Part shown: in pieces, positions 1-33,778 of the stretch | How the letters are laid out: every line of letters starts with the position of its first letter | Numbering within the stretch: the first letter of the stretch is position 1 | IMG/VR virus record: IMGVR_UViG_2531839450_000016 | Span: 1-33,778 of that record | DNA: 33,778 nucleotides | From: a virus | Taxonomy: Duplodnaviria; Heunggongvirae; Uroviricota; Caudoviricetes | Direction: 5' to 3' (one strand) | The notes under the pieces: generated by a model | The model's database searches: none | The model's input: the letters and a program-made list of their open reading frames with translations, nothing else | Told to the model about the DNA's origin: nothing | Program-made: the position numbers and the translations under genes

Positions 1-112
1 AACTGAAGTTGCCCTGAAAATGAAATTTTTTTGCACAACCGCAGAACTTTTCCGCAGGGCATCAGTCTTAATTAGTGCCACTGCTTTTCTTTGATGTCCC
101 CATTTTGTGGAG

Positions 113-155
113 CCCATCAACCCCGCCATTTCGGTTCAAGGTTGATGGGTTTTTT
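113..155 (+). terminator. Rho-independent terminator-like hairpin in flanking (probably host) DNA
   Basis: Perfect 10-bp stem CCCATCAACC (113-122) / GGTTGATGGG (140-149) followed directly by TTTTTT (150-155) on the + strand; lies outside the prophage core repeat. Confidence 0.5.
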
Positions 156-213
156 GTTGCCTGAAATTTAAGCTGTTTAAAATCATGATGTTAGAAGCAC
201 TGTTTTTTAACGA

Positions 214-235
214 TGGCGACAAAATGGCGGCAGCG
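214..235. repeat. Prophage attachment-site core copy (left end), direct repeat of 33739-33760
   Basis: TGGCGACAAAATGGCGGCAGCG matches TGGCGACAAAGTGGCGGCAGCG at 33739-33760 (21/22); sits immediately outside the ogr stop codon, where a P2-family att site is expected. Confidence 0.6.
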
Positions 236-454
236 TCAAAGAGAGAGCGCCACCTGTCCTGATTTCATTGGATGCGGCTGAACCGGATTTGACTCTTTTG
301 GCGTTGCAATCGAACGAACAAAAGTTTCATGGGTAACAAAAGTATGGCTGCAGTTAATGTTCTGGCACTGGTTGTAACGCTCTTTGGTCAATGAAGATAC
401 CTGAAAACTGCTGCGAGTATGGGCGGCACTTCCACACAGTGGGCAAATCATCAT
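236..454 (-). CDS. ogr: Ogr-type zinc-finger late transcription activator
   Basis: ORF-track translation from internal ATG: MMICPLCGSAAH...YNQCQNINCSHTF, the Cys4 pattern of P2 Ogr / P4 Delta; about 72 aa; GGAGAA ribosome-binding site upstream of the ATGATG at 449-454. Confidence 0.85.
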   Translation of the reverse strand: MMICPLCGSAAHTRSSFQVSSLTKERYNQCQNINCSHTFVTHETFVRSIATPKESNPVQPHPMKSGQVALSL

Positions 455-544
455 TTTTCGAGTTCTCCCCATTTTTGCTAAATTCACAATAATGATACCG
501 CATTATTCCATTTTGCAAACTTAAAAGTTCTCCATTGCGAAGAA

Positions 545-1645
545 TCATTCCATTTCGAAATCATCAATCCTCACTTCAAGCTCCAGACTGGTCGTAAAAC
601 CGTTATCCGGGCTGACGGTATGCGTCAGAGTCGTAATGGTCCATTCCGCATCATCTATCGGCTGTTTAAAACCACTGACCTTCACAGGCATTTCCGTGTA
701 GAGATCTGCCCGCCCTTCTGCCAGTTGTAGCGAAAATGACGCAACGCCGCGTTGCAGGCGTTCCCACTGCATTTTCGCCGCTCGTTCGGCGTTGCTCCGG
801 TTGGCATAAGTGCGATTAAGTACCAGCACGTTTTCATCCGTACCCACCAGGTAATCGCCCTGCTTCGCTTCTGGCTCTTTCTTCTGCTTCTTAGTTCTGC
901 GCTTACGCTTCACCGTGGTGCTTTCTTTCTTCGCAGGTTCGCGGGTATGCAACCAGCTGGCAATTACGCCCGTGTAGGCTCCGCGATCTGCCAGGGTAAA
1001 TCGGTGACTGTCGCCGTCCTTGCGTGTGATAGTGATCACTGGCAGAGGTTTACCAGTGGCGCTTTTGCCCTGCCCCTGCCGGATGAATAACAGATTGCCA
1101 TTTTTCACCGACGCGATGGCACCGTACTGTCGCGCCAGCCGCATCAGAAAACTGCCGTCACTCTCATTAGTCTGGTCTATATGCTCCACGGGCTTATCCG
1201 ACAGGTCTTTACCCAGTGCCATCTTCAGCTTGTGCCGCGCGGCTATTTCCTTCACCACTTCCCCGACGGTGGTCTTATGCCACGATTTTTCACGGCGGGT
1301 ATTCAGCGTTTCCCGAAAATCAGCACTTCGCGCCCGGATAGTCAGGCGGTCCGGTGCGCCAGTGTGTTCAATCTCGTCCACCGTGAATGTCCCTTTCGGG
1401 AAAAGCGGCTGCCCCTTCCAGCCCAGCGCCAGCGTAATGACCGCACCACGGCGCGGCAGCACGATTTTTCCGTCGGCGTCGTCCAGCTCCAGATCAAGCT
1501 GGTCCGCGTCAAAGCCCCGATTGTCCGTCAACGTCAGACTCATCAGACGGTTATCCAGCACAGTAGTGATATCCCTGCCCTCAATACTGATGCTGAATGC
1601 GGGAGTTTTGTTGCCTTTGTTAAGCAGTTCAGAGCTGAAATTCAC
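545..1645 (-). CDS. D: Late control / tail protein gpD
   Basis: 366-aa ORF between ogr and U on the same strand; size and position match P2 gene D. Confidence 0.85.
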   Translation of the reverse strand: MNFSSELLNKGNKTPAFSISIEGRDITTVLDNRLMSLTLTDNRGFDADQLDLELDDADGKIVLPRRGAVITLALGWKGQPLFPKGTFTVDEIEHTGAPDRLTIRARSADFRETLNTRREKSWHKTTVGEVVKEIAARHKLKMALGKDLSDKPVEHIDQTNESDGSFLMRLARQYGAIASVKNGNLLFIRQGQGKSATGKPLPVITITRKDGDSHRFTLADRGAYTGVIASWLHTREPAKKESTTVKRKRRTKKQKKEPEAKQGDYLVGTDENVLVLNRTYANRSNAERAAKMQWERLQRGVASFSLQLAEGRADLYTEMPVKVSGFKQPIDDAEWTITTLTHTVSPDNGFTTSLELEVRIDDFEME

Positions 1646-2127
1646 GACAGCAGCCCTCCCACCGTTTTACTGATATCACTTAAGGCAGATGTTGCCGTGT
1701 CCTGCAGATTATTCAGTTGCGTACTGAGATCACCGAACATATCGGACAGGGATTCATCCACCCGTTTGAGCGACAGGGTGAACTCAATCCGGCGCGGCAT
1801 ACCGTCGCGGAAAAACTCCGTTTTAGTCTGATTCAGTCCCTCAATCACATACATGCCGTAAATCGTGCCGCTGCCTTCAATCAGGGGCCATGCTTTTCCC
1901 TGTTCTGCCATCTGCTCCAGAGCCAGCAACGACAGCCTGCCGCCCGTTACCTCCGGCATAAGAACACCAGAAAGCGTCAGCATGTCGTTGTCCGGTCCCA
2001 GAAACTGCGTTGACGGGCGTCGGTTTACCCGGCTGTTTGCCGCATGTCGCCAGCTGCGTTGATACTGCAGCTCCTGATACGGCACGGTGCGCAGCATAAA
2101 CACGTACAATCCCAGCACCATCATCAT
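1642..2127 (-). CDS. U: Tail protein gpU
   Basis: 161-aa ORF, 4-nt overlap with D, downstream of the tape measure gene; P2 synteny. Confidence 0.8.
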   Translation of the reverse strand: MMMVLGLYVFMLRTVPYQELQYQRSWRHAANSRVNRRPSTQFLGPDNDMLTLSGVLMPEVTGGRLSLLALEQMAEQGKAWPLIEGSGTIYGMYVIEGLNQTKTEFFRDGMPRRIEFTLSLKRVDESLSDMFGDLSTQLNNLQDTATSALSDISKTVGGLLS

Positions 2128-5100
2128 GCGTCGTATCCCCCCTGATCGCTGTAGTTACTCCTGGCTTTTGCCTTCAGCCTGCGTTCACGTTCATCAAGCT
2201 GGCGGGCCACCTCCCACGCAATATCCTGCGCACTTTGTCCTGGCTGCGTCTGGATGATGATCTGCGTCGGTGCCTCAATCCTGTAAACAGGCGGCACAGT
2301 GGCTGCGCGACTCACAATTGCTTCTCCACCTTTCGCGGGAAGTGCCAAAGGGTGCAACGGTGGAAGCTCTGCTGGCGCGGCAGCAACGCCCATCATTCCG
2401 GCAACAACGGCAGCCAGTGCAGCTGTATTTCTCCGGCTGGTCACATTTGCCGGGCCGTTAACAATTTCCGGCCCGTTTTCACCGACGATGCCAAACTGCC
2501 CGCGCGGGATATAGCCGCCGCTGTCATACATCCCCGCAAAGCCATATCCCCATGACGGAAAACCACCCGATGGCATCATCACTTTACCGTCTGTATTCAC
2601 CGTCGCAGGTTGCTGACGCGTCACACTTTCCGGTAGTTTCGCCTTTGCGGCCTCTTTACTGACAACGCCGAGTTTCTCCAGCAACCAGGAAACGCCGGAT
2701 TTCAGGGAGTCCAGCGGATGCATGACCATATTCAGCCCTTCCGCCAGTGCCTCCCCGAATCGCCGCCCCATTGCCGCTGCACTCTGCAGTTCGGCAGAGG
2801 TCGACTTAACGGGCGTCAGCAGATCAGTAAACCAGCCCCACAACGCCTGTACTTTGTCGCCAATCCACTGGAACACGGGCTTAAGCGGTTCGAATGCTGC
2901 ACTGACGGGACCTGCCGCGGCTTTGAATCCTTCCACCACGCCACCAAGAAATGCGGTGATGGGCTGCCAGTATTTCCAGACAACCAGCGCCACGCCCGCC
3001 AGTGCAGTAACCACAAGAGCTATCGGACTGAGCAGAGCACCTAACAGACCAGATACGGCATACAGGGCAACGCGCAGCATCGCCAGTGGACCAGATGCCA
3101 GTACTCGCAGCACCGTGCCTGCGGCGGCCAGTCCACCGCGCAGTACCGCCAGAGGATTCATAAACATCACAGCAACAGCACGTAAACCGGATAATCCAGA
3201 CCGCAAAAGTGCAACCGGCGCACCTGCTACAGTTTTCAGGACATTTCCCGTCAGTGATGCCGTGCGGCGCAAAGACGACAACGGCGCAGTAAGTAAACCT
3301 GCGGCGTTGCCCGATGAAGCAAGCCCGCGTCGCAGCAGTGCCAGTGGTGCGCCAGCCAGCCAGGACAACGCGCTGCTGGTTCGAGTTACTGCTGCCGTAA
3401 CGGAAGGTAACGTTTTGATACCCAGCACAGAGAACCCCAGACGGATGACTGCCAGCGGCCCCAGCACTGCAGCTAACACCACCGCTAAGGTGCCGAGGCC
3501 CACGGTAACCGCAGCCACAACAGCCGCCGCTTTCATCAGTGTGCCCGTCAGTTCCGGGTTAGCTTCCACCCAGCGACGCAACGCCCCCGTGACGCTTTTC
3601 ACCGTGTACAGAATATCCATCAGCGGCTGGCGCAGCGTTTCGCCCAGGCTGCTGAAGGTGTTCTGCGCTCCGGTTTTGACCAGCAACCACTGAGCAGAAA
3701 GTGAGTCCTTGTTGATGTCGGATTCTTTCTGCATGGAACCGAGCGCATCATTGCCCGCTGTCAGCTTTAACTGGCGCTGCAGTTCCGGCAGGTTGTTTGC
3801 CAGTTTCGCCGCATCATCGCCAAACTCTTTACCAAACAACATGGTCATGGCAGACAGACGCTTGTCCTGCGGCAGTGCGTTCACCTTCTCCAGCACGCGC
3901 TGGATGGTTCCCATCGCATCCTTCGTCATTTGCTTTTCAATCAATTCAGGATTGAGTTTCAGCAGATTCATCCCTTCAAAGAAACTCTTGCTTTGCATGG
4001 TGGCAATGGACAATTCACGCACCATCGCGTTTGCTGCACTGGCTGCAACCTCCGGCGCAGCGCCCAGTGTCAGAAAGGTGGAACCCAGTGCCGCCGCTTT
4101 ACGATAATCCAGACGGTCAGCCACACCGCCCAGACGTTGCATCACATCAATGATGTCCGCCCCTTTCGACATGGCGTTATCATCCAGATAGTTCAGCGCA
4201 TCGCCGAGCTGTTCAATATTGCGGGTAGGTATTTTGTAGAGCTGGGCGATTTTCCCCAGACTTTCTGACAGTTCATCCGCTGGCAGCTCAAAGGCTGTTG
4301 CCGCCTTTGCTGCCGTACTGGCGAAGGCCAGCAGGTCACGTTTCTGGTCTTCCCAGCTGTCGTCAGGGTTTGCGACGTTCATGCGCGCACCACCTTCAAC
4401 CAGTGCAGCGAAGTCCACCGCACCGTTTTCCATCGGCAACTGTTCGCTGGCAGCCTTGATGGCATCCTGCATTTCATAAAAACGTGCAGTACGGTTTCCA
4501 TTATCGTCACGCAGACCATTGACCTGCTTTGCCACACCTTTCATGGCATCTTCCATGCTGGTATAGCTTTTTACTGCCGCCATCACTGGCGTCCCCATTG
4601 CCAGCCCTGCAGCCGTGGTAGTGGCTCCGGCTCCTGCAATACGATCGCGCACCTCCAGCGAACGGGCATAACTGGCACGCGCCGCATTCATCCTGCGCTG
4701 AGCTTCACCCAGTCGCTTCAGCCGCGCCTCCTGTTTCGACAATTCCTGGTTATAACGTGATGTTTCACGGGCTAAACGGGCAGTTGCTCCCGCATCATCT
4801 TTCGCAGAAATTCCCGCCCGGTACAGTTCTGCACGCACAAGCGCCGTTTGCTTCTGCAAATATTTTTGTTGTTCTTCCAGGCGTTGGACTGCCAGCGTTT
4901 GCCGACCTAAAGCCACAAGGTGCCGTTGTGATGGTTGTTCCATCGCCTCCAGCTCAGAGCTAAGCAAATTAGCCTTCTGTCTGGCATAGTTCAGCCTGTC
5001 GCCTAACTTCTTGTTATCGGCCTGCAGCTTGCGAAATTTTTCCAGGCTGTTACCCGCCTGATTGAGTTGCTTTAATGCGTCACGGGAGTTTCTGATTGCG

Positions 5101-5201
5101 CCAGCCAGCTCTTTCGAACTGGCCTGTGCAGCACGGAATGGGCGGGTGAGTTTGTCAACCGCATTAAGAATGACCTGCAGCCGCAGGTTATTATTACTCA
5201 T
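2124..5201 (-). CDS. T: Tail tape measure protein gpT
   Basis: 1025-aa ORF with coiled-coil N-terminus, Ala/Gly-rich hydrophobic central repeats and a C-terminal region; position between E/E' and U. Confidence 0.9.
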   Translation of the reverse strand: MSNNNLRLQVILNAVDKLTRPFRAAQASSKELAGAIRNSRDALKQLNQAGNSLEKFRKLQADNKKLGDRLNYARQKANLLSSELEAMEQPSQRHLVALGRQTLAVQRLEEQQKYLQKQTALVRAELYRAGISAKDDAGATARLARETSRYNQELSKQEARLKRLGEAQRRMNAARASYARSLEVRDRIAGAGATTTAAGLAMGTPVMAAVKSYTSMEDAMKGVAKQVNGLRDDNGNRTARFYEMQDAIKAASEQLPMENGAVDFAALVEGGARMNVANPDDSWEDQKRDLLAFASTAAKAATAFELPADELSESLGKIAQLYKIPTRNIEQLGDALNYLDDNAMSKGADIIDVMQRLGGVADRLDYRKAAALGSTFLTLGAAPEVAASAANAMVRELSIATMQSKSFFEGMNLLKLNPELIEKQMTKDAMGTIQRVLEKVNALPQDKRLSAMTMLFGKEFGDDAAKLANNLPELQRQLKLTAGNDALGSMQKESDINKDSLSAQWLLVKTGAQNTFSSLGETLRQPLMDILYTVKSVTGALRRWVEANPELTGTLMKAAAVVAAVTVGLGTLAVVLAAVLGPLAVIRLGFSVLGIKTLPSVTAAVTRTSSALSWLAGAPLALLRRGLASSGNAAGLLTAPLSSLRRTASLTGNVLKTVAGAPVALLRSGLSGLRAVAVMFMNPLAVLRGGLAAAGTVLRVLASGPLAMLRVALYAVSGLLGALLSPIALVVTALAGVALVVWKYWQPITAFLGGVVEGFKAAAGPVSAAFEPLKPVFQWIGDKVQALWGWFTDLLTPVKSTSAELQSAAAMGRRFGEALAEGLNMVMHPLDSLKSGVSWLLEKLGVVSKEAAKAKLPESVTRQQPATVNTDGKVMMPSGGFPSWGYGFAGMYDSGGYIPRGQFGIVGENGPEIVNGPANVTSRRNTAALAAVVAGMMGVAAAPAELPPLHPLALPAKGGEAIVSRAATVPPVYRIEAPTQIIIQTQPGQSAQDIAWEVARQLDERERRLKAKARSNYSDQGGYDA

Positions 5202-5630
5202 CGTTGGCCCCGCTTCTCTGAATCGCTTTATACCGCCATTCCAGCACTTCGGTCAGCGGCATAACGTCAGTAACGGATGGCGGCCAGTGAAAAATGGTGG
5301 CGATATCTGCCACCAGATCGTCAACCGTCAGGCTGTCGGTAAACCGGCAAGCACCGACTTCTTCAACAAAAAAGTGACAACCTCAACCGACATGGCAGTG
5401 AGATCTGCCGGGTCAATCTCTGCAATTTCCTGTGCAGTCAGTACCGGACTGGAGATGCGGGGGATCACGGTCATCATCGCGTTCACATCCATATCCATAA
5501 TGGCCTGCAGGCGTGTACCGCGCAGCGCACCGGACTGCGGTTTACGCAGCACAATTTCGGTAATTTCTGTTTTACCGCGCTTGATAGGGGTATCCAGTTG
5601 AATGGTCTTTTCAGTCTGCTTATCGCTCAT
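5194..5630 (-). CDS. gpE+E' tail assembly chaperone made by programmed -1 frameshift
   Basis: The -1 frame after the slippery site T TTT TTG (minus strand, 5367-5373) stays open for about 59 codons (FFVEEVGACRFTDSLTVDDLVADIATIFHWPPS...GANDE) and stops at 5194-5196, overlapping the T start codon; this is the conserved chaperone arrangement upstream of tape measure genes. Confidence 0.6.
5328..5630 (-). CDS. E: Tail assembly chaperone gpE
   Basis: 100-aa ORF directly upstream of the tape measure gene; ends in ...VTFLLKKSVLAGLPTA with a T-TTT-TTG slippery heptamer near the 3' end. Confidence 0.85.
   Translation of the reverse strand: MSDKQTEKTIQLDTPIKRGKTEITEIVLRKPQSGALRGTRLQAIMDMDVNAMMTVIPRISSPVLTAQEIAEIDPADLTAMSVEVVTFLLKKSVLAGLPTA
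5367..5373 (-). other. Slippery heptamer T-TTT-TTG for the E/E' -1 ribosomal frameshift
   Basis: Read directly from the minus strand within codons Thr-Phe-Leu of E. Confidence 0.6.
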
Positions 5631-5684
5631 TTTGTTGTCCTGTAAATTGGGTTCTGGCGCGGTATCCCGCGCCGTTCAGATAGA

Positions 5685-6200
5685 TCAGAGGCCGAGGGCG
5701 TTGCGGTGCGCTTCCATCAGGTCTACACCGTCCACAATTTCCACCATGTTGATAAGGTCCACTTCATAGAGCACCTCACCATTGATGGTCAGCTTCGCGT
5801 AGCTGTTGGTACTGGTCACTTTGGTGGTGTTGCTTTCGCCCGTCTTCCACTCGCCGGAATCCACTTCTTTGTGACGTCCACGCACCACAAGCTCCACAGC
5901 CTGCACTTCCCCGGTATCGTCACGCTGGATAGAGCCGGTAAAGCGCAGCTGGATGCCATCCACCGTGGCTTTGCCCATCTGCTTAAACAGCAGCAGTTCA
6001 GTACCACCAATGGAAAATTCTGTATCCAGTGCACTGTCATCCAGTCCCAGATCCACATCCACCACCCCCGGCATTCCGCCACCGCGATACTTCTCATATT
6101 TGCGGGTGAATTTCGGCAGCGTCAGCGACTCAACGATCCCCTGCCAGTTGTTCCCGTCGTTAAACAGGTTCAGGTGTTTTAATTTGCGTGGTAAAGCCAT
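5685..6200 (-). CDS. FII: Tail tube protein gpFII
   Basis: 171-aa ORF immediately downstream of the sheath gene; P2 synteny and size. Confidence 0.9.
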   Translation of the reverse strand: MALPRKLKHLNLFNDGNNWQGIVESLTLPKFTRKYEKYRGGGMPGVVDVDLGLDDSALDTEFSIGGTELLLFKQMGKATVDGIQLRFTGSIQRDDTGEVQAVELVVRGRHKEVDSGEWKTGESNTTKVTSTNSYAKLTINGEVLYEVDLINMVEIVDGVDLMEAHRNALGL

Positions 6201-6209
6201 GTTGTCCCC

Positions 6210-7382
6210 TTACGCGCTGACCTGGCTGGCAAAATTCACCAGGTACTGATCGGTGATGCGCTGGCGCAGCATCAGATTTTCAAGTGGCGGCACTGGCGTG
6301 TAGTCATAGTCGATGGTGAGTTTTCCGGCTTTCAGCGTGTCTTTGTCGTTCACCGACTCATCCAGCCAGCAATCACCACCAATGAGATAGCCTTGACTGA
6401 CCAGGCTGCGCATTTTGGCGCGGATACCTTCGATAATGTCGCGGGCCAGCGACGGGTTAAGCGGTTTATCCACCGCCCACATGTGTGCTTCTGCCATCGT
6501 GTCCATCAGCACCTGCGCCGTGCGGGTGTAGTTTTCGAAGGCAAAGAGCGGGTCATCACTCAGGCAGCGGGAACCCCAGAAGCGGAAACCGTCTTTACGC
6601 ACAAGTGTGGTGACGTCGTTCTGGTTCAGCAGACCTGCATCGGTTGCCGGGTCCTGCAGATCCCAGAACACATCTGCAGAAATTCCGGTGACACCGTTCA
6701 CGCCCACGTTGGACAGGCTTTTGTGCCATCCGGTCTGCTCGTCAATTTTGGCGCGCAGACCAAGCGCACGGGCGGTGGCATATGCCGTTGCTTCGGCATT
6801 CAGCACCGTGTCCCAGCCAGTAAAGTCAGGCCAGATCAGCATCCCTTCGCGCTGGCTGAAGTTTTCACGGTAAGTGATCGCCTCCTGTACCGTCTTGCAG
6901 CCATACGCTGACAGGTAAGCAAATCCACGCAGGCTTTGCGCCACGCTCAGCAACTCAGTAGCTACCGCCTTGGTGTCGTGGCCTGGCACGCCGAGAATGC
7001 GCGGTTTAACGCCGAGCTGAGCCTGTGCAGATAACAGGGCTTTCATACCTGTTTTTTTACCTTCAGCAGTCACTGCGCCGATGATATTGGTCGTGGTTTC
7101 GTCTTCCGTTTCACCCTGCGGCACACGCACAACAACGGTCACGGGTTTTGCCTGGTCAGCGATGGCATCCAGCGAACGAGCCAGCGTGCCTGACTCACCC
7201 GCTTTACCGCTGGCAGTCAGCACATCAGTGATCAGCACGGGTTTATTAAGAGGAAACATTTTTGCATCGGCATCATCGCCCGTGCAGACCATACCCACGA
7301 TGGCGGTGCTCACCGTGGTAATGGATCGGGTGCCTTCGTTGACTTCAACAACGCGCACCCCGTGGTGGTAATCCTGAGCCAT
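6210..7382 (-). CDS. FI: Contractile tail sheath protein gpFI
   Basis: 390-aa ORF, first gene of the FI-FII-E-T-U-D operon; P2 synteny and size. Confidence 0.9.
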
Positions 7383-7458
7383 AGTGGCGAACCTCCTGAT
7401 TGGATTAGGCTTCGCCCTATGTTGAAGTGATTGTGCCTGACAAACAGCTAAGCGCAGT

Positions 7459-7476
7459 TGTATCGTTATTCATACA
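7459..7476. promoter_or_regulatory. Candidate Ogr-binding dyad (TGT-N12-ACA) of the late promoter for the FI operon
   Basis: TGTatcgttattcatACA about 85 bp upstream of the FI start codon; P2/186 late promoters carry a TGT-N12-ACA element near -55. Confidence 0.45.
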
Positions 7477-7524
7477 AAATGACGGTATTTGTCTGCTTGC
7501 AGGGATAATCAACATAATGCTGAT

Positions 7525-8097
7525 TCAGGGGGATTCATTGCTCTTATTTGCCGGAAATTTTCTATAAATTGTGGAAACACCCACATCAAAAATCAGTGCA
7601 ATACGCTGTCTTGATTCTCCGGCCTCGAGTAAACGTCCAATCTGTGCCCACTGTTCGGTGGTCAACTTAGGACGGCGTCCACCTACTCTGCCTTTAGCAC
7701 GAGCTGCAGCCAGCCCCGCCCTGGTACGTTCAACTATCAGTTCGCGTTCCATTTCAGCCAGGGCCCCCATGACATGAAAAAAGAAACGGCCCATTGGGGT
7801 GCTGGTATCAATACTGTCAGTCAGGCTTCGGAAATTCACGCCACGCTGGCGCAGCTCTTCTATCAGCGTAACGAGATGCCGCATACTGCGCCCCAACCTG
7901 TCCAGCTTCCAGACAACCAGAGTGTCACCTGCCGATAATGTCCTGAGCAGTTTTTTCAGTCCCGGTCTGTCGGACTTAGTGCCACTGATTTTGTCCTCAA
8001 AAATCCGCTCACATCCCGCGCAGTTCAGTGCATTACGTTGCAAATCGGTGTTCTGGTCATTTGTTGACACGCGTACATAGCCAATAAGCATGATCAA
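7525..8097 (-). CDS. Serine DNA invertase (Hin/Gin/Cin/Pin family)
   Basis: 190-aa ORF with the resolvase/invertase catalytic N-terminus (GYVRVSTNDQ...) and C-terminal HTH (SRQRIALIFDVGVSTIYR); lies beside a segment bounded by inverted gix/cix-like sites. Confidence 0.9.
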   Translation of the reverse strand: MIMLIGYVRVSTNDQNTDLQRNALNCAGCERIFEDKISGTKSDRPGLKKLLRTLSAGDTLVVWKLDRLGRSMRHLVTLIEELRQRGVNFRSLTDSIDTSTPMGRFFFHVMGALAEMERELIVERTRAGLAAARAKGRVGGRRPKLTTEQWAQIGRLLEAGESRQRIALIFDVGVSTIYRKFPANKSNESP

Positions 8098-8146
8098 TCC
8101 CCTGAATAAAAACCGGGGATGATGCCAGTTAGCTGTTACCTCTGCA

Positions 8147-8172
8147 TTTTCTTAAACGTTGGTTTGGGAGAA
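8147..8172. repeat. Invertase crossover site 1 (cix/gix-like 26-mer)
   Basis: TTTTCTTAAACGTTGGTTTGGGAGAA; its reverse complement shares the 14-nt TTCTCCCAAACCAA with the site at 9677-9702; fits the TTnTnnnAAACC-nn-GGTTTnnnAnAA pattern of Din-family sites. Confidence 0.7.
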
Positions 8173-8526
8173 GCGGCAAAACGAAATGTGGGTAACGAGC
8201 AAAACCAAATTCCGGATATGGCGGCGTTTGCCAGTTCACTTTCATCAACGGGTTTTCAAAAACTCCCTTCAGGTCTGATTATTCAGTGGGGTATAGTCAG
8301 TGGAGCATCAAACTATACGGTGACTTACCCGGTAACATTCCCAAATCGTTCACTTGCGCTGTTGGCTGTACCACATACAACGTCGGTGGCGGGTATATCT
8401 GCAATGGGCATAGCGAACTGTTCTGATATCAGCAAATCACAGTTCTATATAATTGTTGGCGGTATATCTCAGGGAGAAATTGTCAAATATGAAAGGTCCT
8501 GTTTTTGGGTAGCAATCGGTGTATAG
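8161..8526 (+). CDS. Silent alternative tail-fibre C-terminal cassette (would fuse to H after inversion)
   Basis: Open frame begins at the crossover site with GLGE, the same junction residues as in H (..AYLGLGELS..); shares LIIQWG with the expressed H C-terminus; has no constant N-terminal part in this orientation. Confidence 0.6.
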   Translation, partial: GLGEAAKRNVGNEQNQIPDMAAFASSLSSTGFQKLPSGLIIQWGIVSGASNYTVTYPVTFPNRSLALLAVPHTTSVAGISAMGIANCSDISKSQFYIIVGGISQGEIVKYERSCFWVAIGV

Positions 8527-8534
8527 GTATATCT

Positions 8535-8930
8535 ATGATTTATTTCTCAAAATCGACTAATGGTTTTTTCTTCGATGGTATAAACAGTGACATGCCTGCT
8601 GACATTGTTGAGATATGTACAGACTTATACAATGAATTAATTGCCGGACAGCAGGAAGGGGGTAAATTAATTACGTCAGATGAAAATGGTTTACCGGTAC
8701 TAAAATCCCCGGCGATTGATTATGTCGCACGTGCGGAAAATCAGCGAATGCAGTTACTTGCTCATGCCGATAATGTCACAGCTGACTGGCGAGTGGAATT
8801 AATGCTTGGTGATATTAGCAGTACAGATAAAGAAAAACTATCCGCCTGGATGGACTACAAAAAAGAAGTAAAAGCCGTCGACACTTCGACGGCTCCTGAG
8901 ATTAGCTGGCCTGAGTTACCGGAGGTGTAG
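8535..8930 (+). CDS. Alternative tail-fibre assembly chaperone
   Basis: ORF starting MIYFSKSTNGFFFDG..., ending ...VDTSTAPEISWPELPEV, the typical C-terminus of tail-fibre assembly proteins; follows the silent cassette. Confidence 0.7.
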   Translation: MIYFSKSTNGFFFDGINSDMPADIVEICTDLYNELIAGQQEGGKLITSDENGLPVLKSPAIDYVARAENQRMQLLAHADNVTADWRVELMLGDISSTDKEKLSAWMDYKKEVKAVDTSTAPEISWPELPEV

Positions 8931-9339
8931 GCCATTCAATATCTGGAGCACTGGAGGTATCCACCAGTTCCAGTGCGTCCAGGTAATCCAGCCACAAATT
9001 ATATAGTGCCAGTTCCTCACCTTTCAGACGACCAATAGCTGCTTTGCCAGGCCATTGCTTACTGTTCATGTATTCGTTGGCCTGATTAAGCAATAATTGC
9101 CTTTCTGTTTCTGCCTGTTGAATAAGTTCTTCATGTGATGGTGGAGGTATTAGTGCCCATGTGGGTAATCCATTTTTTCCTGCAACACGAATTTTGTCAT
9201 CTGGGGGCGTATTGATTGCAAATTCATTATAAACATCATCACTGACAGCCAGAGCATCATCTGGCCATGAATTTGCATTAATGTAATCATCCTTAAGCGC
9301 AGGATTCACAAAAATGTTTAAAGATGGACTATAAAACAT
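8902..9339 (-). CDS. Tail-fibre assembly chaperone (expressed orientation)
   Basis: 145-aa ORF immediately downstream of H, ending ...LVDTSSAPDIEWPTPPV. Confidence 0.8.
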   Translation of the reverse strand: MFYSPSLNIFVNPALKDDYINANSWPDDALAVSDDVYNEFAINTPPDDKIRVAGKNGLPTWALIPPPSHEELIQQAETERQLLLNQANEYMNSKQWPGKAAIGRLKGEELALYNLWLDYLDALELVDTSSAPDIEWPTPPVTQAS

Positions 9340-9340
9340 A

Positions 9341-10738
9341 TTACACCCCTATAGCGATATAACGACCTAATACAGCGTTTGCAGCAGTCGCTATGCTTGA
9401 AAAACCGCGGAACTGATTTGATGTAATTGCAGAAGCCGACAGGATTCCTGCGCCTGAAGGTGTATGCCCCACATGACTAACTATCATTCCATAACATGCT
9501 GACGGAAAGGCAAAAGGAAAATCATTAAGATATCCGGCATCTTCACCACCAGACCCACCAAATCTCGCCTGCCCCCACTGAATAATCAGTGTTCTCCGGG
9601 AACCTGAAATAATTAACGGAATCGTTACATACCCATTCAGACCAATGACACCCGATGCAGTGCCAGCCAGAGATAATTCTCCCAAACCAAGGTATGCGAG
9701 AAGACCAGCTACATCCTTTCCACTCAAATTAGTCAGCGTATTGTCCAGCGGTTGTTTACCTGCTAGCGCATTAAGCATTGTCGTGGCAAAGTTCGGGTCA
9801 TTCCCCAGCGCCGCCGCCAGTTCGTTCAATGTATCCAGTGCCGCAGGTGCAGAACCCACCATTCCTGCAATCGCCGATTTCACAAAAGCCGTAGTGGCAA
9901 TCTGTGTATTGTTGACCGACTGTGCCGCAGTAGGTGCTGTTGGCGTTCCGGTAAGTGCCGGACTCGACAGCGGCGCTTTCAGTGCCAGCGCATTATTAAT
10001 AGTGGTACTGAATTTCGGGTCATTGTTAATGGCTGCGGCAATTTCTTTCAGCGTGTCCAGCGTGGCTGGCGCACCATTAATCAGGGTCGTCAGTGCCGCC
10101 TGAACAAACGCGGTCGTAGCAAGTTGCGTGGTATTATTCCCCACCGCTGGCGTTGGCGCTTTGGGGGTTCCGGTAAATGTCGGGCTGGCTTTTGGCGCGT
10201 ACTGTGAATGTGGGTCCTGTGCAGCAAGATGTTTTGCCATCAGGTCAACCACGTACACCTTCAGCTCCAGTACCTTGTCATCCACATACTTGCGGGTTGC
10301 CAGCACTACGGCAGGGTCGATTTTCAGGGTGATATTGTCCGTGCTGCTGGTAATCAGCACCATGCGCACGGTCTGGGTACGCCCGCTGCCTTCAGCCAGT
10401 TGCGGCTTATAGCTTTCCGGGCAGTTGCCCACGGCAATCAATGCCCCGGACTCATCAAACAGACCCACTTCACGTATCCACCAACCGCCCTCGTTTTCAG
10501 GGATCACCTGTTCAGCAATAATCTGGCTGCTGTTCTGCGGGTCGATATAGAGCATATTCAGCGCAGCCCGGCGTTTCTCATTTACTAATGCTGTCTGCTT
10601 TGCGTCCGGCGTTGGCAATGTTCCGCCGCCATCGCCGACCGCCATATGGGTAATTTTTAAAGGCACACCGAGCGCGGCGGCGCTGGCAAGTTTCGCCGCG
10701 CCAATATCCGTTAGCAGGGTATAAAATTTTGTGCTCAT
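9341..10738 (-). CDS. H: Tail fibre protein gpH (constant part 9703-10738, variable C-terminus 9341-9676 inside the invertible segment)
   Basis: 465-aa ORF between I and the assembly chaperone with repeated Ala/Thr-rich fibre motifs (e.g. TQLATTAFV and TQIATTAFV); crossover site embedded in the coding sequence. Confidence 0.85.
   Translation of the reverse strand: MSTKFYTLLTDIGAAKLASAAALGVPLKITHMAVGDGGGTLPTPDAKQTALVNEKRRAALNMLYIDPQNSSQIIAEQVIPENEGGWWIREVGLFDESGALIAVGNCPESYKPQLAEGSGRTQTVRMVLITSSTDNITLKIDPAVVLATRKYVDDKVLELKVYVVDLMAKHLAAQDPHSQYAPKASPTFTGTPKAPTPAVGNNTTQLATTAFVQAALTTLINGAPATLDTLKEIAAAINNDPKFSTTINNALALKAPLSSPALTGTPTAPTAAQSVNNTQIATTAFVKSAIAGMVGSAPAALDTLNELAAALGNDPNFATTMLNALAGKQPLDNTLTNLSGKDVAGLLAYLGLGELSLAGTASGVIGLNGYVTIPLIISGSRRTLIIQWGQARFGGSGGEDAGYLNDFPFAFPSACYGMIVSHVGHTPSGAGILSASAITSNQFRGFSSIATAANAVLGRYIAIGV
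9677..9702. repeat. Invertase crossover site 2 (cix/gix-like 26-mer) inside H
   Basis: TTCTCCCAAACCAAGGTATGCGAGAA, an inverted partner of 8147-8172. Confidence 0.7.
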
Positions 10739-11340
10739 GGATTCACTCTCATTGTGTCAATAACATGGACCGCCCCGCCTTCATGCGCGGTGCCACCGGA
10801 AATAATTGTTTCGTTGATATACGGATAGATCGTGATTTCTTCGCCAAGATAGCTGGCGGCTCCCACCCAATGCGGGCCGCTGGTCTGCAGATTGATGGAC
10901 ATGCCGATCATGTGACGGCTACATGGTTTGGCATCGCTTATCAGTCGCTCAAGTTCCAGATAGGTATCTTCAGTGATGCCCTGATCCTGCACGCCGATAT
11001 CCAGGCGAAACGTGCCTGGTGTTTCTCCGGTCTGCCACCACTCAATAATGCGGATCAGAAAGCCGAACGGCTCCACCACCCGCCGCACGGCACTGGTGGT
11101 TCCTTTATGCTGATGAATATAAAAAGCATCCTTCACCACCTGGCGTTTGACACTTTCCGTCCAGTCCTCGTCCCAGCGATCCACAGAGAACGCCCAGGCG
11201 AGATAAGGCAGGAAACTGACCGGACAGGTCGTTGGATTCCACAAGTCACGCAGCGGCACCTGCAAATCAGAAATTCCGCTGCAGGTTTGCGCCAGTCGGC
11301 GCTCCAGTGAAGTTGAACCCGGTGGCAGCAGACTATTCAT
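10735..11340 (-). CDS. I: Baseplate assembly protein gpI
   Basis: 201-aa ORF with the conserved ...LWNPTTCP...LPYLAWAFSVDRWDE... block that I recall from P2 gpI; synteny. Confidence 0.85.
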   Translation of the reverse strand: MNSLLPPGSTSLERRLAQTCSGISDLQVPLRDLWNPTTCPVSFLPYLAWAFSVDRWDEDWTESVKRQVVKDAFYIHQHKGTTSAVRRVVEPFGFLIRIIEWWQTGETPGTFRLDIGVQDQGITEDTYLELERLISDAKPCSRHMIGMSINLQTSGPHWVGAASYLGEEITIYPYINETIISGGTAHEGGAVHVIDTMRVNP

Positions 11341-12241
11341 CCGTTCCTCCGTTGGTTACGCTCCACTGCGTACATGATGCCGCCTGTGTTTTGTTCAGGA
11401 CCACATCCGCCAGCGGCGAAGCCAGCTCCACACGCTGCACACCCTCAACATGCAGGGCGGCAAAGATGGCGCTACGGCGAATATCCCGGCCAAGACGCGT
11501 CTGACTGGCGATGTACTTCTGCAGACTGGCTTTTGCCGCTGCCATTACCGGCTCTGCTTCCGGTCCCGGATAGAGAAAAATGGTGGCTTCCACGCGGTAC
11601 GGGATGATTTCTGCGCTGCGAACCGTCAGACGGTCAGCCACCGGGCGGACGTTCTCACTGTTCAGAGCTTTTTCCACCACGTCCAGCAGGTCTTTTTCTG
11701 CTGTTCCGTCGCCTTCGCGGCTCAGGACAGTCAGCACCACCTCTGCAGGTGCCGGACTGGTTGCACTGGCATCCGCCACCCGACCGTCGGCGCTTCGGGC
11801 ATGAAATTCATAAGCGGCAGTTGGCCCCGCAACTGAAAGCCCTTCAAAGGCTGCAGGCACACGCAGGCGTAACGCTTCATCACTTTCCATCACAGCTGCA
11901 ACGGGCGGCACAGCGTCATTATCAGCAGGCGTCACCGTCAGGCGTTTCACGTTGTAGTTGGCAGCGAGCTGGTCAAGATCGCTGCCCATCGCGTAAGCCA
12001 CCATCACAGCCTGCGCGGCTTCGTTAATGCGCTGGCGCAGAAGCAACTCACGGTAAGCGTTCTCCTGCAGCAATTTGGTGACGGGTTCAGATTCCAGTTC
12101 CAGCGTGCGGATCACTGCTTCCTGCTCATCTTTCGGATGAAGCGCCACAAATTCGGCCTTGCGTTCGGCAAGCAGCGTCTCAAAGTCCGGCACATCCACA
12201 ATCTGCGGCGCAGGCAACTGCGAAAGGTCAATCACTGCCAT
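11333..12241 (-). CDS. J: Baseplate assembly protein gpJ
   Basis: Large ORF between W and I; likely start at the internal Met (MAVIDLSQLPAP), giving about 302 aa as in P2 J. Confidence 0.85.
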   Translation of the reverse strand: MAVIDLSQLPAPQIVDVPDFETLLAERKAEFVALHPKDEQEAVIRTLELESEPVTKLLQENAYRELLLRQRINEAAQAVMVAYAMGSDLDQLAANYNVKRLTVTPADNDAVPPVAAVMESDEALRLRVPAAFEGLSVAGPTAAYEFHARSADGRVADASATSPAPAEVVLTVLSREGDGTAEKDLLDVVEKALNSENVRPVADRLTVRSAEIIPYRVEATIFLYPGPEAEPVMAAAKASLQKYIASQTRLGRDIRRSAIFAALHVEGVQRVELASPLADVVLNKTQAASCTQWSVTNGGTDE

Positions 12242-12587
12242 TCTCTGCTCCTGTTGATACGGAAAGGGAAACAGGCACACCGTTATTACGCCGCCCGGCC
12301 AGGTCCACCACCATAGAACCGTCAAAGTTGCTGTTGATGGTGATGGAATCCAGCGTCAGCCGTGGCTCCCAGCGACTCAGCGCCACATACACTGCCGACA
12401 TGACCTGCAGGCGTAATGCCGGATTTTGTGGCTGGTCTATCAGTGCCGACAGCAGGGAACCATATTCCCGACGGGCAATGCGGCTACCCTGTGGCGTCAG
12501 CAGAATGTCCCGCACCGACTGGCGCAGATGGTCAATATCAGTAATGGCTTTGCCGCTGGTATTGTTCATCCCGCTATAAAGCGTCAT
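12228..12587 (-). CDS. W: Baseplate protein gpW (gp25-like)
   Basis: 119-aa ORF between V and J; P2 synteny and size. Confidence 0.8.
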   Translation of the reverse strand: MTLYSGMNNTSGKAITDIDHLRQSVRDILLTPQGSRIARREYGSLLSALIDQPQNPALRLQVMSAVYVALSRWEPRLTLDSITINSNFDGSMVVDLAGRRNNGVPVSLSVSTGAENGSD

Positions 12588-13162
12588 ACCGGTCCTCCGG
12601 TTGTGTCGCCGCCTTTCAGGACGCCAGTATGCTGATGCGCATCAACCACGATCCCCCTGGAACTCATTGCACCGCCGCCCTGGGTAACGCCACCATTGAT
12701 CACCACTTCGCTGTTAATACGCGTGCGGTCAGCCTCCAGCACAAACTCACTGGTTTTCATGGTGATGTTGTCAGCGGCCTCAATGACCATTGATTTGATG
12801 CCCCTGACATACCAGCGCCCGGTGGCGGGTTCGTATTCAAACCAGCCGCCGTCAGGATGTTCTGTCACGCAGGCGTCTGCCGACGTCGACGGTGGCGCGA
12901 ACTGATTCGAATAGACAGCGGGCAGCGCAAAGGCGGTTTCCAGATTTCCGCCCAGACTCAGCAGCACCACCTGCTCACCTTCCGATGGTCGCCACCATGT
13001 CCGGGCATTCCCGGCACGCAGCGTCAGCCAGCTGATCCAGTTGGTTTCAAGCTCGCCCGTTTTCACCCGGCAAAGCCAGTTCTCCCGATCCACTTCGGTG
13101 ACTACACCAGTGCGGATCAGGTTGGTGATAAGGCGCATGATTTCGGTTAGTTGTGCGTTCAT
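12584..13162 (-). CDS. V: Baseplate spike protein gpV
   Basis: 192-aa ORF, first gene downstream of the late-promoter dyad; P2 synteny. Confidence 0.85.
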   Translation of the reverse strand: MNAQLTEIMRLITNLIRTGVVTEVDRENWLCRVKTGELETNWISWLTLRAGNARTWWRPSEGEQVVLLSLGGNLETAFALPAVYSNQFAPPSTSADACVTEHPDGGWFEYEPATGRWYVRGIKSMVIEAADNITMKTSEFVLEADRTRINSEVVINGGVTQGGGAMSSRGIVVDAHQHTGVLKGGDTTGGPV

Positions 13163-13205
13163 CTACTAAGGATGATGAATTATCGACTTCTACGGTAGAT
13201 CAGGT

Positions 13206-13231
13206 ACATTGTGCTATAAATGGCACAATGT
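13206..13231. promoter_or_regulatory. Candidate Ogr-binding dyad of the late promoter for the V-W-J-I-H operon
   Basis: Perfect palindrome ACATTGTGC-N8-GCACAATGT containing TGT-N12-ACA, about 56 bp upstream of the V start codon. Confidence 0.5.
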
Positions 13232-13254
13232 ATCTTCCAAGGATAAAATTTAAG

Positions 13255-13914
13255 ATGATGGTTCTTGACGAACAAAAATATAACGAAATATTGAAAACAA
13301 TGGAAAAACGAGCTAGCCGCTCTAAAATTACTACGCTCTTATTTTTATATATTTTATTAACTGCTGTACTCTGCATTCCTGCAACTTATATTTTTTATAA
13401 AGCAGAAAGTAATAAGCGTGACAATGCACTTGCCTCACTTAGATTGAGCTCTCAGCAAATAGAATCTGCTTTCGAAAAGTTCACCATCATGCAACAGTTA
13501 ACTGATAAACTTGCACAAGCATCAGAAAACCTCAACGCTTCAAAAAATTCAAATCCGATAATCAAAAAAAATGAATCAGGTATTAATTCAACATACCTAA
13601 ATACTAAAAGCACCTTTGAAAAAGCCATTGAAACCGCGGCACCTTATTTACTAATCTTATCTGGGATATTATTCACTGGATATATACTTCGGTTATTTAT
13701 TGTGTTCATTAAATACAACATGCAAATGAGCAACGACTATGACAACCAGAGAATTGCATTCTTACTATCGCAAGGTGATACTGATGAGTTCGGCAAAATC
13801 ATTCAAACATTACGTGAACACAATGTAAGTTTCGAAAAAACCCCCAATCTACTTCAAGAAAAAATCATCATAGAATTAATGAGTCTTTTACGCTCATCCA
13901 AAAATAAGAGCTAA
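13255..13914 (+). CDS. AT-rich accessory (moron) gene encoding a two-transmembrane-helix protein of unknown function
   Basis: ORF on the strand opposite to the flanking late genes; AAGGA ribosome-binding site before the ATG at 13255; hydrophobic segments ITTLLFLYILLTAVLCIPATYIFY and PYLLILSGILFTGYILRLFIVFI; strongly A/T-biased codon use. Confidence 0.6.
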   Translation: MMVLDEQKYNEILKTMEKRASRSKITTLLFLYILLTAVLCIPATYIFYKAESNKRDNALASLRLSSQQIESAFEKFTIMQQLTDKLAQASENLNASKNSNPIIKKNESGINSTYLNTKSTFEKAIETAAPYLLILSGILFTGYILRLFIVFIKYNMQMSNDYDNQRIAFLLSQGDTDEFGKIIQTLREHNVSFEKTPNLLQEKIIIELMSLLRSSKNKS

Positions 13915-14387
13915 CTTATAAGCCATCGAACTAGGATATTCCTAGTTCGAGTTTCTACTTCATCATTCCCCCCTAACAAACGACGCTCTGCATAACGGAC
14001 CTCTGGTCCTTTGCGGCTGACGCGATCACGCAGGCCGTAATGGTGAACGCGGGCAATGCGCTGTACCTTGCCTTCAAACTGCACGCTGGCAGAGTCGGCG
14101 CTGGCGGCAGTTTTCAGGTATTTTGTGGTGCGAAGCTTTGCAAACATCTGGCGTTTGATGCGTCCCTTTTTACTGCGTATTGTAACCCGTCGCGGTTCAT
14201 AACTGCTGCCATCAGGATTGCGCTGCATCCTGATGTTCTGCTGCTGTGTCCGGCGCAGTTCCTGCGCCAGCTGACGCATCATGCGGCTTCTTGCGGCTGG
14301 TTCCAGATTCGCCAGTAAGGCACTAAGCCAGTCGTCCACCTTCTGTAGTTCAGCCACGTTTAACCGTCCACATTTCTTCAGGTTCAT
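13911..14387 (-). CDS. S: Tail completion protein gpS
   Basis: 158-aa ORF downstream of R; P2 synteny. Confidence 0.8.
   Translation of the reverse strand: MNLKKCGRLNVAELQKVDDWLSALLANLEPAARSRMMRQLAQELRRTQQQNIRMQRNPDGSSYEPRRVTIRSKKGRIKRQMFAKLRTTKYLKTAASADSASVQFEGKVQRIARVHHYGLRDRVSRKGPEVRYAERRLLGGNDEVETRTRNILVRWLIS
13927..13949. terminator. Perfect 9-bp hairpin downstream of the moron gene, inside the 3' end of S
   Basis: CGAACTAGG-atatt-CCTAGTTCG read directly; not followed by a clear T-run, so function is uncertain. Confidence 0.35.
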
Positions 14388-14781
14388 CGGGTTCCGCTAC
14401 AGCTTCAACACTCGACACACTGCCGTCAGTGCTGACCAGCACACGCTCCGTCAGTTGCAGGTTAAGGCTGATATCACAGACATCGTTGCGCAGAATATCC
14501 ACCTCAAAGGTGAATAGTTTTTCCCGTAACGCCGGATTATTGATGGCATCAGGCTGGTTATCCCGCAGCCACAGCAAAACCGGGGCCATCAGCAGATTCT
14601 GGTCGCCGCTGAAATCCTCAATCACCACGTTCAGGGTGTAACGGTACTCCCACGACATGGAGCTGGCCCCCGTGGCAACCAGCGAACCGTTATCCACAAA
14701 CAGATGCAGTTTGTCCGGGTTATTGCGGACATAAGGCACCGCTTTATTGAGGGCGTGGCGCAGGGATTGTGGTTTGTTCAC
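14350..14781 (-). CDS. R: Tail completion protein gpR
   Basis: 143-aa ORF between the lysis cassette and S; P2 synteny. Confidence 0.8.
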   Translation of the reverse strand: MNKPQSLRHALNKAVPYVRNNPDKLHLFVDNGSLVATGASSMSWEYRYTLNVVIEDFSGDQNLLMAPVLLWLRDNQPDAINNPALREKLFTFEVDILRNDVCDISLNLQLTERVLVSTDGSVSSVEAVAEPDEPEEMWTVKRG

Positions 14782-15034
14782 TGTTTCGCTCCTGACACGT
14801 AATAATCATGTCCACTTTGTCTGCACAGACCGCCCAGGCGGCCTCCGTTTCATCCAGCAACGCGTTCAGATCACCGTTAGTGCGCGGCGTTGCCTGATCC
14901 AGCCGACACGGCGTCACTCGCGGACAACCACTGACGGTAAGCTGCACCTCCGGTGAGTGTCGGACGTTCCCGCAGCCGGATAATGTCAGCAGGCAAAGGA
15001 GTATCAGCCCAGCGGCGTAAATCCTCGTTCTCAC
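14744..15034 (-). CDS. lysC: Outer-membrane spanin lipoprotein (LysC/Rz1-like), embedded in an alternative frame of lysB
   Basis: Signal peptide with lipobox LTLSGC; ORF starts inside the LysB ORF in another frame and runs past its end. Confidence 0.7.
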   Translation of the reverse strand: MRTRIYAAGLILLCLLTLSGCGNVRHSPEVQLTVSGCPRVTPCRLDQATPRTNGDLNALLDETEAAWAVCADKVDMIITCQERNSEQTTIPAPRPQ

Positions 15035-15305
15035 GTTTCAGTTCCTCGATCCGGTGTTGTCGTTGTCTCAGCAGCGCGCTGGTCTGTTCTGCTTCGGCAT
15101 AGAGCCGCGCCTGCTCCCGGTTATTGGTTTCAGCCAGAATGGACAGACTGATCAGCTGGCTATTTTTCTTCGTTAGTTCGTGCGCTTTACTTTTCAGCGC
15201 CGCGCGCTGCGTTTCGATGGTGTGGCTGGCGCTGTTAAGCCGCCACGACTGCCAGCCCAGCGCAACGAGTGCCAGCGCCGCCACTACCGCCAGCGCACGC
15301 GTCAT
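14877..15305 (-). CDS. lysB: Inner-membrane spanin (LysB/Rz-like)
   Basis: N-terminal TM segment (ALAVVAALALVALGW) followed by a coiled-coil, charged region; immediately downstream of the endolysin gene. Confidence 0.75.
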   Translation of the reverse strand: MTRALAVVAALALVALGWQSWRLNSASHTIETQRAALKSKAHELTKKNSQLISLSILAETNNREQARLYAEAEQTSALLRQRQHRIEELKRENEDLRRWADTPLPADIIRLRERPTLTGGAAYRQWLSASDAVSAGSGNAAH

Positions 15306-15817
15306 AGTCCAGCTCCTTTAAGGCACCAGGCCATCTCCCGCGCACGGCGGTTATCCAGCCCCTGATTAAACACACCTTTCACATAAACCCAGCGCGGCAA
15401 CTGTCGGCACGCTTCTGCCCAGCGCCGCTGATTGAGTAATTTCACCAGTGTGGAACTGCAGGCATTGCCCGTTCCCACGTTGAAGGCAAACGACACCGTA
15501 GCGTCATATACCTTCTGCGGCGGCTGTTGCTTCACACACCTTTCCAGCGCCCGCTCCACACGCAGCACGTTGGAAATCAGCCCTTCTGCTGCCTGTCGTT
15601 CCGTGATTGTTTTGCCGGGAATGACGCCAGATGTATTACCAATGCCGTCGGTCCAGACACCCGCGCTGCACTGATACGGCTGCAGACGACAGCCTTCGTA
15701 ATCGGCAATCAGTTTCAGTCCCTCCACGGAGGTGTGAAGCTGCTGAAAACCCGGCAGCGTGGCAGCAATAGCCAGCACGGCCCCGACAAGGCAGCGTTTA
15801 ACGATTGATGGATTCAT
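15302..15817 (-). CDS. Endolysin, T4-lysozyme-like with N-terminal signal-anchor-release (SAR) segment
   Basis: 171-aa ORF; hydrophobic N-terminus CLVGAVLAIAATLPGF, then EGLKLIADYEGCRLQPYQCSAGVWTDGIGNT, which fits the E-x8-D/C-x5-T catalytic motif. Confidence 0.85.
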   Translation of the reverse strand: MNPSIVKRCLVGAVLAIAATLPGFQQLHTSVEGLKLIADYEGCRLQPYQCSAGVWTDGIGNTSGVIPGKTITERQAAEGLISNVLRVERALERCVKQQPPQKVYDATVSFAFNVGTGNACSSTLVKLLNQRRWAEACRQLPRWVYVKGVFNQGLDNRRAREMAWCLKGAGL

Positions 15818-16013
15818 AGTCCTCCCGCGAGATCTGCCCGTCGCGCAGAAGCTGGTAGGCTTTGTGTTTGTAGTACCAGTTGATAGCCAGCATCAGCACA
15901 CCAATCATCAGGCCGCCCAGCGTTGAGGCATCCTTGATGGACAAATCGCCCAGCCAGGCCAGCACAACGGCGATGCAGTACGTGATAAAGGCGCTGATTC
16001 GCTCAAGCGTCAT
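15798..16013 (-). CDS. Small two-TM holin (pinholin-like)
   Basis: 71-aa ORF immediately upstream of and overlapping the endolysin start; two hydrophobic helices and a charged C-terminus. Confidence 0.6.
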   Translation of the reverse strand: MTLERISAFITYCIAVVLAWLGDLSIKDASTLGGLMIGVLMLAINWYYKHKAYQLLRDGQISREDYESINR

Positions 16014-16016
16014 AAT

Positions 16017-16220
16017 TCAGTCCCATAGCTGGACGGTCTGCACGGTGGTGGTGGGCGGAATGTCCGGCAGCTCCACCGGCAGCCCGTGAGGTAAAAAGGG
16101 GCCATATTCGGCAAGCCCCGGATTTGCCTTCAGTACCTGCTCCGTGACCCCCTGCGTGCGCCCGTAATGACGCCAGCAAAGCGCGTCCACCGTGTCATAC
16201 TGATGCGCACGCACTTTCAT
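16017..16220 (-). CDS. X: Tail protein gpX
   Basis: 67-aa ORF between L and the holin; P2 synteny and size. Confidence 0.75.
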   Translation of the reverse strand: MKVRAHQYDTVDALCWRHYGRTQGVTEQVLKANPGLAEYGPFLPHGLPVELPDIPPTTTVQTVQLWD

Positions 16221-16747
16221 CAGATAAGCTCCACTGTGCAGTGCGGCGCATCCTGCACCCGGCTGATGGCCCAGCGGGCGTCACGCCACAAATCACCGCT
16301 GGATTCCGCCAGTTCCTCGCCTCGCTTCACACCGGATGCCGTGGCGTCATAGTCCTGGTATCGTTCGTTGAGCATGGCGCGTGCCCAGCAGTAAACTGCG
16401 TTGAAATAGTGCTGAATGCGCTCACTTTTGCCGTCCAGCTGTTCCGCCGGAACCTCAGCCAGCGACGCATACCCCAGCATCTGCTGACGTCTGCGAAACT
16501 CATACAGCTCTGCGTTGACCTCCGAAATTGCCGACAGCGCAACCTGCTTTAAACGCGGCTGCGTCACCGTGCCGTCAGTGCGCATGACACTGCGAAACTC
16601 CGACAGGTCCACATCAGGCCAGAACGGCGTATTTCTGATGATTTCCGCCTGTTCCGGTGCCTGTTCTGGCGCAACAAACTTCATGCTGCTTTCTCCTGAA
16701 ATAGAGGGCGGTGGACGGGGTTTTGATGTGGCAGTGCCTTTCGCCAC
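16220..16747 (-). CDS. L: Head completion/stabilisation protein gpL
   Basis: 175-aa ORF downstream of M; synteny; exact start uncertain (possibly the internal Met at MKFVAPEQ). Confidence 0.8.
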   Translation of the reverse strand: MAKGTATSKPRPPPSISGESSMKFVAPEQAPEQAEIIRNTPFWPDVDLSEFRSVMRTDGTVTQPRLKQVALSAISEVNAELYEFRRRQQMLGYASLAEVPAEQLDGKSERIQHYFNAVYCWARAMLNERYQDYDATASGVKRGEELAESSGDLWRDARWAISRVQDAPHCTVELI

Positions 16748-16779
16748 CCCGTGCCGCCCGTGCGCGGGGGCACGTTCTG

Positions 16780-17430
16780 TCAGCGGCTGTCATTGCGCAG
16801 TCTGCGCTCCAGCTGCTGTTTGTCTTTTTTCACGCCACAGCGGGGATCGAGCTGTAACGCATGGTTGAGATGATTAAGGGCGGAAGCCGGGTTGCTTTCA
16901 CTCAGGACAGCGCCAATCGCTTTATGCAGACGCGCCCGTGACTGGTCCGGCATATCCATACCGTCTGTCAGCTCCAGGGTCTGCAGCAACAGATCGGCAT
17001 CAAAGCCGGTGGCGGCAAGCATTGCGCTCTGGGCTGCATCTGCCATTTCCTCTGCCAGCACGGTCTGCACGTTGCGGTTACCTAACGGCATCACCCAGCC
17101 ATGACGCAGGGCGTGACGCCCGATCTCCAGCGCCCCGGCATAATCTCCGGCATCAATGCGCCACAGCATCACGTACATCAGCACGTCATCCTGCTGTGCG
17201 CCTCCGGCAGTCAGGACACCCTCTGCCCAGGCGGCGTACTTCGGCAGCAGTTCCACCTTAATCTCCGCTTTTTTGACCGTGGACTGAACGCCCTTGAGAC
17301 GGCGGCGGTCTTCCGCCAGTTGCAGCAGCATCAGGTCATAGCCCGACGCGTGGCGAACGCTGCCGCCCTCACGGGCGGCCTGTTCAGCCTGAACGCGCAG
17401 GCGATGCTGCCGTGCGGGACTCAGGCTCAT
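16780..17430 (-). CDS. M: Terminase endonuclease (small) subunit gpM
   Basis: 216-aa ORF downstream of the capsid gene; P2 synteny. Confidence 0.85.
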   Translation of the reverse strand: MSLSPARQHRLRVQAEQAAREGGSVRHASGYDLMLLQLAEDRRRLKGVQSTVKKAEIKVELLPKYAAWAEGVLTAGGAQQDDVLMYVMLWRIDAGDYAGALEIGRHALRHGWVMPLGNRNVQTVLAEEMADAAQSAMLAATGFDADLLLQTLELTDGMDMPDQSRARLHKAIGAVLSESNPASALNHLNHALQLDPRCGVKKDKQQLERRLRNDSR

Positions 17431-17433
17431 GGG

Positions 17434-18492
17434 TTACGCTCCGGCTTCTGCTGCTGCGGCGCTGAAGTCGCCAATCTGGATGTTTTCCACCAGTGCGGCG
17501 CAGCGGTAGTCCTCAACCACATAGGCTTCGTTAACGGATTCAAAGTTTTCAATCCGGTCACGTTTCGGGTTGTCGATAACTGAGCGGCGGCGGGTGTCTT
17601 CCTGCCAGTAGATGGACAGGTTATCCAGACGGGTGATCAGCAGTGCATTCGGCGGGAAGAACGGCGCACGCACGGCCTGCAGGCCACCCATGCGTTTCTG
17701 ACTGATGATCATATCGGCAGCCAGTTTTTCACTGTTTTCCTGCTCTTTGTTGACCAGCGGGAAATACTTGTCAGACAGCAGTTCACGACCGCAAATCACC
17801 ACCAGATCGTCATCGTCCTGGTAGACCACGTCGATAAGCTCATTGACGGCATCCATCACCACGGCGTCCAGGTTGGCATATTCGCCACCTTTCCCGACTT
17901 TCACCGCACCCGGTGTGGTTTCACCGCCCGTGGTGGTGCTACCCATGACGTGATCCGGTGCATCTTCACGGATTTTCTGCAGCCAGCCTTTGTTCACATC
18001 CTGCAGCAGCGGGTTTTCGCTACGGTTGGAGGTTTTCGCACGCTTCACGCCGTTAAAGCCGATCATGATGCGGTCCAGTGCCTGACGTTTCACGATGGCG
18101 TCACGGATACGCACCTGAAAATCCTGAAACTTCGCCCACAGGTCCAGCTTCGCGTAGGTCAGCACCGTGTCAAAGTTGGTCTGCTCGCATTTATATTCCA
18201 CATCGACCATCAGCGTCGGATCGACAGGTTCACGCTCTTTCGCGGTGGTATCAGTGGTTCCGGCAATGGTGCTGCCAACTCCCAACCCCAGCAGCTGACC
18301 GGACTGCTCAGTCACTGGCGTGACGTTAATCAGCGTCAGGAAAGCGGCGGACTGCTGGATCTGGTCTTCCAATGTCTGCTGCACGGACGGCTCTACGGTG
18401 AACTTGCTGGACAGTTCTTCAACTGCCACACCGTTCAGACGCGCCAGCTGCTGCAGGTAAGCGTTAAAAGCAAAGCGGGTATTCTTCTTCAT
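17434..18492 (-). CDS. N: Major capsid protein gpN
   Basis: 352-aa ORF; P2 synteny and size. Confidence 0.9.
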   Translation of the reverse strand: MKKNTRFAFNAYLQQLARLNGVAVEELSSKFTVEPSVQQTLEDQIQQSAAFLTLINVTPVTEQSGQLLGLGVGSTIAGTTDTTAKEREPVDPTLMVDVEYKCEQTNFDTVLTYAKLDLWAKFQDFQVRIRDAIVKRQALDRIMIGFNGVKRAKTSNRSENPLLQDVNKGWLQKIREDAPDHVMGSTTTGGETTPGAVKVGKGGEYANLDAVVMDAVNELIDVVYQDDDDLVVICGRELLSDKYFPLVNKEQENSEKLAADMIISQKRMGGLQAVRAPFFPPNALLITRLDNLSIYWQEDTRRRSVIDNPKRDRIENFESVNEAYVVEDYRCAALVENIQIGDFSAAAAEAGA

Positions 18493-18508
18493 CGGGTTTT
18501 GTGCTCCA

Positions 18509-19342
18509 TCAGCAATTGGTCAGAGTGTCAGCGGGGGCGTTACCGCCTGTTGCACGCTGGCGGTAGTCCTGGCGGCTGTCTTCATGACTCAGCTTATTCA
18601 CCAGTTCGTTAAAGGCGGTCTGCTGTGCCTGCAGGGCAGTCTCCAGCTCAGACAGACGTTCTTCCTGCTCAGACAGGGATTTTTCGGTGCGTGCGCTCAG
18701 GTTCTGCTGCTCAGTGGCGACCAGCTCCACGGCCTTATGCACATCAGAGAACCGGGCGTCATCGGACTGCTCTTTTTTGGTGAACAGCGCCGTGACACGG
18801 GTAAACAGGGACGGCTTGTCCTCCTGGATTTCTTCCAGTTCGATCACCGTTTCCTCTGCGGCGGTAAAGAGATTGGCGGGATTCTGCTTGCGGTTTGCCA
18901 GCGGGTTATGGGCTGCACTGGCGCTGAATGTCAGCATTTCCGTACCCAGACTGGCGGGATCATCAGTGGCAGCCAGGCCGACCAGGTAGGCTTTGCCCGT
19001 ATCAGCAAACTTCGGGCTGACTTCCATAGAGGTGAATAATTTCTGGCCTTTTTTCACCAGCTCCACCAGGGACTCCGTTGGCTCAACGTCGGCATACAGC
19101 GCCATCTTGCCTGCCAGCGGACCTTCCGTGATTTCTTCAGCAAACAGCGCCGTCACCTTGCCGTAGCGGTTAAAGGTGCTGTCCGGCAGATAAGACTTGA
19201 TGTGCTCAAGGTTAATCAGCGCGGTATACACCGCCGGGTTGTAGCTGGCTGCCATCTGTTCCAGCCATTCACGCTGGATTTCGCGTCCGTCGGTGGTGGC
19301 ACCTTCCACCCCGATGCGAAAACGCTTTGCTTTCACTGTCAT
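18509..19342 (-). CDS. O: Capsid scaffolding protein gpO
   Basis: 277-aa ORF with a coiled-coil C-terminal half; first gene of the O-N-M-L operon, divergent from P. Confidence 0.9.
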   Translation of the reverse strand: MTVKAKRFRIGVEGATTDGREIQREWLEQMAASYNPAVYTALINLEHIKSYLPDSTFNRYGKVTALFAEEITEGPLAGKMALYADVEPTESLVELVKKGQKLFTSMEVSPKFADTGKAYLVGLAATDDPASLGTEMLTFSASAAHNPLANRKQNPANLFTAAEETVIELEEIQEDKPSLFTRVTALFTKKEQSDDARFSDVHKAVELVATEQQNLSARTEKSLSEQEERLSELETALQAQQTAFNELVNKLSHEDSRQDYRQRATGGNAPADTLTNC

Positions 19343-19420
19343 GAGCCGTGCTCCGTTAGAAAAAACTTACTGGAGCCTTATGGTTGCGGTGATGGGGGCA
19401 GTGAAACAATGCGCGGTATT

Positions 19421-19438
19421 TGTACCGACAACCACACA
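19421..19438. promoter_or_regulatory. Candidate Ogr-binding dyad (TGT-N12-ACA) in the divergent P/O late promoter region
   Basis: TGTaccgacaaccacACA, about 55 bp upstream of the P start codon and about 88 bp upstream of the O start codon. Confidence 0.45.
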
Positions 19439-19484
19439 AACCGCAGGCGGGGAAAGCCGTCATTCAAGGCTGTAGGTTTGTGCC

Positions 19485-21251
19485 ATGAACACCACACTGA
19501 CACCCGCAGATCTCGATCCCCGTCGGCAGGCCATGCTGCTGTACTTTCAGGGATACCGCGTCGCCCGCATTGCTGAAATGCTGGGCGAGAAAGTTGCAAC
19601 CGTTCACAGCTGGAAAAAACGCGACAAGTGGGGTGACTATGGGCCGCTGGATCAGATGCAGCTCACCACCGCCGCACGCTACTGCCAGCTCATTATGAAG
19701 GAGCACAAAGAAGGGAAAGATTTCAAAGAAATTGACCTGCTGGCACGCCAGTCTGAGCGCCACGCGCGGATCGGCAAGTTTAACAATGGCGGCAACGAAG
19801 CCGACTTAAACCCTAACGTTGCCAACCGCAACAAAGGCCCACGTCGTCAGCCGGAAAAGAATGTTTTCACCGATGAACAGATTGAGAAACTGGAAGAAAT
19901 CTTCCATTCCTCTATGTTCAACTACCAGCGTCACTGGTGGGAAGCCGGAAAAACCAACCGCATCCGCAACCTGCTGAAGTCACGCCAGATCGGCGCGACC
20001 TTTTACTTTGCCCGTGAAGCCCTGATTGACGCCCTGCTGACCGGGCGTAACCAGATTTTCCTTTCTGCCAGCAAGGCTCAGGCCCACGTCTTTAAACAGT
20101 ACATCATCGACTTTGCCAAAGAAGTGGAGGTGGAGCTGAAAGGCGATCCGATGGTGCTTCCTAACGGGGCCACGCTTTACTTCCTCGGCACCAATGCCCG
20201 CACGGCCCAGAGTTACCACGGCAACCTGTATCTGGATGAATATTTCTGGATACCGAAATTCCAGGAGCTGCGTAAAGTGGCTTCCGGTATGGCTATTCAC
20301 AAAAAATGGCGACAAACCTATTTTTCCACGCCATCCAGTCTGACACACAGTGCTTATCCGTTCTGGTCCGGTGCGCTGTTCAACCGTGGGCGCAACAAAG
20401 CCGATAAGGTGGACATCGACCTGTCCCACAGCAATCTGGCCCCCGGCCTGCTGTGCGCAGACGGGCAATACCGCCAGATAGTCACCGTGGAAGATGCGGT
20501 GCGCGGCGGCTGTAACCTGTTCGACCTTGACCAGTTGCGCATGGAGTACAGCCCGGACGAATACCAGAACCTGCTGATGTGCGAGTTTGTGGACGATCTC
20601 GCGTCCGTGTTCCCGCTCAGCGAGCTGCAGGCAGGCATGGTGGACAGCTGGGAAGTCTGGACCGACTTTCATGCACTGGCCCTGCGCCCGTTTGGCTGGC
20701 GCGAAGTGTGGATCGGTTATGACCCGGCAAAAGGTACGCAGAACGGCGACAGTGCCGGATGCGTGGTGGTGGCGCCGCCAGCCGTGCCGGGTGGTAAGTT
20801 CCGCATTCTTGAGCGTCACCAGTGGCGCGGGATGGACTTCCGCGCCCAGGCTGACGCCATCAAAAAACTGACCGAACAGTATAACGTGACCTATATCGGC
20901 ATCGACTCGACCGGCGTCGGTCACGGGGTTTACGAGAACGTGAAAGCGTTTTTTCCTGCCGTCAGGGAGTTTGTCTACAACCCCAACGTTAAAAACGCCC
21001 TGGTACTCAAGGCCTACGACATTATCAGCCACCGCCGTCTGGAGTTTGACGCCGGGCACACCGACATTGCGCAGTCATTTATGGCAATCCGTCGCGCTAC
21101 CACTGCCAGTGGCAACCGCCCGACCTATGAAGCCAGCCGCAGCGAAGAAGCCAGCCATGCCGATCTGGCCTGGGCAACAATGCACGCACTGTTTAACGAA
21201 CCGCTGCAGGGCGAGTCCGCCAATACCAGCAATATTGTGGAGATTTTTTGA
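19485..21251 (+). CDS. P: Terminase ATPase (large) subunit gpP
   Basis: 588-aa ORF, divergent from O and followed by Q with a 4-nt overlap; P2 synteny and size. Confidence 0.9.
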   Translation: MNTTLTPADLDPRRQAMLLYFQGYRVARIAEMLGEKVATVHSWKKRDKWGDYGPLDQMQLTTAARYCQLIMKEHKEGKDFKEIDLLARQSERHARIGKFNNGGNEADLNPNVANRNKGPRRQPEKNVFTDEQIEKLEEIFHSSMFNYQRHWWEAGKTNRIRNLLKSRQIGATFYFAREALIDALLTGRNQIFLSASKAQAHVFKQYIIDFAKEVEVELKGDPMVLPNGATLYFLGTNARTAQSYHGNLYLDEYFWIPKFQELRKVASGMAIHKKWRQTYFSTPSSLTHSAYPFWSGALFNRGRNKADKVDIDLSHSNLAPGLLCADGQYRQIVTVEDAVRGGCNLFDLDQLRMEYSPDEYQNLLMCEFVDDLASVFPLSELQAGMVDSWEVWTDFHALALRPFGWREVWIGYDPAKGTQNGDSAGCVVVAPPAVPGGKFRILERHQWRGMDFRAQADAIKKLTEQYNVTYIGIDSTGVGHGVYENVKAFFPAVREFVYNPNVKNALVLKAYDIISHRRLEFDAGHTDIAQSFMAIRRATTASGNRPTYEASRSEEASHADLAWATMHALFNEPLQGESANTSNIVEIF

Positions 21252-22276
21252 TGGGAAAGAGTAAGAAGAACCGCGCTGCGTCGACGAAACAGATCCAGCA
21301 TAAAAGCCAGACTTCAGCCGAAGCATTCAGCTTCGGTGATCCCGTTCCTGTTCTGGACCGCCGCGAACTGCTGGACTATGTGGAATGCGTACAGATGGAT
21401 CGTTGGTATGAGCCGCCTGTGAGTTTCGACGGACTGGCGCGAACCTTCCGCGCCGCCGTGCATCACAGCTCACCGATTGCAGTGAAGTGCAACATTCTGA
21501 CCAGCACCTACATCCCTCACCCGCTGCTCAGCCAGCAGGCTTTTTCGCGTTTTGTGCAGGACTATCTGGTTTTTGGTAACGCCTACCTGGAGAAACGCAC
21601 GAACCGCTTCGGTGAAGTTATCGCCCTTGAGCCTGCACTGGCAAAATACACCCGCCGCGGGTTAGACCTGGATACCTACTGGTTTGTGCAATACGGTATG
21701 ACAACCCAGCCGTATCAGTTCACGAAAGGCAGCATTTTTCATCTGATGGAACCGGACATTAACCAGGAGATCTACGGCCTGCCCGGTTATCTTTCTGCCA
21801 TTCCGTCAGCTCTGCTCAACGAGTCCGCCACGCTGTTCCGCCGCAAGTATTACATTAACGGCAGTCATGCAGGATTCATCATGTACATGACCGATGCTGC
21901 GCAGAACCAGGAGGATGTGAACAACCTCCGCAATGCGATGAAAAGCGCCAAAGGTCCTGGTAACTTCCGTAACCTGTTTATGTACTCGCCTAACGGTAAA
22001 AAGGACGGGCTTCAGATTATCCCGTTGTCAGAAGTGGCGGCGAAGGATGAGTTCCTGAATATCAAGAACGTGAGCCGGGACGACATGATGGCGGCGCATC
22101 GCGTGCCGCCTCAGATGATGGGGATTATGCCGAATAATGTCGGGGGATTTGGGGATGTGGAGAAGGCCGCAAATGTATTTGTGCGTAATGAGTTAATTCC
22201 GCTTCAAAGAATTATACAAGGATTTAACGGATTTATTGGTGACGACATCATAAACTTCGAAAAATATAAATTATAG
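21248..22276 (+). CDS. Q: Portal protein gpQ
   Basis: 342-aa ORF downstream of P; P2 synteny and size. Confidence 0.9.
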   Translation: MMGKSKKNRAASTKQIQHKSQTSAEAFSFGDPVPVLDRRELLDYVECVQMDRWYEPPVSFDGLARTFRAAVHHSSPIAVKCNILTSTYIPHPLLSQQAFSRFVQDYLVFGNAYLEKRTNRFGEVIALEPALAKYTRRGLDLDTYWFVQYGMTTQPYQFTKGSIFHLMEPDINQEIYGLPGYLSAIPSALLNESATLFRRKYYINGSHAGFIMYMTDAAQNQEDVNNLRNAMKSAKGPGNFRNLFMYSPNGKKDGLQIIPLSEVAAKDEFLNIKNVSRDDMMAAHRVPPQMMGIMPNNVGGFGDVEKAANVFVRNELIPLQRIIQGFNGFIGDDIINFEKYKL

Positions 22277-22280
22277 AAAA

Positions 22281-22300
22281 TAGGCCTGTAATCAGGCCTA
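22281..22300. terminator. Hairpin between the convergent Q gene and the SIR2-like gene (possible bidirectional terminator)
   Basis: TAGGCCTG-taat-CAGGCCTA, located 5 nt after the Q stop and 6 nt before the SIR2-like stop. Confidence 0.45.
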
Positions 22301-22305
22301 GTATA

Positions 22306-23385
22306 CTAACATTGTTTACATAAATCAGAAAAACTACCACCGAAATAATACAGTGCAGATTTATCATTTAGTTCTTTAAAAACTTCACACGCACGCTGGT
22401 GTATCTCAATAGCACTAGATTTATTTCGCCCAATAATAACAGTCTCTTTTTCAGTACTATCGCCATCCAGAAAAGTCTTCAAAAGAAAATTAATAATAAA
22501 GTCTTCCTTTGGGAAAGAATAACCTATAAAGATCAACAGATCTGCTTGTCTCAACTGGGTAGAGGATTTCACAAAAGCTGTCTTAAAGTATTTATCCCCA
22601 TAGTCTTGTTCATTTGAAGGCAAGATAATATTTGGAACAACTTTTGCGTTTAATAATGAATCATAATCTATTTTAAAACCATCCCTTGCAGCAACAACCT
22701 CAAATCCTCCATTAAGCTTATACAAACCTATACCTTTAGGCTGAGGACACACTAATATATTATTATGATGCACAGGAAAACCCCGATTAACTGAACGTTC
22801 AGGGAATGCATGATGTAGCACTTTATCAATAACTATATCGTAGTTTGTTGTGACTACATCCAGTGCTGAAGCTTCCTGTAAACTCTTAAAGAAAGAAATA
22901 ATATTCCTTTTATTCTGCCCAAATTTTGCAGTTTGACTTAGCTTTAAATCATTTGCCGGTATTTTTTTTGCAAACTTATTTTTTACATATAGTTTTACTT
23001 GTGCCTCAAACAACTCAAGCGTATGCCTATCAAGATACGACGGCAATAAACTTGGATATCGCTTATAAACATCCAATGCATATTTAAAACTCTTGAAAAC
23101 ATTAGCTTTGTCATCTAAACCTGCATTAGCATCCGCCCATTTAAATTTAAGACTGTCGAACAAAGAAAAAAAACCATACTCATCAATATTTTCTAATGCT
23201 TCGTCTTCAGAGATGGAAAAGACTTCATTACTCAATGGGTATTTGTCATCCCAGGCTTTAGAAAATCCTGCTCCGAGAAAAACACATACTCTTCGCTCTC
23301 TTATTTTTGATTTCAATGTGGCGAAGGATGTAATTTCTAAATTATTAGGTGTCAAAATATCACCATCATAAGCAAAGCTAGTCAT
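22306..23385 (-). CDS. SIR2-like domain protein (putative NAD-dependent effector), second gene of an accessory cassette
   Basis: 359-aa ORF carrying, in order, VCVFLGAGFSKAW, VVTTNYD, YKLNGG and LLIFIGYSFPKED, which match the motif order of SIR2-like defence domains as I recall them; strongly AT-rich; starts 13 nt after the ATPase stop. Confidence 0.6.
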   Translation of the reverse strand: MTSFAYDGDILTPNNLEITSFATLKSKIRERRVCVFLGAGFSKAWDDKYPLSNEVFSISEDEALENIDEYGFFSLFDSLKFKWADANAGLDDKANVFKSFKYALDVYKRYPSLLPSYLDRHTLELFEAQVKLYVKNKFAKKIPANDLKLSQTAKFGQNKRNIISFFKSLQEASALDVVTTNYDIVIDKVLHHAFPERSVNRGFPVHHNNILVCPQPKGIGLYKLNGGFEVVAARDGFKIDYDSLLNAKVVPNIILPSNEQDYGDKYFKTAFVKSSTQLRQADLLIFIGYSFPKEDFIINFLLKTFLDGDSTEKETVIIGRNKSSAIEIHQRACEVFKELNDKSALYYFGGSFSDLCKQC

Positions 23386-23398
23386 GTTTTTCTCACGC

Positions 23399-24628
23399 TT
23401 AGTTTTTTATATCAAGAAAAGCTGGAACTAATCCAAATTCGCCACGTAAATATTTGGCAGACACTTTAGCATCTTTCCTTACAGAAAATACCGTAGCATT
23501 AGTTATTATCGACGCTTTAGATGAATCCTTGACTATAATATTAAGCTCATCTCTTCTAAACACATCATCTAATAAAGGAATATTATGTGTAGACATAATA
23601 AACTGCACACCATTTTTACGGCAGGTTTTATCAAATATTTTTTTGATTAGTGCACTTGCCAAAGAATAGTGAATAGATGAATCTATTTCATCCACATAAA
23701 GTGTAAAATCATATTCACTAGCCCAAATCAATATTGCTAAAAATGTTAAAACATTTAGTGTGCCTTGGGAAAAAAATTCATCCCTACGGTCAGGGCCTAT
23801 TCTAGTAAAATCACCATCATCATTTTTTATGAGATAAACAAATTTATACTCATTATCTTCGCCAAATCTTACAAATTCAACTTTATCTATATGCAGCGGC
23901 GACTGAATAACCATTTCATTATAGGTATTTAAAATTCTTTGACCACTCTCATTTAATTTTTCATTTCCTTCCTCACCTGATAACTGGCGCTTAAGTTGTC
24001 CTTCAACAAATTTAAGACTTGGATTTTTGAATTTTTCAGAGTAATAAGGCAATTGTTTTAATGCCCAGCGTTGGGTTTCAACAAGAGCATCAATTTCTAA
24101 AGATTTTGCAAAAGTTACAACAGCTCCACTTTCTCTTAAGACAGGATTAATCAACGACTCGTATTTTTTTAAGTCGGGCTTTTTGAAAACCAACCCATTT
24201 TCATTGCGAATAAAAATACATTGTTCCCTTGCATTTTTTCTTATCGGTCTAATGTATAAATACTCATCTACAATAACTTCATTTAAAACTGACACACCAT
24301 AACGGACGAAGTTTTTTTGCTCTTCATCAATCAGTATCGCTTCATAGGAAGTAGGTTTGTTACGACATTCCTTATTTAGAAGGAAAGGCATATGCAATTT
24401 GTGTAATGTGTCACTATGAATTGAATTTGCAAATTCAGTAATAGCATTTATTAATTGTGTTTTACCAACACCATTTCCGCCTATTAATGCGGCAAATCTG
24501 TTTACTCTTAAACCATTCGCTAATGTCACGATATGTTCAGGATGCTCATCCCCAATTGAGGAAGCAAAACTAAGAACCTGTCTTTCGCGAAAGCTCTTGT
24601 AATTTTCTAAACTGAATGCAACTAGCAT
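23399..24628 (-). CDS. ABC-type (AAA_15/AAA_21-like) ATPase, first gene of an accessory cassette
   Basis: 409-aa ORF; N-terminal MLVAFSLENYKSF followed by Walker A GGNGVGKT at about residue 50; C-terminal LYVDEIDSSIH (Walker B/D-loop) and STHN (H-loop-like); GAGGA ribosome-binding site 6 nt before the ATG; AT-rich. Confidence 0.7.
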   Translation of the reverse strand: MLVAFSLENYKSFRERQVLSFASSIGDEHPEHIVTLANGLRVNRFAALIGGNGVGKTQLINAITEFANSIHSDTLHKLHMPFLLNKECRNKPTSYEAILIDEEQKNFVRYGVSVLNEVIVDEYLYIRPIRKNAREQCIFIRNENGLVFKKPDLKKYESLINPVLRESGAVVTFAKSLEIDALVETQRWALKQLPYYSEKFKNPSLKFVEGQLKRQLSGEEGNEKLNESGQRILNTYNEMVIQSPLHIDKVEFVRFGEDNEYKFVYLIKNDDGDFTRIGPDRRDEFFSQGTLNVLTFLAILIWASEYDFTLYVDEIDSSIHYSLASALIKKIFDKTCRKNGVQFIMSTHNIPLLDDVFRRDELNIIVKDSSKASIITNATVFSVRKDAKVSAKYLRGEFGLVPAFLDIKN

Positions 24629-24748
24629 CTGAAGTCCTCATTTTTGCGTAAAAAACGCATTTTTGACTATTTCGGTAATGTAATCCAGTGCTAACGCAAA
24701 AGCAACTTAACATTTTATGTTATATTATTAATTATGTATCCGCGCGCG

Positions 24749-24767
24749 CTCGTATCCCCGCCACGCC
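24749..24767 (-). other. Candidate cos site (19-nt cohesive end)
   Basis: Minus-strand GGCGTGGCGGGGATACGAG followed by CGCGCGC resembles the P2 cohesive end as I recall it (GGCGAGGCGGGGAAAGCAC then TGCGCGC); located in the Q-to-A interval where cos is expected. Confidence 0.5.
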
Positions 24768-24816
24768 TGCCCGCTTTATGTAGTGGTTTTCATGCACCTG
24801 CATGATCTACGCAAAA

Positions 24817-24836
24817 GCCCGCCAGAACTGGCGGGC
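24817..24836 (-). terminator. Rho-independent terminator downstream of the lipoprotein gene
   Basis: Stem GCCCGCCA / TGGCGGGC (8 bp, 4-nt loop) followed by TTTT on the minus strand. Confidence 0.45.
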
Positions 24837-24940
24837 CTTAACACAAAAGATCCTCAAACGATCATGCGATCTCATGCAGCATAGACATGCGCGTTTATGC
24901 AGAATGTGCAAAATCGTAACATACTCAGCAAGCGTGAAAC

Positions 24941-25618
24941 CTAGAACGTGACAGCCTTGTCAAAGCCAGAAATAATTGTATAGGAAATAGACGAGTTATC
25001 AGCCTTGTTCACTTTGAACTTGGCACCTTTGTAAGCGATAACATCACTTCCCTTAGAATCTACAGAAAAATCTGTTGTAAACGCTGCACGAGCCATATCG
25101 TTTGCAAACTCACGATAGGTAAACTTCATTACACCGTCTGCATTTCCATTGTATTCGATAGTCTTAACCAATGAGTTACTCACTCGACACAGCCCATCAG
25201 GAACACGCTTGATAGAAATTTCTGAGGCTGTATAAGAAGTGCCGTTTGGTGGTGATATCTCATTTTTTGCAGCATCGTAACTTACATAATCAACATAGGT
25301 GCCGATTTGTCCATAGATATTTTTTAGCGCAACAGCTTGAGGATTATGATGATTGCGGTAAATTCCATTCCCTTCGCTGCAATATGTACCTGCAGAGATA
25401 GAAGATAGCGCACCATTAGCCGCACCAAGCTCTAGTACGTCCGTTTTATATCCAGTAGCAGATGTTATGATGGGGTCGCCCATGTAGGCTGTAGCACTTT
25501 GCCCAATAGCAGGCTTCACCACTTCAATAGCTGTGATATTTCGGTTAGAAGCATGAGGCACGCAACCAGTTAGGATTACAGCAAGAGATATAGGTAACGC
25601 AATATGGTTAATTTTCAT
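24941..25618 (-). CDS. Lipoprotein of unknown function (accessory gene next to cos)
   Basis: Likely start at the internal Met MKINHIALPISLAVILTGC (signal peptide with lipobox LTGC); AT-rich; occupies the position of tin/old in P2. Confidence 0.6.
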   Translation of the reverse strand: MKINHIALPISLAVILTGCVPHASNRNITAIEVVKPAIGQSATAYMGDPIITSATGYKTDVLELGAANGALSSISAGTYCSEGNGIYRNHHNPQAVALKNIYGQIGTYVDYVSYDAAKNEISPPNGTSYTASEISIKRVPDGLCRVSNSLVKTIEYNGNADGVMKFTYREFANDMARAAFTTDFSVDSKGSDVIAYKGAKFKVNKADNSSISYTIISGFDKAVTF

Positions 25619-25731
25619 TTTTAGCCTATTATTCTTTTCTTGACAAAAAACGAGGCGATATCTGATTGACATCACCTCTCACTCATATGTAACCCTTTTT
25701 AAGTATTAAAAACAAGCATCTATTGACAAAA

Positions 25732-25965
25732 TCAATGCAGCCAGCTGTCGTCTTCCCACACCTTCTGCATAATTTTCATCACTTGTTTTCTTTCTTCATC
25801 CAGTTGCAGTCCGGTCAGTTCCACACCGTTAGAGCTACCTTTACGGATACGAATTACCGTTTTGGGATATAGGGGGCGCAGATTGCGGTAAAGCTCGGAT
25901 TCAAGGGCGTCCAGGGTAGACTGGCTAATCTTCTGCTCTTTATCGATCATTATTTCAATGCGCAT
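25732..25965 (-). CDS. DinI-family protein
   Basis: From the internal Met: MRIEIMIDKEQKISQSTLDALESELYRNL...KIMQKVWEDDSWLH, which resembles E. coli DinI (MRIEVTIAK...ALAGEL...ETWESADDW); strong GAGGTGA ribosome-binding site. Confidence 0.8.
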   Translation of the reverse strand: MRIEIMIDKEQKISQSTLDALESELYRNLRPLYPKTVIRIRKGSSNGVELTGLQLDEERKQVMKIMQKVWEDDSWLH

Positions 25966-25975
25966 AAAAGTCACC

Positions 25976-26164
25976 TCAACTGATGACATCCATTGAGCGG
26001 TTGTATTCGTGGGTTCTGATTTTTGCCATGAGTTCATCTGTCAGTTCAGAAACCCACTGCAGGGCCAGCCCCTTCTCTTCATCACTACACTCACTAGCCG
26101 CTACAAGCTTAAGAAAAAAATCAATGCGCTGGAGCTTCAAAGACTCCAAAAAATAGTCCTGCAT
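25976..26164 (-). CDS. Small hypothetical protein (62 aa) upstream of the DinI-like gene
   Basis: ORF from MQDYFLESLK... with an AGGAGG ribosome-binding site; immediately downstream of a LexA-box-like sequence. Confidence 0.5.
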   Translation of the reverse strand: MQDYFLESLKLQRIDFFLKLVAASECSDEEKGLALQWVSELTDELMAKIRTHEYNRSMDVIS

Positions 26165-26207
26165 TTTTCCTCCTATGACACCACAAGCAATACTGTATAC
26201 ATAACCA

Positions 26208-26223
26208 CTGTTTATATTTACAG
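26208..26223. promoter_or_regulatory. LexA (SOS) box
   Basis: CTGT-ttatattt-ACAG (CTGT-N8-ACAG, AT-rich spacer) inside cactgtttatatttacagta, about 45 bp upstream of the small ORF / DinI-like pair. Confidence 0.55.
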
Positions 26224-26317
26224 TATATAATAACCTTACTGATGTAAAACGTTTTTTTACGTTCATCAGCATGATATGCCTGGTATTATTAAGAGCACGA
26301 ATTGTTAACCCGCGTAA

Positions 26318-28732
26318 TTAATACAGGTTCCGCCACTTATCATCTTCCTGCAAACGCTGGTTCCGATAGAAGATACGCAGGCCTGCTCCTGACGGAATAC
26401 TGCCTCCGCGAAGGAGTAAATCGACCTCTTTCTCGCTGCCATCAAATCCTCTGGACTTCAGCTCATACACGAGCTGCAGTCGCTGATGGTCTGTAATTCG
26501 CTGTTTGTAGTCTTTACGCCGTTTCGGTTTCACCAGGCGTAACCTTGCTGCCAGTTCCCGGCACTCTTTTTTGCTCATACTGTGCAGGTAATCGTGCAAC
26601 TCCTTGTCATCCATGCGGGTAATATCCGTTCTGGTGTCCCCATCAGCTGATTTATCTTTCTCCTGTTGGTTCAAATTTTCAGCAAGGGGACAGTTATTGC
26701 CACGAGTCCAAGGGGCGCAAGCGCCCTGGTCGGCTACCGCCTCCTGAACGTCAACGGCCTTACGAACCATTTTCCACTTCACTGCATGAGTGCAGATCTT
26801 GCCCTCTGAAATGGGTGACCAGATGCCATAAATACGAATACCGTGATCGCCATAGGCGGTCGGCTCTTCGTTGATTTCATAAGCGGTTCTGATGAGGTGA
26901 TATTTACGGGGAACCAGTACGCCGCCCTGCTTCATGATGTAGGAGGCAAAACAACCAGCATCAGCAGCAGCCAGGATGGCATCAAGGCGCGGGTTATCCA
27001 GTACCGGCGCACCTGCTTTTTTGTCCCCCTGTTGCCTTGCCGCCTGACCAGCCAGCAATCGCAGTTCACGGTAAGCCTGACGCCCCGGAATGCCAAAGAA
27101 GCGGAATTGCTGAACACGATGCAGAGACGCCCAGGCATTAACGTATTCAGCGTTATCACGCAGGGATTTACCCGTTTCCTTGCTGATCTCACCAGCCAGA
27201 CCACGCCCGTCAATGTTCTTACTGATGTATTTCGCGATGTAGCTTGTTGGCGTACCTTTGCGCGGGTTTATCAGCTCAGACTTAAAGCGTGGTCCCGTGT
27301 TATTACCCAGCTCCTCGCGGTCTTCACGAATGGCAAACTTACGCAACAAAGCAGTAATGGCTCGGCGATCTTTTTTGCGCATAAAACACAACAGGTGCCA
27401 GTGAACTGTACCGTCATGATGCGGCTCAGCCACCCGCACGCCATACCAGCGCAATCCGGCTTTGTGCATCGCTTTACGAAATGCAGCAAACATGCCGACC
27501 AGATAATCACTGCTTTGTCTTACCGTCGCGTTTGTCCAGGTCGGGTTTGGTCTGCCGTTATTTAGCGTGGAATGGAAACGTGACGGACAGGTGATGGTGT
27601 AGAAAACGGCGCAGTCACCGCGCATTTCCGCGATAAGCTCCAGACCTTTAACACAGGCCATCATCTCATTGCGGCGATGCGCAGGGTTGCTGCTGCTGGC
27701 GTTTACCACATCCTCCATGTCCAGCGTGTCGCCGTCTTCGTTCACCAGTTCATGAGAACGGAAAAACTCCAGCGACTTACGGCGCTGCTCACGTTTATGC
27801 AACACGGCTTCATAGCTGACATAGGGAGATACTTTTTTGCTGACAAGGCAGACAGCACGCAACTGCTCTTCCCGCCATTCGCAACGCATCTTCCATAATT
27901 TCCGATACCACCAGTCGGCGCATAACATACGCGCCAGCGAACCCGGAATGAGTTCATAAGGCACGGGTTTACGGCGGTTTCTTTTCCGACGGAGTTGCTC
28001 AAACGCAGGCGGGATAACATCCAGACGCAGGGTTTCCGCTGCCACCTTTTCCCATGTCTTGCGGATTTCTTCTGGCGTAACATCATCGGTGGCATACAAA
28101 TCGCCACAAGCTGTATCAAGGCACATGCTCATATGCGCAGCTACCAAGGTGGACAGGCGTTTCACCTGATCCTGACTCATTTCAGGCAGGATCAGCAGGC
28201 CGTCCAGCCCTTCATGGCTTGCCATAAAGCGAAAAGAAGTGGATAGCTGACTGTCGCGTACATGCTCCAGTCGTTCCAAGCATGGCTTAATCGTCTCACG
28301 CAAATAGCGGGAATAAGCCTTTGGCCTGCCCAGGCTGCTGAAGTATTTAATACGTTGCATCAGCGGCTTGCTGATATGGGAAGGCTGGGCGTTGACGTCC
28401 GCCAGAATGGCCATGTCTGGATTAAAACGCTGCTGCTCATGCGCCAGCTTTGCCCGGCTAATTAGCTTATCCTGCTCCATTTCGCGTTGGACAGGATCAC
28501 GGGATTCATTAAAGAAATAACGCTCCCAGACCTGATCACTCAGTGCCTCGCGGCGTAGTTGTTCCTGCTCGTTATCGGCAGCGTACAGAGTGATCAGGTT
28601 TGAAAGCGCAGAAACCGGCGCAACTTCCGCCGGGTCCAGATAAGGGTTAATGGCCTTTTTCGGGCTGTTCCATGAGAATGCTGCGGCGACCTCGTTAAAG
28701 CCGCTGCAGTTGTTCATATCAGCATGGCTCAT
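26318..28732 (-). CDS. A: Replication initiation endonuclease gpA (rolling-circle initiator)
   Basis: Large ORF with a His-rich motif ([14 protein letters not shown]) consistent with a rolling-circle Rep metal site; probable start ATG at 28730-28732, overlapping the Dam stop (ATGA). Confidence 0.9.
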
Positions 28733-29586
28733 GCACGCACTCCGTACACGACGGAACAATCCACGCCACGCGAAGGATCAAATCCTACCCAGCAGCGCGG
28801 CCCGGAAACAGCGATGATTTCTGTTGCTGATTTACTCTCACCAGCTGCTACGCCGATGCTGCGTTTTACCTTGATATAGTGGTGAGTAAAATTGCGATAC
28901 AGCGAACGGATCAGGGATGTGTCACTGTTAGAAACAATGACCGGATGTCCTTCTGATGACCGATGTTCAAGAACGGATGCCAGGTGATACTGGTCATCTT
29001 CAGTAAAGCCGTCAGCGTGATAGCCGGAAAACGTACCGTCATAAGGCGGATCGCAATACACCACATCCCCCGCCTTCAACATCGCCAGCGTTTCATCAAA
29101 GCTGGCGCAGATAAACGTTGCTCGCTGGGCTTTTTCTGCAAAAGCGCGAATTTCTTTTTCAGGGAAATACGGATTTTTATAATTACCGTAGGGAATGTTG
29201 AAATGCCCGCTCTTGTTATAGCGACATAACCCACGGTAACCGTGACGATTGAGATACAGGAAATATACCGCTTTCATGAAATCAGTAATTTCAGTTGAGT
29301 AATTAAACTCCTGCCTTATGTTGTAATAAGCCACCTCCCTGTTTGCGATCTCAAATAAAACTTTGGCGCGAGATATAAACAATTCACAATCAGCGGCAAC
29401 CTTTTTATAGAGGTTGATTAAATCAGGATTAATATCCGCAACCAGATAGCAGGGATAATCCGTCTCCATCATCACAGCACAGGAACCCGCGAAAGGTTCA
29501 ACTAGTCGCGGACCAGCAGGAAGATGTTTTTTCAGTTCGGACATTACGGCGGTTTTATTTCCCGCCCATTTCAGGATGGTGCTCAT
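28729..29586 (-). CDS. dam: DNA adenine methyltransferase (Dam family)
   Basis: From the internal Met: [11 protein letters not shown]... (the N-terminal motif typical of Dam) and DPPY catalytic motif (VYCDPPYDG); start ATG overlaps the stop of the TraR-like frame (ATGA). Confidence 0.85.
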
Positions 29587-29808
29587 ACAGCACCTCCGTT
29601 GTAATGTTTGCCTTTCAGCTCTGCGATTTCCTGACAGGTAATGCAAAGCTGCACCCGGAATGGCACGGCGGCGTGCTGGCGGAATTGGCGCTTCACACTC
29701 AACGCAAAGCACGCGGGACACGCCCGGCGTTTTGGCACGGGCAGCACGGATATGGCGCTGGCGTTCTTCTTCAACGCGCTGCTGTACGAGATCCATTGCA
29801 TCAGCCAT
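29583..29808 (-). CDS. TraR/DksA-like C4 zinc-finger protein, apparently frameshifted in this sequence
   Basis: The N-terminal half in one frame (..LCVECEAPIPPARRRAIPG) and the C-terminal half in the +1 frame (..QLCITCQEIAELKGKHY..) together match the TraR pattern C-x2-C-x17-C-x2-C; the frames switch near 29650-29660 at a CCC/GG run. Confidence 0.5.
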
Positions 29809-30041
29809 TAGTGGATCTCCTGCGCTTCGTTCTGGATTGCTTCAGCAGTCACACGCAGCAGTTCTGCCGCTTCCACGTGGTTTAGCTGACGGGATGAGAT
29901 ATGACACGCCAGGCTATCAAGGCGAGCTGCCATTGCTTCAGCCCTTGCCCGGCGTTCTTCCAGACGAGCCTCTGTCAGTAAAATATTAAGCCCTGCGTCA
30001 TCCGGTCCGGTTTTAGTCGTGAGGGTTTCAATATTACGCAT
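29808..30041 (-). CDS. Hypothetical protein (77 aa from the ATG at 30039-30041)
   Basis: ORF with a CAGGAGA ribosome-binding site; stop overlaps the TraR-like start (TAATG). Confidence 0.5.
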   Translation of the reverse strand: MRNIETLTTKTGPDDAGLNILLTEARLEERRARAEAMAARLDSLACHISSRQLNHVEAAELLRVTAEAIQNEAQEIH

Positions 30042-30108
30042 AATCAATTCTCCTGAATTTAGATAAAGGGATGCCCGGCGGGTTTACGCCATTAATTTCA
30101 TTAGTTGG

Positions 30109-30450
30109 TTAATTCGGCATGGTTAGCCGTCTGGGAAATAAGCTCACCACTGCACGAAAATGATTCATTGCTTTAATCAGCTCCCGCTTTTCGTCAGTGG
30201 TCAGCTCATTAATGCTGATGCTATGACGTTCAGCTGGAATTTTTGCCATAAAGAATATGGCAGCCAGTGCCCGTTTATTTTGTTCATTATTGATATCCCG
30301 TGGATCACGCATATCTTTAATAAACCGCTCAAGCTCTGACTCAATATTCAGGCCAAAAACTTTCGCCCTTAGCTCCGCAATGTGATTAAGTCCATTCAGG
30401 CGTTCACCGGGGCTTAATGGAACAGTCGCCGCAGCGCCATTAATTGCCAT
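30109..30450 (-). CDS. Hypothetical protein (113 aa)
   Basis: ORF in the early operon between B and A; no recognisable motif. Confidence 0.5.
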   Translation of the reverse strand: MAINGAAATVPLSPGERLNGLNHIAELRAKVFGLNIESELERFIKDMRDPRDINNEQNKRALAAIFFMAKIPAERHSISINELTTDEKRELIKAMNHFRAVVSLFPRRLTMPN

Positions 30451-30472
30451 AATTCATATCCCCAAAACGCAA

Positions 30473-30697
30473 CTATCGTTGTTTGTTATTACGGTAACGT
30501 TCAAGAGGAGATACATTTTTTCGTATCGTCTCTTTAACCTGCTCTCCCCGTAAAAACGTCCCATCTTTTAGCGTGAAAAAGTAACTGCCATCGCCCGACA
30601 ACGACGGATAACAACAGAGCAAATCATCTTCAGGTACTGAATAACTCTCCCCTCTGTAACGAAACTGATAAACCACTTCACTTTCCGCTGCATACAT
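30473..30697 (-). CDS. Hypothetical protein (74 aa)
   Basis: ORF with a GGAGA ribosome-binding site; overlaps the 3' part of the ORF at 30568-30864 in a different frame. Confidence 0.4.
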   Translation of the reverse strand: MYAAESEVVYQFRYRGESYSVPEDDLLCCYPSLSGDGSYFFTLKDGTFLRGEQVKETIRKNVSPLERYRNNKQR

Positions 30698-30864
30698 TTT
30701 GACTTTCTCCGTTTCCTCGTGGTCAATTCAGACAGCAATTCATCTTGTGAATGACATGGATGCCAGCGTTTTCCATCCTCACCCATGATCCAGCCGTGAC
30801 CGTAGTGCATTGCCGGGCTTTGCTTTACCAGCAGCGATGCAAATGATGGTTCTTTCGTCAGCAT
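30568..30864 (-). CDS. Hypothetical protein immediately downstream of B (reading frame uncertain toward the 3' end)
   Basis: ATG at 30862-30864, 8 nt after the B stop, with a GAGG ribosome-binding site; the C-terminal third is Cys/Arg-rich and overlaps the 74-aa ORF, so the true end is unclear. Confidence 0.35.
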   Translation of the reverse strand: MLTKEPSFASLLVKQSPAMHYGHGWIMGEDGKRWHPCHSQDELLSELTTRKRRKSKCMQRKVKWFISFVTEGRVIQYLKMICSVVIRRCRAMAVTFSR

Positions 30865-30871
30865 AAGTACC

Positions 30872-31387
30872 TCACAGCAAACCAAATGAAGCACCGAGGC
30901 CAGTCACGGTATCAACTGCACTCGCCATCGCAGGGTTAGCCTGTAAACGGGCCTGCAATGAAACAGCAGCCAACGCCATCAGTCGTGTTACAGAGTTAAT
31001 GCTGCTGATAGCATCACGACGGCCTGCACTGGTTTTTACATCGCCAGATGCCGCACCTGCAGCAACACGCCCGATCTCTGCGGTTGCACTCATGACGTAA
31101 TGTGGCAGTTTCTCTTTTGCCACCTCATTAATCGGTACACATGGCAGGCAGTGAATCTGAGCCAGAAAACCATCTACTAGCGTTGAATCTTCAGTCAGAT
31201 CGGTAAGCAACCAGATTTCTGGTGCGGTTAATAAATGAGGTTGAGCTGGGTTCAGCTTGTTCCGCAGAATCTGCACATTCATGCCTGCACGTTCTGCCAG
31301 TTGCACCAGGTTGTGGCGCAGTGCGAATGCACGACAGGCTTCATCAAAATGTGGATGTTTGGAAACTTGGTAATCAAACATAGTCAA
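30872..31387 (-). CDS. B: Replication protein gpB
   Basis: 171-aa ORF downstream of the apl/cox-like gene in the early operon; P2/186 synteny. Confidence 0.75.
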
Positions 31388-31413
31388 TGCCTCTGATGTA
31401 TTTCAGAATCGAA

Positions 31414-31635
31414 CTAATTAAGGTTTAGATTGCATTCTGAAAGCGCATCAACGGTCATGGCTGCTATGTTGATCATCACTTTTTCGCGTTTTTTATCTTT
31501 GCGCAAACGGTGACGGATAAGGCGTCCATCAGCCAACATGTCATTGATAGTATCGATGGACAGCCCTGTCAGCTCGCTATAGCGTTCAATAGTCACATGA
31601 GGCGTGGTAAGAGTGATTGAAATGTTAGGTCTCAT
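31414..31635 (-). CDS. Apl/Cox-like excisionase and early-promoter regulator (small HTH protein)
   Basis: 73-aa first gene of the early operon, divergent from cI; HTH-like segment YSELTGLSIDTINDMLADGRL. Confidence 0.6.
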   Translation of the reverse strand: MRPNISITLTTPHVTIERYSELTGLSIDTINDMLADGRLIRHRLRKDKKREKVMINIAAMTVDALSECNLNLN

Positions 31636-31760
31636 GATGCAACATTCCTCGTTTAATGATGATTAATCAGGACGAATACGGATCGTTTGTATTTTGTGAA
31701 CACCATAAACATACGATCGCACAGTGAAATCGTCAAGACAAAAGTTCACTTGGAGTGACC

Positions 31761-32330
31761 ATGAATTTGGAGAAAGGCGGACGAGGCGCTATAGAGCGCA
31801 TGGTAGAAGCTTATGGATTCAAGACTCGACAGGCGTTGTGCGATCATTTAGGAATCTCTAAAAGTACACTCGCCACACGCTACATGCGTGACTCATTCCC
31901 AGCAGAATGGGTAATCCAGTGCGCCCTTGAAACAGGCACTTCGCTTAATTGGCTCACAACCGGGCATGGTTCAAAGCAAACTTCAGGTAATACAAATACT
32001 ATGGAAGTTGCTAAATATGTATTATCTGATGGGGCTTTGTGTGAAGACGGTTTTTATATTTTCGATAGAGAATTTCTACCGTCGGCATTCAAGAATCTTT
32101 TTGTAATCACAGATAATAATTCTGAATTTATTTGTGATAAGGAATTTGATGATATACGTGATGGTAAATGGGTAATAAGTATTGATGGCGAAATAACGAT
32201 CCGTGACATTACTCGTTTACCCGGTGGAAGAATCTTCGTCGAGGGTGGAAACAGAGCCTTCGAATGTAAGATAGAAGACATTGAAATAATTGGTAAAATT
32301 ATAAGTTTAACAGTCAAGTATGTTAAATAG
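31761..32330 (+). CDS. cI: 186-type CI immunity repressor
   Basis: About 189 aa from the ATG at 31761 (GGAG ribosome-binding site); N-terminal ...EAYGF...HLGISKSTLATRY...CALETG..L.WL.TG resembles phage 186 CI as I recall it; divergent from the apl-like gene. Confidence 0.75.
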   Translation: MNLEKGGRGAIERMVEAYGFKTRQALCDHLGISKSTLATRYMRDSFPAEWVIQCALETGTSLNWLTTGHGSKQTSGNTNTMEVAKYVLSDGALCEDGFYIFDREFLPSAFKNLFVITDNNSEFICDKEFDDIRDGKWVISIDGEITIRDITRLPGGRIFVEGGNRAFECKIEDIEIIGKIISLTVKYVK

Positions 32331-32345
32331 TACCGGGAGGAAACT

Positions 32346-32537
32346 ATGCTTGGTAAGGTATTTTTTGTGGTTTTATCATGTTCTTTGTTATTAAACCCAC
32401 TAACTACCTATGCTAGAAATTATCCCTGCTCAGGGAAAAAGGGAGGTGTTTCTCACTGTACCTCAGATGGCAAATTCGTTTGCAATGATGGAACTATTAG
32501 TAAATCCAAAAAAATCTGTACTAAAAACTCACGATAA
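32346..32537 (+). CDS. Small secreted Cys-rich basic peptide (accessory gene between cI and int)
   Basis: 63-aa ORF with a strong GGGAGG ribosome-binding site; signal peptide [23 protein letters not shown]; mature part of about 40 aa has four Cys and many Lys; AT-rich. Confidence 0.55.
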
Positions 32538-32725
32538 CTTTTGCTTTTATATCTGCGTCTAAAATAAAAATGAGCCGCAGGTTAACCGCAAAAGTTACAT
32601 GCTCACATAGCAAAAAGAATAGCCAACTTCATTATGGCTTCAGTGAGATGTATGGTCGTAGGATTTCATACATTGACACTGGTTATACATACAGTAAAAA
32701 TGCTCTCTACTGGAGGGCATTTTTT

Positions 32726-33778
32726 ATGGCAGTACGAAAACTCACCACAGGGAAATGGCTTTGCGAATGTTACCCCGCCGGACGAAGTGGGCGTCGTGTG
32801 CGTAAACAATTCGCCACCAAAGGCGAAGCTCTGGCTTTTGAGCGTCACACTATGGAAGAAACCGAATCAAAGCCATGGCTGGGCGAATCAGTGGATCGTC
32901 GAACCCTGAAAGACGTGGTTGAGCTATGGTTCAAACTACATGGTAAATCTCTGACTGCTGGGCAGCATGTCTATGACAAATTGCTGCTGATGGTTGGCGC
33001 TCTGGGCAATCCTCTTGCAACCGATCTCACCTCTAAAATGTTTGCCCACTATCGAGATAAACGCCTGACAGGCGAGATCTACTTCAGCGAGAAATGGAAG
33101 AAAGGAGCAAGCCCGGTCACCATTAACCTGGAGCAAAGCTATCTAAGTAGTGTTTTTAGCGAACTATCCCGTCTGGGCGAATGGTCGTATCCGAACCCAC
33201 TGGAGAACATGCGAAAATTCACCATCGCAGAAAAAGAGATGGCATGGCTTACCCATGAGCAGATTGTTGAATTACTGGCTGATTGCAAACGTCAGGACCC
33301 AATTCTAGCACTGGTAGTTAAGATATGCTTAAGCACAGGCGCACGCTGGCGAGAAGCCGTAAATCTTACTCGTTCACAGGTGACCAAATACCGAATTACC
33401 TTTGTAAGAACGAAGGGGAAGAAAAACAGAAGTATCCCTATCAGTAAAGAGCTTTACGAAGAGATCATGGCGCTTGATGGATTCAATTTCTTCACAGACT
33501 GCTATTTTCAATTTTTATCCGTGATGGAAAAAACGTCTATCGTGCTCCCTCGCGGTCAACTCACACACGTTCTGCGCCATACGTTTGCGGCGCACTTCAT
33601 GATGTCGGGTGGAAACATTCTGGCCTTACAAAAAATTCTCGGACACCACGATATAAAAATGACTATGCGTTACGCACATCTGGCACCGGATCATCTGGAA
33701 ACGGCGCTCCGTTTCAATCCTCTGGCAACGCTGCCAAGTGGCGACAAAGTGGCGGCAGCGGTTGGCATTACCCCGTAA
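32726..33778 (+). CDS. int: Tyrosine integrase (P2/186 family)
   Basis: From the internal Met MAVRKLTTGKW...; C-terminal catalytic region ...THVLRHTFAAHFMMSGGNILALQKILGHHDIKMTMRYAHLAP (Arg-His-x-x-Arg ... Tyr); the 3' end contains the att core repeat. Confidence 0.9.
   Translation: MAVRKLTTGKWLCECYPAGRSGRRVRKQFATKGEALAFERHTMEETESKPWLGESVDRRTLKDVVELWFKLHGKSLTAGQHVYDKLLLMVGALGNPLATDLTSKMFAHYRDKRLTGEIYFSEKWKKGASPVTINLEQSYLSSVFSELSRLGEWSYPNPLENMRKFTIAEKEMAWLTHEQIVELLADCKRQDPILALVVKICLSTGARWREAVNLTRSQVTKYRITFVRTKGKKNRSIPISKELYEEIMALDGFNFFTDCYFQFLSVMEKTSIVLPRGQLTHVLRHTFAAHFMMSGGNILALQKILGHHDIKMTMRYAHLAPDHLETALRFNPLATLPSGDKVAAAVGITP
33739..33760. repeat. Prophage attachment-site core copy (right end), direct repeat of 214-235
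   Basis: TGGCGACAAAGTGGCGGCAGCG inside the last codons of int. Confidence 0.6.

What the first reader, a model, noticed from the sequence alone, without database searches (positions are those of the whole stretch)
32346..32537. Small secreted, Cys-rich, lysine-rich peptide encoded between cI and int
A 63-aa ORF with a strong ribosome-binding site, a typical signal peptide and a mature part of about 40 aa containing four Cys and many Lys is inserted in the lysogeny operon between the repressor and integrase genes. It is visibly more AT-rich than its neighbours and should be expressed in the prophage state together with cI and int. It could be a lysogenic-conversion factor such as a toxin-like, bacteriocin-like or envelope-acting peptide.
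Basis: partly seen in the sequence, partly recalled or inferred. Interest (0 to 1): 0.5.

Follow-up and report, generated by a model that had tools for sequence, protein, structure and literature searches.

The report
Prophage-encoded periplasmic YdcA-family mini-protein
The small gene between the repressor and integrase genes of this P2/186-like prophage is real and strongly conserved, and it encodes an exported, lysine-rich, four-cysteine mini-protein of the already catalogued but uncharacterised YdcA family, which probably acts in the periplasm of the lysogen rather than as a toxin or bacteriocin.

Summary
Window 32346-32537 (+) is a 63-aa ORF with a GGGAGG ribosome-binding site. It has a Sec-type signal peptide and a 40-aa mature part (4 Cys, 7 Lys, 2 Arg, pI 9.7). 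It lies 15 nt after cI and 188 nt before int.

It is not new as an entity. It passes NCBIfam NF007463 and RefSeq calls it "YdcA family protein". About 626 of 5,426 complete E. coli genomes carry it.

It is under strong purifying selection. Against BL21, the 34 mature-domain codons show 8 synonymous and 0 non-synonymous changes.

- **Placement.** YdcA-family genes recur directly downstream of phage repressor genes, including an unannotated one in Haemophilus phage HP2. In sibling prophages the cI-int interval also carries KAP NTPases or other ATPases.
- **Fusions.** The domain is fused or adjacent to secreted nucleases of three unrelated folds.
- **Structure.** The only solved relative is a lobe of Legionella Dis2, an outer-membrane-proximal Dot/Icm type IV secretion component (TM 0.69, 1.7 Å).

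My best inference is a lysogen-expressed periplasmic polycation that binds DNA or an outer-membrane-proximal structure and hinders entry of foreign DNA. Nothing supports a toxin or bacteriocin. Function remains untested.

The parts
31755..32330 (+). cI repressor gene (186/HP1-type). It is the first gene of the lysogenic operon. RefSeq starts it at the ATG at 31761.
   Evidence: PF07022 E 2.8e-33 and PF16452 E 2.7e-27. RefSeq annotates it as 'phage repressor protein CI' in identical prophages.
32335..32340 (+). Shine-Dalgarno sequence GGGAGG, 5 nt upstream of the ATG
   Evidence: Read directly from the sequence.
32346..32414 (+). Signal peptide (23 codons, [23 protein letters not shown]). The predicted signal peptidase I cut is after Ala23.
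   Evidence: The hydrophobic core has mean KD +2.86. Ala23 is invariant while the leader is otherwise divergent. The leader has dN 0.79 against 0.025 for the mature part. The cleavage site is predicted, not measured.
32415..32537 (+). Mature YdcA-family domain (40 aa, 4 Cys, 7 Lys, 2 Arg) plus the stop codon
   Evidence: NF007463 at 115.8 bits against a cutoff of 93. phrog_6000 at E 1.9e-34. Precomputed PF27300 on the 98%-identical cluster. AF2 model with pLDDT 84. Foldseek top hit is Dis2, chain 7muc_AN, with TM 0.69 and rmsd 1.7 Å.
32538..32725 (+). AT-rich spacer between the ORF and int. No plus-strand terminator-like site was found. Homology with prophages of other immunity types begins at 32648-32668.
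   Evidence: GC 0.367. Terminator scan. Int-only matches start at query positions 1249 or 1269, which is window 32648 or 32668.
32673..32701 (+). Promoter-like site (TTGACA, 17 nt, AAAAAT; 10 of 12 matches) upstream of int. This is a consensus match only.
   Evidence: The number of such sites in the region equals the shuffle expectation, so the match is weak evidence.
32726..33778 (+). Tyrosine integrase gene, the last gene of the lysogenic operon. The window ends at its stop codon.
   Evidence: PF24624 E 8.3e-32 and PF00589 E 7.2e-22. It is 96% identical in DNA to the integrases of Klebsiella and Escherichia Peduoviridae phages.
31414..31635 (-). Divergently transcribed Apl/Cox-like gene. It marks the switch region and shows that cI, the ORF and int form the lysogenic arm.
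   Evidence: phrog_575 'Cox-like excisionase and repressor', E 6.1e-31.

Best explanation
The ORF encodes a YdcA-family mini-protein.

**Shown**
- It is a real gene under strong purifying selection.
- It has a Sec-type leader followed by a 36-40 aa domain with four invariant Cys and conserved Lys ([12 protein letters not shown]...FVCNDGxxSKSKKxC).
- Its predicted fold is a small beta-hairpin unit that superposes on one lobe of Legionella Dis2.
- It sits directly after cI in the lysogenic arm, and this arrangement recurs in several diverged phage lineages.

**Inferred**
- It is co-transcribed with cI and int from the lysogenic promoter.
- It is exported by Sec, cleaved after Ala23 and oxidised to two disulfides in the periplasm.
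- There it acts as a soluble polycation that binds a polyanionic or outer-membrane-proximal target.

**Candidate targets**
- The favoured target is nucleic acid. The same domain is fused or adjacent to secreted nucleases of three unrelated folds, and its positive charge is conserved.
- The alternative target is an outer-membrane-proximal lipoprotein assembly, as seen for Dis2.

**Proposed role**
The most likely role for the prophage is to hinder entry of foreign DNA through the periplasm. That could mean superinfecting phage genomes and, in other hosts, transforming or conjugative DNA. This would make it a superinfection or entry-exclusion factor analogous to Glo, the soluble periplasmic exclusion protein of Vibrio phage K139, which lies in the same cI-int interval.
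For: **Family membership**
- NF007463 at 115.8 bits against a cutoff of 93.
- Precomputed PF27300 on the 98%-identical cluster.
- RefSeq annotation as 'YdcA family protein'.

**Selection**
- 8 synonymous and 0 non-synonymous changes against BL21.
- 11 and 1 against NC101.
- 21 and 2 against a 69%-identical homologue, while the leader diverges freely.
- 80 of 80 IMG/VR loci carry an intact ORF.
- The ORF is kept intact in the BL21 prophage remnant, where cII and the replication gene are pseudogenes.

**Placement after a repressor**
- This window, with a 15-nt gap and no terminator-like site.
- A second E. coli/Citrobacter immunity type ordered cI, YdcA, KAP NTPase, int.
- HP2, where an unannotated 60-aa ORF overlaps the cI stop codon.
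- IMG/VR lineages with CI_repr + CI_C, CI_repr + Peptidase_S24 or XRE-HTH upstream.

**The interval is a cargo or defence slot**
- Sibling prophages carry a KAP NTPase, a 558-aa ATPase or a 324-aa protein there.
- The HP2 neighbour orf1(S) matches phrog_8545 'Sie-like'.
- PMC9122126 describes a defence hotspot between cI and int of K139-like phages.
- K139 glo at that position is annotated as a periplasmic protein involved in phage exclusion (PMC3952083).

**Nucleic-acid link**
- Among 58 family members of at least 100 aa, Pfam-identifiable partners were Endonuclease_NS (3), SNase (1), PLDc_2 (1), PBCV_basic_adap (2), VasL (1) and DUF4124 (1). A further Endonuclease_NS fusion is P0217.
- In Legionella a YdcA gene overlaps an SNase gene.
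- 97% of 286 domains carry a net positive charge, with a mean of +3.5.
- K32 and K55 are invariant in the first alignment.

**Envelope link**
- The Foldseek top hit is Dis2, chain 7muc_AN, with TM 0.69, rmsd 1.7 Å, 42% identity and probability 0.97. All other hits are noise.
- hhalign against Dis2 lobe 1 gives probability 94.8% and P 5e-8.
- Six Dis2 orthologues carry a precomputed PF27300 hit.
- Dis2 lies next to the outer membrane and contacts DotK, DotC and DotD (PMC8486379, PMC12716638).

**Precedent**
- Mobile elements are known to use periplasmic DNases (IdeA, Dns) against incoming DNA (PMC12378983).
Against: - No experiment addresses this protein. Export, cleavage, disulfides, co-transcription, DNA binding and exclusion are all inferred.
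- It has no homology to Glo (E 0.16) or to any PADLOC defence model.
- Dis2 is not basic and contacts proteins, not DNA, so the shared fold does not imply DNA binding.
- Fusion to a nuclease could equally reflect anchoring near the outer membrane.
- The only published phenotypes for a family member are unrelated to phage. E. coli W delta-ydcA is sensitive to 300 mM 3-hydroxypropionate, and ydcA is induced at pH 5 (PMC7642389).
- Phage genomes are normally shielded by the tail channel while crossing the periplasm, which makes a simple DNA-trap mechanism uncertain.
- In some phages the gene is not next to a repressor: a Moraxella phage late region and a Mu-like prophage after mor.
- In NC101-type prophages the gene co-exists with a KAP NTPase instead of replacing it. 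It therefore behaves as a constant partner of cI rather than as interchangeable defence cargo.
Confidence: 0.4

Rival explanations
1. Host-fitness (lysogenic conversion) factor. The periplasmic protein stabilises or modifies the envelope and improves tolerance to weak organic acids or low pH, duplicating or boosting the role of chromosomal YdcA. It would have no effect on foreign DNA.
For: - The only experimental data for the family point this way. E. coli W delta-ydcA grows poorly with 300 mM 3-hydroxypropionate, and ydcA is reported to be up-regulated at pH 5 through YdcI (PMC7642389).
- The Dis2 relative sits at the periplasmic face of the outer membrane and contacts lipoproteins (PMC12716638).
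- The family includes chromosomal genes with no mobile-element context.
- The gene is kept intact in the decayed BL21 prophage, as expected if it benefits the host.
Against: - This reading does not explain the repeated fusion and adjacency to nucleases.
- It does not explain the recurrent placement behind phage repressors in a known defence or cargo interval (PMC9122126).
- The 3-HP phenotype comes from a single study at an extreme concentration, and deletion of yieP abolished it.
Confidence: 0.27
2. Adaptor or anchor for another periplasmic protein or envelope-spanning machine. The free domain docks onto outer-membrane-proximal lipoproteins, secretins or a host nuclease such as endonuclease I. 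It would modulate that partner's activity or location, for example by blocking a phage receptor or injection route through protein-protein contact rather than DNA binding.
For: [quoted passage not shown]
- One family member is fused to the T6SS component VasL.
- A YdcA-like gene lies beside mobilisation genes on a 3.9-kb MOBQ plasmid.
- An operon with an overlapping SNase gene in Legionella could reflect a nuclease partner.
Against: - No partner is encoded next to it in this prophage.
- The conserved lysines (K31, K32, K55, K56) are absent from Dis2. This suggests a ligand specific to the YdcA branch rather than the Dis2 type of contact.
- Deleting Dis2 has little structural or functional effect (PMC12716638), so the paradigm itself is weak.
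Confidence: 0.2
3. Secreted antimicrobial peptide, bacteriocin or toxin that harms competitors or host cells.
For: It is small, cationic, disulfide-rich and carries a secretion leader. These are generic features of many antimicrobial peptides.
Against: - No immunity, maturation or dedicated export gene is adjacent. The neighbours are cI and int.
- A Sec leader delivers the protein only to the periplasm in a diderm.
- The family occurs as a core-like chromosomal gene, as tandem repeats and as N-terminal modules of nucleases.
- Its structural relative is a structural subunit.
- There were no matches to toxin or bacteriocin families in Pfam, NCBIfam or PHROGs.
Confidence: 0.04
4. Non-functional or spurious ORF carried along with the immunity region.
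For: None, beyond its small size and lack of a known function.
Against: - The synonymous to non-synonymous counts are 8:0, 11:1 and 21:2 in the mature domain.
- The family is conserved across Gamma- and Betaproteobacteria: 456 clusters at 50% identity and 1,217 at 90%.
- It passes curated family models.
Confidence: 0.01

Closest known systems
E. coli K-12 YdcA (b1419) and the YdcA family (Pfam PF27300; NCBIfam PRK10040 / NF007462-NF007464)
   Same: It has the same architecture: a Sec leader followed by a domain of about 35 aa with four Cys and the motifs PCSG.KGG, FVCNDG and S.SKK. It scores above the curated cutoff of NF007463, and RefSeq names identical copies 'YdcA family protein'.
   Different: It belongs to the NF007463 sub-branch, not the K-12 equivalog NF007462 (68.5 bits against a cutoff of 118). 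It is prophage-borne in the lysogenic operon rather than chromosomal next to rydC/cybB. It is more basic than the family mean (+6.8 against +3.5). The family itself has no established function.
Legionella pneumophila Dis2 (Lpg0823), a Dot/Icm type IVB secretion outer-membrane-cap subunit (PDB 7MUC/7MUD chain AN)
   Same: One Dis2 lobe and the mature domain share the fold (TM 0.69, rmsd 1.7 Å over 36 columns, 42% identity). They also share the motif C-S-x-x-GG-[IV]-x-x-C...G-x-[FL]-VCN-[DN]-G-x-x-S. Both are exported, disulfide-stabilised and periplasmic.
   Different: Dis2 has two lobes pinned by five disulfides and is not basic. It is a stoichiometric part of a T4SS, contacting DotK, DotC and DotD. 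The prophage protein is a single, highly basic lobe with no T4SS nearby. The literature describes Dis2 as Legionella-specific with no homologues (PMC12716638).
Glo of Vibrio cholerae phage K139
   Same: It is encoded between cI and int of a P2-related (Peduoviridae) phage in the lysogenic operon. It is a soluble periplasmic protein with a signal peptide and is reported to take part in phage exclusion (PMC3952083; PMC4870250).
   Different: There is no sequence similarity (E 0.16). Glo is 137 aa and not Cys- or Lys-rich. Exclusion has been shown for Glo only.
Other prophage or plasmid exclusion proteins acting outside the cytoplasm: T4 Imm/Sp, HK97 gp15, P22 SieA, TP-J34 Ltp, IncP TrbK (from my own knowledge plus PMC3952083)
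   Same: They are small envelope-located products of mobile elements, expressed in the carrier cell, that block entry of incoming DNA.
   Different: Most are membrane-anchored or lipoproteins. None shares sequence or fold with YdcA. The lipobox reading of this ORF was tested and rejected.
Periplasmic DNases encoded on mobile elements that block incoming DNA (IdeA/SxnA of Vibrio ICEs; Dns of the Campylobacter Mu-like prophage CJIE1)
   Same: They are periplasmic products of mobile elements directed at DNA entering the cell (PMC12378983). Some YdcA domains are fused to the same enzyme classes, Endonuclease_NS and SNase.
   Different: The window protein has no catalytic domain. At most it could bind DNA, not cut it.

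Membership tests
YdcA family (NCBIfam NF007463 / PRK10040.1-2; Pfam PF27300) | Whole-protein score above the curated cutoff of the family model | tested here: met
   NF007463 scores 115.8 bits against a cutoff of 93, over residues 5-63 and profile positions 1-58 of 58. The 98%-identical cluster representative carries a precomputed PF27300 hit. PF27300 is absent from the local Pfam copy, so it could not be scored directly.
YdcA family (NCBIfam NF007463 / PRK10040.1-2; Pfam PF27300) | N-terminal Sec signal peptide followed by a domain of about 35 aa with four conserved Cys and the motifs PCSG.KGG, FVCNDG and S.SKK | tested here: met
   Alignments A1, A3 and A4 show C28, C38, C46 and S52 as invariant. 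P27, S29, K32, G33, G34, F44, G49, S54, K55 and C58 are at least 90% conserved.
YdcA family, K-12 equivalog (NF007462) | Score above the equivalog cutoff | tested here: not met
   68.5 bits against a cutoff of 118. It is a paralogous sub-branch, not the K-12 ydcA orthologue.
PHROG phrog_6000 (phage protein family of unknown function) | Full-length profile match | tested here: met
   E 1.9e-34, residues 3-59 against profile positions 1-56 of 56.
Dis2-like (Legionella Dot/Icm OMC subunit) | Shared fold and sequence motif of one lobe | tested here: met
   Foldseek gives TM 0.69, rmsd 1.7 Å and probability 0.97. hhalign gives 94.8% probability. A domain-only HMM against PDB sequences is not significant on its own (E 0.1).
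Dis2-like (Legionella Dot/Icm OMC subunit) | Two-lobe architecture with five disulfides and association with a T4SS | tested here: not met
   The window protein has a single lobe with four Cys. No T4SS genes lie next to it.
Periplasmic superinfection-exclusion protein of P2-related phages (K139 Glo type) | Encoded between cI and int in the lysogenic operon | tested here: met
   for the window; for K139.
Periplasmic superinfection-exclusion protein of P2-related phages (K139 Glo type) | Sequence homology to Glo | tested here: not met
   BLASTP E 0.16.
Periplasmic superinfection-exclusion protein of P2-related phages (K139 Glo type) | Reduces infection by superinfecting phage | not testable with these tools
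   Needs efficiency-of-plating assays with deletion and expression strains.
Known anti-phage defence systems (PADLOC-DB) | Match to any defence protein model | tested here: not met
   0 families at E <= 10.
Bacteriocin / secreted antimicrobial peptide locus | Adjacent immunity, maturation or dedicated export genes | tested here: not met
   The only neighbours are cI and int. The same three-gene arrangement is seen in RefSeq genomes.
Bacterial lipoprotein | Conserved lipobox with Cys at +1, preceded by an adequate n/h-region | tested here: not met
   The VLSC motif with Cys12 is too close to the N-terminus. Cys12 is absent from most homologues, whereas Ala23 at -1 is invariant.
Periplasmic DNA-binding proteins (functional class) | Direct binding to DNA | not testable with these tools
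   There is only indirect support: nuclease fusions and adjacency and a conserved positive charge. No known DNA-binding Pfam domain was detected.

The most novel reading that the evidence does not exclude
YdcA-family proteins are a widespread, unrecognised class of periplasmic DNA-binding 'gatekeepers' encoded by mobile elements. Prophages (behind their repressor genes), small mobilisable plasmids and chromosomes would use a 36-residue disulfide-locked polycation to intercept DNA crossing the periplasm. That DNA could be a phage genome, transforming DNA or conjugative DNA. The domain would act alone or as the targeting module of secreted nucleases. Legionella Dis2 would be a duplicated, neutralised derivative recruited into the Dot/Icm machine. 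The prominence of the family in phages of naturally competent genera (Haemophilus, Moraxella, Acinetobacter, Legionella) would then reflect inhibition of transformation, protecting the element from being cured.
Probability: 0.15. Interest if true: 0.7.

Novelty: new member of a known kind. Interest (0 to 1): 0.38.

Why it matters
The gene is carried by roughly one in nine complete E. coli genomes, including the laboratory strain BL21. Its family spans Gamma- and Betaproteobacteria, their phages and their plasmids, yet no function is known for any member, including the K-12 y-gene ydcA.

Three leads found here make the family experimentally approachable:
- It is repeatedly placed behind phage repressor genes, inside an interval known to hold defence cargo.
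- It is repeatedly fused or adjacent to secreted nucleases of unrelated folds.
- It shares a fold with a lobe of Dis2, a Dot/Icm component that the literature treats as Legionella-specific and without homologues.

If the exclusion or DNA-binding idea holds, this would add a very small, nuclease-free periplasmic barrier to the catalogue of prophage-encoded protection. It would also give a functional handle on Dis2. If it fails, the result is still a well-defined periplasmic mini-domain of unknown role. As an entity the gene is already catalogued, so its novelty is modest.

Tried and rejected
- **Local Pfam scan of the ORF and of the mature peptide.** It gave only GULLO2-like_3rd (E 0.075 and 0.021, far below the gathering score), which I treat as chance. 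PF27300 is not in the local copy.
- **PADLOC.** No hit.
- **Profile against PDB sequences.** The E 4.6e-5 hit to Dis2 depended partly on signal-peptide similarity. With a domain-only profile it fell to E 0.1, level with LDL-receptor class A repeats, lysozyme and hepsin. I treat those other hits as chance Cys-pattern matches. I accepted the Dis2 link only after hhalign without leaders, the structural superposition and PF27300 hits on some Dis2 orthologues.
- **lpg1681_fam (E 0.11).** Not pursued.
- **'ydcA' in plasmid pS88 and in the gonococcal genetic island.** This is a name clash with a putative DNA methylase and is unrelated.
- **Homology to K139 Glo.** Rejected.
- **Lipoprotein reading.** The VLSC motif was rejected as a lipobox.
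- **Rfam scan of 31300-33000.** Only a sub-threshold Phe_leader hit (22 bits against 55), treated as chance.
- **Terminator between the ORF and int.** None found on the + strand.
- **Promoter-like sites.** Their number equals the shuffle expectation, so I make no claim of a separate int promoter.
- **Nesper et al. 1999 on K139 Glo.** The paper could not be read. Its content is cited second-hand from PMC3952083 and from the K139 GenBank annotation.
- **Gene context of four further chromosomal family members.** No common theme emerged.
- **Neighbourhood of one nuclease fusion.** It includes a SIR2_2 protein, but the contig is too short to interpret.
Full report
**1. The observation**

The window ends in the control region of a P2/186-like (Peduoviridae) prophage.
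- On the minus strand lie a CII-family gene (30872-31387) and an Apl/Cox-like gene (31414-31635).
- On the plus strand lie cI (31755-32330; PF07022 + PF16452), the flagged ORF (32346-32537) and a tyrosine integrase (32726-33778).

The ORF is exactly as described.
- It has an ATG start and 63 codons. GGGAGG lies 5 nt upstream.
- The leader has a short basic n-region and a strongly hydrophobic core (mean KD +2.86). It ends in TYA before RN.
- The mature part is 40 residues with 4 Cys, 7 Lys, 2 Arg, net charge +6.8 and pI 9.7.
- The low GC is real: 0.349 against 0.505 for the window. However, the tract starts inside cI (3' half, GC 0.336) and continues through the spacer (GC 0.367). It is a property of the whole distal immunity module, not of an inserted gene.

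**2. It is a real, selected gene**

Against the copy in E. coli BL21, the 34 core codons of the mature domain differ at 8 synonymous and 0 non-synonymous positions. Against NC101 the counts are 11 and 1.

Against a 69%-identical homologue in a second immunity type, synonymous sites are saturated (21 of 21.5), with only 2 amino-acid changes. The signal peptide in that comparison has diverged almost completely (dN 0.79). This pattern is what a cleaved leader plus a constrained mature protein would produce.

All 80 best IMG/VR loci have an intact ORF, with only three protein variants.

In E. coli complete genomes, the ORF is present at >=80% coverage in 626 of 5,426 genomes. The matching cI is present in 651. 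BL21 keeps cI, the ORF and int intact in a prophage remnant whose cII and replication genes are pseudogenes.

**3. What it is**

The protein matches phrog_6000 (E 1.9e-34) and NCBIfam NF007463 above its curated cutoff (115.8 against 93 bits). Near-identical database proteins carry PF27300 and the name 'YdcA family protein'. As an entity it is therefore already catalogued.

The family comprises 456 clusters at 50% identity and 1,217 at 90% identity. It spans Enterobacterales, Moraxellaceae, Pasteurellaceae, Legionella, Betaproteobacteria and others.

The mature motif [10 protein letters not shown][IV][11 protein letters not shown][ST]xSxSKKxC is nearly invariant, and 97% of 286 domains are net positive.

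The literature describes K-12 YdcA only as a 57-aa predicted periplasmic protein of unknown function (bioRxiv 10.1101/2024.02.12.579971). One study reports a 3-hydroxypropionate-sensitive deletion phenotype and acid induction (PMC7642389). The 'ydcA' of F-like plasmids and of the gonococcal island is an unrelated methylase.

**4. Genomic placement**

Prophages sharing this integrase and integration site (next to rcdA/ybjJ) differ in what lies between cI and int.
- This ORF alone (this window).
- This ORF plus a KAP NTPase (NC101, and a second immunity type in Escherichia/Citrobacter).
- A KAP NTPase alone (E. coli W).
- A 324-aa protein.
- A 558-aa ATPase.

Homology with int-only relatives begins at window 32648-32668.

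Rousset et al. describe a defence hotspot between cI and int in K139-like Vibrio phages (PMC9122126). A 2026 preprint lists integrase-proximal minor hotspots in P2-like prophages (10.64898/2026.02.27.708500). K139 itself carries glo at that position, annotated as a periplasmic protein involved in phage exclusion (PMC3952083).

The YdcA gene, however, behaves less like interchangeable cargo than like a companion of the repressor.
- It follows a 187-aa cI in the second E. coli type.
- An unannotated 60-aa homologue starts on the last base of the cI stop codon in Haemophilus phages HP2 and S2. It is followed by a secreted protein matching a 'Sie-like' PHROG and then int.
- In IMG/VR contigs seeded from HP2, 13 of 42 distinct upstream neighbours are CI-type repressors and 6 match another regulator PHROG. 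These include CI_repr + CI_C, CI_repr + Peptidase_S24 and XRE-HTH proteins.

Other placements exist. They include a Moraxella phage late region, a Mu-like prophage after mor, Acinetobacter plasmids including a 3.9-kb MOBQ plasmid, and plain chromosomal sites.

**5. Clues to molecular activity**

*(a) Domain fusions.* Among 58 family members of at least 100 aa, the Pfam-identifiable partners were:
- Endonuclease_NS (3)
- SNase (1)
- PLD/Nuc-like PLDc_2 (1)
- PBCV basic adaptor (2)
- T6SS VasL (1)
- DUF4124 (1)

Others are tandem repeats of two or three domains. A further Endonuclease_NS fusion appears in the precomputed annotations (P0217). In each nuclease fusion read (P0106, P0159, P0174, P0203), the YdcA domain sits directly after the leader and is joined to the enzyme by a low-complexity linker.

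*(b) Gene adjacency.* In Legionella a stand-alone YdcA gene overlaps an SNase gene by 26 nt. Three unrelated nuclease folds sharing one small basic module points to nucleic-acid binding, or alternatively to a common anchoring site.

*(c) Structure.* AlphaFold models are confident for the mature part (pLDDT 84). They show a short turn and a beta-hairpin.
- Foldseek against the PDB returns only one meaningful hit, chain AN of 7MUC/7MUD. It has TM 0.69, rmsd 1.7 Å over 36 columns, 42% identity and probability 0.97.
- That chain is Dis2 (Lpg0823). Dis2 is a two-lobed, five-disulfide protein of the Dot/Icm outer-membrane cap. It lies near the outer membrane and contacts DotK, DotC and DotD. It is described as having no structural or sequence relatives (PMC8486379, PMC12716638).
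- I recovered 38 Dis2 orthologues. Profile-profile alignment without leaders gives 94.8% probability for lobe 1 and 88% for lobe 2.
- Six Dis2 orthologues already carry a precomputed PF27300 hit.
- A domain-only HMM against PDB sequences is not significant by itself (E 0.1). The link therefore rests on the combined evidence.
- Dis2 lacks the conserved lysines, so the basic surface is specific to the YdcA branch.

**6. Most likely mechanism**

*Shown:* the gene is real, it belongs to the YdcA family, it has a leader-plus-constrained-domain architecture, its placement is as described, and the fusions and the fold relationship exist.

*Inferred:* transcription with cI from the lysogenic promoter (15-nt gap, own ribosome-binding site, no terminator-like site), Sec export, cleavage after Ala23, two disulfides, and residence in the periplasm.

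*Favoured function (confidence about 0.4):* a soluble periplasmic polycation that binds DNA, or an outer-membrane-proximal structure, and so hinders entry of foreign DNA. It would be a functional analogue of K139 Glo and conceptually close to the periplasmic DNases that mobile elements use against incoming DNA (PMC12378983).

*Main rivals:*
- An envelope or stress-tolerance fitness factor. This is supported by the only experimental phenotype in the family.
- A protein-protein adaptor for envelope machines, which is the Dis2 paradigm.

A toxin or bacteriocin role is unlikely. A spurious ORF is excluded.

**7. Novelty and verdict**

The gene and its family are already in RefSeq, Pfam, NCBIfam and PHROGs. 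Prophage genes for periplasmic proteins in the lysogenic operon are a known kind.

To my knowledge three connections are not yet described:
- the recurrent repressor linkage, including the unannotated HP2 gene;
- the nuclease association;
- the homology to Dis2.

They turn an anonymous y-gene family into a testable one. Interest is moderate at 0.38. The functional claim is inference only.

Noticed in passing
window ~29654 (within ORF 28729-29808, minus strand): The TraR/DksA-family zinc-finger gene has a 2-bp deletion (GT) relative to the otherwise identical gene in L016. This shifts the frame so that its N-terminal part reads through into the Dam-type methyltransferase gene as one 359-aa ORF. 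The normal C-terminus (…[21 protein letters not shown]) survives in another frame (29583-29801). It is either a pseudogene or a sequencing error.
   Followed up: partly
   Followed up: yes
L001 3112-3876 (HP2 orf1(S)) and relatives L140, L144, L146: The secreted 254-aa protein that follows the YdcA-like ORF in HP2-type phages matches phrog_8545, annotated 'superinfection exclusion Sie-like' (E 8.6e-9).
   Followed up: no
L020-L057 (Legionella dis2 loci); PDB 7MUC/7MUD chain AN: Each lobe of Dis2 (Lpg0823) of the Dot/Icm T4SS appears homologous to the YdcA domain. The literature describes Dis2 as Legionella-specific and without homologues. A few Dis2 orthologues already carry a precomputed PF27300 hit.
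   Followed up: yes
L008, L009, L016-L019, L006, L007 (sibling prophages at the rcdA/ybjJ site): The cI-int interval is a variable cargo slot. It holds a KAP-family P-loop NTPase (with or without the YdcA gene), a 324-aa hypothetical protein, or a 558-aa 'chromosome segregation ATPase'-like protein.
   Followed up: partly
L011 5001-5751 and L012 752-1502 (Legionella sp.): A 93-aa YdcA-family gene overlaps a staphylococcal-nuclease-like (SNase) gene by 26 nt, apparently in one operon. The region also encodes DUF927 and NYN-domain proteins.
   Followed up: no
L058 (Acinetobacter pittii plasmid pApiMCR53a, 3,916 bp), 728-904: A YdcA-family gene is one of only five genes on a tiny MOBQ mobilisable plasmid. 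It lies directly after a small 'TraD' gene. Many other Acinetobacter plasmids and 17 Rhizobium plasmids also carry family members.
   Followed up: no
L005 (E. coli BL21, NZ_CP060121.1 839648-845504): BL21 carries a decayed copy of this prophage. The cII and replication genes are annotated pseudogenes, yet cI, the YdcA-family ORF and int remain intact.
   Followed up: partly
window 32001-32725: A continuous low-GC tract (0.34-0.37 against 0.505 for the window) covers the C-terminal half of cI, the ORF and the spacer. It ends near the point (32648-32668) where homology to prophages of other immunity types begins. This suggests the distal immunity module is exchanged as a unit.
   Followed up: partly
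L222 4001-4210 (Mu-like prophage in a Pseudomonadota MAG): A YdcA-family gene lies between the mor-like regulator gene and the lysis genes of a transposable (Mu/B3-like) prophage. This is a different moron position from the repressor-linked one.
   Followed up: no
window 32346-32537 against NCBIfam NF052673: There is a weak match (E 0.11) to the lpg1681 family, another small Legionella protein. It was not examined further.
   Followed up: no
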